The translations under genes and the position numbers were made by a program. Source: Promethearchaeota archaeon (GTDB taxonomy: Archaea; Asgardarchaeota; Lokiarchaeia; Sigyniarchaeales; SOKP01). From it: a stretch of DNA of 64,000 nucleotides. The notes beneath the pieces were generated by a model. The model saw only the letters and a list, made by a program, of their open reading frames with translations, did no database searches and had not been told where the DNA came from. Position 1 is the first letter of the stretch. Each line of letters opens with the position of its first letter. Location of the stretch: assembly GCA_016839745.1 (NCBI GenBank), contig JAEOTS010000116.1, positions 1 through 64,000 of the forward strand. The letters are read 5' to 3'. This document shows positions 1-64,000 of this stretch, in pieces.

Positions 1-125
1 AAAAAAAGGTGAGTAATAATTTTAATAGTTCTTATTAATTAATAAATAATTTTCATTAATGAAATGCGACAAAAATGGCATAGTTTTTATCTGTTAAAAT
101 TTAAAATAATCAACTGGAGATATTT

Positions 126-329
126 TTAGTAAACGTAAGAAAAGCTTACAATCACTAAGAGTAAAAGTGCAAAAAGATTAAAGAGAAAGCTATATTTACC
201 CAGTTTTGGTAATTTTTCGTCGGTTGGTCTATTATTGTTTCTTTTACTAGAAGTTATATCCATAATCAGTACAAAAAATGAAGCCATAAAAAGCCCAAAA
301 ACCAGCACCAACAAAATAAATGCAAACAT
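126..329 (-). CDS. small two-TM membrane protein, hypothetical
   Basis: 67-aa ORF with two hydrophobic segments, co-oriented downstream of purC. Confidence 0.55.
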   Translation of the reverse strand: MFAFILLVLVFGLFMASFFVLIMDITSSKRNNNRPTDEKLPKLGKYSFLFNLFALLLLVIVSFSYVY

Positions 330-374
330 TATAAAAAAATACTATTGAATCTTATTTAAATCTTTTCCAATTAG

Positions 375-1352
375 TTATAGGTAGTTAGCTTTTTTTAAAT
401 TATTAGCTATTCTTTCTTTTACATCTGAAACTTCAGGCTTAAATTTAAAACCTGTAATTTTTTGATAGCTCTTCATATATCTTTTTGCGAGTTCAATCTT
501 AATCTCTGAGGATATTGGAGGGATCTCTTGGCTTGGTGCGATGTTTGGGAATATATTGGGATAAGTGTCCATTAACCAACCTCGAAAAATCTCTTTGTCT
601 AAAATTTCAGGTTCCTCCCCTTTTGTGAATCTTTCGTTATAACTTTCAGAAATCCAAAATCTAGAAGAATCTTGAGTGTGTATCTCGTCAGTTACTAGTA
701 ACTCTCCATCCTTCATTCCAAACTCGTATTTAGTATCTACTAATATCAGGTCATTTTTGTAACAATAATCTTGGGCGAATTTGAATAATTTATAGGAAGC
801 CTCTTCAATTTGCTCGTAAATCTCTTTATCTACCATCTTATCTTTTAAGATTTTTTCCCTAGAGATATAAATATCGTGTCCACTCTCCGCTTTAGTGGAA
901 GGAGTCAAAATAATATCATCTAATCTCTGATTTTTATGCAATCCTTTAGGTAAAATAATACCTGAAGTAGCCTCCCCTTTGGTGTAAGCTCTCCAAGCAG
1001 ATCCCGTTATGTATGCTCTTACAATCATTTCAACTGGAATCATTTCACACTGGTGAACCACAGCAACATTAGGATCTGGAATACTAATAATGTGATTTTT
1101 CACTAAGTGTTTAGTTTTTTCAAACCAGAAAGAAGAAATTTGATTTAACATTTGACCTTTAAATGGGATTGTTGTAATTACGCGGTCAAAAGCAGATAAC
1201 CGATCTGTAGCGATTATGATTCTAATATCATCTTTTATGTAATTGTCTCGTACTTTTCCTTGATAAAATTCACCTAATGACAAAAAATTAGTGCTATCTA
1301 AAGTTTTTTCAAATTGTTGTTTAATTATTTCATTTAAATTTTCTGATTCCAT
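375..1352 (-). CDS. purC: phosphoribosylaminoimidazole-succinocarboxamide (SAICAR) synthase
   Basis: Motifs GKVRDNY, TDRLSAFD, IPFKG, TPSTKA, LVDTKYEFG, DEIHTQDSSRFW, LDKE. Confidence 0.96.
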   Translation of the reverse strand: MESENLNEIIKQQFEKTLDSTNFLSLGEFYQGKVRDNYIKDDIRIIIATDRLSAFDRVITTIPFKGQMLNQISSFWFEKTKHLVKNHIISIPDPNVAVVHQCEMIPVEMIVRAYITGSAWRAYTKGEATSGIILPKGLHKNQRLDDIILTPSTKAESGHDIYISREKILKDKMVDKEIYEQIEEASYKLFKFAQDYCYKNDLILVDTKYEFGMKDGELLVTDEIHTQDSSRFWISESYNERFTKGEEPEILDKEIFRGWLMDTYPNIFPNIAPSQEIPPISSEIKIELAKRYMKSYQKITGFKFKPEVSDVKERIANNLKKANYL

Positions 1353-1443
1353 GGTTATAATTAAGAGGAAAAAGCATAAAAACTCTTATTGTCTGTTTTA
1401 TCCAGTACTTATTAACCCAAGAATAATTAGAAAATTACAAAAA

Positions 1444-1812
1444 TTATAGTTTTTGATAAGATCCGTTATTAAATTCCTCTAAGGAATACTTATCTTTATT
1501 TTTTTCCATCTTTTTAGTAAATGCACTGGTCAAATCTAGATTTATGCTATTTACAAGGCTGACTAGATATATAAAAACATCGGCTATCTCATCAGAGATA
1601 TTTTCTAAAAGATCATAGTCACTGTTAATAGTTTTAAGTGAGATATCCTTAAATAAAAAAATTTCAGATAATTCGGATACTTCTATTCCCAACGCTTGAA
1701 TTAAGTTCTGGGGAGTATGGAATTTCGTCCAGTTTCGATCTCTAACAAATTTTTGCACTTCTTTTTTAAAAAAAGAAACAGAGGTATTATTATCATCTGG
1801 GATAGGATTCAT
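1444..1812 (-). CDS. MazG-like all-alpha NTP pyrophosphohydrolase (dCTPase-like)
   Basis: RNWTKFHTPQNL..EVSELSE..DEIADV..KMEKNKDKY pattern. Confidence 0.88.
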   Translation of the reverse strand: MNPIPDDNNTSVSFFKKEVQKFVRDRNWTKFHTPQNLIQALGIEVSELSEIFLFKDISLKTINSDYDLLENISDEIADVFIYLVSLVNSINLDLTSAFTKKMEKNKDKYSLEEFNNGSYQKL

Positions 1813-1854
1813 AAATAAACATAAACTCGAATAGTAATAAAATATTATGGTATA

Positions 1855-2691
1855 TTACTCAAGTTTTTTTATAAAATCACATATTAACTCGTTAATTATT
1901 TCTTTCCGTTGCGCAGGTGCGAAATGTCCCGCCATATCTAATACTTCCAGGCGAGAATTTGGAATTTTTTTATGAAGTTCTTCTGACATTTGTTCTGGAG
2001 CGAAATTATCTAATCGCCCAGCAATAATTAGGGTGGGGCAATTAATTCCGGAGGGGTCATATTCATTAATTTCATTAATCATACTAAAGATCTGATCTTC
2101 AATAAGCATATATAACTCGTCTTTCGTTAATTTCATGCCATTTAAAGAATCTGCTAACGAAATTAGAATATATGGAATAATTTTATCCAAGATATCCTCA
2201 ACAGAATTGGCAACCACATCTAAAAAATTTATGCGGATAAAATATGGAAGTAAATTGTAAAAAATATTTCTAATTACATTATCAATCATTATATACCCTG
2301 AATTAAGCAAAATGAGGAACTTGACATTATCCGGGTGAGTTAAACTGATTAGTTGCCCAATCATACCACCAACTAAAGAATGACCGATAATTCCATATTT
2401 TTCGTCTACACCTAAATGAGTTAACAAGTCTTCAAGATCTCTTATGATATCGTACCGTAAGTTCTTATCAAGACTTAATTTTATAGGTTGATCACTTTTA
2501 CCATGCCCTAATGCATCGAAAGCAATGATACGATAGGATTTTTTCAACATTTTTATTTGTCCTTTAAAAAATGAAGCTGAGGAGGCGAAACCATGAAGTA
2601 AGATAATAGTACCCTCTGTCTGATCCTTAATCTCACCATTGATGTCTTCGTAATACAGATTGTATCCTTCTTGGCTTCTAAAGAAGGGCAT
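1855..2691 (-). CDS. alpha/beta hydrolase
   Basis: LLHGF, DALGHGKSD, GHSLVGG elbow, PTLIIAGRLD, AGHF. Confidence 0.88.
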   Translation of the reverse strand: MPFFRSQEGYNLYYEDINGEIKDQTEGTIILLHGFASSASFFKGQIKMLKKSYRIIAFDALGHGKSDQPIKLSLDKNLRYDIIRDLEDLLTHLGVDEKYGIIGHSLVGGMIGQLISLTHPDNVKFLILLNSGYIMIDNVIRNIFYNLLPYFIRINFLDVVANSVEDILDKIIPYILISLADSLNGMKLTKDELYMLIEDQIFSMINEINEYDPSGINCPTLIIAGRLDNFAPEQMSEELHKKIPNSRLEVLDMAGHFAPAQRKEIINELICDFIKKLE

Positions 2692-2892
2692 GATATCATA
2701 AATTTATTTCTTGGGTTTAAATTTTTGAATATAAGAGTCAAGAAATACTTTTCTAAAATGAACATCATTTAGAATTCGGATTTAAATCTGAAAATATTAT
2801 ACAAATTAAAAATTGAAAAGTAAAATTAACTGAATTATTTTCATTTAAATTGCTGGCTTTAAAAAAGAAGTCTTTCTAATTTTAAAAAAATA

Positions 2893-4350
2893 TTATAAGT
2901 TTTTCGTTACACGCTTTTTAAGATATACATCAAGCATGGCAGGCATAAATATTCTCTTTAAAGTTTTGTAAACTTTTGCATTTCCTGGATTTGGATCTTT
3001 TACATCTACAAATCTTACCATTCTCTCAATAGCACTTTCAATACTACTATATTTTTTACACCCATAAAAACCTAGTATAGCTGCACCCATAGCTGCGCCA
3101 TCTTTGATTTCTGGCACGAAAACTTTTCTTGATAGGATATCAGCAAAGATTTGTACCCACAGTTCACTATTCATTGCTCCACCATCCACTCTCACTTCTG
3201 CTGTTTTCACTCTCGCCATTCCTTCTACTAATCCTAAATACATATTAGCACTTAATGCAGCAGATTCCATAATCGCTCTTGCCATATGACCTCTATTGTG
3301 ATTCCATCCTAAACCATGAATAGTACCCTTTCGAAATATATATAATGGAAGAAACAATAATCCTTCGCTTCCAGGGGGAATTTTTGCTGCTTCTGTCGTT
3401 AAAATATCATAAACATTAAGATTTTTTTCTTCACTTTCTTTTACTTGTAATTGTGAAAAATTTTCCCTAAACCACTTAAAAGCAGTTCCCGTTCCGGGAA
3501 TTATACCTTCTATGTTCCACTTATCTTTTATAACAGAAGGCCATGAGAAAATTGGGAAATCTCCCGCTGGATCTATAGGTCTATCTACAACAATATCTAC
3601 AAATGTACCAGTACCGGTCGTCACTTTTACTTGTCCCTCATTTATAACTCCTAAACCTAATGCTGAACATTGTTGATCTCCACCACCTAAAACAACAGGA
3701 ATATTTCTTTTTAAACCTAGAGAATCGGCAGATGTGCTGAGTAATTCACCAATTACATCTCCAGGTGTATAAAGTTCTGGCCATAAATCTAATGGTAAAC
3801 CATATGCTTCTGCAAGCTCATCATCCCACTTTAGAGTAGATCTACTTAAAATCCCCATAATTCCATTTTGGGGATCAGTTGCGCATATCCCACATAATTT
3901 CATATAGATATAAGTATCAGCATTTATTATTTTTGCAGCTCTACTAAATAATTCAGGCCTATTTTTTTTAATCCATAATATTTTAGGGATTGCTCTTCTT
4001 AAATCCGTCTCTTTTTGCCATTCTTTACCACTAGATTCTTCTCTTTCATCCATCCATGTTAAAGCAGGGTGTAAAACATTTCCTTCCTTATCAATAATTG
4101 TAGTCGTACCACGAAGGAATGAAGCCGAAATCCCTATCACATCATCTGGATTAACTTTTTTCATAACCCTATTACAAGTGTTTTTAATAGCATTCCACCA
4201 AATTTGTGGATCTTGCTCCGAAATACCAACTGGTTGGTTAACTATGGGATACTCCTCATAAGCTTTAGCAATTTCATTCCCATTAATATCAAATATAATC
4301 GAGCGAGCACCAGTTGTTCCCACATCGAAAACACATATTTTATCACTCAT
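2893..4350 (-). CDS. FGGY-family carbohydrate kinase
   Basis: DVGTTGAR, EQDP..WW, WMDER, GGGDQQ, TGTG, DGGAMNS..WVQIFAD. Confidence 0.92.
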   Translation of the reverse strand: MSDKICVFDVGTTGARSIIFDINGNEIAKAYEEYPIVNQPVGISEQDPQIWWNAIKNTCNRVMKKVNPDDVIGISASFLRGTTTIIDKEGNVLHPALTWMDEREESSGKEWQKETDLRRAIPKILWIKKNRPELFSRAAKIINADTYIYMKLCGICATDPQNGIMGILSRSTLKWDDELAEAYGLPLDLWPELYTPGDVIGELLSTSADSLGLKRNIPVVLGGGDQQCSALGLGVINEGQVKVTTGTGTFVDIVVDRPIDPAGDFPIFSWPSVIKDKWNIEGIIPGTGTAFKWFRENFSQLQVKESEEKNLNVYDILTTEAAKIPPGSEGLLFLPLYIFRKGTIHGLGWNHNRGHMARAIMESAALSANMYLGLVEGMARVKTAEVRVDGGAMNSELWVQIFADILSRKVFVPEIKDGAAMGAAILGFYGCKKYSSIESAIERMVRFVDVKDPNPGNAKVYKTLKRIFMPAMLDVYLKKRVTKNL

Positions 4351-4403
4351 ATAATCACTTTTTAATATTTTTTAACTAAATTTATTAAATTTATCATTCA
4401 ATT

Positions 4404-5672
4404 TTAGAGTGTCTTATTTAATATTTCAGACACATCCATTATTTTAATCTTTTCTTTTTCTTCTTCTTTCAGGCCATAACCTAATCCTAATTCGCATAGA
4501 GGGCACGCTGACACAAAAAGCTCTGCCCCTGTTTCTTTTAATTCATCTACTCTAATTGTAGCTTCTTTAATAGCCAATTCCCTGTCAGCCCAATGAGCTG
4601 TCCCGCTCCATCCACAACAATGAACATATTCCTTATTATAGATCGGCTCAACAATTTCTAAACCTTGAATTTTACTAAGGATGTCCCTAATAGACGAAGT
4701 ATCGTTCAGATTTCTTGCGATAAGACAAGGATCGTGAATGGTTACTTTTTTCAATTCATTAGGTACACTTTTAGTAGGTATAATTTTTCCTTCATCTAAT
4801 AATTGTGCTATGTATTCTACAATGTGGATTATTTTTTTTTCAATCTTGATTCCTAAGCTTTCGTATCTCTTCGTTACCGTTAGGATACACCCAGGACAAT
4901 CCGATATGACAATTTTAGCTCCAGTAGATTCAATTAATTCTTTATTTTTTACTGCGAAGTCTTTAGCAGTTTGTAAATCTCTAATATTAAATGAAGGTCC
5001 CCCACAACATATTTTTTTATCCAGATTTGTTGAAAATTTTACTCCAGCTTTCTTTAATATCCCAATATTTGCTTTTATTACTTCTGGGAATTTCATTGAC
5101 TCGCAGCCAAGATAATAGAATACTTCATCATTTCCATCTGTTTCAATATTTTCAATCTCATTTTCTTTATATGTTTCATAGATATTGTATCCCTCAATCG
5201 TATTTGATTCCTTCAATTTTTTGATTTGTTCTTTACAATAATCTGGCATTAAACCCTTTTCATTTAACTCATCTCTTACCGTTTCCAAAAGCGATACAAC
5301 AGAAAAATCGAAAGGACACCAAATCTTACACGATTCCTCATTTGTACATTTATACATTAGATCAATAAAATCCTTATTTTCTTCCTTATAAGGATCAATT
5401 TTCCCAATAGATAAATAATACCCTATTTTTGACTTATAACCAGGGCTCATTGATTCTTTTTGTGCTGCTTGTAATGTTCCACAATCAAACCGGCAAAGAT
5501 TTGGGCAAAGCGCACAATTTATCAAATTATCAATATCTGCTTTATGATCTCCTTCCGGAAAGAAATTCTTTTTTACGCGACTTATATTTTTAATGACTTT
5601 TCTCTTTACTTCTTTTTCAACCTTGTTAAGTTCTTCAATGAACCATCTATATTTATCTAAGAATTCTTGCAT
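4404..5672 (-). CDS. Fe-S oxidoreductase with CCG domains (GlpC/HdrD-like)
   Basis: N-terminal CALCPNLCRFDC and CTNEESCKIWCP; two CCG domains (ICCGG..DCPGC; HDPC..CCGW..SACPLC). Confidence 0.85.
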   Translation of the reverse strand: MQEFLDKYRWFIEELNKVEKEVKRKVIKNISRVKKNFFPEGDHKADIDNLINCALCPNLCRFDCGTLQAAQKESMSPGYKSKIGYYLSIGKIDPYKEENKDFIDLMYKCTNEESCKIWCPFDFSVVSLLETVRDELNEKGLMPDYCKEQIKKLKESNTIEGYNIYETYKENEIENIETDGNDEVFYYLGCESMKFPEVIKANIGILKKAGVKFSTNLDKKICCGGPSFNIRDLQTAKDFAVKNKELIESTGAKIVISDCPGCILTVTKRYESLGIKIEKKIIHIVEYIAQLLDEGKIIPTKSVPNELKKVTIHDPCLIARNLNDTSSIRDILSKIQGLEIVEPIYNKEYVHCCGWSGTAHWADRELAIKEATIRVDELKETGAELFVSACPLCELGLGYGLKEEEKEKIKIMDVSEILNKTL

Positions 5673-7160
5673 CTAATTAATACCCTCCTTCCAAATATTT
5701 TCGTAAACTTTGCCGGGATTTAGGATGTTTCGAGGATCCAAAATCTTCTTGAACTCTTTCATGATTTTCATACTCTTACCCCATTCTACTCCCATCCATC
5801 TTGCTCGATTTATTCCAATACCATGATGGTGAGCTATCGATCCACCAGAAGCCACAACTGCTTCCATTGTTGCATTCCAAACCTTTTGATAAAAATCGAA
5901 ATTAGTATCTTCTCCAGTTTCAACTCCTCCAAACGAAAAGTACATTCCCACTCCATTTGGATAGAAATGCGAAACATGTGCTGTAAATAATATAACTCCT
6001 TTAACCTTTTTAACGAAATCTAATACGTGATGATACATTATTGCTGCGTTTTCCCATGAAGAAGCTACTTCAATTGTATCAAAAGTAATCTGCATTTTTG
6101 GAGTTGTGCTTGTCTCAGTAACTCGAAATCTAGTTTCAAACCAATGTTCAACTGGATGAACACCACAATCGACTCCTGAATTCTGTTCGCATTTTTCTCT
6201 CGTAATTTCCTCTTCGAGATTGACAAGTCGTTCATTACCTTCACATACAAAAACTACCATAACTTTATCCTTAGCTTTTTCCACGTCCAAAAAATGTCTT
6301 TTAGTTTCATCTTTATCATAAATCCTAACAACAGCAGGATAAATTTGTTCTCGCAAAATTTGCCTAACAGCTTCTAAAGCATCTTCAAAGGTATTAAACG
6401 CATATGATATTAATGCTCGTTTCTCTGGATACGGCCAAATTCTTAGGGTAACTTCAGTCACTATTCCTAAAGTCCCCTCATTCCCTATAAATAACTTATC
6501 TAGTTGAGGACCCGTTGCTTTTCTAACAATTGGGTTAAAATTAATTATATCTCCTTGAGGTAAAATTATTTCCATTCCTAGTATGATATCTTCAATTTTA
6601 CCGTATTTCGTTGAAAATTGCCCCGCTGCTCTATGTGCAGTCCATCCTCCCACAGAAGACATTTGAACAGATTGAGGAATATTTCCACAGGTAAATCCTT
6701 TATTATTTAAGATACGTTCCAAATTCATACCGTTAATTCCAGATTGAACGGTTACTGTTAGATCTTTTTTATTCAATTTTAGGATCTGATTGAATTTCTT
6801 CATATCAATAATGATTCCGCCCCTAATAGGAATTGCGCCTCCGACTACTCCAGAACCCTCAGCATAAGGTATAACTGGGATTCCCTCCGAATTTGCCAAT
6901 TGTAAAATTTCTACAATTTGGTTTTTGTTTTCCGGCCATGTAATGAAATCAGCAAGAGCAGCAATCTTTCCTTCTAATGTCCAATTATATCCAATCATTG
7001 TAGAATCTTTTGTATATGCAAAGATATCAATCTCGCTGTTAGAAAAATTCTTCTCTCCAAGAATTTCGCCTAATTTCGCCTTAATCTTTTGTTTATCCTT
7101 AATTTCAGAGCGATTATTTTTGTAAATTAATTCAAAATCTTTAAAATCCATCAATATCAA
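5673..7160 (-). CDS. FAD-binding oxidoreductase, alkyl-DHAP-synthase (ADAS)-like
   Basis: FAD_binding_4 core (GSGVVGG, SSVGGW, YGKIED, GNEGTLGIVTE) and C-terminal GGSIAHHHGIG, DPRNILNPGK. Confidence 0.85.
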   Translation of the reverse strand: MILMDFKDFELIYKNNRSEIKDKQKIKAKLGEILGEKNFSNSEIDIFAYTKDSTMIGYNWTLEGKIAALADFITWPENKNQIVEILQLANSEGIPVIPYAEGSGVVGGAIPIRGGIIIDMKKFNQILKLNKKDLTVTVQSGINGMNLERILNNKGFTCGNIPQSVQMSSVGGWTAHRAAGQFSTKYGKIEDIILGMEIILPQGDIINFNPIVRKATGPQLDKLFIGNEGTLGIVTEVTLRIWPYPEKRALISYAFNTFEDALEAVRQILREQIYPAVVRIYDKDETKRHFLDVEKAKDKVMVVFVCEGNERLVNLEEEITREKCEQNSGVDCGVHPVEHWFETRFRVTETSTTPKMQITFDTIEVASSWENAAIMYHHVLDFVKKVKGVILFTAHVSHFYPNGVGMYFSFGGVETGEDTNFDFYQKVWNATMEAVVASGGSIAHHHGIGINRARWMGVEWGKSMKIMKEFKKILDPRNILNPGKVYENIWKEGIN

Positions 7161-7264
7161 TAGTTTCTTTTATTTACTATGATAATGATTAGAATTAATT
7201 TAAAATTTCTACTTTCAAATTAACCTTTAAAGCCTTGAAAATTTATGGAATAAAAAAGATTAGT

Positions 7265-8746
7265 TTAATACATTATTTCTCCCGTAAGCTTGTTCACTTT
7301 TAAGTGTCTGAACCTAGCATGAGTTTTATTTAACTCTGGACTCGCAGATATCTTTTCTGCTACTTCTGGTGGAAATAAATAGTTTGCCATTTTGATAATC
7401 AATTGTGGAGTCTCAATACAATTAAATAGTTTTAAGATCTCATATGAGTAGATTAGTTCAGAGATTAAATCAAAATTAGTATCTTCTGAAATTTCAAGTA
7501 GTTCCAAATTCCTGTAAATTTTAGAGATAGTGCTTTCTAACAAATCGTAATCTTTTAATTTGCTTAAAGTATTTCTCATATAATTACAAAATACTACATA
7601 ATAAGTCGCTTCTGAAGAAACAAAGCCGTCTCTATATTGTTTTATTCCTTCTGGTGCTATTCTTTGCTCCAATTCTTCTAATATTGCGTAAATATTATCC
7701 TCTACATTTCTAGCACGAATCAGATTATATATTTTTAAAATTACAACTAATTGGGATGTTTCTAAGTTCTTCAGATATGTGGTTTCAAAAAACTTAGGAT
7801 CGGTTTCGATTAATCTATTAATTTGATCATCTGTAAGCCATAATTTCATATAAAATGTAGCTTTTAGAAGATAATACACTCCATCAGTAGCTTGTACTAA
7901 AGGTGCTTCAAACTCATCGATCCCTTCCTCATATAAATCTAATAAGAAACTCTTAACTTTAGCATCATCCAACTTTATGTTCAATGCGTCTGCTAAGTAT
8001 AACCCACAATAATAGAGATCAGGATTTTTTAATGTAACCAAGGGAATAGTTATTAACCATTCGTTTATATTGTCCGAAATAAAATTCTTTATATGAGCAA
8101 AATCAAATTTTTCTTCTAAATGAAAAATATTAATTATACGATAAATAAGATATAAGAGCTGTAGTTTTTCTTTTGGATCTGGTAGATCCTCTAGCATCTC
8201 AATTTTTTCTTTATTTAATACTAATTTTTTTTCAAATTTCTTATGTATTTGAATATATTTCTTTAAATTTTCTTTTTTTTCTGGATATTTATCAATTAGA
8301 TCCTTTAAGTTTTTCAATTCTACAATAAATTCTAAGCTCAAAAAATTAGTTGCTTTCAAGTTTAGCATAATACGATTAACATTATCTATATCAACTAAAT
8401 AAGCTACTACTTTCTCAAGAAAAATCTCATATAGTATTGGAGCTATTTTTAAATCATAAATTTGATGTATCGTACATTTTTTATCAATATCGTCGAGATT
8501 AAGGTTAACAAAAGGATCTAAAAATATATATTCTAACCTCTCTCTTTCAAATCCAAGAGCAACTAATTCAGATTTAATAAATTCTAAAAGTTTAGCAAAT
8601 TGGCTATTAAAGTTATCGGTTTCATTGTTATTTTTATTCGTAAACTTATTAATTCTATCGTGAAAAAATTGATCTAATCGATTAAATAAAATGTCTTCAT
8701 TGTCTAAGTATAAGCTAGAAATATTCAATAATCCTTGAAATATCAT
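7265..8746 (-). CDS. hypothetical helical protein, possibly with degenerate prenyltransferase/squalene-oxidase repeats
   Basis: 493-aa ORF; recurring DLYYCG, ATDGVYY, GIKQYRDGFVSSEATYY segments. Confidence 0.5.
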   Translation of the reverse strand: MIFQGLLNISSLYLDNEDILFNRLDQFFHDRINKFTNKNNNETDNFNSQFAKLLEFIKSELVALGFERERLEYIFLDPFVNLNLDDIDKKCTIHQIYDLKIAPILYEIFLEKVVAYLVDIDNVNRIMLNLKATNFLSLEFIVELKNLKDLIDKYPEKKENLKKYIQIHKKFEKKLVLNKEKIEMLEDLPDPKEKLQLLYLIYRIINIFHLEEKFDFAHIKNFISDNINEWLITIPLVTLKNPDLYYCGLYLADALNIKLDDAKVKSFLLDLYEEGIDEFEAPLVQATDGVYYLLKATFYMKLWLTDDQINRLIETDPKFFETTYLKNLETSQLVVILKIYNLIRARNVEDNIYAILEELEQRIAPEGIKQYRDGFVSSEATYYVVFCNYMRNTLSKLKDYDLLESTISKIYRNLELLEISEDTNFDLISELIYSYEILKLFNCIETPQLIIKMANYLFPPEVAEKISASPELNKTHARFRHLKVNKLTGEIMY

Positions 8747-9125
8747 TTAGAGCTACGCCAATTTTTATTTTAATTAAATACTCTGATTGTAGCAATATTC
8801 TTTAAACTTTATATGTGAGAATAAAAATTAATACTTTTTTATTCAAACTTATAGTATAATGAAAATATTTGCAGATTATTATTTAATTGGGCGGTTATGT
8901 TTAAGTATGAAATTTATCAAAATATAATCTAAAATGATAATAGCTTCTTAGTGTCTTTAATGTAAGATTTATAATCTTAACTCGTAATAAAAAAGCTTCA
9001 ATAAAAATAAAGATTTAACCATTTGAATTTTTAACTTAATGGATACTTAAAATTTGAAACAATTACTTCATAAAATTAAAATTAAAAAAAAAATTATTTT
9101 ATATAAGATAATTTTTAAGGCAAAG

Positions 9126-10562
9126 ATGAAAAATATGACATCAAATATATTTGGTACTTCAGGTATAAGAAAAGTGTTCCAAAATTATAGTGAAACAGAT
9201 CTCATGTTTACACCACAAATGGCTTTAGATGTGGGATTAGCGTTGGGTACATACTTAAAAGGTACAGGTATCGTAGTTATCGGGAAGGATATTAGAACCT
9301 CTGCTTTACCAATAGAATATTCATTAATTTCTGGGATTTTAAGTACGGGATGTAACGTGAAAACATTAGGAATTGTAACCACACCCACATTAGCAATGTC
9401 TCAACGATTTTTAGATGCGAATGCTGGAGTTATGATTACCGCATCCCATAATACTCCCGAATATATTGGATTAAAATTTTGGAATCCTTCAGGTATAGGT
9501 TATTCCTATGAACAAGAAGAAGAAATTTCGCGAATATATGACGAGAAGAATTTTCTTGATATCAAATGGGATCAAATTGGAAAAGTTACTCAGGTTAATG
9601 AAATTAACGATAAACACATTTTAGATATAACGAATCGTATAAAATTTGATGGAAGTAAACTTAATGTTATAGTTGACCCCGGAAACGGAGCGGGATGTGA
9701 AATCGTCCCAAGACTTTTAAGTGTTTATAATATAAATATTATTACAATCAATGCTCAAATGGATGGTAAATTCCCTGGAAGAAATTCAGAACCCAGTGAA
9801 AAAAATTTAATTCAGATTTCCAAATTTTTAAAAATATCAACACAAGAAGATATTGGAATAGCGCTAGATGGGGATGCTGATAGAGTTATTTTTTTAGATG
9901 AAACTGGTGAAATTGTCGATCCAATTAGGTTATTAGCCCTTTTGGCGAAATATTATATACAAAATAATAAAAATAAAATTTCTAAGAATGATATGAAAGT
10001 TTCTACCCCTGTAAACTCATCTAGTTTAATTGAGGATGTGTTACAACCATTAGGTTGCGAAGTAATAAGAACTAAAGTCGGAGATATCCAAGTAGCTGAA
10101 GCTTTACATGAGAATGGGGGATTTTTGGGTGGAGAGACCTCAGGTACTTATATTTGGCCCAGCTTCCATTTAGGACCAGATTCAATTGTCACAATCGGAA
10201 TAGTATTGCAAATGATGGTCAAAACAGGAAAAACATTAATAGAACTATTGAAAGAAATTCCAAAATATCCCTATTACCGTCAGCAATTTCAGCTTATAAA
10301 AGATATTCCCTTTACTGAGGAAATAAACCAAAAAATTATTACTGAAATGAAAGAGAGCTTCGATTCTATCGGAAAAAAATTAAAATCTACTAATAAAATG
10401 GATGGTTGTAGATTCGATTACGATACGGGATGGATTTTAATAAGACGTTCGGGAACAAGCCCTTACTTAAGAATTTCCGGTGAATCCAGTATCGATATAA
10501 ATCAATCAATTGAAATGAATAAAATAGCAGAAGATAAAATGAAAAAATTAAATTTAATATGA
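9126..10562 (+). CDS. glmM: alpha-D-phosphohexomutase (phosphoglucosamine mutase / PMM-PGM)
   Basis: FGTSGIR, ITASHN catalytic Ser, DGDADR, GGETSG, RRSGT. Start moved to ATG 9126 (or 9135). The glmM call rests on adjacency to glmS. Confidence 0.8.
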   Translation: MKNMTSNIFGTSGIRKVFQNYSETDLMFTPQMALDVGLALGTYLKGTGIVVIGKDIRTSALPIEYSLISGILSTGCNVKTLGIVTTPTLAMSQRFLDANAGVMITASHNTPEYIGLKFWNPSGIGYSYEQEEEISRIYDEKNFLDIKWDQIGKVTQVNEINDKHILDITNRIKFDGSKLNVIVDPGNGAGCEIVPRLLSVYNINIITINAQMDGKFPGRNSEPSEKNLIQISKFLKISTQEDIGIALDGDADRVIFLDETGEIVDPIRLLALLAKYYIQNNKNKISKNDMKVSTPVNSSSLIEDVLQPLGCEVIRTKVGDIQVAEALHENGGFLGGETSGTYIWPSFHLGPDSIVTIGIVLQMMVKTGKTLIELLKEIPKYPYYRQQFQLIKDIPFTEEINQKIITEMKESFDSIGKKLKSTNKMDGCRFDYDTGWILIRRSGTSPYLRISGESSIDINQSIEMNKIAEDKMKKLNLI

Positions 10563-10595
10563 AGTTTTTGTTAGTATTAATTTTTTTGTTCGAAG

Positions 10596-11558
10596 TTAAC
10601 TGCTCTTAATTTCTATTTCTATTCCTTTTTGTTCAAGCTTTTTTTTATTTGCAACAAGTTCTCGACCAGCAATTTTATCCAAAATGTAAATTAAATTGCC
10701 TCCTTTTTCCGAATACAACTGACCATAAGATATTGGAACATCTGGAGAAGGTTCATTTAGTATTGATTCAGTAACAGACATAGTTTTGCGTTCTCCGTTA
10801 GCTAATAATAATACTGTTTTTGCCTTATATACTAGCTCAGCACCCATACTAATAGCAAAATGAGGACACTCATCTTCTGAGTTAAATTGTCCATCGATTA
10901 CTGCATTACTTACGGTATTTTTATCAAGTTTTATTAACATGACTTTGCTTCCTTCAAAGGGAATTCCTGATTCATGGAATGCAACATGTCCACGTCCTCC
11001 AACACCTATAATTTGTAAATCAATACCACCAGATTTTTCGATTTTTTGGGCATATCCCTCTAAAATTGTTTCCTGAATCCAGCTTAAATATTCAGAAGAT
11101 GCTTTATCTTTAATAACAATTGATTTTCCTGAATCTGTTCCTAATTCAGTCCAATCATCAGGATGGGATGATAGTTCTTGCATCAGTATTTTTTGATCGA
11201 TTAAACAAGCATAAGGTAAAGTTGTTTCAATAAATTTATTGTTAAGAAGCCCAAAGAATTCTTTAATCATAAAGTAGCAATAACTTTGTGGGTGTATAGT
11301 GCGTTGTTGAGCATTCTCTCCCGGAAGACCAATATATTCATCGAGATTAAAACTGCGAACTCTACTACTGTCGAATTTATTAGCATTTGCCATTTGGGCA
11401 AGTTCTTTGTATACACCCGTTGGTGAATTTCCTGTTGCAAGCCCTAAAACATATAAACTCTTATCTTGTAATCCTTGAATAATTTTTTCTTTGACAATTT
11501 CTGCTGCAACCTTACTCAACTCTTCGAAATTATCTGTAATAATTACATTAATCGCCAT
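10596..11558 (-). CDS. nagB: glucosamine-6-phosphate deaminase family protein
   Basis: LGLATGNSP, FNLDEYIGL, HPQSY, GGIDLQIIGVG..GHVAFHE, AISMG. Confidence 0.85.
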   Translation of the reverse strand: MAINVIITDNFEELSKVAAEIVKEKIIQGLQDKSLYVLGLATGNSPTGVYKELAQMANANKFDSSRVRSFNLDEYIGLPGENAQQRTIHPQSYCYFMIKEFFGLLNNKFIETTLPYACLIDQKILMQELSSHPDDWTELGTDSGKSIVIKDKASSEYLSWIQETILEGYAQKIEKSGGIDLQIIGVGGRGHVAFHESGIPFEGSKVMLIKLDKNTVSNAVIDGQFNSEDECPHFAISMGAELVYKAKTVLLLANGERKTMSVTESILNEPSPDVPISYGQLYSEKGGNLIYILDKIAGRELVANKKKLEQKGIEIEIKSS

Positions 11559-11702
11559 AAATAGTACCTTGAGAAATAATTTATACTAAAAAAAGTTCTG
11601 TTTAATAAAAATTTAATTATATGAGCTTAGCAAATCACTTTTATGTTATCTCCTTTCGAGAGCAAAAAATTATTTAAATTTCTAAAAATTTTCTATTTAT
11701 AA

Positions 11703-13556
11703 ATGTGTGGTATTTTTGGAATAGTTACAAAGAATCAAGAAATCTCTGTAGGTAAAGTTGTCTTCGAAGGAATAAAGCGTTTAGAATACCGTGGATATGA
11801 TTCTTGTGGTATTGTTTCACTTTACAATTCAAAACTATTTATTAAAAAAGAAGCTGGAAAAATTGATGAAATTCATAAAAAGATCAAATTAGATGAATTT
11901 CCTAGTGGTTCAAAACTTGCGTTAGCCCACACAAGATGGGCTACTCATGGAGCACCCACTAAACAAAATAGCCATCCACATTTAGATTGTCTAAACAAGA
12001 TTGCAGTTGTACATAATGGAATAATAGAGAATTTTTTAGAATTACGAAATGAACTCACTTCTCGAGGACACACATTTAAATCTGAGACTGATTCTGAAGT
12101 GATTCCCCATTTAATTGAAGATTTTATGAAAAGTGGTAATAATCTTAAGGATGCTATTATTAACGCATTAAAAAAATGCAAAGGAGCGTACGCAATTGCA
12201 GTTTGTCAGATTAATAACCCCGATTTAATCGTAGTTGCTCGAAAAGAATCTCCTTTAATAATTGGAATAGAAGAAGGAAAAACAACTTATTGTTCTTCAG
12301 ATATTCCTGCTTTTTTACCATATACAAGAAAATGCTATATAATGGAAGATGACGAACTTGCTGTTTTGAAAGCGGGAGAAGTAAAATTTTTTGATCTTAA
12401 AAACGATAACGAATTGATTAGAAAAGAAATGCAAAACATTGAATGGAATATTGATGCAGCAGAAAAGGGAGGTTACGAGCATTTTATGCTAAAAGAAATT
12501 TACGAGGAACCAAATGCATTAAGGTTTACTATGAAAATTTCAGACCAGCTATTAAGCAAGTTTGCAAACGCTTTAATCTCAGCAGATAATATATATATTA
12601 CTGCAGCGGGTACATCTTATCACTCAGCGTTAGCAGGAAAATTTATAATTTCTAAATTTCTTGGTAAACACATTCAGGATATAGAATGTTCTGAATTTGA
12701 GACTCAGCTAAACGGTAATTTGAAAGAAAATTCCGTAATTATTGCAATTTCACAATCAGGTGAAACCATTGACACGATAGAAGCGATTAGATGGGCAAAA
12801 AATACAAAATCTGTTAAAATTTTAACAATTACTAATGTTGTAGGCTCATCAATTACAAGGTATTCCGATCATGTGATCGTTACAAATGCAGGACCTGAGA
12901 TTGGTGTTGCAGCAACAAAAACATATAGCACGCAAGTTCTTGCTCTTGCGTTGATAGCGGTATCAATTGCAAAAACTAGAAAAATAATATCTAATGAAGA
13001 AATAACAAAATATCACGATGCTTTAGCTGGAATTCCTAATATCATTGAAAAATTCCTTGAGAAAAATGTTGATTTAATCAAATATATTGTAAACAATTTA
13101 GAAAAAAATTTGAATTATTTCTTTTTGGCAAGAGGGATATCAATTGCCACTGCCAAAGAGGGAGGTTTAAAATTGAAAGAAGTTGCTTGCCGGTTTATCG
13201 AAGGTTATTCCGCAGCTTCTGCTAAACATGGACCAATTTCTTTAGTACGAGAAGGATTTCCTATCATTTTTATCGCTCCTCCTGACGAGACATATAATAG
13301 ATTAGTTGGGAATGTAATGGAGTTCAAAGCTAGAGGTGGTAGAATTATTTCTGTTGTTGTGGAAAGTGATGTAAAGATAACAAAATTAAGTGATATTACA
13401 ATTCGAATTCCTCAACCCGCTGATAAATTTTATAATCTATTCAGCCCAATAACTTTCATGCCAGCCTTACAATTATTAGCCTATTATGCTGCCTTAGCTC
13501 ATGATCTAGACCCTGATAAGCCATTAAATCTTAGTAAGACTGTGACAGTTCATTAA
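11703..13556 (+). CDS. glmS: glutamine--fructose-6-phosphate aminotransferase
   Basis: MCGIFG, LEYRGYDS, HTRWATHG, HNGIIEN, SQSGET, GPEIGVAATK, KHGP, NLSKTVTV. Confidence 0.96.
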   Translation: MCGIFGIVTKNQEISVGKVVFEGIKRLEYRGYDSCGIVSLYNSKLFIKKEAGKIDEIHKKIKLDEFPSGSKLALAHTRWATHGAPTKQNSHPHLDCLNKIAVVHNGIIENFLELRNELTSRGHTFKSETDSEVIPHLIEDFMKSGNNLKDAIINALKKCKGAYAIAVCQINNPDLIVVARKESPLIIGIEEGKTTYCSSDIPAFLPYTRKCYIMEDDELAVLKAGEVKFFDLKNDNELIRKEMQNIEWNIDAAEKGGYEHFMLKEIYEEPNALRFTMKISDQLLSKFANALISADNIYITAAGTSYHSALAGKFIISKFLGKHIQDIECSEFETQLNGNLKENSVIIAISQSGETIDTIEAIRWAKNTKSVKILTITNVVGSSITRYSDHVIVTNAGPEIGVAATKTYSTQVLALALIAVSIAKTRKIISNEEITKYHDALAGIPNIIEKFLEKNVDLIKYIVNNLEKNLNYFFLARGISIATAKEGGLKLKEVACRFIEGYSAASAKHGPISLVREGFPIIFIAPPDETYNRLVGNVMEFKARGGRIISVVVESDVKITKLSDITIRIPQPADKFYNLFSPITFMPALQLLAYYAALAHDLDPDKPLNLSKTVTVH

Positions 13557-13590
13557 AGATATCCTTTATTTCTAAAAGTAAAGATACTTT

Positions 13591-14844
13591 TTAAATAAAA
13601 GATGGAAGATACTTCATTATGGTATTTCGTGTATTTTCAACCATGCTCAGTAGCCAAGAAGTTCCTTCTTTTTTGTTATATTCATTTAAATTTTGTATTA
13701 CGTTGATGTAATCCTTCCCGGTTTTGTTGTAGATGTCATCTATATTCTTTAAAAACTCAACTCTCTTTTTCTCGTCTCCAGAATACGCAAGACATTTTTT
13801 AAAACTACTTTCAATTTTTTGTATATTCTCAAAAAGTTCTCTTTTTTGATTAATCAGCTCTTCTGATACTTCATTACCCATTATCGATCTATATAATTCT
13901 ATAGATTTTTCCATCTTGTTAGCTAGCTGTTTGAATCTTTTAATTCTCTCATTGAAAATAAGGTCAAGCTTTTCAACTGCCCCCTCATAAAGCATTTTTT
14001 CCATATCACTTCCCTGATAGAACTTAGAACGTACAATTAGGTACCATTGTCTAAGAGCTATTATATTTGCGATATATTCAATACAATTTATAACTCTTGT
14101 CTTAACACTCCAATATAGTCCAGGATAGAAATCCATATCCTCTTTTTGAGGTTTTTTACCCATTAAGAGTTTCTGACCTTGAGGACAATTTCCGCGGTAA
14201 ATAACTCCAGCTGCAATTACTGTCTTATAACCTATCTGACTTGGACCTACTAGTCCGCCTTGTCCCCCTAAAAAAATAGGAGGTTGATTGAGCATAACAC
14301 CATAAGCTACATCTCCAATTAAAGATGCAGTTGCTTTATCCTGATTAGGGGTATAATTAAAATGAATATATGAACTACCAACTTCACTATGGTTTTTTCT
14401 ATTCGTCCCGCCTGCCATTAAAATGTCACAAAAATTAATAATGCTCCCTAATGTCACAAATGGAAAAAGTATTGTTTGTTTAAGACCTACCGTATGAGAA
14501 CCATTAGCCTCCTCCTCCAAGAGGCATCCTTCTCGGACTTCGGCACCATCACCCATATTCGCAGAATCCAGAAATGTTGATCCTTCAAAATATCCCCCTT
14601 TTAATTCAACTTTTTTACCTAATTGACAATTTTTAATAGTAACTGGAGATCTACTGCCCAGCTTAACTCCCGGCATAATAAGTGTCTTTTTGCCAAAAAT
14701 TTTACATCCTGAGTGTATCATTACATCTTCAGATGATATCAGGTTAATGTTGACTTCCTCACTTATTTCAACCGAAGAAGGATTTGGTATTTTGACTCCC
14801 TTTTCAATTAAAGCAGTTATTAAAGAGTTTTTATTATATCCCAT
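13591..14844 (-). CDS. GlmU-related left-handed beta-helix (hexapeptide) acetyltransferase-like protein without an NTP-transferase domain
   Basis: N-terminal L..KGV.I..P and hexapeptide-like repeats; HTVGLKQT..LGSIINFCD..SEVGSS..HFNY; convergent with glmS. Confidence 0.7.
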   Translation of the reverse strand: MGYNKNSLITALIEKGVKIPNPSSVEISEEVNINLISSEDVMIHSGCKIFGKKTLIMPGVKLGSRSPVTIKNCQLGKKVELKGGYFEGSTFLDSANMGDGAEVREGCLLEEEANGSHTVGLKQTILFPFVTLGSIINFCDILMAGGTNRKNHSEVGSSYIHFNYTPNQDKATASLIGDVAYGVMLNQPPIFLGGQGGLVGPSQIGYKTVIAAGVIYRGNCPQGQKLLMGKKPQKEDMDFYPGLYWSVKTRVINCIEYIANIIALRQWYLIVRSKFYQGSDMEKMLYEGAVEKLDLIFNERIKRFKQLANKMEKSIELYRSIMGNEVSEELINQKRELFENIQKIESSFKKCLAYSGDEKKRVEFLKNIDDIYNKTGKDYINVIQNLNEYNKKEGTSWLLSMVENTRNTIMKYLPSFI

Positions 14845-14908
14845 ATGATCATATCACTTTTCTGGTTCATTTTTCTTATTTTTTTAATATAAATAAATTC
14901 TAACTTTT

Positions 14909-16405
14909 TCATACTTTTTCTACGCGAAAGATATGGCTCTTCCAACCATCTAATTCAATATATAATCCATTTTTGTTTAGATTTTCTCCTTTATAGTTAT
15001 ACTTATTCCCCGTTAAAAGATCTGTAAATCGCCAGTTAAAGAGCTCATAGTCTATGTCATCGATTATTATATGCGCTTTAGAAGAATTGGAACTATAATT
15101 GACCGTAATTAATAATCTTTGGTCATCTATTAACCATTGATATGAGATGATGTTGTTATGAGAATTATCATTCATACTCACAGGCTTAGTTTCGCATAAT
15201 GACCACCTAGCTTCATCAAACTCTCTTCCGGGAGCAACCCTTAACAATTTATCGTAAAATTCTATTAGATTTATATCATCTTCTTCAATTGCCCCCCTTC
15301 CTAGTTGAACTGGTATTTTGACTTTATATCCCCGGGTCTGTCCTTCAAATATTAATCGGGCACCTGGTAATGTTAAAGCAATGATAGAAGCAGCTTTAGA
15401 AGTTTCATGTCCAAAAGTTGGTATTGCTCTTGGTTCGTCGTGGTTTTCAATAAATCGAAGTAATTTATTCTGATAATCTAAATCTGTTTTAAGATGATCT
15501 CGTACGCTCTGAACTTTAAGACTAGCTAGACATTCGTATAATCTTTTGTCATAACAATAATTAAATCCTTGCTGAATTAATTCCCATTCCATATCCCAAT
15601 ATACCTCAGCTATGAACTTAAAATCCGGGTATTTATTTTTTACAGCTTGGATTATTTCTCCCCAAAACTCTTTTTCGGGTGGTGAACCTGCTTTATCACT
15701 CCAAGTTTTATTAAAAACACTGTTAGTCATTAACATTGCCATATCACACCTAACCCCATCGCATTGCTGAGCAATCGAGAGTAAAGTGTTGATAGTTTTT
15801 GAGCGTGCTTCAGAAGAAAATGCGTTTATTTGAACCGTATCTGTCCAAGGTGGAAAATTAGGATCTTTTCCGTGTGCATATACCTTATCTCCAACTGAAA
15901 AAAAATCATAGGGTTTAGTCATCAATTCATTTAAAGTCCCCTTAATAAAAACATCAGATTTCTCAAGAATCCAGAGGTGATCAATTGAAACGTGATTAGG
16001 AACATAATCCAATATCAATAATTTATCGCGTGCTGCTAAATCTTCTCGGAAGTTTTTTAAAGCTTCAGAACCTCCTAAATAAGAGCTAACATGATAATAA
16101 TAAACTGAATAAGGTGAACCTACAACATCCTGTGTGCTATAATATCGTAGCACTCTTCGATATTCTTCTTGTAAACCCTCATGATTCATCGCTATTTCTT
16201 TTCCTATAGGACTTCGCTCCCAAACTCCCATTAACCAAACTATATCAAAGTGCTTTAATTCATGGTCAATTATTTCAACTGGTATTGAATCTAATTTTAT
16301 AGGATGACCATATATTTCGGATAATTTATTTAACCAAGGCCAAGTATTAATTTCGTAAATTTTGGGATGGTTAAGCCAAGTGAGTTTTCTTTTTGACATA
16401 ATCAA
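14909..16405 (-). CDS. GH13 alpha-amylase-family glycoside hydrolase
   Basis: DYVPNH (region I), DGVRCDMA (nucleophile), AEVYW (acid/base), FIENHDE. Confidence 0.92.
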   Translation of the reverse strand: MIMSKRKLTWLNHPKIYEINTWPWLNKLSEIYGHPIKLDSIPVEIIDHELKHFDIVWLMGVWERSPIGKEIAMNHEGLQEEYRRVLRYYSTQDVVGSPYSVYYYHVSSYLGGSEALKNFREDLAARDKLLILDYVPNHVSIDHLWILEKSDVFIKGTLNELMTKPYDFFSVGDKVYAHGKDPNFPPWTDTVQINAFSSEARSKTINTLLSIAQQCDGVRCDMAMLMTNSVFNKTWSDKAGSPPEKEFWGEIIQAVKNKYPDFKFIAEVYWDMEWELIQQGFNYCYDKRLYECLASLKVQSVRDHLKTDLDYQNKLLRFIENHDEPRAIPTFGHETSKAASIIALTLPGARLIFEGQTRGYKVKIPVQLGRGAIEEDDINLIEFYDKLLRVAPGREFDEARWSLCETKPVSMNDNSHNNIISYQWLIDDQRLLITVNYSSNSSKAHIIIDDIDYELFNWRFTDLLTGNKYNYKGENLNKNGLYIELDGWKSHIFRVEKV

Positions 16406-16598
16406 AATTAGTTTTTTTAATTCTTTTGATAATAATTATTAATAAATATGCCCCTTAGTTTAAAAAATGAATTCAATTAGGAATATAATTATCGTATAGA
16501 AGCCAAATTCTAATTTTTTGCGAAGTTTTTTAAAAATAAATATATATAAATTATTAGATAATCATATGTTTTATTAAGAAGAATAAAAGAAGTGATTT

Positions 16599-17180
16599 TT
16601 GAAAGTGAGTGAAGAGAAAGAAGCAATTCGAAAGTTAATAATGCTCATCTCCGACCTTCGGGCAAAGGATGAGGAACGTTACGAAGCCCATGTTAATTTC
16701 ATGAACGAAACTATCAAAATGATCAGCGCAATCGAATCTCAAATGAACAAGCATTGGTCTACAGTATTGGATTCCCTTAAAGAACTGAACGATAATATTA
16801 ATACTAATTTAGATTCACTACTTACGGGTATAAATCCTAAAGGGCTTAGAGAAACTTCGAAATCCCTTCAAGAAATCATGGACACAATGAATAAGAGCGT
16901 ACAATCAATGAATTTAGAGAAAGTTTTAAGCGAATTGAAAGTTTTAAAAAGTTCAACTCAATCTAGTGGCCAAGCACCTCTTACATCTCAATCCATTCCT
17001 GTTACTAAACCACCTGAACCAATAACTGCAAATATCAATATTACGCCTCCTTTGGGCATACCTCCTTCAACAGCACAAGATACTGAAGTATATGGATATG
17101 TTCCTGGAAAAAAAAAGAAAAAGAAAGAAGAAGAGGAGGAGCCCCACCTTATGAAACCATCAGATTTATTTAAAAAATAG
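16599..17180 (+). CDS. hypothetical protein with coiled-coil N-terminus, Pro-rich linker and K/E tail
   Basis: 193-aa ORF preceded by SD-like AAGTGA. Confidence 0.65.
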   Translation: MKVSEEKEAIRKLIMLISDLRAKDEERYEAHVNFMNETIKMISAIESQMNKHWSTVLDSLKELNDNINTNLDSLLTGINPKGLRETSKSLQEIMDTMNKSVQSMNLEKVLSELKVLKSSTQSSGQAPLTSQSIPVTKPPEPITANINITPPLGIPPSTAQDTEVYGYVPGKKKKKKEEEEEPHLMKPSDLFKK

Positions 17181-17188
17181 CTAAATAT

Positions 17189-18547
17189 TTATTCAATATT
17201 CTTTAATCTATCCATAAAAGGTTCTACGCGAGTTTTAACTTGTTCTATGTTTTCTCCTATTTTTTTGAAATTTATGACTATTGCAGGAATATCTAATTCA
17301 GATTTTAGTTTTTCTTTTAATTTGTCGTAAGTTTTTGATATTGAAGGACAACCAAATACTTGATTGAAGATTAAACCATCTATATCCATATTTTCTGCTA
17401 CTGCTAAGTACGAACTCGTCATGTTTTCATCGTTACATCCAATGCCTTTTGCTGACGCATTCAAGAGAAATCGAGCGTATTCTTCAATTGGATCGGAGTG
17501 ATTTGATATGGATATTTCTTCCAAAAAACCTAATACGTCCCAATCTGCATAAATTACTCTTCCTCCCAAATTATAGATAATTTCATGTATTTCTGGTTCC
17601 CATCCTTGATACATTGGGGCAAATAACAACCTTGGCATTTTATAGACGTCCATACCTATGCCTTTTCTTATACGCTCTCTCATTTCTTTAACTAATTGGC
17701 TTAGATTTTCTAAATATCGTTGAGCATTGGAATTATAATCCTGAAATGTTATTGTTAAAAGAGCTAAAATTTCAGAAAATGTTGCAGGATTACAAGGGTA
17801 GAAATCTGAACCGCCAATCTCGTAAAGAATAGTCTTATAAAATCGTTTTACCTGGTTTCCGATTCGGAATTGCTTCTGTAAGCTATTATCTGATACAAAA
17901 TTGCCCGTAATGTTTTCTAATTCGCTAATTCCAGTCTTTATATTATCGACCATCTGTTTAAGAGCTTCATTTTCATTATACGAAGTTTTAGGAGGAACAT
18001 CAATTAATATTTGTCTCGGAACAATTGTCTTCAATGATTCATAGAACTTATTCCATCTACCACAGCGCATTGCGAAATTAAGATTAGCATCCACATTTTT
18101 TCCTTTTGATTTATGCATTCCGTAAAGAGCGTTAATTCCATAGCATAATTCTGAAGGAACACCATTATTAACGCCTAATTCGTACATTTCATTATATTTA
18201 CTGTTTATCGATGTAATAACATCTTCAAGAATTTTATCAACTATTTTTAGCACATCAAACTGGCGAGCGAAATCCAGAAATTTTGATGTCAAATCCCAGC
18301 CTAGAACCGAAGTAGCTGATGTTATTGGTGTTAGATATCTGCTAAAATCAAAAGTTTCCATCCTGATTGGAAAAACCGGAACTGCTCCAACCGCAAAAAC
18401 TAAATCGGGGAATCCTAAAGCAACAGAAATTAATTTCTTCTTTTCTCGAAATTTTTTCTTCCGTAAGTAATCTCTCCCCGTTAAAAAATTTGAAGCCATT
18501 TTTAGAACAGATGTGAAACTTAGGACATCATCAGCGTATATACTCGT
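17189..18547 (-). CDS. 2-hydroxyacyl-CoA dehydratase subunit (HgdA/B family), paralog 2
   Basis: Close paralog of 20446-21801; three cluster Cys (ELCYG, MRCG, FGCP). Similarity runs 16 codons upstream of ATG 18499 to an ACG at 18547. Confidence 0.8.
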   Translation of the reverse strand, partial: TSIYADDVLSFTSVLKMASNFLTGRDYLRKKKFREKKKLISVALGFPDLVFAVGAVPVFPIRMETFDFSRYLTPITSATSVLGWDLTSKFLDFARQFDVLKIVDKILEDVITSINSKYNEMYELGVNNGVPSELCYGINALYGMHKSKGKNVDANLNFAMRCGRWNKFYESLKTIVPRQILIDVPPKTSYNENEALKQMVDNIKTGISELENITGNFVSDNSLQKQFRIGNQVKRFYKTILYEIGGSDFYPCNPATFSEILALLTITFQDYNSNAQRYLENLSQLVKEMRERIRKGIGMDVYKMPRLLFAPMYQGWEPEIHEIIYNLGGRVIYADWDVLGFLEEISISNHSDPIEEYARFLLNASAKGIGCNDENMTSSYLAVAENMDIDGLIFNQVFGCPSISKTYDKLKEKLKSELDIPAIVINFKKIGENIEQVKTRVEPFMDRLKNIE

Positions 18548-19113
18548 TTTGGGATCATCTCGAGTTACTGTTTAAATTTATGTTTTGTAGGACTACAATT
18601 TAAAATTAGTTATATAAAAGTAATAAAATTTATGAGCCAAATTATAAGGTTTTCAAACACTATTTGAAACATTTATTACCAATTTTTAAAGTATAATTGA
18701 TATATTATAGTTTTAAAACAGATTCAAAATTTCTCTCGAAGGAAGATTGAAAAACATATCCTTCAAAGCATCCAAATTAGAAAGTTTTTTAATAGAAATC
18801 TTATAAATTATTTAATTTTTAATTCTCTGTGTTTATAAAATTATATATTTACACATAAAATTAAATAATATCAATCCTTTATATAAATTATATATATTGA
18901 GTATTTGGTTTTCCCGTTCCTGTAAAATTTTTTAGGAATTTGGCTTAAAAGATAATATTAAGATAGGCACTGACTGTATCAAATTAATTTTTGCCTACTT
19001 TCAGTAGAAAAAAGCTAAATTGTTAATTATAAAATATCTAATTTCTTAAGGTATAATTAGCAATCAAATACTCTCAAGTGAAATTTTAGCAATAAAATGA
19101 AAAAAACAAGAGA

Positions 19114-20421
19114 GTGATTATAATAAGGACAAAAATTATTGAGAAATTAATAACTATGAACGAGATTTCTTTAACTACCCAAAAAATTTTTAAATCTCAA
19201 TTCAAGATTTCTAAAAAATCAATTATTTCTGAGGATTACCTACTAATAATAGGTATCAGTGAAAAAGGTTTTATTTCAGTGGTTCAATCTTCAATAGATA
19301 AGAATTTTGAGAGAACTCGCATATCCATTTTGGTGTTTAATACTCAATCTTTAGCTAAAGAATTAAAAATACAACAAGAATCGCAGAATTGGATAAATCT
19401 TATTGAAGAAAAATTGATTCGATCATTGAAAACTGAGGTTAAAAATGAATTTCACAATCCATTTACAGAACTTTCTAAATTTCAATTAGAGAAAGCTCAA
19501 GAAAAAAGGAAAATATTTACGCTCGAAACTAGAATTCTAAATGTATTAATAAAGCATTTATATCGTATTAATGACTTTTCAGATGAAATTATGAAATTTC
19601 CTTTTTCTATTAACCACATTGATGGAAAGTGGGAAGAATGGGATAAAATCTATTATCCATATATTGAATTAATTGAAAATAATATACTTAAAACCCATGA
19701 AGAGAACACAAAAGTGTATCGTAATTATAATTTCGCATTAAAGGATGATACCTTTCAAAGGGTAATAGATTTATTGTTAATTACTACTACAGATTCTCAC
19801 TCAGAAACCGATAATAAGGTAAATGAAGATTTAAATCCCTATGATTATGAGATTACTTTTATTTACTGTAATAGAACATCTAAACCATTTAAATATATGA
19901 ATTTCTTAAAGTTTGTGAATGAAATTAAGTCATTTTCAAAGAGATTCAAGAATGATAAAAAAAATGAGTGTAATAATGTCAAATCACAATTAATCCTGGT
20001 TTCACTATTTGGTTATGACCTAGGAATTAAAAATTATTTGAGAACCCATTTGGTTAGAGAAGTAGATTATACTATCCCTTTAATTTTAGTACCCCCTTTC
20101 GATAATGAAGTGTGGCATAATTTTATCGAGAAAGAGGATTTAAAACAACAAAAACGAAATGAATTAGAAAATATTATACGAATCGGCAATAAGAGACAAG
20201 TATCACCTTCATATCGAAATAATATGGTAAAGTCCGCTAAAAGTGAATATAAACAGATAATTGAAAGAGATAAATTGGTAAAATTCGATAATGATTTTCT
20301 AGATAAGTGGCATTGTATATTAAATGTTTCTAAATCAGCGGAAATTCTAAAACTTAGTAAAGATAATGAGAAATTAGACAAAGATATTAATATCGTAAAA
20401 GAGGAGATATCAATATATTAA
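19114..20421 (+). CDS. hypothetical protein with possible degenerate Mrr/PD-(D/E)XK-like domain
   Basis: 435-aa ORF (ATG at 19156 is an alternative start); IDLL..IYCN..KP..F..ILVSLFGY pattern. Confidence 0.5.
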   Translation: MIIIRTKIIEKLITMNEISLTTQKIFKSQFKISKKSIISEDYLLIIGISEKGFISVVQSSIDKNFERTRISILVFNTQSLAKELKIQQESQNWINLIEEKLIRSLKTEVKNEFHNPFTELSKFQLEKAQEKRKIFTLETRILNVLIKHLYRINDFSDEIMKFPFSINHIDGKWEEWDKIYYPYIELIENNILKTHEENTKVYRNYNFALKDDTFQRVIDLLLITTTDSHSETDNKVNEDLNPYDYEITFIYCNRTSKPFKYMNFLKFVNEIKSFSKRFKNDKKNECNNVKSQLILVSLFGYDLGIKNYLRTHLVREVDYTIPLILVPPFDNEVWHNFIEKEDLKQQKRNELENIIRIGNKRQVSPSYRNNMVKSAKSEYKQIIERDKLVKFDNDFLDKWHCILNVSKSAEILKLSKDNEKLDKDINIVKEEISIY

Positions 20422-20445
20422 GGTGTATTCCGTAATTAGGTAAAA

Positions 20446-21801
20446 TTATTTGAACATTTCCATAAATGCGCCTAATCTAGTTTTTACTTGATCGATTGAT
20501 TCTCCGATTTTATTAAATGTAATAGCAGTTGTAGGTATTTCTAATTCTCTCCTTACTTTTTCCCTTAGCATCGTGTAGCAATTTGAAATAGAATGACACC
20601 CAAATAATTGGAAAAAGACCAATCCATCGGCATTTAAATCTTTTGCCATTCTCAGATAAGATTCCGTTAATTTATCGTTATCACAACCAATTCCTGTTTC
20701 TGTAGCGTTCATGAGGAAGTGAGCATATTCTTCTGCGGGGTTTGAATGATTCGATGTGGGGATTTCTTCTAATAATTTTAACAATTCCCAATCAGCATAT
20801 AAAGCTCTTCCACCTAATTCATAGAGAATTTCGTGGCTTTTTGGTTCCCACCCTCCGAACATTGGTGTTACAAATATTCGTGGTCTATCGGATACATCCA
20901 TCCCAATTCCTTTTCTGATCCTTTCTCTCATTTCCTTTTCAAGCGATACCATATTGTCTCTATATCTGGTTGCGTTTGAGTTATAATCTTGAAAAGTAAT
21001 GCTTAAAAGTGCCATAATCTCGCTAAATGTTGCTGGATTGCAAGGGTAAAAATCGGAAGCGCTAATATCATATATTATATTTTTGTATGCTCTTTTTACT
21101 TGGTTACCAATTTTGAAATGATCTCTTAACTGATTATCCGTAATCGTATTACCTGTTAAATTCTCAAAATCTTTAATCGCGTCTGAAATATTATCAGTTA
21201 GTAATTCTATAGAATTTCCTATGTTTCTAGGAGGAATATCGATCCATATTTGTTTAGGCCCCTGGTTAATTGCTTTCAGTGATTCTAAATATTTATTGTA
21301 AGCACTACAACGAATTGTAACGTTAAGGCAAGCATCTACATTGCTACCTTTTGAGATGTGCATACCAACTAAACTTTTTAATCCATAACAAAAATCAGTT
21401 GAAATTCCACTCTCAATTCCAATATCATACATTTCATTGTACTTTTTATTTATAACATCAATTACCTCTTCGATAATGTTATCTACTATTTTACTGACGT
21501 CTTCAATTCCAAGATTCCTAATAAAACCGAGAAAATTTGATACTGAATCCCAACCAAAGATACTTGAAGCCGAACCTAAATATGTAAGATATTTATTTAT
21601 CTCAAATTGATGCATTCTTATTGGAAAAACAGGGATTGTGCCTGCCGCAAAAGCTAAATCCGAAAACGGTAAGGTAACCGCTACTAATTTCTCTTTTTCC
21701 CGAAATTTTTTCCTTTTCAAATAATTACGACCTGCCAGCAGGTTGTAAGCGATACGTAACACACTACTGAATTGTATAATCTCGTCTGCAATTAAACTCA
21801 T
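20446..21801 (-). CDS. 2-hydroxyacyl-CoA dehydratase subunit (HgdA/B family)
   Basis: DFCYG, IRCS, ADGLVF..FGCH..EIPT..VKTRLGAFMEM C-terminus typical of the HGD-D family. Confidence 0.85.
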   Translation of the reverse strand: MSLIADEIIQFSSVLRIAYNLLAGRNYLKRKKFREKEKLVAVTLPFSDLAFAAGTIPVFPIRMHQFEINKYLTYLGSASSIFGWDSVSNFLGFIRNLGIEDVSKIVDNIIEEVIDVINKKYNEMYDIGIESGISTDFCYGLKSLVGMHISKGSNVDACLNVTIRCSAYNKYLESLKAINQGPKQIWIDIPPRNIGNSIELLTDNISDAIKDFENLTGNTITDNQLRDHFKIGNQVKRAYKNIIYDISASDFYPCNPATFSEIMALLSITFQDYNSNATRYRDNMVSLEKEMRERIRKGIGMDVSDRPRIFVTPMFGGWEPKSHEILYELGGRALYADWELLKLLEEIPTSNHSNPAEEYAHFLMNATETGIGCDNDKLTESYLRMAKDLNADGLVFFQLFGCHSISNCYTMLREKVRRELEIPTTAITFNKIGESIDQVKTRLGAFMEMFK

Positions 21802-22943
21802 TTCATCATCTCTAAATATGCTTCAATTCTTGTTGATAATTGACCTCTATTTGCTCGAGAATAATCTCTTTCTAAATTTAGAACTTGTATTCCTTTTTCC
21901 TGAAGTCGATCTTTTAAGAAAGACGACATTAAAGAGATATGGTCACAAAATTTTATGATGTGGTTGATTACACCTAATTTTTTACCTTTTGTCTTTGAAT
22001 AATCTTGGTAATAATTCTCGATTTGAGATATTTTGTGTTCGAGAAAATTAGGTACTGAATGGTCGCCATATACATTATTCTTAAACTTCAAAACTAGTAA
22101 ATCTAAAGGATCTTTTTCCATATTTATACTATTATCGTTTATAATTTGGGAATAATAATGATTCCCAATCCAAGTATCGAAAAAAACTATGTTTCCTCCT
22201 CCTTCCTCGATTAAATCTACCATATTATCGTTAATAAAGATCGAGCAACCAGTAAATAAAATATCTTTAGATGTCTCTGATATAGGGGATGGATTTTCTT
22301 TAACATATTGAACAAATTTATCTAAATCGGGTTGAAACTCTGGACCATAAAGCATCGCTCTATGTATAACTTTTAATTTTTCTGATCCTAAAATCTCTAA
22401 CTCATTAACTTCTAATAAGACTTTTTTAAATTGATTATACTTATTTATACTCTCAAGTAATCTCTCGTTAGTTATTTCAGCTCCTATAATACCTTCAAGT
22501 TTGTTCTTTAAGTCTAATAATTCTAATTTAAAATATTTCAGACTGCTTTCATTTTTCGTATAAGGAACATAAAAGTTCAATCGAGAGATGTTAAAATATC
22601 TGGAAATAATTTCTGACACACAGACATCTGAAACGCAGTGATTAGAAACTATAAAATAATCTACTAATTCCAAGAATTTAAAAAGATTAGGTTTTGTTGA
22701 AAACAATCCTATACAGGACTGAGCGAAAGCACAGGTAGATGGAGGTAAATAATCATGGCTCGCGTCCATCAAATCGTCATTCCCTCCAAATATCATCCTT
22801 AAAGGAAAGAATCCAGCAGCATCAAGCAATTCTTCGGGGATATTATCGTGAGCTAAGTAAGCAACAATTTTATACCCTTCTGATTTTTTTTCCTTAAGAA
22901 ATAGAGAAAAATCAGATAATAAACTTAAATCATCCATAATCAA
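21798..22943 (-). CDS. 2-hydroxyacyl-CoA dehydratase subunit (HgdB/BcrC-like)
   Basis: IPEELLDAAGFFP, STCAF, NHC, KFCD, LERDY..GQLSTRIEAYLEM; ATGA overlap with the next gene. Confidence 0.88.
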   Translation of the reverse strand: MIMDDLSLLSDFSLFLKEKKSEGYKIVAYLAHDNIPEELLDAAGFFPLRMIFGGNDDLMDASHDYLPPSTCAFAQSCIGLFSTKPNLFKFLELVDYFIVSNHCVSDVCVSEIISRYFNISRLNFYVPYTKNESSLKYFKLELLDLKNKLEGIIGAEITNERLLESINKYNQFKKVLLEVNELEILGSEKLKVIHRAMLYGPEFQPDLDKFVQYVKENPSPISETSKDILFTGCSIFINDNMVDLIEEGGGNIVFFDTWIGNHYYSQIINDNSINMEKDPLDLLVLKFKNNVYGDHSVPNFLEHKISQIENYYQDYSKTKGKKLGVINHIIKFCDHISLMSSFLKDRLQEKGIQVLNLERDYSRANRGQLSTRIEAYLEMMK

Positions 22944-23050
22944 AAATTCGGCAGTATAAATGTATTTATCAGAAAAACATTAATTCTTTTTAAAAGTTTA
23001 CCGACTTAAAATATAGATAATAATATTAATTTAAATAAGATTTATTAGTT

Positions 23051-23830
23051 TTAATTAGAATTGTTTTCTTGGGCTATTAATGCGGCACCAATAGCTCCTG
23101 TTAATTGAGGAAACTCGGGTGTTTCAATTTCATAGCTAAGTTCTTCTTCTAAATATTTTTTCACTGCAGGATTTTTCGCGACTCCACCACAAAATACTAA
23201 TTTGGGGCCAACTCCAATGCGTTTTGCCATTCCAGCAACCCTTCTCGCGATTGATCTATGGATTCCGCTAGCTATTTCTTCTTTAGAAGCGCCTCTTGCA
23301 AACAAGCTAATTACTTCACTTTCCGCAAAAACTGTGCATGTCGAACTAATTGAAGCAGATTTGTTAGATCTTAAAGCTAAATTTCCAAATTGATCAATAG
23401 GAACCTCTAAAGCATGAGCCATGACTTCTAAGAACCTACCTGTCCCTGCTGCGCATTTATCATTCATTTGAAAGTCAACGACATTTCCCGTTTTCTTAGA
23501 TATTACAATTGCTTTACTATCCTGGCCACCAATATCAATAACCGAGTGGACATCTGGAAAAAAATATTGCGTACCTTTTGCATGGGCAGTAATTTCGGTT
23601 ACACGGTCATCTGCTATGTCTATTGTGTTCCTTCCGTAACCAGTACTCATCAAAAACACTTCATCTTTGTTTAAATTATTCTTTTTTAATAGATCATCGA
23701 ACAAATTGTGCCCTATCCTTTTGAAATCATATGTGGATCTTTCCGTTCGGTAATCAATTAATTTTCCTTCACTTATAAGTGCAATCTTTGTTGCTAAAGA
23801 TCCAATATCAATCCCTATGAAAGTTTTCAA
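23051..23830 (-). CDS. hgdC: ATP-dependent dehydratase activator (ASKHA; HgdC/BadF family)
   Basis: GIDIGS..TK, TGYGR, EITAHAKG, DIGGQDSK, MNDKCAAGTGRFLE, STCTVFAESE, GGVAKN. Confidence 0.93.
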   Translation of the reverse strand: MKTFIGIDIGSLATKIALISEGKLIDYRTERSTYDFKRIGHNLFDDLLKKNNLNKDEVFLMSTGYGRNTIDIADDRVTEITAHAKGTQYFFPDVHSVIDIGGQDSKAIVISKKTGNVVDFQMNDKCAAGTGRFLEVMAHALEVPIDQFGNLALRSNKSASISSTCTVFAESEVISLFARGASKEEIASGIHRSIARRVAGMAKRIGVGPKLVFCGGVAKNPAVKKYLEEELSYEIETPEFPQLTGAIGAALIAQENNSN

Positions 23831-23914
23831 TTTAAATCAGTCAAATAAATTAAGTTTTTGTAAAGAAATTATTTTAAAAATTTTAATTTTTCGATAATAA
23901 TTTTAAATTTTATC

Positions 23915-24634
23915 CTAGTTTAACAATAAAATGGATATTACCATAGTTATCCCAAAAGCAGCCAACATTTGAAGGATGTTTTTTAATATCGATTCTTGCG
24001 AAATAAAGCCTACAAAACTACCAAGCAGAACAATAAAAACAAAGATAACTAAAAAGGAATAGATAAATGTTTCAACATTCGCTTTTTCTGTTAAAAAGAA
24101 AGGTATAAGAGGAATTGTCCCTCCTAAAAAAGGAGCACCACCATTTACAAGTGAAACAACTATGGATGCGAATCTTTCTGCTTTCTCCTGTATAGTTTTT
24201 ACTCTTTCCTTCTTAATTCTTGGATTCTTTATACCTCTTTTTTTTTTCTCATTTTTACGATTTAGATTTACTGTTATCATAGCTTTCTCGATTTCTTCAT
24301 TTTCCATTTTGATATCTTCCTCATTTTTTTGTTCCTCCTCTACGAGAACCATTGCTTTGTCTAACTCTAATTTCAGTTTTTTTTGCTCTGCTTTTTCTGA
24401 AATATATGACCCACTCAACCCAGATACTAACATTGAAATAGAAGTAGCAAGACCAGTCAATAAAACAAGATAACTATCTATGGTTAATTGACTTCCTCTT
24501 AATATAGATATAAAAAAACCAAGAATAATACCTAATACAGTCAACATTCCGTCGTAAAAGTTATTTACAAAATAACGACGGGCAATTGAAAAAAAATCGG
24601 TAATATCGGCGTACGTTCTAACTTTTTCAATCAT
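23915..24634 (-). CDS. VIT1/CCC1-like (TIGR00267-type) membrane protein
   Basis: ARRYFVNNFYDG, SGLSGSYISEKAE, GGAPFLG..PLIPF; five TM segments. Confidence 0.8.
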   Translation of the reverse strand: MIEKVRTYADITDFFSIARRYFVNNFYDGMLTVLGIILGFFISILRGSQLTIDSYLVLLTGLATSISMLVSGLSGSYISEKAEQKKLKLELDKAMVLVEEEQKNEEDIKMENEEIEKAMITVNLNRKNEKKKRGIKNPRIKKERVKTIQEKAERFASIVVSLVNGGAPFLGGTIPLIPFFLTEKANVETFIYSFLVIFVFIVLLGSFVGFISQESILKNILQMLAAFGITMVISILLLN

Positions 24635-24808
24635 TTTATATTATCTTTACTGGGATTACGATACGTTTTAATGATCTTTATTATCCTAAATTTGTTTGTT
24701 CTAAAAATTAATCTGAGATTCTAATAGCTCTTTATTCCTATTTGGTTATTATCACTTATATAAATAATGTTTGAAAACTAATGAAATAAATTTTAATTTA
24801 AATTTAAA

Positions 24809-25606
24809 TTAAGGAGAGATTGCTAACTCAAGCAGCAGGGAAACGATTAAAGTAGTGATACCCGCTGTAACAAGGTGTAAAGTATATTTTAAACGCCCTC
24901 CATCAGAAATTTTTCCGAGGAAGATCCCTAAATAAACTAATATACCGACCAATACGGCGTAAGAAACGATAAAATGAAACAACGATAAATCTGTACCAAA
25001 GAAAAATGGCAATAGCGGGAGAATTGATCCTAAAACAGGAGCACCTCCGTCGACTAAAGATGCAACTATGGTTGCAAATCTTTCTGATTGCTCGATTAAT
25101 GATTTTTCCTCATTTTTTTTTATCTTAAGAATGGATTTACTAGACTTATGAGTTTGTTCCATATTAATTGGAGTTATCATCGCTTTTTGAATCGCGATCT
25201 TCTCTAACTTCAACTTTTCTTCAAACTCTTTTCTACGAATCTCCTTATCTTTATTCTGAAGTTCTTCCTCAATAATTACCATTTCTTTCTTTAAATCCAT
25301 TATCTTTTTCTTTCGCTCAGCTTCTTCGGAGAGAAATGCGCCCCATAAACCACTTATGCCAATTGCTAAAGCTGTAGATAACCCTGTTATTACTATAACA
25401 GTTGAACTTAAAATTTGACTTGTATTTGATAGGAAATTTGGTAGGAATATTATAAAGCTTCCGCTCACTATACCCGCACAAGTTAAGGCTCCGTCAAAGG
25501 CGTTGTTAAAAAATTTTCGTCGTGCGATAATCCCTAAATTAGACATTTCAGAATATTTACGCCATCTAGCTACTTTAGCCTTTAATCCCATTTTAGGTAA
25601 ATACAC
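24809..25606 (-). CDS. VIT1/CCC1-like (TIGR00267-type) membrane protein
   Basis: ARRKFFNNAFDG, SGLWGAFLSEEAE, DGGAPVLG..PLLPF; tandem paralog of the neighbouring gene. Confidence 0.8.
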   Translation of the reverse strand: MYLPKMGLKAKVARWRKYSEMSNLGIIARRKFFNNAFDGALTCAGIVSGSFIIFLPNFLSNTSQILSSTVIVITGLSTALAIGISGLWGAFLSEEAERKKKIMDLKKEMVIIEEELQNKDKEIRRKEFEEKLKLEKIAIQKAMITPINMEQTHKSSKSILKIKKNEEKSLIEQSERFATIVASLVDGGAPVLGSILPLLPFFFGTDLSLFHFIVSYAVLVGILVYLGIFLGKISDGGRLKYTLHLVTAGITTLIVSLLLELAISP

Positions 25607-25782
25607 CCTTATTAACGAATTCTATAAATTTTAGATTTAAATAGATATGATTTAAAATCTATTATAATTCTTATAAATAATAGAAACTATTAATCTTTTT
25701 TACTTAAATTTACTTAAAAACTGATGATTTTTATTTATTTATTCATATTATAATCATAGAATATTTAAAATTTAGTGATTCT

Positions 25783-26427
25783 ATGTCATCCAATAGAAAG
25801 GTAAAAGAAGAAATAATTACGCTTCTCATAGAGCATTCTAGAATAATTTATAGTGTAACTAGTGATATGGGAGTATATTACTCCGCTTGGGCAGAAGATT
25901 TTGAATCTAATAAAAAAAATCTAGAGAAGAAAAAGAGTAAAATGCAACTATCTGAAGAAGAAGCTGACGAGTTAAAAATTCGGTTAATACAAAACTTTTC
26001 AGAAGCAGAAGCCTTTAATCTTGGGGCCTATGTAAATTTAGTGTTGAAAATGGATAACATCATTAATTATCCTCTTGAATTTGTTGATATGCTGACTAAA
26101 ATTAATATTGAAGGAAAGATTGCAAAACAAATTAAAAAGAAATATCATAAGTTATTAAACCAGGTTATGGAAATGGTTGATATTTTAAAAACTGCTATAA
26201 AAAACTTAAGAGACCAACCAGATATGGTTTTTGGAAATACTACAACAATTCATGAACTTGAATCCGAGATCGACAAAACTTACAGGCAATTTCTTGAGTT
26301 CATATACTCTAATATTGAAGACATCAGAACACTATTGAGAATTAGAGATAGTATAGTTCTTTTAGAACAGATGGCAGATCGAGTTCACGATGTTGCTGAT
26401 TTAATGAGAGTGTTATTATACCAATAA
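25783..26427 (+). CDS. DUF47 / PhoU-like phosphate-transport regulator
   Basis: Two helical repeats with EEEAD and HELESEID motifs, and LEQMADRVHDVAD. Confidence 0.8.
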   Translation: MSSNRKVKEEIITLLIEHSRIIYSVTSDMGVYYSAWAEDFESNKKNLEKKKSKMQLSEEEADELKIRLIQNFSEAEAFNLGAYVNLVLKMDNIINYPLEFVDMLTKINIEGKIAKQIKKKYHKLLNQVMEMVDILKTAIKNLRDQPDMVFGNTTTIHELESEIDKTYRQFLEFIYSNIEDIRTLLRIRDSIVLLEQMADRVHDVADLMRVLLYQ

Positions 26428-26582
26428 ACATAAAATTCCTATAAATCAGATTCTTTATTATTCTTGAACCAACTTATTGATTTTTAGGCAAATTTCGATT
26501 TTATAGGAAAAAGTAGAAAAATTTATACACCTACTTTTACTATTCTATTTTAAAATAATATTTATAAAAACAAGTAAAAGTT

Positions 26583-26954
26583 GTGAATTCTATGAATGGA
26601 AAGAAGAAATTTTATATTTTACTCGGATTTTTCCAATTAGTATTGGTAGCTATTGTATTCCTAAGCGTAGATGGCGTTATAACGATGGTAGCGGCACAAA
26701 CAGAGAGTTTTGATTATTATAATTCTCCAACAGCGGCAATTTTGGCAGTTTCCGCAGCAATATCTCTCGCTGCATCAGTATTAGGAAGTGCTATGGCTAT
26801 AAGAACAGTAGGTACAGCAGCTATATCGTCCTTATCCGAGAGAGAAGAAAGTTTTTTTAAGGCATTTTTAATCGTAGCATTATGCGAAGCTTTAGCCGTG
26901 TATGGTTTAATTGTAGCAATCCTATTCTGGACAAAAATACCTAATCCGATATAA
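26583..26954 (+). CDS. atpK: A/V-type ATP synthase proteolipid subunit K (c) with an N-terminal extra hydrophobic helix
   Basis: Hairpin ending FLIVALCEALAVYGLIVAIL with the ion-binding Glu; ATG at 26592 is an alternative start. Confidence 0.9.
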   Translation: MNSMNGKKKFYILLGFFQLVLVAIVFLSVDGVITMVAAQTESFDYYNSPTAAILAVSAAISLAASVLGSAMAIRTVGTAAISSLSEREESFFKAFLIVALCEALAVYGLIVAILFWTKIPNPI

Positions 26955-26995
26955 TTTCGTTTATTATTTAAATTCTATAGTTAGGTGATTTTTGC

Positions 26996-28051
26996 ACGAG
27001 TATAATTATTCCATCTTATGCGTATACATTTATCAAAATCGATTATTTAAAGAATTTAATTATTGATGATGATACTTTAAGAAGATTGAAAACTGTATAC
27101 GATATTGAAACTTTTATAGACATCATAAAACCTTTTTATCCGAATATAGAGATAAAGGAATATACTATAGAAGAAATTGAAGGAGTTTTAATCAATAATT
27201 ATATTCAACTAATTGGAAAAGTTCAACAGTTTTCTCCTCTTAACATGAGAAAGTTCTTAAAAAACTATCTGATGAAGTTCGAAATTCAAAATCTCAAACA
27301 AGTTATCATCAGTTTAATTATAGGGATGGGACAAGAGGAAAGGAGAAAAAATATTAACTTCTTAGTTGAGGTCTATTTAGATAACACAGAATTCATTGAA
27401 GATTTGCTTAAACTCACCACTTTAGATGAGATTCAAATATTTCTTAAAAAATCTTTATATAATATTCCTATTAGAGAAGGGATCCTTTACTTTAAGAAAA
27501 ATAAAGAAATTTTTGTCCTGGAGGCATTTTTAGATCAACTATATTTTAATCATCTCAGAGAGCAATTAAAGAATTTAAATAAAAAAGAAAAAATAATGAT
27601 CTCATTATTTGTGAAGTATAAAACTGAGATTTATAACTTAAATGTGATTTATAGAGGAATTAAAAATAAAATCGATAGAAAATTACTATCACAATTTTTA
27701 GTGAATGATTATTTATTTTTAAATGAAGATAAACTCAACCATTTGTTAAATCTTAATACTCCTGACGATTTTCTCTCAAATGTGGAGTTATATCTTAAGA
27801 ATATAACAAAAACAGAGCAGATTTTTATCACATTAAAAATTGACCCTAAGCATATAATTAGGTCAATAGAACAATTTTATATTACTTATTATTTCAAGAA
27901 ATTTAAAATTAAAATCGACGATATTAACTTTTTCACAATATCAAAAATTTTGGAAGTCTTAATAAAAAAGGAAAAAGAAATCAAGTTTGATATCCTACCA
28001 AGAGTTATTAAAATCATTCATAAGAAGTTTAGAGGATTAAAAAAGTTATAG
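26996..28051 (+). CDS. atpC: A/V-type ATP synthase subunit C
   Basis: Operon position; FEIQNLK, LEAFLDQLYF, EIYNLNVIYRGI. The open frame upstream of TTG 27086 encodes the expected PSYAY N-terminus and begins at ACG 26996. Confidence 0.85.
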   Translation, partial: TSIIIPSYAYTFIKIDYLKNLIIDDDTLRRLKTVYDIETFIDIIKPFYPNIEIKEYTIEEIEGVLINNYIQLIGKVQQFSPLNMRKFLKNYLMKFEIQNLKQVIISLIIGMGQEERRKNINFLVEVYLDNTEFIEDLLKLTTLDEIQIFLKKSLYNIPIREGILYFKKNKEIFVLEAFLDQLYFNHLREQLKNLNKKEKIMISLFVKYKTEIYNLNVIYRGIKNKIDRKLLSQFLVNDYLFLNEDKLNHLLNLNTPDDFLSNVELYLKNITKTEQIFITLKIDPKHIIRSIEQFYITYYFKKFKIKIDDINFFTISKILEVLIKKEKEIKFDILPRVIKIIHKKFRGLKKL

Positions 28052-28104
28052 ATATGAAATTAATCATTTAATAAATAAAAAATAGTAAATAAGGTGCTAG
28101 AATA

Positions 28105-28416
28105 ATGGAAATTTTTAAATGGGTTGAAGAAATCGAAAAAATTTATGATGATTTAATTGAGAAAGCTAAAAAAGAAAGTTTAGAAGATATCCGAAAAGCA
28201 AGGACTTCTCAAGAAAAAGAAATGGAAAATACAATTTATAAAAATCAAGAAATTATTAACGAGGCGCTAGCTAAAGTTTCCAAAGAGGTTAGTGAGAATT
28301 CTGAAAATTTTGAAGAATTATTAAAGAATTTATGTAATAAGATTGAAAAATATTACCAAGAAAATAAAGAAGGATTATCAAGTATACTATTTGAAAAATT
28401 AGGTTTTGATTTTTAA
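28105..28416 (+). CDS. atpH: A/V-type ATP synthase peripheral-stalk subunit H/G
   Basis: 103-aa charged coiled-coil (IEKAKKE..I..AR) inside the operon. Confidence 0.7.
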   Translation: MEIFKWVEEIEKIYDDLIEKAKKESLEDIRKARTSQEKEMENTIYKNQEIINEALAKVSKEVSENSENFEELLKNLCNKIEKYYQENKEGLSSILFEKLGFDF

Positions 28417-28733
28417 TGCCGGATGCAAAAATACATGTCATTGGTTACGACGAGATAGTCTCCTTGCTTGGTCTTCTAGGTATCGAAGGGACTATAGCCA
28501 ATAATAAAGAAGAATTTATCAAAAAATTCGAGAATTTGATAAAAAGACCATCAATTGTAATGATAATTATAAATATGGAGTTGCCAGACGATACTTTTGA
28601 ATATATTATGGATTTTAAGATTAATAATAGGATTCCTTTTATATATCTTTTACCCGATATCTTTCAACCAGATATTAGAAATCACGATAAATTATTTGAT
28701 AGGATTCATGAATTAATAGATGAAATTATTTAA
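28416..28733 (+). CDS. atpF: A/V-type ATP synthase subunit F
   Basis: KIHVIG..V..L.LLGIEG, P.I..LPD; TAATG coupling to the upstream gene. Confidence 0.85.
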   Translation: MPDAKIHVIGYDEIVSLLGLLGIEGTIANNKEEFIKKFENLIKRPSIVMIIINMELPDDTFEYIMDFKINNRIPFIYLLPDIFQPDIRNHDKLFDRIHELIDEII

Positions 28734-28749
28734 TTGAAGGTGATTAGCC

Positions 28750-29472
28750 ATTAGTGAAGGACAAGAAATTAAGGGAAGGTTTGGGAAATTAGGGTTGTAT
28801 TTAATAAGCCAAGCAGAAAATGATATAAAGACCATTAATCAACAAACTCTCTTTCAAATAGCAGAAGCTAAGAAGAAAAACAAGGAGAGAACTAGAGAAA
28901 GTTCTTTAAAGATGAAAGCGCACTTTAATGAAACCTTTAACAAATTATTAAATAGCTCTCTATCTTCAACTCTTTTAAAAATTAAAGAAGAAGTATTGAA
29001 ATCTAAAAATAAGTTAATGTTAGAGCTTATTTCTGACTTAACAGATTTAATAAACAATAAAATAAAAAACAACTATCCAAATTACACTAAGTTTATACTA
29101 ACAATTCTTAAAAATATTAAATATATTGTTGATAAGCCACCAGAGATTATTATTACATTAAATTCAAGAGATTACGACTTTTTTAGCAATAATAATGAAC
29201 AAATAGAAGAAATTTTTAAGAATAAAGTCAAGCTAAAGAAATCGGAGAAAAAATTCACAGGTGGTTTTATTTGCGTTGTATTGTCAGGAAATATTTCATA
29301 TAATTATACGATTGAAAATCAGTTAAAAAAAAACACTTCAATTATAGAAATTGAGTTTTCAAAGATTTTTTCAGATTCAGAATCAGATATTAAAAAGCTT
29401 GAAAACGATTATGTTCAATTTATACAAAATCAAAAGTTAGCTGTAGATAATTACTTAAAGGATTATGAATGA
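28750..29472 (+). CDS. atpE: A/V-type ATP synthase subunit E
   Basis: N-terminal coiled coil and C-terminal GGFI..GNISYNYTIE; frame open upstream of TTG 28795 to ATT 28750. Confidence 0.85.
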   Translation: MSEGQEIKGRFGKLGLYLISQAENDIKTINQQTLFQIAEAKKKNKERTRESSLKMKAHFNETFNKLLNSSLSSTLLKIKEEVLKSKNKLMLELISDLTDLINNKIKNNYPNYTKFILTILKNIKYIVDKPPEIIITLNSRDYDFFSNNNEQIEEIFKNKVKLKKSEKKFTGGFICVVLSGNISYNYTIENQLKKNTSIIEIEFSKIFSDSESDIKKLENDYVQFIQNQKLAVDNYLKDYE

Positions 29473-31306
29473 AACTAAAGAAGAGATTAAATCCGGATAC
29501 ATTTCATCCATAAATGGAACCTTAATAGAGATTAAGGGCTTAGAGGACCAAGTTCGACTTCATGATTTAGTAAGAGAATCTAAGCATAAAATTTTAGGTG
29601 AAGTAATCCAAATTTATTCTGATCATGTGATTGCAAAAGTGTTTGAAAACACTTTTAATCTAAAACTAAATGAAGAAGTACTAAGTTTACAAGAACCCCT
29701 ATCAATGGAATTAGGTCCGGGATTATTAGGTAAAATTTTTGATGGAATTCAGAGACCACTCGAAGCAACTTTTTTAAAGTCTGGAGGGGGTGGTTTTTTA
29801 GAGAGAGGTGCAGATATTCCTTCCTTATCAAGGAAGAAAAATTGGTCTTTTAAGCCATTACGGAAGATTGATGATTTTGTAAGCACGGGTTATGTTATAG
29901 GAGTTGTTCAAGAAACTCAACTTATAGAACACAAAATAATAGTACCAGTAGGAGTTTTTGGAAAAATAACTTATATAGCAGAGGAAGGGGAATATACTGT
30001 AATTGATGAAATTTATCGCCTAAAAAGAGGATCAAAAGAAAAATCCTTTAATATGATTCAGAAATGGCCAATTACTAAACATAGACCTTATAAGGAACGA
30101 GATTATCCTCAAGAACCGCTAGTAACAGGAATGAGAGTGATTGATTTATTATTTCCAATAGTAAAAGGAGGCACGGTAGCCGTTCCTGGTGGTTTTGGAA
30201 CTGGTAAAACAGTTATTCAACAATCTCTAGCAAAATGGTGTAATGCCGACGTCGTCGTTTATATAGGCTGTGGGGAGCGAGGAAACGAGATAGCAGATGT
30301 TTTAAAACAATTCTCTGAAATCACTGATCCTAAGACTGGTCATTCGTTACTAGAACGAATTGTTATCATTGCGAACACTTCAAATATGCCTGTTTCCGCT
30401 CGAGAAGCGAGTATTTTTTCTGGAGTTACTATTGGAGAGTATTACAGAGATATGGGTTATGATGTTGCCGTTTTAGCTGATAGCACTTCAAGGTGGGCAG
30501 AATCTCTGAGAGAAATCTCGGGGTTATTAGAAGAAATGCCCGCTGAAGAAGGATATCCGGCCTATTTACCTTCAAAAATTTCTAGTTTTTATGAAAGAGC
30601 CGGAATTGTTAATCTTTATGGGGATGAAGATTTAGGAAAAGAGAATTATGGTTCTTTAACTATTATCGGTTCAGTATCACCTCCTTCAGGAGATTTCAGT
30701 GAACCCGTAACTTCAACAACTAAGCGTTTTGTTCAAGCATTTTGGGCATTAGACGCAAATTTAGCTTACTCCAAGCACTACCCTGCAATAAATTGGCTAA
30801 ACTCGTACTCAAAATATCCTGAATCCATTTCTGATTGGTGGTATGAAAGAGATATTTATTGGCCTGAGATAGATATAGATTGGTATGAGTGTCGAAAACA
30901 AATAAATTACATTCTATCTCAAGAGAATGAACTAAAAAATATTGTCCAATTAGTTGGGGAAGAAAATTTACCTGAAAATCAACAATTTATCCTCTTTATT
31001 GCTAGAATAACGAGAAATAGCTTTTTAATTCAAAATGCATTTGATTCGATTGACTGCTTTACAGGGATTAAAAAATTAATTGGGTTCGTGAAACTTATTT
31101 TATTATTGTTTAACGAAGGTAAGCAATTAATAAATCAAGGATTTTTGATCGAAGAAATCAAGGAACTTAAAGTTGTAAATGATATCCTTAGAATTGGTCG
31201 ATCAGTTCCTAACGATGATTTTAAAAGATTAGAAAAATTAAGAACTAAACTGATTAATGAAATAGAAACTTTAAAGTTATTACATGGTGTTTTTAAGAAG
31301 AAATGA
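29465..31306 (+). CDS. atpA: A/V-type ATP synthase catalytic subunit A
   Basis: [14 protein letters not shown]-loop [39 protein letters not shown]. Confidence 0.96.
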
Positions 31307-32694
31307 GCGTCATTTATAAAAAGATAAAGAAAATTATTGGACCTTTAGTGTTTTTAGATAATAAACATGATGTACAATATGGTGAGATCGTCAAAATCAG
31401 AACGGACGATGGTAAAGAACGAACGGGCCAAGTTGTGAAAATGGACGAGAGTACAATAACTATCGAAGTATTTGAGGATACAGCTGGACTGTCTTCCGAA
31501 AATTCTACAATTACCTTCACTGAAGATTCATTTAAAATAAAAATATCTAGTGATATGTTTGGAAGGGTGTTTAACTCCTTAGGAAAACCGATTGATATCA
31601 ATACAAAACAAGTATTAGAATCTGATATTTTAACTGAAATAGAAAGAGATATAAATGGTTTACCTATTAATCCATTTGCTCGAGAATATCCTTCAGAAGT
31701 TATTCAAACAGGAATCTCTGTGATAGATGGTCTTTTTACGTTAATTAGAGGGCAAAAACTCCCAATTTTTAGCGATCAAGGAATGCCCCATAATTTATTA
31801 GCAGCACAAATTGTTACTCAAGCCAAAGTTTTAACCGAAGAACCATTCTTAATAATTTTTTGCGGGATAGGAATCATCCAAGATGAAGCAATTTTTTTCA
31901 TGAAGCGTTTTCAAGAGAGCGGAAACATTCAGAATATTATTTCTTTTATCAACTTTGCTGATGATCCAATAATGGAAAGATTAATTGTTCCTCGTGTAGC
32001 TTTAACTACCGCGGAATATTTTGCATTTGAAAAAGACATGCATGTTCTCGTAATTTTAATTGACATGACCAATTACGCAGAAGCATTGAGAGAGTTAAGT
32101 TCAGCTAAAGAAGAGATTCCTAGCAGGAAAGGATATCCCGGATATTTATATACTGATTTTGCATCTCTCTACGAAAGAACTGGAAAAATTAAGGGCAAAA
32201 AGGGAACTATAACACAAATTCCGATTCTAACAATGCCAGGAGGAGATATAGCCCACCCTATTCCGGACACTACTGGATATATTACCGAAGGTCAATTAGT
32301 TCTAAATCGCAATTTGGACAAAAAAGGAATCTATCCTCCGCTTGAGGTTTTAGCTTCTATTTCCCGGTTAATGAAAGATGCTATTGGTAAAGATACTACT
32401 AGGGAAGACCATGCGGATGTTAGTTCTCAATTATTATCTTCTTACTCCGCTGCTCTTGAAGTTAGAGACCTTATATCAATTGTTGGAGAAGATGGATTAA
32501 GTTTTAATCAGAAAGCATTATTGAAATTTGGAGAAGTTTTCGAGCAAACTTTTTTAAATCAAAGTCATTCTGAGGAAAGAGATATTAAATCAACGCTAGA
32601 TATAGCTTGGAAGGCTTTATCTCATATACCAAGGCATCAATTATTTAGGATTCATCAAGAATTAATCGATAAATATTATGTTGGAGAGGTGTAA
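31303..32694 (+). CDS. atpB: A/V-type ATP synthase subunit B
   Basis: [53 protein letters not shown]. Confidence 0.96.
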
Positions 32695-32700
32695 CCAAAA

Positions 32701-33339
32701 GCGTCTTTTCGTGAATTCCGGCCCACCAAAACTAATCTACTCTCGCTGCAGAAGAGATTAAATTTTGCGGTCAAGGGTGAAAACTTTTTGAAATTTAAAT
32801 TAGAGCAATTAATGGTTGAGATCAAAGGAAATTGGGAAAATTATTTAAAGAGTCGTGAAATCTTTATCGATTTATACAAAGAAACTATGATTAAACTTCA
32901 TCAAACTTATAAAGAAATGGGAAAAAGAGACTTTAGCTTAGTCAGTAAGTTGAGTAAACTTCAATACAAACCTACGATAGATGTAAAGTATTTTAAAAAG
33001 ATTGGATCGTTAATTCCTGTAATTGAATATAAGTTGATAAAGGAGGAATTACTTCCTGCTTATTCATTTGAAAATTCAAGTCATTACCTTGATGACTTAA
33101 TAATAGTTTTAGAAATTTTTTTTGAACAACTCATTATCTTTGCAAAATTAGAAGATATAATGTTAAAGATCTCTCTGTCTTACAAGAAAATAAACCGAAG
33201 AATTAGAGGATTAAAAAATGTGATTATTCCTGAATTACAACTCGAAATAAAAAAAATAAAAGAGATATTAGAAGAAAACGAAAGAGAAAACTATGTTCGC
33301 TTAAAGAATACAAAAGACTTGATAACTAAAGAAATTTAA
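32701..33339 (+). CDS. atpD: A/V-type ATP synthase subunit D
   Basis: The conserved N-terminus RPTKTNLLSLQKRLNFAVKGENFLKFK lies upstream of TTG 32788; C-terminal RRIRGLKNVIIP..LEENERENYVRLK. Confidence 0.88.
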   Translation, partial: ASFREFRPTKTNLLSLQKRLNFAVKGENFLKFKLEQLMVEIKGNWENYLKSREIFIDLYKETMIKLHQTYKEMGKRDFSLVSKLSKLQYKPTIDVKYFKKIGSLIPVIEYKLIKEELLPAYSFENSSHYLDDLIIVLEIFFEQLIIFAKLEDIMLKISLSYKKINRRIRGLKNVIIPELQLEIKKIKEILEENERENYVRLKNTKDLITKEI

Positions 33340-33356
33340 TTAGAAGTGATTTAAAA

Positions 33357-35681
33357 ATGGCAGAAAAAAGTGTTATGGTATTATTTAGGGTTAATATTAA
33401 TCAAAATTACAGGGATCTCCTCCTACAACATCTATCTCAACTATATTTGGTTCACATTAAAACTAGACCAGAAGAAAGTGCGAAATTTGAAAGGGATGAT
33501 GTTTTATTTGAGAGAATTAATAACTTGAGTCAGAGTTTAGAATCCTTATTTAAAAGTCTTGATATTACAGAATCTGATTTCCAAAAATTAAGTTTTGAAC
33601 CTGATGAGAGGAAAAAATTTGAAGTGAAAGATATTGACGATTTAATAAACCAACTTGTAAATGAAATTAATTATTATTCCAATCGGATTAATGAGTTAAA
33701 AAATAATCGTACTTCTATTGAAATTGAGCTAGAAAAAATCAACACAATCCATGGAAGTTATCTATTTTTAGAGAAATACAAGTTAACTCGAGATAAATTA
33801 ATGAAATTCAAACTTTTGGAATTTAAAGCCTTTACAACATTCGCAAAGAATCTAGAAAATATTGAAAATATCTTTGAATTCTCGCATTTTCCAAATTTTC
33901 TTCATTATGATTATCTAAGTAATGAAAGAATCGCATTTTTTATAATCTATCCTAAGGAAAACGAGGATGAATTTAGAGAAAGGATACGGCTAATTCACGC
34001 CGAAGAGGTACCGATTCTAAAAAAGTATTTACTCTCTGATGGGATAAACTTTCCTCGAATAGCAAAAGAAATCAAGTTTGTAATTACTTCTTTAAACAAA
34101 AATCAAAAGGAATTAGATAGATTAAGGGACGATCACCTCCTTCTGTTTGCTGCGGCTTATGAGATAGTAAAAAATCTGGAAGAATATAACTGGGTTTCTC
34201 ATCAATTCGAAGAATTATCCTTAAATCGATTAAGTTTGAGTTTTTACCTGCCTAAAGGCAAAGAGAAAGAAATCCAACAAGGGTTAATTGAGAAATTTGA
34301 AGATAAAATTACAATCGATTCGATCGATATTACAAAAAGTAAATTTGTAAGTCTGAAAGAGGATAGGGATCACGTACATTCTGGGAAGTCTAAAGATGCA
34401 AAAGAAGGAACAATTTCAAAAGAAGAAACAGCAGTGAAAGAAAAAGAAGAAGAAAAAAAAGATTTAAGACATTCTGCTCCTACTATCATGAGGAATAATT
34501 TCTTTGTGAGACCTTTTGAAACAGTTACTAAAATGTATGGGGTTCCTGCGTATTCAGAAATTGATCCGACCCCAATTATTGCTATAACATTTCCAATTTT
34601 GTTCGGGATAATGTTTGGAGATATTGGACATGGTCTTGTCTTAATTATTGCAGGTTTAGTTGGTGCGATAATTTATAGAAACAAAAAAGGAAAGGATTTT
34701 TTAAATTTTTGCTGGATCATTCTATATTGTGGTGTTGGAGCGGTGATAATTGGATTTCTTTACGGTGAATTTTTTGGAATGCACGAAATTAAGTTATTTA
34801 ATACAGTTTTCATGCATTTAGAACCTATGACGATTCCTATATTGAATATTACATTGTACAATCCCTTAGATAATATAATGTCAGTTTTTAAGTTTGCAGT
34901 CTTGGTTGGAGTGTTCCACCTTAATTTGGGCTGGTTCGTTCAATTTTTAAATTATTGGAAACAAAAAAGAAAATTCTTAGGTTTTACTGATTCCTTAATG
35001 AAAATATTGTTATTGACTGGAGGAACTATTCTAATTTTTACTTTTGGATTTGACGTTTATTCTTGGTTAGAACCTCAAGTAATATTCAACTTTGGAGCCT
35101 TTACATTTAGTACCTTTCCCATTTTATTGCCGCTAGTTCCAGGTTTACTCTTGATTGTGTTAAAACCTTTAGGTAAAGTATTACATATATCTTATTTGAG
35201 CGAAGAATCTGTTGGCGGACTTATTGGAGAAGGTACAATGGAGACTTTTGAAACGCTACTATCAATTATGAGTAACGTAGCGTCTTATATAAGATTACTA
35301 GCGTTAGCCCTAGCACACATATCATTAATGGTTGCAATCACAGCAATGGGTAATTTAGTTCAAGGTGAGGGTATAGTTAACGATATTATCAATCTCGTAG
35401 GTTCTATATTTGGGAATATGATTGTTATTCTGCTAGAAGGATTATTAGTCTTTATAAATGCTATCAGACTTCATTTCTATGAATTTTTCTTTAAATTTTA
35501 TCAAGGTAGTGGTGTAAACTTCATTCCATTCTATTCAGACGATATATATTCAGTAATAAATTTCAAGATAAGTAGCATTAAAGATGTAATATCCGAAGAA
35601 ATAGATAGAGAAATCGAGTCAAAAATAACTCAAAAAGACATAATGGAAGCAGAAAAACTTGTTTCTAAAAAATATATGTAA
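33357..35681 (+). CDS. atpI: A/V-type ATP synthase subunit I (a)
   Basis: PFE..MYGVP.YSEIDPT, FGIMFGDIGHG, SYIRLLAL (essential Arg), RLHFYEFF.KFY.G.G. Confidence 0.95.
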   Translation: MAEKSVMVLFRVNINQNYRDLLLQHLSQLYLVHIKTRPEESAKFERDDVLFERINNLSQSLESLFKSLDITESDFQKLSFEPDERKKFEVKDIDDLINQLVNEINYYSNRINELKNNRTSIEIELEKINTIHGSYLFLEKYKLTRDKLMKFKLLEFKAFTTFAKNLENIENIFEFSHFPNFLHYDYLSNERIAFFIIYPKENEDEFRERIRLIHAEEVPILKKYLLSDGINFPRIAKEIKFVITSLNKNQKELDRLRDDHLLLFAAAYEIVKNLEEYNWVSHQFEELSLNRLSLSFYLPKGKEKEIQQGLIEKFEDKITIDSIDITKSKFVSLKEDRDHVHSGKSKDAKEGTISKEETAVKEKEEEKKDLRHSAPTIMRNNFFVRPFETVTKMYGVPAYSEIDPTPIIAITFPILFGIMFGDIGHGLVLIIAGLVGAIIYRNKKGKDFLNFCWIILYCGVGAVIIGFLYGEFFGMHEIKLFNTVFMHLEPMTIPILNITLYNPLDNIMSVFKFAVLVGVFHLNLGWFVQFLNYWKQKRKFLGFTDSLMKILLLTGGTILIFTFGFDVYSWLEPQVIFNFGAFTFSTFPILLPLVPGLLLIVLKPLGKVLHISYLSEESVGGLIGEGTMETFETLLSIMSNVASYIRLLALALAHISLMVAITAMGNLVQGEGIVNDIINLVGSIFGNMIVILLEGLLVFINAIRLHFYEFFFKFYQGSGVNFIPFYSDDIYSVINFKISSIKDVISEEIDREIESKITQKDIMEAEKLVSKKYM

Positions 35682-35716
35682 CTTATACTTTTGATTTTTA
35701 AGTAGGAAATTATACA

Positions 35717-36226
35717 ATGAAAAATGAGAATAACCAGAGAGGAAGATTTGTAAAAACATTAATTCTAATCATTTATTTAGTTTTTGTTGTTTTCCTCTTC
35801 TATATTTTATTTATATTTGGGATTAATCCAGTTATTATAGTATTATTACTCATATGTATATCTTCAATCATTCTAGGAATTTTCTTTAGACAAAAAAAAA
35901 AATCAATTTATTCAGAATTATATCCTGATAAAAAACGAAATAAAATTCAGCGTCCTCCTAGAAAGTTAGAATTGAACATTGAAACAGATTCTGAGAAATT
36001 AGTACAAAAAAAATTGAGAAATGTGGACCTGAATTTTAAATATCGCAAATCTCTTATCAATAAATGCGAAAACTGCGGAATGATGATAACTGGTTACAAG
36101 AAAAGGTGTCCTACATGTGGTAAGGATTTTGAATTAAAAGAAGTAATCAAGAAATGCAAAACATGTGGAATGATGATTCCCAAATCTACAAAAAAGTGCC
36201 CAATCTGCGGAACGCGAACATTATAA
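35717..36226 (+). CDS. membrane-anchored tandem zinc-ribbon protein
   Basis: Two N-terminal TM helices; repeats KCENCGMM..CPTCG and KCKTCGMM..CPICG. Confidence 0.8.
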   Translation: MKNENNQRGRFVKTLILIIYLVFVVFLFYILFIFGINPVIIVLLLICISSIILGIFFRQKKKSIYSELYPDKKRNKIQRPPRKLELNIETDSEKLVQKKLRNVDLNFKYRKSLINKCENCGMMITGYKKRCPTCGKDFELKEVIKKCKTCGMMIPKSTKKCPICGTRTL

Positions 36227-36260
36227 TATTTAAAATAGATAAAAAATTGAGATTATAAAA

Positions 36261-38090
36261 ATGGTTTTAGCTATTAACGAATCCAAGGAAGGATTTATCT
36301 CTGCGGTTAATGGTTCATTAGTGGAAATAAAAGGCCTAGAGAATGATGTCAGACTTAATGACTTAATAAAAATAAGCAATCATAATTTTTTATGTCAAGT
36401 AATCCAAATATTTTCCAACCGCGTTATTGCTCAATCCTTTGAAAACACTAACAGTATTAAATTGAACGAGAAAGTCGTCAGCCTTAAAGAACCTTTATCT
36501 ATGGAATTAGGTCCTGGGTTAATAGCAAATGTCTTTGATGGAATACAGCGACCACTAGACCTTACTTTCGATTTTTTTCAAGAAGGAAGATTAAATAAAG
36601 GACTTGAATTTCCATCTCTTTCAAGAACGAAAAAATGGCACTTTGTTCCAACTAGAAAAATAAATGAGATCGTGGATAGTGGTGACGAGATTGGAACGGT
36701 TCAAGAGACTCCTACTTTATATCATAAAATAATGGTGCCACCTGGAAAATCAGGCGTATTATTTTCAATTGTAGATGAAGGTGATTACACTATTATTGAC
36801 GATATCTATAGTTTAAAAAGTGATAACAAAGAGGAATCGTTTTGCATGCTGCAAAAATGGCCAGTTACAAAGAGAAAGCCTTTTAGTGAAAAAGAGCAAC
36901 CTAGCGAGCCGTTGTTGACTGGTGTGCGGATAATTGATTTACTATTTCCTGTAGCAAAAGGTGGTACTTTTGCTGTTCCAGGAGGATTTGGAACAGGTAA
37001 AACAATTATCCAACAGAACATCGCTAAGTATTGCAGTGCAGATTTAATTGTCTTCATAGGTTGCGGGGAACCTGGGAATGAGATAGCCAACTTCCTTAAA
37101 CAGTTTACTGAAACAATTGATCCTGATACTGGAAGACCGTTACTGGACCGGATCGTCCTTATAGTAAATACTTCAAACATGCCTGTATCAGCACGAGAAG
37201 CAAGCCTTTTCTCAGGCATAACAATCGCAGAATATTACAGAGATATGGGTTACGATGTTGCGGTTATTGCAGATAGCATATCAAGATGGGCAGAATCTTT
37301 AAGAGAGATCTCGGGATTATTAGAGGAAATGCCTGCTGAAGAAGGTTATCCCGCTTATTTACCATCGAAATTATCAAGTTTCTATGAACGAGCTGGTGTA
37401 TTTACGACTCTAGGGCACGATCCTAAGGGGAAAAAAAGAAAAGGGTCTATATCTATTATAGGATCAATATCTCCCCCCGCAGGAGATTTTAGTGAACCAG
37501 TTACCTCCGCTACAAAACGCGTGGTTCAAGGAATCTGGGCTCTAGATCCAAAATTAGCATATCTGAAACATTATCCCGCTATTAGTTGGATAAATTCCTA
37601 TTCAAATTACCCTGAATATTTAGCAGATTGGTGGGAGAAGATAGATAAAATTTGGCTTGATTTAAAACTAAATTGGTTTGAATGTAGAAAGCAGGTAAAT
37701 GAGATATTAGCAAAAGAAAACGATCTGAAATACATTACTCAATTACTTGGACAGAAAAATTTAGCTGAAGATCAAAAATTAGAACTATTTACAGCGGATC
37801 TTATAAGAAATGCTTTTTTTATTCAAAACGCTTTCAATGAGGTCGATAATTTTACGAGTAGTAAAAAAATGTTAAGTCTCATCAAGGTTATTCTTCTCTT
37901 ATACAATAAAAGCAAATCGCTTATAAAACGAGGTTTTATAATGAACGATAGAAAATGTGATGAAGTCCTCAACGAGATCATGCGAATTAGCCATTATGTT
38001 CTTAACGAAGATTTTGAACCAATTGAAAAGCTAAAGAAGAACATTAGTAATGATGCAGTGAGCTTGGTTTACACAACTCAACATAAGTAG
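36261..38090 (+). CDS. atpA: second, divergent A/V-type ATP synthase subunit A paralog
   Basis: Full-length paralog of 29465-31306 with GGFGTGKT, but GCGEPGNE and DSISRWAE. Confidence 0.9.
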   Translation: MVLAINESKEGFISAVNGSLVEIKGLENDVRLNDLIKISNHNFLCQVIQIFSNRVIAQSFENTNSIKLNEKVVSLKEPLSMELGPGLIANVFDGIQRPLDLTFDFFQEGRLNKGLEFPSLSRTKKWHFVPTRKINEIVDSGDEIGTVQETPTLYHKIMVPPGKSGVLFSIVDEGDYTIIDDIYSLKSDNKEESFCMLQKWPVTKRKPFSEKEQPSEPLLTGVRIIDLLFPVAKGGTFAVPGGFGTGKTIIQQNIAKYCSADLIVFIGCGEPGNEIANFLKQFTETIDPDTGRPLLDRIVLIVNTSNMPVSAREASLFSGITIAEYYRDMGYDVAVIADSISRWAESLREISGLLEEMPAEEGYPAYLPSKLSSFYERAGVFTTLGHDPKGKKRKGSISIIGSISPPAGDFSEPVTSATKRVVQGIWALDPKLAYLKHYPAISWINSYSNYPEYLADWWEKIDKIWLDLKLNWFECRKQVNEILAKENDLKYITQLLGQKNLAEDQKLELFTADLIRNAFFIQNAFNEVDNFTSSKKMLSLIKVILLLYNKSKSLIKRGFIMNDRKCDEVLNEIMRISHYVLNEDFEPIEKLKKNISNDAVSLVYTTQHK

Positions 38091-38122
38091 TAGAATTATA
38101 GTAGTTATTCATTTTATCTGGT

Positions 38123-38725
38123 TTAGGGTTTGAACCATTCAAAGAAGTAGTAACTCATAGTTAGAGGATTAGCGATAACGAACTTCTTCCTTACTGATGT
38201 AGCCAAACGTCCTGCACGAACCATATCAATAGCGGTTATTTTTGCGTCATTAGGCAAAACATGAGCTATAAATGGTGAGTGCTCTAATCCCGGTCCTTTT
38301 TTGTATACTACAAAATCAGCACCAAACTTTAAACCGGGTCGGGGGATGTACCCTTTTTTTCTTAAATCTTGATAAATTACAAATTTTTCTTCAAATTTAT
38401 GGTGATTATTTTTACTTATATCATAGAATTCATCATGTGAGTAGTATTTATCTAGTTTAGGGTCGTAAATAGTAATTTTATCATTTTTTAACAAATACAT
38501 TGCTTCTATTAGGGATAGCTCCGAAGGTTTAGAAAAATATTCTAATCGAGGTTTGCTTATTCCAACTGGAGACCCAAAAAACTTTTGTTTTACATATAAA
38601 TACGAAGCAAAGAGAGGATTAAAAACAATAACGCGATTATTGATAAATTTAGTTGGAATTTTTTCTGGGATGTCTTTTTCGTCTATATCCTCCAGTGAAA
38701 TAGGAGATTCTTTTTCGTCAGTCAT
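38123..38725 (-). CDS. endA: tRNA-intron endonuclease, single catalytic unit
   Basis: LSLIEAMYL, YQDLRKKGY, GLKFGADFVVY, HS, RLATSVRKK with the Y/H/K triad. Confidence 0.93.
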   Translation of the reverse strand: MTDEKESPISLEDIDEKDIPEKIPTKFINNRVIVFNPLFASYLYVKQKFFGSPVGISKPRLEYFSKPSELSLIEAMYLLKNDKITIYDPKLDKYYSHDEFYDISKNNHHKFEEKFVIYQDLRKKGYIPRPGLKFGADFVVYKKGPGLEHSPFIAHVLPNDAKITAIDMVRAGRLATSVRKKFVIANPLTMSYYFFEWFKP

Positions 38726-38832
38726 CTAATAAGATGTATTAAAAATTATTTAATAATTCTTTTAATTAAGTAAACAACAAATGAAAGTATATATATTTCT
38801 CAATAAATGTTATTTATGGGAAGGTGATAAAT

Positions 38833-39714
38833 TTGGTTATAAGAAAAGCATCACACGCGGGAAGTTGGTATCCTAGTAAAAAAGAAGTTCTAATAAAAGA
38901 TCTGGAGTCTTCTTTTTACGATAGCGAATTCGGTCCTGGTAAATTGCCTAAATCGCTAAATGCGGAAACAAGAACAATAGTCGGAGCAGTATCTCCTCAT
39001 GCGGGATATGCTTTTTCGGGAAGATGTGCTGCCTTCACCTATTTAAATTTATTTAAAGAGAGAATCCCAGACACAGTTATTGTACTAGGAACTGATCATG
39101 TCGGTTATGGAGGAGTCGCTCTTTTAGGGGATGGAGCCTGGGAAACGCCAATAGGAAACTTGGAGATCGATATCGAATTATCTCAGAAGATTCTTGAGAC
39201 TAGCGATATTATTGTTGATGATTCTTCCGCTTTTACCGGATTTATGGAACAAGAACATAATATAGAGATTCAATTACCTTTCATTAAATATTGCTCGAAA
39301 GATAAAGATGTTAAAATAGTAACTATAAAAATTGGGGGTAAAAAGGAGTACTCTATGTTTGAAGCATTAGCAAATGATATAGCAACATCAATTAATGCTC
39401 TGAATAAAGATGTTGTCATAGTAGCTTCATCAGATATGTCCCATAAAAATGTTTCTAGTACAGAGCAGTTAGATCAGTTCAAAAAAATAGATCATAGTGT
39501 TATTGATGCTTTTGTAGAATTTGATCCTAAAAAGACTCTTTTAGCTGCTTCGCAAACAACTGTATGTGGAGCACAAACGATAACGACATTAATGTTGATT
39601 TGCAAGAATTTAAATTGCAGTAGCGGTAAATTATTGAAGTACTATACTAGTACCGATGTCAGAGGAGAATATGGATATTGTGTTGGATATTTTTCCGGAA
39701 TATTAGTGAAATAA
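38833..39714 (+). CDS. amrB: MEMO1-family protein (AmmeMemoRadiSam system protein B)
   Basis: AGSWYP, PHAGY..SG, WETPIG, EHNIEIQLPF, ASSDMSH, TVCG; TTG 38833 follows SD AGGTGA. Confidence 0.9.
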   Translation: MVIRKASHAGSWYPSKKEVLIKDLESSFYDSEFGPGKLPKSLNAETRTIVGAVSPHAGYAFSGRCAAFTYLNLFKERIPDTVIVLGTDHVGYGGVALLGDGAWETPIGNLEIDIELSQKILETSDIIVDDSSAFTGFMEQEHNIEIQLPFIKYCSKDKDVKIVTIKIGGKKEYSMFEALANDIATSINALNKDVVIVASSDMSHKNVSSTEQLDQFKKIDHSVIDAFVEFDPKKTLLAASQTTVCGAQTITTLMLICKNLNCSSGKLLKYYTSTDVRGEYGYCVGYFSGILVK

Positions 39715-39757
39715 CGTAAATAAATAAACTAAAATTAAAGAAAAAATTTTGAGAAAC

Positions 39758-40834
39758 ATGTCAGAGGAAAATGAGAAGGTTGAGGATTTTATAAGTTTAT
39801 GGAAAAAGAAATTATCAACAGAAAACACCCCCTCCGTAATTGGAGATCTACAAAAAGAAAACGAACTTTTACGGAGCAAAATCACGACAAATATAGAACT
39901 GATTACTAAATCTGAGGATATACTAAAAAAAGCTGTCGAGGAAAAAGAAAAATTAAGAGTAGAAAAAGATGAGGCAGTAACAGAAATAAGCATAAAACTG
40001 GGCGAATTAACACAAGAAAATTCCGAGTTAGGAAGTAAAGTAAAAAGTATGATAAAACTGTTGTTAGAAAAAGACGAAGAAATTAAAGATAAAGATAAAT
40101 TGATATCTAATTTACAAAAAACAGGGGGATCTCCAGGACAAGCAGAGTTTACGTCAGATAATGTATTAGTGGATGAATTAAGAGCTCAAATAATTGACAA
40201 AAATTCTATAATACAAGATATGGAGATGAAAGTTTCAGACTTAACAAAAGAACTAGAGAAGTTAAACGAAGAACAAGTTGAAAATTTAAGAGGTAAACCT
40301 GTGGATTTCGTCGTTGAAGTATCTCCTACTGAACCTTCAGTGATTAAACCTCTACCTCCTGAACCATCCTCAAAGCCGCTTGAAATATTATGTCAGGACT
40401 TACAATCAGATTTAACGAAGTATAAACGAATAATCGATAAATTAAAACAAGAAAAAACAGAACTTAAAAGCGCGTTAGAAGGAGAAGGTCAATTTAGCGA
40501 TAAAGATTTAGAGGAACTGAAAAAAGAAAATGAATCTCTTAAAAATGATCTGGCAGATATGCAAAAATCTCTCAGTAAGGGGAAAAAGGAAACAGTACAA
40601 GTTGATACTAGTCAGCTTGATTTACAAATTTCGAATCTCCAAAACAAACTAAGAGAAAAAGATAGCATAATAGCAGATTTAAAATTATCAGCAATTTCTC
40701 CAACCGAAGTTTCGGGCAATCCTATGGCAGAATTGGTTGAGAACTTGCAAAAGAATATTAATAAATTAAAAACTACGATAAATGAAAAAGATAAAAAGAT
40801 TTTAGAGTTAAATAAAAGAATCTCGCAAATGTAA
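39758..40834 (+). CDS. long coiled-coil protein, hypothetical
   Basis: Heptad-rich segments separated by Pro-rich linkers; ATG 39758 preferred to TTG 39749. Confidence 0.7.
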   Translation: MSEENEKVEDFISLWKKKLSTENTPSVIGDLQKENELLRSKITTNIELITKSEDILKKAVEEKEKLRVEKDEAVTEISIKLGELTQENSELGSKVKSMIKLLLEKDEEIKDKDKLISNLQKTGGSPGQAEFTSDNVLVDELRAQIIDKNSIIQDMEMKVSDLTKELEKLNEEQVENLRGKPVDFVVEVSPTEPSVIKPLPPEPSSKPLEILCQDLQSDLTKYKRIIDKLKQEKTELKSALEGEGQFSDKDLEELKKENESLKNDLADMQKSLSKGKKETVQVDTSQLDLQISNLQNKLREKDSIIADLKLSAISPTEVSGNPMAELVENLQKNINKLKTTINEKDKKILELNKRISQM

Positions 40835-40985
40835 TTAATAGATTTTTTACAAATTTATTAAATACACTCTTATTTTAATTATTTATAAAATGATTTTCTT
40901 TACTCAGACTTAAACCATAAATACAGTTTTCAAATATAATGAATGAGTAAGTTTTTTCAATAATAAGAGATTAAAAGAAGAAAAC

Positions 40986-41975
40986 ATGGGTATTCATAAG
41001 AAAAAAACGGAATCAAACTTCAACATCTGTTTTATCGGACACTTAGCAGTTGATAGTATTGTAAGATTTAAGCAAAAAAGAAAACCATCTTTAGGTGGAT
41101 CTGTTACTTTTGGTTCCTTGTCTCTGAAAAAGTATGAAAAGACGGTAAATATAGGGATTATCTCAAATTTAGGTACTTTAAACTTTGATAAATCCCTGTT
41201 GAAGCGATTTGACGACAAATTTATCGATCTCAGGGGTGTTAAATCGCTAGATGTTGCTAATACTAATTTTTTACTAGAGTATTCAGATCATTCAAGAACA
41301 TTAACGCTCAAATCTAGGAGCCCGAATCTTAAATTTGAGGATATTCCTGATTTCTATCTGTCAAGTCCTCCTCAAATCATCGTATTAGCTCCATTATGTA
41401 ACGAAATTTCTTATGATTATGTTTCTAAAATAGTAGAAACATTCCCTAACGCTTATATTGGAATAGATTTGCAAGGATTTATTAGGAAAATTGATGAGCA
41501 TGGAAAAGTTTTATATATCAGAGAAGAATCCATTATAGAGAATATAAAAAAAATAATTAGATTGATAGGCGATAAGTTAATTCTTAAAGGCTCTGAAATT
41601 GAAATGAAGATTTTATCAAATCTAGAAGACCCAAACAAAATAATGGATTGGTGTAAGATTTTTGAAAATAACGCGATATATATAATGACAATGGGAGAAG
41701 CAGGTTCAATGATAATGAAATGTGGAGAAGATGTCATAAAAATCCCCGCGTATAAACCCAAGAGAGTTGTAGATGAAACAGGTCCTGGTGATGTTTACTT
41801 AGCTATATTTTTATATGAATTAATCAATTCTGATAAATCTTGGAAAAAAATTGAAGAAATAGGGTATATAGCATCAGCAACAGCGTCTTTTTTAGTTGAA
41901 AAAAAGGGCCCTGAGGGATTTGAAACAAAAAATAAAGTAATGAAAAGAGTTAGAAATAAAAAATATATTTTATAA
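40986..41975 (+). CDS. PfkB/ribokinase-family carbohydrate kinase
   Basis: IGHLAVD..LGGS, IDLQGFIR, LKGSEIE, TMGEAGS, VDETGPGD. Confidence 0.85.
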   Translation: MGIHKKKTESNFNICFIGHLAVDSIVRFKQKRKPSLGGSVTFGSLSLKKYEKTVNIGIISNLGTLNFDKSLLKRFDDKFIDLRGVKSLDVANTNFLLEYSDHSRTLTLKSRSPNLKFEDIPDFYLSSPPQIIVLAPLCNEISYDYVSKIVETFPNAYIGIDLQGFIRKIDEHGKVLYIREESIIENIKKIIRLIGDKLILKGSEIEMKILSNLEDPNKIMDWCKIFENNAIYIMTMGEAGSMIMKCGEDVIKIPAYKPKRVVDETGPGDVYLAIFLYELINSDKSWKKIEEIGYIASATASFLVEKKGPEGFETKNKVMKRVRNKKYIL

Positions 41976-41995
41976 TTCATCTTAAGGATAATAGA

Positions 41996-42583
41996 ATGCA
42001 TATAAACAGTCATTTTGCCGTAGGTGTGATATTAGCTTCAATTTTACACCATTTCTACAGCTTTTCTTTACTTGAATTCTTTTTTATCCTTACATTTTCT
42101 TTTATTTGTGATTTTGACGTATTTTTTGCTAAATATGCTATAAATCACAATCACAGAATGCTAATTTCTCATTCAATAATTCCGGGTTTTCTAATACTAG
42201 TGTTTGGAATTATTATTAATTGGCCAGTATTAGCTTTTAGTGGTGCAGCATATTCTATACACATCATCATAGACACTTTTGATTGGGGTACGAACTTCTT
42301 CTATTTTCAAAAGAAGCAAGTTGGATTAAAGCTACTCATAACAAAAGAAGAACTTGAAAATTTACCCGAATATCTATCAAAATTTAAAAAAGCAGAATCC
42401 TTTTTCGATGCAAAATATTATAGCAGTAGAATAAGTTTAGGAATTGAAGTAACACTTTTTATACTTATGATGGTATTTATTATTATTTTTGCTTTTGAAT
42501 TTGTTCTAATCTCGTTATTTTATTTTTTGGGCTTGTATTTTCATTTATCTCGACATTTCATGCTAAAAAAATTCGAAGCATAA
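41996..42583 (+). CDS. membrane-bound metal-dependent hydrolase (YdjM-like)
   Basis: SHF..DFD..HRMLISHS..HIIIDTF motif set with TM helices. Confidence 0.7.
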   Translation: MHINSHFAVGVILASILHHFYSFSLLEFFFILTFSFICDFDVFFAKYAINHNHRMLISHSIIPGFLILVFGIIINWPVLAFSGAAYSIHIIIDTFDWGTNFFYFQKKQVGLKLLITKEELENLPEYLSKFKKAESFFDAKYYSSRISLGIEVTLFILMMVFIIIFAFEFVLISLFYFLGLYFHLSRHFMLKKFEA

Positions 42584-42691
42584 AAGTAGATGCTCTATAA
42601 TTAAAAGGAAAAAGATTTAAGAGTAAACTGATCGTTTTACCTCATATTATCTTATAAATGATCATTAATGATTATAATGAAGTGAAAAATA

Positions 42692-43129
42692 ATGTCTGAA
42701 GGAATGAAACCAAAAGTAGGAATAACTCTGGACAAAGAGATGATATTCAAATGCGACCTTGGTGATATGAAAGTAAAAGATTGCTATATTGATGATACTC
42801 ATAAAAATGAAGTAGATATGCTAGGTCCTAATCCTTCTAGAATGTTAGGATTAGCACTATTAGGGTGTTTGAGTGCCAGTTTCATCTTTTGTTTGAAAAA
42901 GAAAAATCTTACACTAGATGATTTAAATGCAGAGGCGGAACTAACAATAGCTCGTAATGAAAAGGGATTTTGGAGAGTCATGAAAGTGGATGTCGATATT
43001 AATATTAAGATTAGTGATCTGGTTACGCGTAAAAGAGCAGATCAATGTAAAAAGATGTTCGAGCAATATTGTGTAGTCACTCAGGCCGTAAGAGAAGGTA
43101 TTGATGTTGAAGTAAATCTTAATTATTAG
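42692..43129 (+). CDS. OsmC-family protein
   Basis: GPNPSRML..ALLGCL and YCVVTQAV, with both Cys present. Confidence 0.88.
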   Translation: MSEGMKPKVGITLDKEMIFKCDLGDMKVKDCYIDDTHKNEVDMLGPNPSRMLGLALLGCLSASFIFCLKKKNLTLDDLNAEAELTIARNEKGFWRVMKVDVDINIKISDLVTRKRADQCKKMFEQYCVVTQAVREGIDVEVNLNY

Positions 43130-43169
43130 TTTTTTTAATATTTTTCTTTCTTTAATTAATCTTAATTAA

Positions 43170-44168
43170 CTAATCTTTTATACCATCCTCTGTTATTGAA
43201 AATATAGCTTCCGCTTCTGCTAAATGTGGCGCATCGATCATTTTGGCTACTCTCTGTTCTCCCTTTCCTTTTCTTAGATAGATTCTTACCGTAGCACCAT
43301 GAGCGAGAATGTGGCCGCCCGTGGCCACTGTTGGATTTCCATAGAAAACATCAGGTTTCGAAGAAACTTGATTAGTAAAAATCACAGCTAGCTCGTCAAA
43401 TATTTCTGTTAGTCGTAATAAATCGTGAATATGGCCGTTAAGAATTTGTTGTCTATTTGCTAAAGTGCCCCTTCCAACATATTCGCTACGAAAATGACCT
43501 ATTATCGAATCCACGACTATTAATTTAATATTTTTTTCTTTTACTATTTTTGAAGCTTCTTGAATTAATAGCACTTGATGATCGCTATTATAAGCACGCC
43601 CAACAATGATATTTTGCAAGGTTTTATTATAATCTAAATCTTTTGCTTCTGACATTTGAATTATTCTCTCAGGTCTAAAAGTTGCTTCTGTGTCGATGTA
43701 AAGAGCATTACCTTCCAAACCTCCTTCCTCATAAGGTAATTGAACATTAACGCAAAGTTGATGAGCAATTTGAGTCTTACCTGTTCTATATTCTCCATAA
43801 AACTCAGTAACAGAACCTGGTTCAATACCTCCTGCTAAAATTTCGTCTAGGTTCGAACTATTTGTTGTCAAGCGGTTCAGTTGTCTTCTTTTTTCCCAAA
43901 TAATATCAGCACTTTTAAACCCCATGTTTTCAATGTCTTGGGCGGCTTTAATTATTTTTTGAGCTGTTTTTTCCCCAATGCCTGCTTCATCCATTAACTT
44001 AGTAATGGGATAAATAGCAAGAGTTCTGATTGAAACAATTCCCGCATCCTTCAGCTTCTTTACAGTCGTATCTCCGACTCCCGGTAAATCCTTTAAATCA
44101 TAAACCACTTCAGTCTTTATCGAGCCTTTACTATTGGTTTCTTCTGAATCTTCATTTTTTTTTGCCAT
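43170..44168 (-). CDS. radA: DNA repair and recombination protein RadA
   Basis: N-terminal HhH, GEYRTGKTQ, YIDTEATFRPERI, VVDSI..HFRSEYVGRGTLA.RQQ, GGHILAH. Confidence 0.96.
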   Translation of the reverse strand: MAKKNEDSEETNSKGSIKTEVVYDLKDLPGVGDTTVKKLKDAGIVSIRTLAIYPITKLMDEAGIGEKTAQKIIKAAQDIENMGFKSADIIWEKRRQLNRLTTNSSNLDEILAGGIEPGSVTEFYGEYRTGKTQIAHQLCVNVQLPYEEGGLEGNALYIDTEATFRPERIIQMSEAKDLDYNKTLQNIIVGRAYNSDHQVLLIQEASKIVKEKNIKLIVVDSIIGHFRSEYVGRGTLANRQQILNGHIHDLLRLTEIFDELAVIFTNQVSSKPDVFYGNPTVATGGHILAHGATVRIYLRKGKGEQRVAKMIDAPHLAEAEAIFSITEDGIKD

Positions 44169-44281
44169 AAGCTTATCGCCAATATAATAGTAAATATAAT
44201 TATAAATAGGTTATATGTAATTTCGATAGTTTATTATCCTTTATATTTAAAAATAATAACAAAAAAATAAAAATTAAAGTT

Positions 44282-44974
44282 TTACTTCATTTTCTTGACT
44301 TCTTTACCGCTTCGAGTAATAATCAACAGAACTATGAATAGGATTACGCTCATAAGAAAGGTTAATACTCCCATTGCTTCAGGTAACCATATGTAGCTCA
44401 AGTAGAGAAAAGGTAAAATAAACAGACCAATTATAATTATAAAAACGGGTAGAGGTACTTCTTCGTCCCTAAGATCTACGAGTAGTGGTACAATTACCAA
44501 TCCAATTAATACTGTTGCCAAAACTCTAAAAGCAAACAAAATTGTAAGATTTACCCACGCTTCAATTCCATAAGTAGCAGTGTAAATATCTGGAAAATAG
44601 AAAAACCAGTATGGGGTGGTATTGGTTTGCATCGTTGCATTAGAAACTGGTAAAATCGCCGTAAGGATTGCTTGTATTACAATTCCCAAAGCTAAGTATA
44701 AAACTATATCATTAATTTCTTTTGGATCCTTTTTTCTTACAACACCGAATAAATCCCTCAATAAACACAAATTCCACAGAATAAATAAAATTAAATAAAC
44801 CCCAAGAACATCAAATTGAAAAAACCATAAGAAATTTATAGGTATCAGAGCAACTATGTATGCTAAATAGCCATAGCGTTCATTCCTTTTGAAAAGATCG
44901 AAAAACAAAAAGACGCCAAATATTACAAATAAAGTTCCAGTAATGATAATGGAATTAATATCAAATGCAGCCAC
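44282..44974 (-). CDS. polytopic membrane protein, hypothetical
   Basis: 230 aa with about seven hydrophobic segments; GTG start. Confidence 0.7.
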   Translation of the reverse strand: MAAFDINSIIITGTLFVIFGVFLFFDLFKRNERYGYLAYIVALIPINFLWFFQFDVLGVYLILFILWNLCLLRDLFGVVRKKDPKEINDIVLYLALGIVIQAILTAILPVSNATMQTNTTPYWFFYFPDIYTATYGIEAWVNLTILFAFRVLATVLIGLVIVPLLVDLRDEEVPLPVFIIIIGLFILPFLYLSYIWLPEAMGVLTFLMSVILFIVLLIITRSGKEVKKMK

Positions 44975-45158
44975 TATAAAAACTTCCTTTTAATTATTAT
45001 TTTTAATTTTGTTAATAATTATATATAATATAACAACATATTATTTTAAATTAATACCAGACCATTATTATTCTAACTTCAGAAAATTTATCCTCGTCCT
45101 GTAAAATGGTTAAGAAATTAATTGGTAGCTTAAATCAATTAAAAACATTCTATGATTG

Positions 45159-46544
45159 TTATAATTTCGAAATTATTTTGGATAACCTTAATATCATTTT
45201 CTCTGATTTACTCGTATTCTCTGATTCCGCAGATAATAATATAGCGTTTCTATTTAAAGCGACTTTAACAGTAACATACACGTCATCATCTATTATTTTT
45301 AACTCATTTATAATATCTTGGTACTTCAAATCATGTTCATCAACAAACTCAATTAGCTTATTATGAATGGTCTCTATAGTTTCGGCGGAAACTGGTATAG
45401 TTTTATTGACTTTTATACCCTTAGGGAAACCTTTGGTAAGAGAGCTGATTAAATCATTTTGAATAGACATTATTTCTAAGATTTTTAGTAAAATATAATT
45501 ACCGTCGCTGAAAGGTGAATAATTGGGGAAATAAAATTTCAGAGAATCAGAGGCAGCAAAACAAGCTCTTTCTTGTCTTATTTGTCTCGATAATTCTCCT
45601 GGGGTATTTTCTACAAGTTTAATTGGATGACCCGTTTCAATAATGAAGTTTTTGACGACTGGAGAAACAGAAGGTGTAACTATTATTGTGCTATTTTTAG
45701 AATTTCTTATTTGCTGATCGTATGCAACAAATAACATTAGCAAATCTTCAAAATTAATTTCTAACCCATTTTCGTCTAGCACTAATATTCGTGATCCATC
45801 GACATCAAAACATACTCCTAAATGACTGTTAGATGCTTTTACAATATCTGCTGCATTCTTGATTGTATTGATACTCGGTACTGGTACGATAGATCTTTCA
45901 CGATAGTGAGTATTAAGAGCAATAACTTCTACACCTACCTCGTTAATTAATAGTGGAGTTATTTTTCCCGTTGGGCTGAAAGAACAATCTACTACTACCT
46001 TTAAATCGGCATCTCTGATTTGATTTTTATTCACAAACTGCTCTAAGGATTTTATGTATACATCTTGAGTTTGAGGGATAGCAATTATGCGTCCTATCCT
46101 TCTTGGGTCAACGCGTCTAATTTGGGAAGGATAAGTATTAAATGATTCAATAATTTTTTTTATTTCTATGGAAGATAGTTCAATCCCTCCCGCATCGGCA
46201 AATCTCACGCCCACATCTTCACTGTATAGATGACCTCCTGAAAAATAAGCCCCTCCACTTGCCCCAAATCGTCTAATTGTGAATTGTAATAATGGATAGG
46301 TGCAATCTGATAGATTTAAGACATTTATTCCAGTGCTCATCATTCCTGAAGTATATCCTCTCTTTAACATGCGACTATCGTTATGATAATCCCGACCAAT
46401 AACAACAGTTTCATCCAATTTAAATGAACTTCCATGAATAGAACCAATTGAGCTTGAGATTTCAGGAGTAAAAATGTAATTTGCCCTTCCTACTATTCGA
46501 CCCTTTTTATAGAGTTCATCTAAATTTTGGACACGCGAGGACAA
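45159..46544 (-). CDS. phosphomannomutase-like protein with degenerate active site
   Basis: PGM_PMM fold motifs (GRD..SRMLK, LKVVVDC, FDVDGSR), but YFSGGH replaces the ASHN loop. Confidence 0.8.
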   Translation of the reverse strand: MSSRVQNLDELYKKGRIVGRANYIFTPEISSSIGSIHGSSFKLDETVVIGRDYHNDSRMLKRGYTSGMMSTGINVLNLSDCTYPLLQFTIRRFGASGGAYFSGGHLYSEDVGVRFADAGGIELSSIEIKKIIESFNTYPSQIRRVDPRRIGRIIAIPQTQDVYIKSLEQFVNKNQIRDADLKVVVDCSFSPTGKITPLLINEVGVEVIALNTHYRERSIVPVPSINTIKNAADIVKASNSHLGVCFDVDGSRILVLDENGLEINFEDLLMLFVAYDQQIRNSKNSTIIVTPSVSPVVKNFIIETGHPIKLVENTPGELSRQIRQERACFAASDSLKFYFPNYSPFSDGNYILLKILEIMSIQNDLISSLTKGFPKGIKVNKTIPVSAETIETIHNKLIEFVDEHDLKYQDIINELKIIDDDVYVTVKVALNRNAILLSAESENTSKSEKMILRLSKIISKL

Positions 46545-46694
46545 TTTAAATCATTAAAGTTTGGAATTTTCGATTTGTAAAATATAATTATTATAGCTTG
46601 TTTTACATTAATAACTTTAGTTAAAAAATCAATCATAAAATAATAAATCGGGTATAATTAATTATAAGATTATAAATAATAAAGTGAATTCTCT

Positions 46695-49600
46695 ATGAAA
46701 ATTTCGAGAGATGCGAGAAATAAATATGGATTAAATGATTTTAAATTTACCGAAAGAGGAGATCTTGAATTTGACGGTGATACCCATTTAGTTAGATTAT
46801 TTGTACAGAAATTAAATCAAAAGAGAGATTTGATTAACTACCCTGAAATAGCTATTAGGATCGGTGAATTCAATGGAATGGCACTAATGTATGAAATAAA
46901 AAAATATTTATTAGATTTGTACAGACAAGAAACCAAAAATGAACTTCTAACCCTTGAACTTTTTGATTATTTAAAAGATAAAATTGGAGATTTAAGACTG
47001 AATGAGGCAATATATTCTTTGATCGAAGAATTTCCTCCTGAAAAAGTATATCAAGAAGAAGTTAATATAGAAGAATTTTTGAAAGAAGAAGTTCAAGGAG
47101 TTGGAAACGAAATCCATCTTGTTGATGAATTCATAAATTTATGGCTTGGAAATAGTAATCCTTCTTATTCTCCTTTTATCGAACTATTTGATGATGAATC
47201 CCTTGAAAAGAGGACTGCTTATAGGGAAATTATTGATGAAATTACAACTTTTTTCGATGACAAAACTAGATTTGGTCCAGATGATCAAAACTTAATAGAA
47301 ATGCTAAATGAACCCGCTATTAAATATCCCCATTCAATACGTGAGCAATTAGAATATATCCATGAGAAATGGGGAGAACTGGTCGGAAAATACCTATTCA
47401 GGATCTTAATTGCTATTGATATCATAAGAGAAGAAGAAACTCTAAGAGGATTAGGCCCAGGAGAGTCAGAGGCTTATGATTATGACGCATTGGAACTTGA
47501 AAATTACACTCTCGATAAAGAATGGATGCCTAAGGTTGTTATGATCGCTAAAAATGTATATGTTTGGATGAATCAATTATCTGTAAAGTACCAGAGAGCT
47601 ATACACAAATTAAACGAAATACCTGATGAAGAATTAGATATCCTAAAAGAATGGGGCTTTACTGGACTGTGGCTTATTGGTTTATGGGAGAGAAGTCAAG
47701 CATCAAAAACTATTAAAAGATGGTGTGGAAATCCAGAAGCAGAAGCAAGTGCTTATTCAACATATGATTATTCTATTGCTTATGACTTGGGGGGGTATGA
47801 GTCTTATAAGAATTTAAAGGAGAGAGCAATGGCGAGAGGAATTCGTCTCGCTTGCGATATGGTCCCTAATCATACAGGAATTGTCTCAAAGTGGGTGAAG
47901 GAGCATCCTGATTGGTACGTATCTCTACCGTATTCCCCGTTTCCCTCCTATACTTTTTCTGGAGATAATTTATCTGGTGATCCAAATATAGGAATTTATT
48001 TAGAAGATAAGTATTTTTCAAGAACCGACGCAGCTGTGACATTTAAACATGTTGATTTTCGATCAGGAGAAGAGAAATATATCTACCATGGAAACGATGG
48101 AACAAGTTTTCCTTGGAATGACACTGCTCAATTAAATTTTCTAAATCCTGAAGTACGAGAGGCTGTTATAAAAACAATAATACAAGTTTCTAAGATGTTC
48201 CCGATCATTCGTTTTGATGCGGCTATGACTCTAACGAGAAAGCATTATCAACGTTTATGGTTTCCTGAACCCGGAACTGGAGGCGCAATTCCGTCAAGAG
48301 CGGAACACGGTATTTCAAGAGATGAGTTTTATAAATTAATGCCACAGGAGTTCTGGCGTGAAGTTGTAGATAGAATCAATGAAGAAAATTCTGATACTTT
48401 GTTGCTAGCAGAAGCATTTTGGTTACTCGAGGGATTTTTCGTAAGAACTTTAGGCATGCATCGTGTGTATAATTCTGCTTTTATGAATATGCTCCGAGAC
48501 GAAGATAACGCCATGTATCGATTAGTTTTAAAAAATACTTTACAATTCGACCCTGAAATCCTAAAACGATTTGTCAATTTCATGAATAATCCAGACGAAG
48601 AAACTGCTATTAAGCAATTTGGGGATGGTGGAAAATATTTCGGCGTTTGCTTAATGATGATAACTATGCCTGGTTTACCTATGTTTGGACACGGTCAAAT
48701 AGAGGGTTTTCACGAAAAATACGGTATGGAATATAGGCGCGCTTATTGGGATGAAAAAATCAATTTGGGCTTGCTTCAACAACATGAAAGAATAATATTT
48801 CCTATAATGAAGAAACGCTACTTATTTGCTAATGCAAATAATTTTTTACTTTATGATTTTTGGAGTGGAAATATGGTTAATGAAGATGTGTTTGCGTATT
48901 CAAATAGAGTTAATAATGAACGCGCTTTGATTATTTACCATAATAAATATGCAGAAACAAAAGGTTTTATTAAAAATTCTGTTGGTTTTACTGTTAAACA
49001 AGAAAATGATAAATTTCAAACCCAAAAAACCTTAAACGAGGGGTTAAAATTACCAAAAGATGGATATTGCATCTTTAAAGATTACTTAACTGGATTAGAA
49101 TATATTAGACGAAATCAAGATCTTCACGAACAAGGTTTATATTTAGAACTCCAAGCATTTCAAAGCTTTTTATTTATGGATTTCCAGATAGTTAATGATA
49201 ATGAATTCTTCCACTACGCTCAATTGTACGATCTTCTAGGGGGAAGGGGTGTACATAACATTAATGAGACTCTCCATGAAATAATATACCAACCATTACT
49301 CGAATCCTTTAAGAAAATAGTCAATATCAAAAATTTTAAAAATCTATTAGAAACTCAGAAAACAGAATTAATTGTAGAGGGCATAACTAAAAAACTCAAT
49401 TCATTTTTATTTGAAGTGAAAAAATATTCTTCGAGTAATAAGGATGTGGCCAACATAGAAAAAGAAATTCGTTCAAAATTAATAGTATCTTTACAATTAC
49501 ATAACGGCTTGACACATTTAGATATTTCTACTAATTTGAAGAACACTTTAGCTAATATTCTTCCTAAGTCTGAATTTGAATGGGGGATATTAATTTCTTG

Positions 49601-50102
49601 GTTATTTATCCATCAATTAGGAAGAGTAATTTCAGAAAAGAACTATGAATTAAAAAGTCGAAGTTTGTTTGATGAGTGGCGATTATCAAAGTATATAGGA
49701 AATACATTGAGAGAATTATCAATAAACGAGGATGAGAAAAAAAAGGAAGTTGGGTCAATTATAAAGATAATGGTTTCTCTCCAAAACTGGTCTAATTCAA
49801 TAGATTATTCAGAAAAAAACTTTTATGCGATCTTTCAATCTTTCTTTAGGGATCCTGAAATACAAGTATATTTAAAAGTAAATAGATATCATAACCTTCT
49901 TTGGTATAGTGCAGAAGATTTTGCCAATTTTACAAGGTGGATTTGGTTAACTGCTATAATTGATAAAATAGCAAAACCTAATAATAGGATAGGTAATGAG
50001 CTAGAAGAACTATTAGGGTATCTCCAAAAAATTACTGAACTAGCGAAAACCTCAAAATTTCAAGTCAATCAATTTTTAGAAGATTTGCAAAATTCGACTT
50101 AA
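46695..50102 (+). CDS. large GH13 alpha-amylase-family protein with helical N- and C-terminal extensions
   Basis: LWLIGLWERS, DMVPNH, IRFDAAM, AEAFW, FMNNPDE. Confidence 0.9.
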   Translation: MKISRDARNKYGLNDFKFTERGDLEFDGDTHLVRLFVQKLNQKRDLINYPEIAIRIGEFNGMALMYEIKKYLLDLYRQETKNELLTLELFDYLKDKIGDLRLNEAIYSLIEEFPPEKVYQEEVNIEEFLKEEVQGVGNEIHLVDEFINLWLGNSNPSYSPFIELFDDESLEKRTAYREIIDEITTFFDDKTRFGPDDQNLIEMLNEPAIKYPHSIREQLEYIHEKWGELVGKYLFRILIAIDIIREEETLRGLGPGESEAYDYDALELENYTLDKEWMPKVVMIAKNVYVWMNQLSVKYQRAIHKLNEIPDEELDILKEWGFTGLWLIGLWERSQASKTIKRWCGNPEAEASAYSTYDYSIAYDLGGYESYKNLKERAMARGIRLACDMVPNHTGIVSKWVKEHPDWYVSLPYSPFPSYTFSGDNLSGDPNIGIYLEDKYFSRTDAAVTFKHVDFRSGEEKYIYHGNDGTSFPWNDTAQLNFLNPEVREAVIKTIIQVSKMFPIIRFDAAMTLTRKHYQRLWFPEPGTGGAIPSRAEHGISRDEFYKLMPQEFWREVVDRINEENSDTLLLAEAFWLLEGFFVRTLGMHRVYNSAFMNMLRDEDNAMYRLVLKNTLQFDPEILKRFVNFMNNPDEETAIKQFGDGGKYFGVCLMMITMPGLPMFGHGQIEGFHEKYGMEYRRAYWDEKINLGLLQQHERIIFPIMKKRYLFANANNFLLYDFWSGNMVNEDVFAYSNRVNNERALIIYHNKYAETKGFIKNSVGFTVKQENDKFQTQKTLNEGLKLPKDGYCIFKDYLTGLEYIRRNQDLHEQGLYLELQAFQSFLFMDFQIVNDNEFFHYAQLYDLLGGRGVHNINETLHEIIYQPLLESFKKIVNIKNFKNLLETQKTELIVEGITKKLNSFLFEVKKYSSSNKDVANIEKEIRSKLIVSLQLHNGLTHLDISTNLKNTLANILPKSEFEWGILISWLFIHQLGRVISEKNYELKSRSLFDEWRLSKYIGNTLRELSINEDEKKKEVGSIIKIMVSLQNWSNSIDYSEKNFYAIFQSFFRDPEIQVYLKVNRYHNLLWYSAEDFANFTRWIWLTAIIDKIAKPNNRIGNELEELLGYLQKITELAKTSKFQVNQFLEDLQNST

Positions 50103-50127
50103 ACCAAACTCCCATCTAAATGGATTC

Positions 50128-51276
50128 TTAAATATTTGTGCCAAGTTCCAGAGTTTTATCTCTTATTTGAGTATCACTGCTAATTTTACTATTTGGTGCA
50201 ACTATTGCATTATGTAAAACGACATTATCCCCAATTTCGCAGTTATTACAAACTATAGAACTATCAATATGACACCCTGCTCCAATATCTACATCATCCC
50301 AAATAACGCTTTTTTCTATTAATGTATCTTCACCTATTTTGACATGGTTTCCAATAGAGCTAAGTGGTTTAATCCTTACTCGATTACAGAGTTCAACAAA
50401 TTCCCCAAAACAAGTAGGTTTTTCGATGCTTACATTTTGACCAGAATTGATAATTCCCATGAGAAAAACTCCATCGTATTCTTCGCCATTCGGAGTAATA
50501 GGCCAAGAATATTTTCTTAATAAATCCCAATTTGCCCACAAATAAGTTTGGGAGTTACCACAGTCAAGCCAATAATAATTCTTTACAAAACCATATAAAT
50601 CATAATTATTCTCGAGGAGGTAAGGGAAGACTTCACTACCGAAGTCCATTAAACTAGTTTCTTGTAACATTACATCAATTTCTTTTTTAAAACAATAGAT
50701 TCCTGTATTTATAATGTTTGTATGTAAAAATAAATCTGTTCTTTGAGCCATGCTACTTAAATATAGTTCCATAGGGGCAGGTTTTTCTAAAAATAGATAT
50801 ATTTTTCTATTGTTATCTAGAAGAACAACGCCATACTGGCTCGTATGACTTTCACTGGTTTTCATAGAAATAGTACTTATTCCACCCTTCTCTAAGTGAA
50901 AATCCATAAAACTTCTCATTGGGAGGTTGGTAACGATGTCTGCCATACTCACAGCGATATTTTCTGAGTCTATTCTATCGGTTAATAATCTGTATGCATC
51001 TGCAGTACCCTTACTTTCCTGAATGATACACTCTAACTCAACATCACCTAATTTGTCAGGTGTCCATGTTTTTTCTATATATTCTTTTAATTCTTTACCC
51101 ATATAAGCCAAGGCAAGAACAATATGCTTGATATTTGCATATATAAGGTGAGCTATTGAATAATCTACCATTGGTTTATTTGTTACCTTCACTAATGGTT
51201 TAGTGATAAGTGAAGTTAAAGGTAAGAGTCTTTTTCCTCTACCTCCAGCGAGTATTATAGCAGACCATTCTTTCAA
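50128..51276 (-). CDS. sugar-1-phosphate nucleotidyltransferase (mannose-1-P guanylyltransferase-like) with hexapeptide tail
   Basis: ILAGGRGKRL.PLT..KP, GTAD, YGVV, FLEKP, NTGIY, DFG..VFP, YWLDCG. Confidence 0.9.
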   Translation of the reverse strand: MKEWSAIILAGGRGKRLLPLTSLITKPLVKVTNKPMVDYSIAHLIYANIKHIVLALAYMGKELKEYIEKTWTPDKLGDVELECIIQESKGTADAYRLLTDRIDSENIAVSMADIVTNLPMRSFMDFHLEKGGISTISMKTSESHTSQYGVVLLDNNRKIYLFLEKPAPMELYLSSMAQRTDLFLHTNIINTGIYCFKKEIDVMLQETSLMDFGSEVFPYLLENNYDLYGFVKNYYWLDCGNSQTYLWANWDLLRKYSWPITPNGEEYDGVFLMGIINSGQNVSIEKPTCFGEFVELCNRVRIKPLSSIGNHVKIGEDTLIEKSVIWDDVDIGAGCHIDSSIVCNNCEIGDNVVLHNAIVAPNSKISSDTQIRDKTLELGTNI

Positions 51277-51337
51277 ATTGAACCTCTCACAAAATTTTAC
51301 ATTATTTATATGGTGAATAATAGATATAAATCTATTA

Positions 51338-52594
51338 TCATTCTATTTCATTAACATATTTTTCAATTGATTTTTGAATTTCACTAGCAGCTATATGAGG
51401 TAATTTCCTCGCGACTCTCATATCCTCAACCATTTCAGCACCTCCTATAATCTCGTGAGGGATGATATCTCCAAATAGATGGAAATTTGCATCGTAGTGA
51501 AAAGGACAACAATTGAATAAAATATTTCGATTTTTGTCAATTGAAATATCATCCAAACCTTGGAAAATAACCTTTAGAGTTTTAGCAAGGTCGTTTAGTT
51601 GATTAATCTTCAGTTGAGAAAACCTACGTAAATGCTCATTTGGGTGAAATCGGATGTGATAATTTCTTACTGGGCTTCCTGTGGTGTAAAATGTCCAAAA
51701 CTTGGTTTTAATGATAACCCTATCGCTATCTCCATGTGATGTCTGACAAAGATGACAATCTTCTCCCATTTCTTTAAATGCTTCAAGATGTCCTTCTAAT
51801 CGGCTTCCATGACCGTCCATGTTTAGATCGATATACACTTGACTATGTATACGCGGTTGAGAACCTCCTACTTTTAGTCCTATGTTGAAAAAGGGAGAAA
51901 TAGGAATATCGTAAAAATCTCTTTCAATCGCCTCTTCAACACAATAAAGAATTGCGGCTTTCATAGATAAGAAGATACTAGCTAATATTTCTTCGGGGAT
52001 TAATTTAAAACATAAGGAAGGATAGAAATTCCTTGAAATTGTAACCAAATTTATGCCTTTTGAGAGTTTTAAATGTGAAGGTAATTTTTCGGTTATTAAT
52101 TTTTCAATATCGGGATCGACAATCCGAGCCATCGAAGGATATCTATTAATCAGTGTCAAGGCTTTACAGTCATCTGATACTTTTTGATTTGTACGTGGTA
52201 TTTCCGAAAAGGGATTGTCTTTCCTCTTCTCATCTTCAGTAATTATCATTGTATAACCATCACCTAATTGTTTTCCCCAATCATCGTAAATAGTTTTTCC
52301 CTCTGTTATCGATGTGAACACATCTTTATGCTTTAAAGCGACTTTCTTCGAACAATCATAAAATTGTCTTTTTTCTTCAGCACTGGAAAAACCTTTAGGT
52401 CTGGCACTTCTTATTGGTGATATGTAAGCAAAATGTCCATAATATCTTTGTCGCTCTTCTCTAAAACCAAAGTCCTTAGTTCTTATAGTCACTGTTGATA
52501 ATGGATCCCATCTCTTAATTGGAACATCATATGATGTTTTACCTTTAAAATTCTCCTTGTTTATGATTCCCCATTCCATAAAATGGGGTAACAT
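51338..52594 (-). CDS. GalT-like (HIT-fold) nucleotidyltransferase, divergent
   Basis: RWDPLS, NPF, NRYPS, N.G.KVGGSQPRIHSQ, CHLC, GGAE. Confidence 0.75.
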   Translation of the reverse strand: MLPHFMEWGIINKENFKGKTSYDVPIKRWDPLSTVTIRTKDFGFREERQRYYGHFAYISPIRSARPKGFSSAEEKRQFYDCSKKVALKHKDVFTSITEGKTIYDDWGKQLGDGYTMIITEDEKRKDNPFSEIPRTNQKVSDDCKALTLINRYPSMARIVDPDIEKLITEKLPSHLKLSKGINLVTISRNFYPSLCFKLIPEEILASIFLSMKAAILYCVEEAIERDFYDIPISPFFNIGLKVGGSQPRIHSQVYIDLNMDGHGSRLEGHLEAFKEMGEDCHLCQTSHGDSDRVIIKTKFWTFYTTGSPVRNYHIRFHPNEHLRRFSQLKINQLNDLAKTLKVIFQGLDDISIDKNRNILFNCCPFHYDANFHLFGDIIPHEIIGGAEMVEDMRVARKLPHIAASEIQKSIEKYVNEIE

Positions 52595-52847
52595 TTTTTT
52601 GCTTGAAATTATATTACACCCTTTAATTTACGATATTACTTTAATAGAAAATACCACTATTAAATATTTTACTTAAACATTCATAGATATAATACTATTT
52701 TTATAAAGCAATCAATCATTTAGCTATATTTAAAGATACATCTAGTTAAATTAAAATTTTTTTTAGGATAATAACTAAACATAAAAATTTGTTCAATCTT
52801 ACAAAAATGTCGGAAAAGCTAATCCTATAAATTCTCTTGGAAATTTA

Positions 52848-52876
52848 GAAAGAAAAAAAGAAAAAAGAAAAAAAAA
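52848..52876 (-). terminator. oligo-U tract (archaeal intrinsic terminator-like) downstream of the RHH gene
   Basis: Plus strand AGAAAGAAAAAAAGAAAAAAGAAAAAAAAA reads as long T-runs on the minus strand, about 60 nt past the stop. Confidence 0.45.
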
Positions 52877-52933
52877 CTAAATATTACTAATAAACTAACT
52901 ACAGAATATATTTAAATGTGTATATAGAAATCT

Positions 52934-53224
52934 TTAGTGTTCTAACCTCTTTAAGATTTTGTAAGTTTTAAATTCTCGCACCGGTTCGGAGTTTTCATTT
53001 ATCCCTTCAACTGGTACTCGAACAAAATTTTGATCATCAAAATCTTCTATCTCTACTTCATTATATTTTGCCATATTATTAGCAAGTTTAAGTTCTTTTA
53101 TAAGGAATTCTCGGACAGCACATCTTATTAATTCAGATCGACTGGGATACAATCCATCTCGTCCTATTAATTTATTTATAGCATCTATATAACTTTCAGG
53201 TACATTAACGGTAACAATCTTCAT
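52934..53224 (-). CDS. ribbon-helix-helix (CopG/CdrS-like) transcriptional regulator
   Basis: MKIVTVNVP..I..LI..G.YPSRSELIR.AVREFL. Confidence 0.85.
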   Translation of the reverse strand: MKIVTVNVPESYIDAINKLIGRDGLYPSRSELIRCAVREFLIKELKLANNMAKYNEVEIEDFDDQNFVRVPVEGINENSEPVREFKTYKILKRLEH

Positions 53225-53774
53225 CCAATCGCCTTAACCATATTTTTTTTTGATTATTCTATATATAATTATTTATACAAAAATAATATATAAACATTAT
53301 TTTTTAGTGGGTTAATATATTTTTATAAAATGTATTTTACCCAAAATCTTAATAAGGAAACTATCGCTTCTCATTTTCCATTTAAGTTATAGAAATAGAA
53401 ACAAATTTATGGATATCGATTTTAAAGTTATTCATGAAAATATTTTTGAAAATTTTTTAAAGTAGGTAAAATTTTTTTAAAAAAATTAATAGTTATTATT
53501 TACAAATAATGTCGAACTTTTAAATTTGGAAAAAAAAATTATATGTCATGTTTTTCGCGAGAAAATTCTGAAATAAGCAAATAATGTAGAAATATGAAGA
53601 AATATCTGAATTGACAGAATTTTAATTCGAATTTCTTTTAAAATACTCAGTTTTTCAAGCATTATGATAAAAACCTTTAAATTATTTTTAATTTCATATT
53701 CTTAATTACTATAAACAATTTACTAATACTTTGGAGAATGAATGAACATATTTAATTCCAAATTAACTATTAAA

Positions 53775-54800
53775 TCAATATTCCTCTTCAAGATTAACAA
53801 CATTAATTAAGTTTTTATGCCCCTTAGCCATACGACTAACATTTTCCACTACTTCATTCCACCTTAACAGATCACTGAAAGGAGAGTATCCCCTATGCGG
53901 AGATAAAATAATGTTGTCAAGTGTATGAAAAGGGAATTCATAAGGTCGTTTAACACCGTTTTTATTTGGATGTGGGTGATAATCATACCAGACATCTATA
54001 GCTGCACCCGAAATTATTCTATTTTTCAAAGCATTGTAAAGATCTTCTTGATTAATAATTTCTCCTCTAGCAACATTAACAATTAGTCCATTTGATCCTA
54101 GTAAACTAATTTCCTCGGCTTTAATTAATCCTGATGTTAACAAAGTAACTGGAACTGCTATTATTAAAATATCAATTTCTTTTAAAAAATCATTAAGTTG
54201 GTTGAAATTATATTTTTTTGCTGGAGTCAGCAATTCGTCCTTTTGTTTATTCCAATTATTTCTTAAGATATGGAATTTAACATCAAACCCCGAGAGAAAT
54301 CGATGAACTTTTTGGTTGATTGCACCATAACCTAGAAGCCCTATATCTCGAGAACGTAATGGAATCGACATCGCATCGTTATCTCCAGTACGCCACCTTC
54401 CTTCTTTCATCCATACATGATGAGGAATAGTTTTATTCATAAGAGTTAGAAGTAAGGCAACGGCATGTTGAGCTACAAAATATGAATTTCCGTGTCCGTT
54501 AATCAACAAAACTTTCCGTTTTTTATTTAGTCTAGTAAATAAATCTAAAAGATGATTTACACCGGCACCCGGATTAATGAATACTTTTAGTTTGGTTGCT
54601 CTGTCTAAAATGGTTTTCGAAGGTCTCCATCCAATTAACACGTCCGCATTAGGAACTATCTTTGATAAAGATTCTTCAGAAGTATCTTCTGGATATATAA
54701 TCTCTACATTTGAAAGCTTTTTAAGGTTTTCTGTTAAGTAATTTTGGACATCTTTTGAAACCGCAGAAATGAAACAAACTATGATATTCTTTACACTCAT
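53775..54800 (-). CDS. D-2-hydroxyacid dehydrogenase family protein
   Basis: GAGVNH, GLLGYGAI, VNVARGEII, AAIDVW, SPHRG. Confidence 0.9.
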   Translation of the reverse strand: MSVKNIIVCFISAVSKDVQNYLTENLKKLSNVEIIYPEDTSEESLSKIVPNADVLIGWRPSKTILDRATKLKVFINPGAGVNHLLDLFTRLNKKRKVLLINGHGNSYFVAQHAVALLLTLMNKTIPHHVWMKEGRWRTGDNDAMSIPLRSRDIGLLGYGAINQKVHRFLSGFDVKFHILRNNWNKQKDELLTPAKKYNFNQLNDFLKEIDILIIAVPVTLLTSGLIKAEEISLLGSNGLIVNVARGEIINQEDLYNALKNRIISGAAIDVWYDYHPHPNKNGVKRPYEFPFHTLDNIILSPHRGYSPFSDLLRWNEVVENVSRMAKGHKNLINVVNLEEEY

Positions 54801-54936
54801 TTTATCTTCACACTAATCTAAAATTTATGATTAGTAATAACTACTAGTGAAATGACTAAGTTTTAAATAAATTTTTATATTCATTTCGTTGCTATATTTA
54901 TAAATAGAATTTAATCGATAGAGTAAGGTTTAGAAA

Positions 54937-56361
54937 TTGTCAGAAGCGAAACTGTTTGAAATCTTTAAAAATAGTCTTAATTTTGAAGTAAGCGAATATT
55001 TGGTGGAAGAGCTCACAGAACTTCAAAAAGATATCATAAACGATGCTACATTCATTCTAAAAGATAACATTGTAGGAGATGTAAAATCCTTTGGAGGATC
55101 AATGAAAAAAAATGAGGAAAAGTTCAAGGAATTTATGAAACAGGCTGAAACCGAGCTTGAAAAAGATAAATATAAAGAAATCAAAAAAAAATTAAAAGAA
55201 TACCTTAAAAAACTATCAGAATTAATAATTAAGACTTGTGTAGCAATAATTCCCGTAAAAGAAATGCCATGGGTCGATGTAGTATTTCGAACTATCCCAC
55301 GGATAATATATAACGATAAAGTAGAACTTTTGGATAACTCTATTGCCTACTGCGGAGAAATTAAATGTTTTATTGGCAGAACAACGTTATATGGGGAGAT
55401 AAAAGATCAAGAACCTTTGTTTGCACCTTTTACAGGTAATTTAGACCTGGGCGATTACAAATTAGATGCTACTCAAAATGAACCTAAATCTCAATTATTT
55501 CCATATGTTAGTGCTCTCATTAATTCCTTAGATTCTGCAATAACTAAAAATCAATTAGCAAAATATCACGAAGAATTTCAAAGACATGGTGACCCTATCT
55601 GCGATTTTTTGATGAAGGATGATGAGTTAGTTAATTCTATGAAAAAGGTTACCACTGCCTTAAAATCAGGAAGAATCACATCAGATATTGCTGTGTGTAG
55701 TATAGCAGTACCTTTACCATCCGAGAAAAAAAGCATTGTCTTAATCACTGACGAGAGTCAGGGAGATTCTCGATATGGAAACTGTTTTGAAGCTTTATTA
55801 AGATTATCCTCTTCATATTGTCAAGTGCCTTCACAAGGTCAACAAACGCCTACTCAAGGCGTATCTGTTTCAGGATCAACTGGAGGGGGGATCAGAACCC
55901 CCGGAGGGCAGGAATTGAAAACATGGACTGCTGAAGAACTCTCTAGTGAAGCTCAAAAAAGGTTGACAGCACAACCAGATCTTCCAACTTGGAGTGAGGA
56001 GGAATTAGGAAAATTCGCAGAAGAACGTGGTTCAGGTATACCTGAAGGGATGGAAGTTTGGAAAGAAGAAGAATTGCAGGACTTAGCAGAGAAAAGAAGA
56101 AGAGGAGGATTGAATATTCCTGAATGGCAACCTGATCAAGATATGTCTGAATGTTCTAGCTGTGGATATAGTTTAAGACCTGGTTGGACGAAGTGCCCCG
56201 TGTGTGATACTCCTGTTGGAGAAAAACCTTCTGAAGAAGTAAAAGAAGAACCCAAAGAACCCTCTGAAGAAGTAAAAGAAGAGCCCAAAGAACCCTCTGA
56301 AGAAGATCAAGATGAGATTATAGAACAAGAAGATGAAGGTAAGGAAGAAACAGACCCATAA
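54937..56361 (+). CDS. hypothetical protein with WxxEEL repeats, a zinc ribbon and an acidic tail
   Basis: TWTAEEL/TWSEEEL/VWKEEEL; CSSC..CPVC; PSEEVKEEPKE repeats. Confidence 0.7.
   Translation: MSEAKLFEIFKNSLNFEVSEYLVEELTELQKDIINDATFILKDNIVGDVKSFGGSMKKNEEKFKEFMKQAETELEKDKYKEIKKKLKEYLKKLSELIIKTCVAIIPVKEMPWVDVVFRTIPRIIYNDKVELLDNSIAYCGEIKCFIGRTTLYGEIKDQEPLFAPFTGNLDLGDYKLDATQNEPKSQLFPYVSALINSLDSAITKNQLAKYHEEFQRHGDPICDFLMKDDELVNSMKKVTTALKSGRITSDIAVCSIAVPLPSEKKSIVLITDESQGDSRYGNCFEALLRLSSSYCQVPSQGQQTPTQGVSVSGSTGGGIRTPGGQELKTWTAEELSSEAQKRLTAQPDLPTWSEEELGKFAEERGSGIPEGMEVWKEEELQDLAEKRRRGGLNIPEWQPDQDMSECSSCGYSLRPGWTKCPVCDTPVGEKPSEEVKEEPKEPSEEVKEEPKEPSEEDQDEIIEQEDEGKEETDP
56227..56304 (+). repeat. 33-bp in-frame tandem repeat (about 2.4 copies) encoding PSEEVKEEPKE
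   Basis: CCYTCTGAAGAAGTAAAAGAAGARCCCAAAGAA twice plus a partial third copy. Confidence 0.9.
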
Positions 56362-56528
56362 AGTTTTTCCTTAAAACTCTTAATTTAGCTTGTTTTATTA
56401 TTTTTCTGTTTGTTTATTAATGACTCAATAGCATAAAGTTTATAAGAGAGGTTATTCGTCCAATTCCAAACTTTTTTTAAGCATTTTTTATTTACATCCT
56501 TAAGGGAATAAATGATAAGGAGAATTCT

Positions 56529-57560
56529 GTGTTATTAAAAATATTTTTGTTAAAACGTAAAAATTCTCACGATTTAAATAACCTTGATATCTATAGTTAT
56601 CCCGAAGATATAGATAAAAAAGAAAATAATGAAATTGTTTTAAAAATCATTCACGGTCATGATCATGGCTCCCTAACAGAACCTTGTTGTGGCGATATTA
56701 ATACCTCAAGAGAAAAAAACGATACAAACACAAATTCTAAACCATTCGTAATTAGTAGTCCTGTTTTGCAAATCATTGGTGACCAAAATATATATACTGT
56801 ATGTGTTAACTCTGAAATGCTTATCGGGTTAATCTTTGAAAAAGACGATAATCCCTTCGACTATAAGGAAATTTTTGAGGATTTATCCAATGAATTGCTA
56901 AATACAGAAAAATGGTGTTCTTTTAAAGACGAAAGGGAGATAGAGAACTTATTAATAACCTTATTTATCGATATAAAAAGATTCGGAGACGAAATCCTTG
57001 AAGAAGCCCCAGAAGTTTCTTTTCACCCCTCCGGATTATTTACAAAAGTATTTTTATTTGGAATTGACAATGTTGGAAAGACATCCTTAACTAGAAGGAT
57101 TAAAACAGGTCAATACAAAGATAATTTTTTTACACCAAACAAGAGATTTAACATTGAGTATATCCAAAGAGAAGATGGTCTTCTTTCGATTTGGGATTCT
57201 CCTGGTCAAAGCTCTTTCAGAGAAAGATGGCTACTTGGGCTTCAGGATTCGAATATTATCATATACATGATTGATGTTGCCAACCAATTACGCTTTGACG
57301 AATCAAAAACTGAGTTTTGGAGAATATACAACGAAAACGATCTAAAAGACATACCTCTTTTAATCATTGGTAATAAGATTGATTTAATTAATCATAACAA
57401 TAATGATGAACAATTAATAAGAACAGAAAAAGAAATTAATAACTATTTTGAATTTGATAACCTACAGCATAGCAATTGGAAATTTGTTTTCACATCAGTT
57501 AAAACTAGCTTTAATATTGAAAAAGTATTAAACACGATTTTTACCTTAGTCTCAGCTTAG
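56529..57560 (+). CDS. Arf-like small GTPase with N-terminal longin-like domain
   Basis: G1 GIDNVGKTS, G3 WDSPGQ, G4 NKID, G5 TSVK; about 170-aa N-terminal alpha/beta extension (longin assignment tentative). Confidence 0.85.
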   Translation: MLLKIFLLKRKNSHDLNNLDIYSYPEDIDKKENNEIVLKIIHGHDHGSLTEPCCGDINTSREKNDTNTNSKPFVISSPVLQIIGDQNIYTVCVNSEMLIGLIFEKDDNPFDYKEIFEDLSNELLNTEKWCSFKDEREIENLLITLFIDIKRFGDEILEEAPEVSFHPSGLFTKVFLFGIDNVGKTSLTRRIKTGQYKDNFFTPNKRFNIEYIQREDGLLSIWDSPGQSSFRERWLLGLQDSNIIIYMIDVANQLRFDESKTEFWRIYNENDLKDIPLLIIGNKIDLINHNNNDEQLIRTEKEINNYFEFDNLQHSNWKFVFTSVKTSFNIEKVLNTIFTLVSA

Positions 57561-57684
57561 AAAATCTATATAAATATTGGTTTGTCAATAAATTTATAAG
57601 CCTAGCAATTTAAATTTCTATTATATTAAATACTTTCAAAATATTGTTAGTTGAGATTTATCATTATTAGACAAGGTTGAAATC

Positions 57685-58281
57685 ATGATCAAACGACTAA
57701 AAAAAGATCTACAAATAAATGTTGAAGAAAAGGAAGGACAACTATTTTTAGGTGAAAAAGATAAAGATATGAGGCTCGTTATGCTTCGTCCTAATGAAAT
57801 CATGGAGTTTTGCGAATTCGCTGGAACAAACGCTGAAGATATCCTTATATGGGTTGGAAAATCTCTCGGTAAAATATTTATGGAGAAGTTTTTTTATAAT
57901 AAAGATTGGAATAGTGAGGCTATGGCTACTAAAAAGGAAGTCGTATTGGGCGCACTCGAGGTTATGATGCTAATGGGTTATGGCGGGCTCACGGGGATGT
58001 TCAAAAAAGATCACATTATTATAAATGTGTATGATTCATTAGCAACCCAAGAAAAAGGGAATATTATGGCTAAAAACTTGTGTTTACTGTATCTCGGTAT
58101 TTTCAACAGTGTTTTTGATGTGTTAGGCCTCGATGTGGACGGTGAAGAAGTAGAATGCATTCTAACAGGAGGAGATAAGTGCTCGTTTAAATTCGATCTT
58201 CTCGTAGACGAATTGGAAGATGGCTTAGTCGATGATGAAATGTCTGATTTAGCAGTATCGGATTTTTTAGCTTCTTTGTAA
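57685..58281 (+). CDS. V4R-domain protein (Bet3/TRAPP-related fold)
   Basis: GKSLG, MGYG, LC..YLGIF, EEVECILTGGDKCSF. Confidence 0.85.
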   Translation: MIKRLKKDLQINVEEKEGQLFLGEKDKDMRLVMLRPNEIMEFCEFAGTNAEDILIWVGKSLGKIFMEKFFYNKDWNSEAMATKKEVVLGALEVMMLMGYGGLTGMFKKDHIIINVYDSLATQEKGNIMAKNLCLLYLGIFNSVFDVLGLDVDGEEVECILTGGDKCSFKFDLLVDELEDGLVDDEMSDLAVSDFLASL

Positions 58282-58282
58282 T

Positions 58283-58306
58283 AAATAGGAATTATTCTTC
58301 CTATTT
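58283..58306 (+). terminator. hairpin directly after the V4R stop codon
   Basis: AAATAGGAA-ttattc-TTCCTATTT, a perfect 9-bp stem followed by Ts. Confidence 0.4.
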
Positions 58307-58394
58307 TTCCTTATTAAAAATGTTACACCCAACTTCATAAAATCTAATTATTTTCTTAGTTTTTAATACTCAATAAATATAAATATTGATTAGA

Positions 58395-58604
58395 ATGGTA
58401 GAAAAACAAATATTAAAGCTTTCCAAATTATGCGAGCATTGGGCGGCACATAACAACACTCATAAAGAAAGCTATATAAAATGGAGAGATGTCGCAAAGG
58501 AAAAAGGTTTAAATTCTGTAGTAGAAAAAATCAATAAAGCAATTGAGATGATGGATAAAAGTACCGAATTTTTGCTTTCAGCAAGAAAAGATCTTGAAAC
58601 CTAA
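58395..58604 (+). CDS. small His-rich helical-hairpin protein, putatively metal-binding
   Basis: KL..LCEHWAAHNNTH..Y.KW motif; ATG 58395. Confidence 0.65.
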   Translation: MVEKQILKLSKLCEHWAAHNNTHKESYIKWRDVAKEKGLNSVVEKINKAIEMMDKSTEFLLSARKDLET

Positions 58605-58697
58605 GTAAAACTTTTTTACGATTTCAATTCTTTTATTTCAGCAAAAGAAGATTTGAGCGAATAAAGATTAAATTATAACTTATGAAAAAATGTTTGA

Positions 58698-59906
58698 TTA
58701 AAGAAATAAATTAATCAAAGGTAGGAGCTGCATTTTGAAGAAGCCGATTTTTTCGTAAATTAAGTCCACATTGTCTGATAGAAGCCACAAATAAACAGGT
58801 ATTTTTAGTTCGGAATATTCAAATAATTTTTCTCCTCGAATAGCAAATCCATTCAGAGGAAAATCAAGCGTCATGGAAGGTTCTCTTGTTAATCCGATGG
58901 AATTATGAAAGTTTGAAAGCGTTTGCATGATTAAAGCAGTATTATTTAATAATGCTTCATCAATATCTGAACTCGTATAACTACCAAATATTAAGCCATC
59001 CATAGAAATTAAACTTGTAGCCTTTCCTTCTATCGTAGTTGTAAAATCCTCAAGGATATTTTCTATAATTTCAGATGTTTCAGATACTAATTTTAATGCT
59101 TCGCTAAACATCTGCAGAATAGTTTCTTTTTGATATATTGTTGTATCGGAATAACTAATTGAAGTTTTTTCGTGTTCCTTTACTATATTATTAAACTTAT
59201 TTTTTATCGCAGATACGTTATTCTGCCACTCGAGAGATGTGCGGATGTCCTGATCGCTTTTTGATAACACCACTAAAACTGGAGGAAACTCGTTTAAATC
59301 GTTTAATACATTCAAAACTTGACGGAAATAGTTCGCTGATTCTGCGAATCTATCACTATCCTGCGTATCAATAACATATAAAACTATATCCGCTTCAGTA
59401 AAAAATAATTCAGGTCTGTTGAAGTATAGTTTTTCCCTATATTGAACTTGTCCTCCTAAATCCCAAGAAAGTATTGGATAACCAAAAAAATCTAATTTTT
59501 CGCGTTTTACTCCCCTTGTTGGCAGAAGAGACTTGATTATTGAGAATTTGTCTTGAAGAACAGCTAATATACTGGTTTTTCCACCATTATCCAAACCAAT
59601 CATTAATATTTTTTTATGAGTTTTTATTTTTTCCTTTATTGCTTTTTCTAATACTTGAGCGATCTTAACCCATTTTATAAGTACATTATTTGGTATTTCT
59701 TTAATATTAGGAAGGTTCTCTAAAGAGAGATGTGCTAACTCTTCTATGCTTTTAACATTGTTCTCATTTAATTTTTCAGAAGAAATTTGATCTATCCCAA
59801 TTAGAGTATCTGGCTTGAATTTTAATGTTTCATCTAATTCGTTAAGAATAACCGACCTTTTGAAAAAATCTTTAATGACAATGTTCTTTGTATTCTCTTC
59901 AGACAT
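58698..59906 (-). CDS. multidomain Arf-like GTPase: HhH-like N-terminus, GTPase, roadblock-like C-terminus
   Basis: G1 GLDNGGKTS, PT, G3 WDLGGQ, G4 SKSD; C-terminal SLISMDGLIFGS. Confidence 0.85.
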   Translation of the reverse strand: MSEENTKNIVIKDFFKRSVILNELDETLKFKPDTLIGIDQISSEKLNENNVKSIEELAHLSLENLPNIKEIPNNVLIKWVKIAQVLEKAIKEKIKTHKKILMIGLDNGGKTSILAVLQDKFSIIKSLLPTRGVKREKLDFFGYPILSWDLGGQVQYREKLYFNRPELFFTEADIVLYVIDTQDSDRFAESANYFRQVLNVLNDLNEFPPVLVVLSKSDQDIRTSLEWQNNVSAIKNKFNNIVKEHEKTSISYSDTTIYQKETILQMFSEALKLVSETSEIIENILEDFTTTIEGKATSLISMDGLIFGSYTSSDIDEALLNNTALIMQTLSNFHNSIGLTREPSMTLDFPLNGFAIRGEKLFEYSELKIPVYLWLLSDNVDLIYEKIGFFKMQLLPLINLFL

Positions 59907-60078
59907 GGTACATCGGATTTAATATCAATTTAACTTAATTTATACTATAACTTTATTTTATAGTAAAATATCTAATTAATAAAATTTTAGTTTTGTGGAA
60001 AACCATAATTATTTATTCTAATTGTATCATATAAATTTTAGAAATAAATAAGGGCTTTTGTAAAAGCATAAATGGTAT

Positions 60079-61278
60079 TTGATATTGTCTGAACGGCACC
60101 CAGAAAATATAGTTATCTGTATTGACACATCTAGATCGATGTACCGAGCAGACTATAAACCAAATCGCTTGAAAAGTAGCGTAGGCGCCGTGAAAAAATT
60201 AATAAATGAAAGATTTGCCGAAGATACTTCTAGTGCCTTTGCGGTTGTTAATTTTTCAGATAAACCAAAAAAAAAAATGGATTTTACAAATAGCGCGAGT
60301 AAAATTTTCGAAGCCCTAGACTCTTTGGAAGTCTCTGGGAAATCTGCAATGGGAGAGGCTTTAGGACTTTCAATTAAATTGATTATCTCAGAACTACGCA
60401 AAATTGAGGCTAAAATTCCTCGTATTCTTGTGATATCTGACGGAAACTTCACTAAGATGTCCATTGATCCCTTGAAAATGGCTCGCTTGGCTCAAGGTTT
60501 AAATATAAAAATAGATTCATTTCGTCTGGGCGAACTATCTCCTCTTAATACCTTAAAAAGGATGAGTGATCTCACGGGGGGCAATTATTATTATAATAAC
60601 GACGAGAAATCCTTATTACAAGCAGCACACGACTTAGCAATCTCAAATATTAAAACATATGGTGATGGGGCTAACTCGCTTATCGAAAATCCTGCTTTTC
60701 TCAGAAAAATTGCCGCTGATCTTTTAAGAGTTCAAGATTTAACTAAAGACCAGGAACAGCGCTTGTTACAAATAAGAGGTTTAGCAGATTATAAAAAATG
60801 TTCGATCTGTTTTTCTGATGAAAATCCATATACGAAAAGTTCGTTTTATGTTAGCGGTAGATATTGTCCTAACTGCCAAGCACCATATCATGTGCATTGT
60901 TTATCCTCCTGGGCTAATTCCCAAAAGGAGAGAAAAATGAAACAGGCTGGAGCGGTACGATGCCCTCATTGTTACTACTTGCTAAAAATTCCAACTGAAG
61001 TTTCCCAAGCTCAAAAACTAACATCTCTAGCGAAACCAATAATTAAAGAAAATAAAGGTCCCGCAAGACCCGAACGTTCTCATGTAGAATCAATTAAATT
61101 CAGCGACTTAGATTCGGACGCGATGTTTAATTCTTGTCCTGTGTGTAATTTTATATTTGAAGAAGGGCAAAATATCTTAAAGTGTCAAAACTGCGATACT
61201 CTGTATCATGGAAAATGTTTTAAAGATTTACAAAATAGTAGATGTAAAAACTGTGGTGTTAAATTGCATCAATATTAA
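60079..61278 (+). CDS. vWA-domain protein (Ssl1/Rpn10-like) with two RING-like zinc fingers
   Basis: MIDAS DTSRSM, DYKPNRL, ISDG, TGGNY; CxxC..CxxC..HxxC..CxxC twice. Confidence 0.85.
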   Translation: MILSERHPENIVICIDTSRSMYRADYKPNRLKSSVGAVKKLINERFAEDTSSAFAVVNFSDKPKKKMDFTNSASKIFEALDSLEVSGKSAMGEALGLSIKLIISELRKIEAKIPRILVISDGNFTKMSIDPLKMARLAQGLNIKIDSFRLGELSPLNTLKRMSDLTGGNYYYNNDEKSLLQAAHDLAISNIKTYGDGANSLIENPAFLRKIAADLLRVQDLTKDQEQRLLQIRGLADYKKCSICFSDENPYTKSSFYVSGRYCPNCQAPYHVHCLSSWANSQKERKMKQAGAVRCPHCYYLLKIPTEVSQAQKLTSLAKPIIKENKGPARPERSHVESIKFSDLDSDAMFNSCPVCNFIFEEGQNILKCQNCDTLYHGKCFKDLQNSRCKNCGVKLHQY

Positions 61279-61370
61279 TCTTCTTTTATAAAACATTCAT
61301 GCAAATATCATCTATAAATATTGATGAAAGATAATTTATCTTATCAACTAATTTATTTAACGAACCAAAT

Positions 61371-62252
61371 ATGATAGAAGATTATTATCTGTATGGTGAT
61401 GCGAAATTAGGGCGTGGTAAGTTTGAGTTACCCCCAATTTTAATTGGCACAATGTTTTATCAGGGTCAAACACTTATTGACAGAAAGGATGAGCGTCAAT
61501 TTGATGTCAATAGGGCAAAAAAAAGAATTGAAGCACAAAAAAGTTTAGCAAATCAGTATAAACTTCCAGATCTAGTTGAAATATCTGCCATTACACCTGA
61601 AGCTATGGTTAAATATCTCGAATTTTATTTGGACAACTATGATCCCCCGTTTGTTTTAGGTGGTAGTTTTGATGCAAAATCTGCTGGAATAGAATACTTA
61701 AATGAAAATGGTATTAAAGCAGACGAGTATATATATAATTCTATATCAAATCTAAAGAGTAAAAAAGAACTTGAACTCATAGAGAAAAACAGAATATCTT
61801 CGGTCGTAATTTTAATCCTTGGAGCCAGTAACATGAGTTCAACGCAGAGGTATGCTTATATTACAGAAAAGAACCAACCGGGTAATCTTAGTATTATAGA
61901 TGGATTGAAAGAACTTGGCGTAGAGAAAATCTGGATCGACGGAGGTGTTATTGATATTGAAAGCTTCTCCCACATTCTTGACACACAACAAATAGTTAGT
62001 AAATCTCTTAAACTCCCTGTTGGTACAGCACCTACGCTTTTTCTTTTTAAATATTCTTCACCTAGACTAAATCTTAAATATCATACTAAATATCGTAAAG
62101 CAAGCATAATGTTTATAGCGTCCTGGTACTCTAACTTTATATTTTATGGAGCAATAGAAGATGCAAAAGAATGTTTTGCGTCAGTTTATCAAGCTATAGA
62201 GCTGAAAAACGTGATGAAAAACAACAACATTAGGCTGTTTGATAATTTGTAA
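61371..62252 (+). CDS. mtrH: MtrH-family pterin-binding methyltransferase
   Basis: PPILIGTMFY, EAMVKYLEF, IYNSI, LPVG.AP, FIFYGAIE. Confidence 0.75.
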   Translation: MIEDYYLYGDAKLGRGKFELPPILIGTMFYQGQTLIDRKDERQFDVNRAKKRIEAQKSLANQYKLPDLVEISAITPEAMVKYLEFYLDNYDPPFVLGGSFDAKSAGIEYLNENGIKADEYIYNSISNLKSKKELELIEKNRISSVVILILGASNMSSTQRYAYITEKNQPGNLSIIDGLKELGVEKIWIDGGVIDIESFSHILDTQQIVSKSLKLPVGTAPTLFLFKYSSPRLNLKYHTKYRKASIMFIASWYSNFIFYGAIEDAKECFASVYQAIELKNVMKNNNIRLFDNL

Positions 62253-62402
62253 AAGTTAAAAATAAGGTAATAATTAATTATCAAAATTTAAATAAGGTTA
62301 ATTGCATACAATTACTAAGGTAATATAGCATATAGATTACTTAATTAGGTTTCCTAATTACCAATATCACATTAATCTCTAAAGAAAAGTGTAATCCTGA
62401 TC

Positions 62403-63548
62403 ATGTATAACAACGACGAAAAAGAAGAAAAAGAAGTTGAAGCGATCAAACTAATTGATTCTGCTGAAATATTAGCCGATAAAGGAAAGGGAGAAGAAGC
62501 AATAAGAGAATATGAGAAAGCAGCACAAATTTATCTCGATTTAGGCGGTTATATTAAATTAGATGAATTGTATATCAGAATTACTCAGATAATTTCTCAA
62601 TTTAGGAACAACATTCAAGCGACATACAGATTAAAATCAATCATTCGAAAAACTGAAGAATTAAAACTATACGAAATATCGGCAAAGTTGCTAATTCAAT
62701 TAGGAAACATTTCTTTTAGAATGAAAGATTGGGAAACTGCAGGGGAAAGTTGGAAAAAAGCTTCGGATTATTTACTAGAATCTGATCCAGAAGAATATAG
62801 AAATTTAGCTTCTATTCTCCTATTAGAAGCGGGTCAAGCGTTTGAACGATCCCAATTAACAAAAGATACGGGAAAACAATTGATTTTAAAAGCAGTCATG
62901 ATCTTAAATGAATTCGACGAACTTTATAAGCAAGAAGAAAAAAAAGCCCACTCTTTACTTATTAATAAAGAATTCGAAGCCGCTGCAGATAAGTTTTATA
63001 CTATTTCCACATATTTTAAAAAATCGTTAGAGAACCTTGAAGATTTATTAAAAGATGCAGAATCCAAAAACACAGTACTAAACGCGAAGGCTAGATTCAT
63101 TCATTTTGTAGCTGAATATCAAACATTTTCAGCGATTTGCTTAACTGCTACAAGGAATGTAGAATTTAACGATAGAATTGAAAGTCTTGGACTCGATTCC
63201 ATAAAGCTATTCAAAGAATCAATATCGCTACTTAAAGACTATCTTTTTCACACTGAAAAAGATTTCGATAGAGAAATCATCTTAAGAGTTACTTTTGACA
63301 CAATGCTGTTATCAATTATTCATAGAATTTTAAATATCGAAGAAATAAAATGTAGTGATTATTTGTTAAGCGAACTCGAAGAAAATAAAGCGCTCGTTAA
63401 AAAGCTCAAAAAAAGCCCATATTTTAAAATAATAGAGAAAATTGAAAAAGCTGGTTTAAATGACGCGTTAGAAGATCTCCTATCAGTAAATTTAGGACAC
63501 TTTGAAAAGATCAAGAATGTGTTAATTTCTAACTTCCAGGAGAAATAG
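62403..63548 (+). CDS. SNAP/TPR-like alpha-solenoid protein
   Basis: A..YEKAAQIY, AGESWKKASDY, A..LLEAGQAF, AADKF helical repeats. Confidence 0.65.
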   Translation: MYNNDEKEEKEVEAIKLIDSAEILADKGKGEEAIREYEKAAQIYLDLGGYIKLDELYIRITQIISQFRNNIQATYRLKSIIRKTEELKLYEISAKLLIQLGNISFRMKDWETAGESWKKASDYLLESDPEEYRNLASILLLEAGQAFERSQLTKDTGKQLILKAVMILNEFDELYKQEEKKAHSLLINKEFEAAADKFYTISTYFKKSLENLEDLLKDAESKNTVLNAKARFIHFVAEYQTFSAICLTATRNVEFNDRIESLGLDSIKLFKESISLLKDYLFHTEKDFDREIILRVTFDTMLLSIIHRILNIEEIKCSDYLLSELEENKALVKKLKKSPYFKIIEKIEKAGLNDALEDLLSVNLGHFEKIKNVLISNFQEK

Positions 63549-63590
63549 TCTCAATTTATACTAAAACTCTCGCGAAAAAAAAGTAGTTGC

Positions 63591-63977
63591 TCAGATATTT
63601 ATGATTACTTTATCAAATTTCAATTTACTTATTTTTCTTACACCATGATTACCCGAGCAATAGTCGCAATAGATTAACCCTGCTTCTTGAAGTTTTTTGA
63701 TTTGAGCTGATATATTAGCTTCTGTCATGTTTAAAATTGAAGCAATGTTAGAAACATCCATCCCTTCATTTGAGTTTTGAATTAGGTGAAGGATCGCGCG
63801 TCTTGTTTCTGAAGTGAGTGCTTTAGCTACCTTTTCGATTTGTTTGTCAGAATTTTTCGTGTAAGAATCATGATTTTCTTCGTACAGGTCTAATTCTAAT
63901 ACTTCATTCAATTTTGAATTTTTCAACTCTGAATCTGTCAATTCAGAATTTGGTAAATTAGTTTCACTCAATTCCAT
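63591..63977 (-). CDS. ArsR-family winged-helix regulator
   Basis: KALTSETRRAIL..VSNIA..L..TEANISAQIKKL.EAGLI..G.HGVRK. Confidence 0.85.
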   Translation of the reverse strand: MELSETNLPNSELTDSELKNSKLNEVLELDLYEENHDSYTKNSDKQIEKVAKALTSETRRAILHLIQNSNEGMDVSNIASILNMTEANISAQIKKLQEAGLIYCDYCSGNHGVRKISKLKFDKVIINI

Positions 63978-64000
63978 AAATATCGTTCAACCCTAAACAA

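Follow-up and report, generated by a model that had tools for sequence, protein, structure and literature searches.

Probable Shine-Dalgarno-directed near-cognate initiation of atpC, atpE and atpD in a Lokiarchaeia-type Asgard archaeon

Where does translation of ATP synthase subunits C, E and D begin when their genes offer no canonical start codon ahead of the conserved coding sequence? The question arises for the A/V-type ATP synthase operon (gene order K-C-H-F-E-A-B-D-I) of an uncultivated Promethearchaeota archaeon, a Lokiarchaeia-type Asgard. The window, the whole stretch of DNA that was analysed, comprises 64,000 nucleotides (positions 1 to 64,000 of contig JAEOTS010000116.1), and all coordinates refer to it. 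An earlier note had proposed non-AUG initiation of the three genes, positioned by Shine-Dalgarno (SD) motifs. Orthologue comparison and genome-wide statistics strongly support this proposal at the sequence level: atpC, atpE and atpD almost certainly begin at ACG, AUU and GCG, respectively, behind strong ribosome-binding sites. The explanation as a whole, SD-directed near-cognate initiation as a genus-wide habit, is in our judgement probable.

Start regions in the ATP synthase operon

All genes of the operon lie on the forward strand. The first is atpK (proteolipid c subunit, PF00137; 26593..26954), for which the ORF caller chose GTG 26583 as start. The probable start is ATG 26593, and the mRNA would then have a short leader or none; a TATA-like TTTATAAAA lies upstream, near 26563 (a scan for bacterial promoters and terminators was uninformative, the host being an archaeon). 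ATG starts were also found for the small H/G-like stalk subunit (28105..28416, with no Pfam family above cut-off), atpF (28416..28733, PF01990), atpA (29465-31306), atpB (31303-32694) and atpI (33357..35681, PF01496). The names atpA and atpB are based on length and operon position only.

In atpC, atpE and atpD, an SD motif is followed after 5-9 nt by ACG, ATT or GCG, with an in-frame stop closely upstream, and there is no ATG, GTG or TTG between this closing stop and the conserved coding sequence. The first such codons in frame, according to the ORF list, are TTG 27086 (atpC), TTG 28795 (atpE) and TTG 32788 (atpD). For atpC, the in-frame TAG (26978-80) precedes the SD motif AGGTGAT (26983-89), which is followed by 6 nt and ACG (26996-98). 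For atpE, the SD motif AAGGTGAT (28737-44) itself contains the TGA (28741-43) that closes the upstream frame, and ATT (28750-52) follows after 5 nt. For atpD, the SD motif GGAGAGGTG (32683-91) lies in the 3' end of atpB and adjoins the atpB stop TAA (32692-94), followed by CCAAAA and GCG (32701-03). The sequence at 26996, 28750 and 32701 thus reads exactly as the earlier note had described, including the serine codon after each putative start (AGT in atpC and atpE, TCT in atpD). The note had also likened the spacing to that of canonical genes, and indeed the distances of 6, 5 and 9 nt fall inside the genome's distribution for canonical starts (6 nt, as in atpC, is the modal value); the ATG of atpI at 33357 stands 7 nt behind AAGTGA.

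The corrected coding sequences have the predicted lengths of 351 aa (atpC, 26996..28051), 240 aa (atpE, 28750..29472) and 212 aa (atpD, 32701..33339), and Pfam searches confirmed the subunit assignments. AtpC scored 85.7 bits against PF01992 (E=4.8e-24; curated cut-off 29). The match covers positions 7-318 of the 339-position profile and sets in at residue 22 of the stop-to-stop ORF, upstream of the TTG; the note had likened the extension to a subunit C N-terminus, and a TTG start would drop 30 residues. AtpD matched PF01813 almost completely (E=4.1e-30, profile positions 1-195 of 196, from ORF residue 14), and profile position 1 lies 18 residues before the TTG; as the note had observed, no ATG, GTG or TTG precedes the conserved N-terminal region. 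AtpE matched PF01991 (E=6.5e-10, 39.2 bits, curated cut-off 24.2).

Orthologue comparison of the three start codons

Among same-genus sequences, which come from related genomes and are not independent observations, the codon at the Met position of atpC was ACG in 17 of 18 cases and ATG in the remaining one; more distant genomes and deeper branches have ATG or TTG. The third base of this ACG is invariant among orthologues, while an ordinary threonine at codon 10 varies between ACA, ACC, ACG and ACT. Variability by codon position was 0.18/0.17/0.46 downstream of ACG versus 0.45/0.57/0.54 upstream, and upstream of ACG, frame-breaking indels change the SD-to-start distance among orthologues. ATA or ATT codons located 2-4 codons downstream of the ACG could conceivably be used as additional starts.

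The atpE case had been considered the weakest of the three, but proved to be among the strongest: ATT occupies the Met position in 19 of 19 unique same-genus orthologues, and ATG is found there in the two most divergent genus members (deeper branches). The second codon remains serine across orthologues while swapping between AGY and TCN codons. As in atpC and atpD, three-base periodic conservation sets in exactly at the proposed start codon. The upstream extensions are thus conserved, and the agreement among orthologous 5' ends argues against an assembly error.

For atpD, the codon at the start position across orthologues was ATT (16), GCG (5), TTA (5), ATG (4), ATA (3) or ATC (3), with ATT, ATC, ATA and ATG in sister clades of the one that contains the present genome. 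Within this clade GCG is invariant in all sequences found, i.e., five unique genome sequences (including the present one) and 11 metagenome contigs. All orthologues of the GCG clade have GAGGTG 9 nt ahead of GCG, while the 6-nt spacer varies (CCAAAA, CTAAAG, TAGAAA, ATTAAA, ATTACA), codon 1 after GCG varies between TCT, TCC and TCA, and an ordinary alanine at codon 22 is encoded by GCG, GCC, GCT or GCA. An ATT beside the atpB stop was rejected as an alternative start for this clade, as it is missing in this genome and five related contigs. In three clade metagenome contigs the sequence is TAA TAG AAA GCG, with neither an alternative candidate codon nor a route for readthrough. GCG differs from GUG at one position and from AUG at two, while ACG and AUU are each one position off AUG. 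We know of no natural precedent for a GCG start codon.

Could the downstream TTG codons be the true starts, with the upstream stretches being leaders conserved for other reasons? ORF callers pick these codons, and the TTG of atpD in this genome has its own GGTGA 7 nt upstream (32776..32790). However, the TTGs are not conserved, since most species have leucine, isoleucine or other codons at the corresponding positions (codon 30 in C, 15 in E and 29 in D). TTG is present at codon 30 of atpC in some species only, and codon 15 of atpE is TTG, TTA, CTG, CTA, GTT, CTT or ATT depending on the species. At the internal atpD site, 8 of the 11 clade metagenome contigs have TTA and 3 have TTG, none of these with GGTGA ahead, so that the complete motif is present in this genome alone. 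Moreover, the upstream stretches hold the onset of the Pfam C and D domains and evolve like coding sequence, with variable third positions; in the 28 codons after the atpD GCG, comparison with clade relatives revealed 12-16 synonymous but only 2-5 non-synonymous codon differences, indicating purifying selection on the extension. We therefore regard the TTG codons as very improbable main starts; the one at 32788 could serve as a minor secondary start for a truncated D subunit.

An equally slight probability attaches to recoding (readthrough of the atpB stop, or a -1 frameshift from GTG 32711 into atpD), to pseudogene decay and to assembly errors. AtpD does lie in the frame of the atpB stop, and an out-of-frame GTG and an AAAA run are present, but the stops of atpK and atpF are out of frame with atpC and atpE, so that only atpB and atpD share a frame. 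A B-D readthrough fusion is ruled out by the TAA TAG double stops in the three clade relatives, and the frameshift by synonymous substitutions, which reveal reading of the D frame from codon 1 onwards, ahead of the proposed shift site. As for decay or sequence errors, the genes retain their full length and show purifying selection, and the same bases in more than 30 independent assemblies make an assembly error unlikely.

Near-cognate codons behind SD motifs in the genome and genus

To place initiation at ACG, AUU and GCG in a wider context, ATT, ATA, ATC and ACG were counted as near-cognate codons at a distance of 6-7 nt from SD motifs, with off-register positions serving as background. In register, 139 positions had a canonical start, 55 a near-cognate codon and 45 another codon; off register, there were 79 near-cognate versus 441 other codons (odds ratio 6.8, p=4e-16; odds ratio 10.5 against A/T-only control codons). 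These genome-wide statistics strongly support the proposal of the earlier note. The near-cognate share of SD-led gene starts was estimated at about 23% in this genome. A sample of 400 kb from three further members of the genus gave about 25% (p=0.003). Four Asgard genomes outside the genus (1.6 Mb) gave about 9%, a pooled figure, as the 400-kb samples of single non-genus genomes are small and individually underpowered. Near-cognate starts are hence not specific for the ATPase, but are found in about a quarter of the SD-led genes in the genus. In six other genes, encoding a Ras-like GTPase, a RagA-like GTPase, a response regulator, HisB, a metallophosphoesterase and GatE, the Pfam domain also begins ahead of any canonical start.

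The earlier suggestion that weak starts damp the expression of low-copy subunits is not borne out as a specific explanation, as near-cognate codons are used in about a quarter of SD-led genes, including those for GTPases, HisB, GatE and the initiation factor aIF1, and the atpD codon switches between ATG, ATT, ATA, ATC and GCG among sister species. A tuning role for weak starts may nevertheless exist. Near-cognate and canonical starts showed no clear difference in SD length (near-cognate share 0.28-0.40 over SD lengths 5-8) or in operon coupling (upstream ORF end at most 90 nt away in 62% of near-cognate versus 69% of canonical starts).

The codon counts also bear on mRNA editing, which the earlier note had mentioned as a more speculative alternative. 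C-to-U deamination at the second base of ACG and GCG, as in plant organelles, would yield AUG and GUG, so that a single change makes the atpC and atpD codons canonical, and ACG is associated with SD motifs nearly as strongly as GTG and TTG (0.052 versus 0.068 and 0.062). Editing could thus still apply to ACG and GCG, but it cannot account for the ATT of atpE, for ATT, ATA and ATC in atpD of sister species, or for about 45 other ATT, ATA and ATC starts. Genome-wide, neither TCG, which editing would convert to UUG (2/248), nor GCG (1/122) was enriched behind SD motifs, which makes editing unnecessary as an explanation and marks GCG as a single-gene case. ACG is a classical near-cognate start codon that does not require editing, and we know of no report of C-to-U editing of archaeal mRNA. 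We consider this alternative improbable.

A minus-strand ACG at 18547 was noted as a further candidate near-cognate start, a weak one because an in-frame ATG 24 codons downstream is itself a plausible start.

Initiator tRNA, aIF1 and relation to known systems

A pattern search identified a canonical initiator tRNA (A1:U72, GGG/CCC anticodon stem, CAU anticodon, 47-nt intron); ARAGORN performed weakly on this genome, reporting 11-16 tRNAs only and calling the initiator a tRNA-Ser. An altered initiator anticodon is thus excluded for the copy found, and loss of aIF1 or of t6A enzymes is excluded by the presence of SUI1 (aIF1), Sua5 and Kae1. Alternatively, an elongator tRNA (Ile, Thr or Ala) or a second, specialised initiator might read the codons, and the proteins would then start with isoleucine, threonine or alanine. 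The detected set of 21 tRNA genes, many of them intron-bearing, leaves some room for this, as it is incomplete in an 89%-complete assembly. Against it, the sole initiator found is fully canonical, and orthologous positions swap freely between near-cognate codons and ATG or TTG. Furthermore, the codons used (AUU, AUA, AUC, ACG and rarely CUG) are exactly the single-mismatch neighbourhood of AUG, which wobble of a CAU anticodon would predict and several separate tRNAs would not. Use of another tRNA therefore appears unlikely.

For near-cognate initiation by the ordinary initiator, we envisage that a long SD-anti-SD duplex would place the codon 5-9 nt downstream into the ribosomal P site, where Met-tRNA with its CAU anticodon would be accepted in spite of the mismatch, presumably with an output below that of AUG. 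The anti-SD sequence was assumed from general archaeal knowledge, because the 3' end of the 16S rRNA is absent from this assembly. At the GCG of atpD, ribosomes that finish atpB 6 nt upstream may assist by termination-reinitiation. In calicivirus TURBS, a terminated ribosome is held by mRNA-rRNA pairing, restarts a few nucleotides away and tolerates non-AUG codons. The arrangement of atpB stop, 6 nt and GCG resembles this situation, but TURBS is viral and eukaryotic, and archaeal reinitiation is proposed here by analogy.

The aIF1 gene itself starts with ATT in this genome, as it does in 18 genomes of the genus and two of a sister genus; three genomes of another family have ATA, and TTG, GTG or ATG is found elsewhere. 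When the ORF is aligned with M. jannaschii aIF1 (4MO0), the aligned part starts at its residue 8, and a start at the first canonical codon would delete the zinc knuckle. Since aIF1 of S. solfataricus selects against AUU in vitro (according to the summaries in PMC4705826 and PMC6237735), the gene carries a weak start codon of the kind that its product disfavours. An AUU-started factor that rejects non-AUG codons might generate negative feedback and hold stringency at a permissive steady state.

The same logic is known from E. coli infC, which encodes IF3, starts with AUU and controls its own translation (Butler et al. 1987, cited after PMC4705826). There, too, a near-cognate AUU behind an SD motif is a genuine start, but E. 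coli uses such codons rarely and in very few genes, versus about 23% of SD-led genes here, and the factor in the presumed archaeal feedback would be the eIF1 homologue aIF1 and not IF3. In eukaryotes, near-cognate initiation is gated by eIF1, which is autoregulated via a poor start context (PMC4705826, PMC7075259). The codon neighbourhood (ACG, AUU, AUA, AUC, CUG), the control of stringency by the SUI1 family and the weak start of the factor gene are shared features. In contrast, the codon is placed by an SD duplex here and by scanning and Kozak context in eukaryotes, and the archaeal codons are the main starts of essential proteins rather than starts of uORFs or N-terminal extensions. Plant organelles create AUG from ACG by C-to-U editing, and chloroplasts have non-AUG starts (PMC9845219); they likewise have a genomic ACG at the Met position in conserved genes of an energy-converting complex, but most cases here are ATT, ATA or ATC, beyond repair by editing.

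NCBI translation table 11 lists ATT, ATC, ATA and CTG as alternative initiation codons, so that the first three are formally allowed, but it lacks ACG and GCG, and the use observed here far exceeds the sporadic use that the table reflects. The reviews of archaeal initiation consulted name AUG, GUG and UUG only as start codons (PMC7531240). In the archaeal initiation literature searched, neither the routine use of ACG, AUU, AUA and AUC as main starts of essential genes nor a conserved GCG start is described.

Standard gene callers, to our knowledge, accept no start codons other than ATG, GTG and TTG; in these Asgard genomes an estimated 50-100 genes per genome are consequently truncated or missed at the N-terminus. 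The losses include the P-loop of some small GTPases, 200 residues of GatE and the zinc knuckle of aIF1, and truncated N-termini can skew analyses of eukaryotic signature proteins.

More tentatively, the data raise the possibility of a Loki-type Asgard family with a deliberately permissive start regime, in which about a quarter of SD-led genes, including those for essential ATP synthase subunits, GTPases and aIF1, would begin at AUU, AUA, AUC or ACG, one clade would have fixed GCG in atpD, and stringency would be set by a feedback loop through AUU-initiated aIF1. The combination of a weak-start aIF1 with widespread near-cognate initiation resembles eIF1-controlled stringency in eukaryotes, and its occurrence in relatives of the eukaryotic ancestor makes the origin of eIF1-type control testable. 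If true, the permissive regime and the aIF1 loop would constitute an eIF1-like stringency circuit in the closest archaeal relatives of eukaryotes.

Start sites of atpC, atpE and atpD

In the 3.53 Mb assembly (G000; 192 contigs, 32% GC, 89% complete), the window corresponds to contig C86; it contains an A/V-type ATP synthase operon at 26.6-35.7 kb, with the gene order K-C-(H)-F-E-A-B-D-I. An earlier note had proposed that three of these genes start at non-canonical codons behind a Shine-Dalgarno (SD) motif, and re-reading of the start sites gave identical bases and positions. In atpC, ACG AGT at 26996 is preceded by TAG, AGGTGAT and 6 nt; in atpE, ATT AGT at 28750 follows AAGGTGAT, which contains an in-frame TGA, and 5 nt; in atpD, GCG TCT at 32701 follows GGAGAGGTG, TAA (the atpB stop) and CCAAAA. 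The earliest in-frame canonical codons (ATG, GTG or TTG) are the TTGs at 27086 (atpC), 28795 (atpE) and 32788 (atpD), which the ORF caller had taken as starts. Pfam profile matches for subunits C and D begin 5' of the respective TTGs.

For the comparison of 5' ends, orthologues came from 24 genomes of the same genus and from further families in the order, together with 32 named MAG records and 11 metagenome contigs. At the Met position (codon 0) of atpC, before S-I-I-I-P-S-Y, 17 of the 18 same-genus sequences carry ACG and the remaining one ATG; ATG or TTG occupies this position in deeper branches, and ATT in one genome from another family. The third base of this ACG is invariant, and an ordinary threonine codon ten codons downstream shows all four synonyms. 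Codon 0 of atpE is ATT in all 19 unique sequences, and the serine codon right after it alternates between AGY and TCN. Codon 0 of atpD is more varied (ATT 16, GCG 5, TTA 5, ATG 4, ATA 3 and ATC 3 among 36 unique sequences). Variability per codon position runs at about 0.2/0.15/0.45 after codon 0 in each of the three genes and is flat before it, and indels upstream of codon 0 disrupt the reading frame. The positions of the called TTGs read TTA, CTA, ATT and the like in most species, so these TTGs are not conserved starts. Judged from these alignments, codon 0 is constrained, the N-terminal extensions are coding, and the non-AUG codons are no error of assembly.

Other features were observed alongside. 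The first gene, atpK, has a TATA-like TTTATAAAA about 25 nt before its ATG at 26593, without SD (window 26560-26595), which would fit a leaderless or short-leader AUG start, with internal operon genes being SD-led. Directly 3' of atpI, at 35717-36226, a gene encodes a membrane protein whose C-terminus carries a double zinc ribbon (PF12773, PF13240). In atpC of G028, from another family of the order (locus L059), the Met position reads GAGGTGA TGA GAG ATT.

The GCG codon of atpD

A clade-specific downstream pattern retrieved the 11 metagenome contigs for atpD. In 11/11, GCG stands exactly 9 nt after GAGGTG, while the two codons between vary (CCA AAA, CTA AAG, TAG AAA, ATT AAA or ATT ACA). Three contigs read TAA TAG AAA GCG, which rules out both an upstream ATT as the atpD start in this clade and stop-codon readthrough into atpD. 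Compared with clade relatives, this genome shows 12-16 synonymous and 2-5 non-synonymous codon changes over the 28 codons that follow GCG; since the changes are mostly synonymous, the atpD frame is read from there. The out-of-frame GTG at 32711 is thereby also ruled out as the origin of a frameshift into atpD. With GCG fixed while the adjoining codons vary, and these other routes removed, GCG at the start position is thus constrained as nucleotides.

Decoding of GCG by a CAU anticodon would take a G·U pair and a C·A mismatch. This poor pairing may be offset by the long SD and by ribosomes ending atpB 6 nt upstream.

Within atpD, at 32776-32790, an internal GGTGA-7 nt-TTG (TTG 32788) falls in the K-G-E-N-F-L motif and might give a minor truncated D subunit. 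This SD-plus-TTG pair is peculiar to the present genome; GGG GAA AAC TTC TTA is what most relatives in the clade read.

Probable near-cognate starts across the genome

Translation table 11 includes alternative non-AUG start codons. We scanned the genome with 5-mers of GGAGGTGAT as anchors, keeping ORFs of at least 100 codons that had an in-frame stop within the 12 codons upstream of the candidate and no canonical start ahead of the candidate position or in its next 4 codons. At the optimal SD-to-start spacing (d=6-7), the scan gave 139 canonical starts, 55 near-cognate codons (ATT/ATA/ATC/ACG/CTG) and 45 other codons, versus 79 near-cognate and 441 other codons at off-register positions. The pairing of SD with near-cognate codons is enriched genome-wide (odds ratio 6.8, p=4e-16; 10.5 against A/T-only control codons). 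The excess, about 54 genes, amounts to 23% of SD-led starts; the share is 25% in three other genomes of the genus (p=0.003) and 9% in four Asgard genomes of other families (p=0.011), and genus and non-genus genomes differ (p=0.004). The SD association of ACG is close to that of GTG and TTG. GCG and TCG show no such association.

Conserved genes on other contigs of G000 show the same pattern, with a Pfam domain or family N-terminus falling before the first canonical start. By Pfam, the domain begins before any canonical start in six: a Ras-like GTPase (C20:36598-37158, ATT), a RagA-like GTPase (C20:11601-12536(-), ATT), a response regulator (C116:20564-20929, ATC), HisB (C88:141-749(-), ACG), a metallophosphoesterase (C93:60574-61095, ATT/ATA) and GatE (C155:4165-5634, probably CTG; first canonical codon at residue 204). 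In a DeoC-type aldolase (C94:22506-23309, ATT) the domain precedes the first canonical start by a few residues only. For PheT (C9:263-1948) the candidate start is ATA.

On the minus strand of the window, at 17189-18571, a 460-codon ORF has a weak SD (GATGATC) and then ACG AGT at 18547. This ACG is a weak candidate start, an in-frame ATG 24 codons downstream being equally plausible.

Initiator tRNA, aIF1 and start-codon stringency

The initiator tRNA gene lies outside the window, on C94 (about 7810-7935, plus strand; L184). The tRNA is canonical: it has the A1:U72 pair, its anticodon is CAU and its anticodon stem GGG/CCC. A 47-nt intron follows position 37 of the gene, which ARAGORN had wrongly called tRNA-Ser(aga). 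Genes for Sua5, Kae1 and the initiation fidelity factor aIF1 (SUI1) are all present. The aIF1 gene (C94:32674-33024, minus strand, L185:75-425:-, outside the window) lacks any ATG/GTG/TTG ahead of the zinc knuckle, and its apparent start is ATT, the 5' end reading TGA AAA AAG AGT ATT AAA GAC GAC GAT ATT TGT. Residues 8-106 of the ORF align to residues 3-101 of M. jannaschii aIF1. The ATT is kept in 18 same-genus genomes and in two from a sister genus; ATA, TTG, GTG or ATG takes its place in other families, the ATA standing at the x-P-K-D position in three genomes of another family (G030, G034, G037; L200, L202, L198). Together with the ATT of G028 atpC, these ATAs place near-cognate starts beyond the genus too.

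The best-supported reading is a lineage-wide trait in which the SD positions a near-cognate codon and the normal initiator tRNA initiates there; any mechanism beyond sequence geometry and conservation is one that we infer. C-to-U editing in the mRNA could possibly account for ACG and GCG, but it fails for ATT, ATA and ATC starts and is superfluous. A stoichiometry-specific role of the weak starts, which the earlier note had considered, found no support: F and I keep ATG, atpD codon 0 switches freely among sister species, and unrelated genes show near-cognate starts too.

Non-AUG initiation is known from the AUU start of infC (PMC4705826), eukaryotic near-cognate starts (PMC4705826, PMC7075259) and chloroplasts (PMC9845219). 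A review of archaeal initiation gives only AUG, GUG and UUG as start codons (PMC7531240). New here are the scale of near-cognate starts in Asgard archaea, ACG as a routine start codon, a GCG fixed within one clade and the coupling of these starts to an aIF1 whose own start is weak; full-text literature searches turned up no account of these points. In vitro, AUU is disfavoured by S. solfataricus aIF1, as summarised in PMC4705826 and PMC6237735, so an AUU-started aIF1 would restrict its own synthesis. Bacterial infC and eukaryotic eIF1 limit their own synthesis by the same logic, and the ATT start of aIF1 suggests that start-codon stringency in this lineage may be autoregulated in a similar way.

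Follow-up and report, generated by a model that had tools for sequence, protein, structure and literature searches.

A second A subunit without the GER arginine in the A-type ATP synthase operon of a Lokiarchaeial family: a possible brake on ATP hydrolysis within the rotary head

Introduction

Why would an archaeal ATP synthase operon end with a second copy of its catalytic subunit, in which a defining catalytic arginine has given way to proline? The head of the rotary ATPases is thought to be fixed, with three catalytic and three non-catalytic subunits, and small inhibitor proteins and the size of the c-ring are taken to explain both how these enzymes are regulated and what their ion/ATP ratio is. 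The question is raised by a 64,000-nucleotide stretch of DNA (positions 1 to 64,000 of contig JAEOTS010000116.1; hereafter the window) from the Lokiarchaeial assembly GCA_016839745.1, which comprises 3.5 Mb in 192 contigs, with 31% G+C and 89% completeness. An earlier note on the window had pointed to an intact, full-length A paralogue as the closing gene of the operon, and this is borne out: the reading frame is open over 609 aa, and the protein (hereafter A') retains all domains of an A subunit. Here, we describe the genomic context, active site, distribution and evolution of A', and weigh what it might do in the enzyme. A literature search found no paper describing A'.

Results and Discussion

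Genomic context

The genome encodes a single A-type (A1Ao) ATPase operon (26583-38090, + strand, as are all of its genes), with the gene order c-C-H/G-like-F-E-A-B-D-I-ZnR-A'. The operon opens with genes for subunit c (26583-26954; PF00137), subunit C (27086-28051; PF01992), an H/G-like ORF of 103 aa without a Pfam match (28105-28416), subunit F (28416-28733; PF01990) and subunit E (28795-29472; PF01991). The canonical catalytic subunit A (29465-31306; 613 aa), assigned by Pfam and NCBIfam profiles, carries the motif GCGERGNE, and is followed by subunit B (31303-32694; Pfam), the central stalk subunit D (32788-33339; PF01813), for which the start is that of the ORF finder and the true start may be further upstream, and the membrane stator subunit I (33357-35681; PF01496). 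Between I and A' lies a gene for a membrane-anchored double zinc-ribbon protein of 169 aa (ZnR; 35717-36226), recognised by zinc-ribbon Pfam matches and a conserved family alignment. A' itself (36261-38090) is assigned as a second A-type ATPase subunit, with the motif GCGEPGNE, from its ORF, Pfam domains, the NF003220 profile and a structural model; a convergent gene for a tRNA-splicing endonuclease comes after it. Across the whole genome there is one B gene, one I gene, one c gene and only three ATP-synt_ab genes; thus, A' has no machine of its own.

The two A genes differ in how they are linked to their neighbors. The start of A overlaps the stop of E by 8 nt, and the stop of A overlaps the start of B (ATGA), whereas A' sits behind gaps of 34-35 nt and is not translationally coupled. 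We infer from this contrast that A and B are made 1:1, and that the supply of A' is separate and probably smaller; a gene that stands alone, next to an A gene tied to both E and B, would suit a minor subunit that replaces A. In a promoter and terminator scan of the operon, predictions were at the level of shuffled sequence (63 vs. 67.5, and 8 vs. 6.1, respectively), the bacterial consensus used being inapplicable to archaea. An AT-rich, TATA-like stretch ahead of A' is not conserved among orthologues, and no claim of a separate promoter for A' can be made. Some orthologues have an SD-like GGTGA upstream of A', as for an internal gene of an operon.

Identity of A'

A' shares 61% identity with A over 603 residues with 5 gaps (BLASTP), and both proteins have the full four-domain A architecture, inclusive of the A-specific bulge. 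In A', the N-barrel (PF02874), the bulge (PF16886; ATP-synt_ab_Xtn), the nucleotide-binding domain (PF00006) and the C-terminal domain (PF22919) all score above cut-off. Against the curated NCBIfam cut-offs the outcome is mixed: A' scores above that of the subfamily NF003220 (699.6 bits vs. 470) and below that of the equivalog TIGR01043 (695 vs. 972), as does the canonical A of the same genome for the latter (756). Assignment as the non-catalytic subunit B is rejected: the bulge is present, the P-loop is intact, and scores are far under the subunit B cut-offs (NF003235, 136 vs. 349 bits; TIGR01041, 92 vs. 845 bits). A type III secretion ATPase of the FliI/SctN kind is likewise rejected (TIGR01026, 164.5 vs. 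a cut-off of 379.5).

Structural comparison gives the same assignment. Solved A subunits were matched by A' in phmmer with E-values of 1e-164 to 1e-146, and an AlphaFold2 model of A' (pLDDT 88, pTM 0.90) has TM-scores of 0.86-0.95 to solved A chains (E. hirae, T. thermophilus and eukaryotic). In the model, Pro271 lies in the loop joining strand 262-268 to helix 273-284, and Asn277 lies inside that helix; confidence is lower at residues 271-280 (block pLDDT 65). The closest database proteins are titled "V-type ATP synthase subunit A" from Candidatus Lokiarchaeota or Promethearchaeota, the record titles seen being all from MAGs, and these names make no distinction between A' and A.

Active site and the missing arginine

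Both the P-loop and the catalytic Glu were said in the earlier note to be kept, and this holds throughout the group. The Walker A P-loop GGFGTGKT (residues 241-248; 36981-37004) is invariant in 101/101 A' and 51/51 A sequences, and the catalytic Glu270 (37068-37070) is present in all 101 A' sequences, as are the second phosphate-binding Arg312, the Walker B Asp338 and the adenine-binding Phe410. The codons at the motif also read as first reported: CCT (37071-37073) encodes Pro271 in A', and CGA (at 30278) encodes Arg272 in A. The two-base difference between these codons is correct as a count of bases, but only the change at the second position alters the residue, so that CGN to CCN is a single step. 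A further claimed difference, DSTSRW in A to DSISRW in A', is true of the A' in the window but is not a trait of the family, in which residue 340 of A' is Ile in 57 sequences, Thr in 42 and Leu in two.

Only four positions cleanly split A' (n = 101) from A (n = 51): R272P, D278N, I317L and S436L. The first is absolute, with Pro in 101/101 A' and Arg in 51/51 A, and all four Pro codons are used at this position across genomes. Asn277 of A' (37089-37091) corresponds to Asp278 in A (Asp in 51/51), and is Asn in 88, Ser in seven, Asp in five and His in one of the 101 A' sequences. Leu316 (37206-37208; Ile317 in A) lies four residues past the retained Arg312, and is Leu in 100/101 A' and Ile in 51/51 A. 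Leu435 (37563-37565; Ser436 in A), in a LAYxKHYPAI segment, is Leu in 98/101 A', with Ser (49) or Ala (two) in the 51 A sequences. No A'-specific basic residue able to replace the lost Arg was found among the 101 A' when compared with the 51 A. The C-terminal tail that is conserved in A of the same family is absent or variable in A'. The strict retention of the catalytic Glu and of the whole pocket could mean that the A' site still does chemistry.

Universality of the arginine was checked with 150 A-type representatives clustered at 50% identity, a level at which A and A' are merged and from which no additional A' lineages were obtained. All 99 representatives with a strict match to the motif have Arg; the remaining 51 comprise approximately 30 looser GER variants that also have Arg, one GEQ (P0255), and others without a recognisable motif.

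The role of this residue is known from related enzymes. In E. hirae V1, Arg262 sits where the "arm" helix of subunit A (261-275) begins, and reaches the gamma-phosphate, as do the P-loop Lys and the Arg finger supplied by B (PMC5095293). The homologous residue of E. coli F1 is beta-Arg182, and the R182Q and R182K mutants lose both ATP synthesis and Pi binding, with ATPase activities of 0.02 and 0.25 U/mg, respectively, vs. 42 U/mg in the wild type; beta-Arg182 was shown to be uninvolved in MgADP binding (PMC3268026). We infer that A' binds nucleotide and is nearly or wholly unable to catalyse, which fits both the invariance of the rest of the site and the losses in the beta-R182 mutants.

Distribution and loss

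A DNA pattern for the GEP motif has exactly one match in each of 75 of 400 Asgard genomes (75/154 in the order), whereas the reversed control pattern has none in the same 400 genomes. All of these genomes belong to one Lokiarchaeial family (74/134, plus the source genome), in which the motif occurs in six genera (25/41, 42/54, 3/5, 1/6, 1/1 and 2/10 genomes); about half of the genomes of the family are without it. Among metagenome protein clusters (90% identity), GEP is present in 90 of the best 120. Within the same genus as the source genome, the second A copy has GCGEPGNE in 16/16 cases (two of them partial) and the first copy has GCGERGNE. The proline is therefore not peculiar to this assembly, a possibility that the earlier note had raised, and an assembly or sequencing artefact is rejected on the same evidence: Pro in every second copy of the genus and in 75 genomes, encoded by four codons.

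A' is an accessory, dispensable component rather than a core part of the enzyme, because it has been lost in several relatives. In four genomes of the genus (G001, G003, G006 and G020), I, ZnR and the endonuclease gene occupy the syntenic site with no A' between them, and no copy was found elsewhere; two others (G007 and G011), in which the contig stops before the site, were not counted as lacking A'. Mapped on the A tree, approximately three losses of A' are needed within the genus.

In all A'-bearing loci examined, A' is the last gene of the operon and adjoins ZnR. ZnR is far more widespread, being found in 119/134 genomes of the family vs. 74/134 for A', in genera without A' and, weakly, beside ATPase operons of the sister family. 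A role for ZnR as an A'-specific tether or partner is therefore rejected, given this wider distribution and the loci that have ZnR but not A'; ZnR is an older accessory of the operon and not a dedicated partner of A'.

Origin and selection

The A' sequences group as one clade (SH-aLRT 98) in a maximum-likelihood tree, with an internal branching order matching that of the A subunits encoded in the respective genomes. Thus, a single old duplication followed by vertical descent of A' is likely. Lineage-specific duplication is further supported by a Trp-rich insertion of six residues, as anticipated in the earlier note from a Trp-rich segment seen in both copies: the insertion is common to A and A' of the family and to one copy in genome G031, and is absent from A of the sister family. 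Synonymous sites are saturated between A and A' within genomes of the genus (pS 0.58-0.75). A FastTree phylogeny of 101 A' and 51 A sequences, with the motif column masked, requires two label changes.

An exception is the lineage of GCA_029856045.1 and its kin, in which the A and A' of the operon share 81% identity as proteins and 85% as DNA (pS 0.35), and cluster together beside the main A' clade. Either a recent gene conversion or a second duplication could account for this pattern. Nevertheless, Pro, Leu316, Val421 and Leu435 are all present in A' of this lineage, as is the shortened C-terminus, and its A carries Arg, Ile and Ser; the retention, or regain, of signature residues against homogenisation argues that selection acts on them. 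When pS is followed along the homogenised pair in sliding windows of 30 codons, it peaks close to Pro and Leu435 but not close to Leu316, a pattern that carries no significance test and is suggestive only.

Purifying selection on A' is strong, and comparable to that on A. By the Nei-Gojobori method, dN/dS of orthologous pairs is 0.054-0.21 for A' and 0.055-0.146 for A across the same genome pairs; these values dispose of relaxed selection, which had been considered in the earlier note, and of A' as a pseudogene. Per-site entropy of A' correlates with that of A (r = 0.76), and mean entropies by domain are 1.15 (A') and 1.14 (A) for the N-barrel, 1.07 and 1.13 for the bulge, 0.50 and 0.38 for the nucleotide-binding domain, and 1.11 and 0.92 for the C-terminal domain. 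All of the domains through which an A subunit meets B, the stalks and the shaft show the same degree of conservation in A' and A. Most simply, A' would occupy A positions in the head.

Proposed function

We propose that A' is a head subunit that brakes ATP hydrolysis and lowers the ATP per turn, a reading to which we give an even chance of being right. A' would be an old, vertically inherited paralogue of catalytic A within the organism's single A-type ATP synthase, able to take up nucleotide; with the arginine that holds the gamma-phosphate or Pi gone, it would barely hydrolyse ATP and would carry out no synthesis. Paired with the sole B, it would fill at least one A position in a fraction of A3B3-type heads. 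MgADP or MgATP held at the A' site and not turned over would stall ATP-driven (wasteful) rotation. The ion gradient could still force the rotor past this dead site. The enzyme would thus contain its own brake or latch on ATP hydrolysis, and its ATP yield per turn would be lower. The data above establish the paralogue, its distribution, the selection on it and the full conservation of the rest of its site, and the role of the Arg is known from earlier work; that A' assembles with B, is used sub-stoichiometrically and acts as a brake is our proposal. A relevant precedent is a hybrid F1 with a single slow beta(E190D), which continues to turn but makes one long pause in each revolution, at the angle at which that subunit hydrolyses ATP (PMC2755722).

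Mixed heads could have a further use. With one or two dead sites, the enzyme would yield two ATP or one ATP per turn instead of three, in addition to the hydrolysis latch; we regard such a gear shift as a long shot. If true, it would raise the number of ions per ATP and allow ATP synthesis when the ion-motive force is below what a normal A3B3 head needs, as an adaptation of energy-starved Lokiarchaeia near the thermodynamic limit in which stoichiometry is tuned in the head and not in the c-ring. A' might instead form homotypic A'3B3 heads, a separate silent population (perhaps a capped Ao that hibernates or is made ion-tight, or a stock of ready-assembled stators) with no mixed heads at all. 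A' could fill three positions, having kept all domains and an A-like conservation profile, and its separate cistron, uncoupled from A or B, could be regulated apart. Such heads would nonetheless have to draw on a sole B gene that is translationally coupled to A, in a genome without a second D, I or c gene; no separate promoter is demonstrable, and the SD-like GGTGA of some orthologues is that of an internal operon gene. We consider homotypic heads possible but unlikely. A role outside the finished head, either in helping B or the A1 sector to assemble (as a factor or chaperone) or as a soluble or membrane-tethered nucleotide sensor, possibly held by ZnR, would be in keeping with the invariable place of A' at the operon end beside ZnR and with its dispensability in several species. 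The occurrence of ZnR in 119 of 134 genomes, vs. 74 for A', including genera without A', speaks against ZnR as an A'-specific partner, and a chaperone with no task but to bind B would be expected to be less constrained than the A-like conservation of the N-barrel, bulge and C-terminal domain indicates; we find such an outside role as hard to credit as the gear shift.

There are also readings in which the A' site itself is different from what we propose. A' may still be catalytic with altered kinetics or specificity, such as a slow hydrolysis timer or an enzyme for another nucleotide or phosphate donor, the Pro having reshaped the pocket. The invariance of Glu270, the P-loop, Arg312, Asp338 and Phe410 in 101 A' is compatible with this, as is the fact that no residue other than Pro is ever found in place of the Arg; the co-fixed D278N, I317L and S436L suggest a tuned pocket, and Pro, Leu316, Val421 and Leu435 persist in the GCA_029856045.1 lineage despite 81% identity between A and A'. 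Against retuned catalysis, even the conservative R182K change in F1 beta abolishes ATP synthesis and Pi binding (PMC3268026), A' has no compensating basic residue, and Arg is found in every catalytic-type A representative with a recognisable motif (99 strict and approximately 30 variant); we judge it improbable. A functionless A', neutral or in decay, as its loss in several relatives might suggest, is scarcely credible: no genome examined has a disrupted ORF, dN/dS is low, and the gene has persisted to synonymous saturation with the Pro kept through four codons.

Comparison with known systems

IF1, bacterial epsilon and alphaproteobacterial zeta block hydrolysis by rotary ATPases and permit synthesis. 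The outcome is the same as that proposed for A', but these proteins are small, have no relation to A', and work by jamming the rotor or an interface, whereas A' would act inside the ring as a defective motor subunit. The non-catalytic subunits B (A/V-type) and alpha (F-type), which take turns with the catalytic subunit around the ring, date from before or near LUCA. Like A' in the proposed reading, they are paralogues of the catalytic subunit in the same ring that bind nucleotide and are non-catalytic; unlike them, A' is a family-level duplicate of A with an intact P-loop, catalytic Glu and bulge, and would therefore compete for A positions and not for B positions. The origin of a non-catalytic subunit by duplication is a classic fate of a rotary-ATPase subunit (discussed in bioRxiv 10.64898/2026.10.01.756066).

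Catalytic A subunits of A/V-type enzymes (AtpA/NtpA), including those of P. horikoshii (3M4Y/1VDZ), E. hirae (3VR4/3VR6) and T. thermophilus (3GQB/7VAI), have the same architecture, P-loop, Glu, Walker B and adenine-binding Phe as A'. Unlike these, A' has Pro for the GER Arg in every member, together with D278N, I317L and S436L, and is a second copy at the operon end without a translationally coupled B. Two engineered enzymes resemble parts of the proposal: the F1 beta-R182Q and R182K mutants lack the same Arg as A', and the hybrid alpha3-beta2-beta(E190D)-gamma has one crippled subunit in an otherwise normal head. Both are laboratory constructs in an F-type enzyme, whereas A' is a natural, selected and separately encoded subunit of an A-type enzyme. 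The NeqA-NeqB core of Nanoarchaeum equitans has been reported to lack ATPase activity. This natural A-type A/B pair (5BN3-5BN5) is described in its PDB titles as "a unique ATP synthase core complex"; NeqA is the only A subunit known from its organism, whereas A' is a second copy.

Significance

A' is a paralogue of the A family that fails one defining catalytic feature, the GER Arg, and it appears to have been selected for the lack of this one essential residue across a whole Asgard family. A third, separately encoded subunit of the head type would amount to a novel means of regulating or re-gearing rotary ATPases, and A' would represent a recent natural replay of the ancient step from catalytic to non-catalytic subunit. 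Because this lineage is a near relative of the archaeon from which eukaryotes descend, and has very little energy to spare, A' would bear on the bioenergetics of both.

Divergence of A and A' within the operon

The canonical A subunits of the Lokiarchaeial family end in a conserved basic tail (LKL..GVFKKK), which is absent or variable in A' (compare window positions 31250-31306 for A with 38040-38090 for A'). The two paralogues are closest in the lineage represented by GCA_029856045.1 (operon at L060:10001-18457, contig JAHQWG010000039.1), where A and A' share 81% protein identity, with a proportion of synonymous differences (pS) of 0.35, against about 61-65% identity in other lineages. The A' of this lineage retains the signature residues Pro, Leu316, Val421, and Leu435; position 278 is still Asp, not the A'-type Asn. 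This closeness is the result of either gene conversion or a second duplication.

ATPase operons in other genomes

A 100% complete genome placed in the genus of the window (G008) encodes a divergent A/B pair (G008:C24:189639-192465; L058) with only 48% and 50% identity to the subunits in the window, and lacks both the zinc-ribbon gene and A'; in this genome, a foreign ATPase operon may have taken the place of the original. G031, from another family of the same order, encodes two different A/B pairs on two contigs (G031:C121 and G031:C112; L025, L050, and L059), which would represent two complete ATPase operons. Both pairs encode GER. This duplication would differ in kind from that which gave rise to A'. 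Among distant A-type representatives (a set including P0255, P0226, P0242, P0257, and P0269), GEQ replaces GER in one, and no recognizable P-loop was found in several full-length proteins of about 600 amino acids each. Other lineages may possess their own degenerate A-like subunits.

Separately, the public MAG record for DATKTW010000165.1 (L066; the same contig as G011:C165), which carries the Lokiarchaeial ATPase operon, is titled 'Candidatus Nanopelagicaceae bacterium'; this taxonomic label looks wrong.

Genes associated with the operon

Shortly upstream of the c gene lies a 214-aa ORF (window 25783-26427) without a Pfam match; in most of the genomes assigned to the genus it is syntenic with the ATPase operon, at 63-89% identity. 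Within the operon, the membrane-anchored zinc-ribbon protein ZnR (window 35717-36226) belongs to a conserved family that combines two transmembrane helices, a basic linker, the invariant core L..Y.K....KC..C...(7)..K.CP.CG, and one or two ribbons. ZnR was identified in 119 of the 134 genomes of the Lokiarchaeial family, including genera that lack A', and weak matches adjoin ATPase operons in the sister family. ZnR is a previously undescribed accessory gene of these ATPase operons in its own right.
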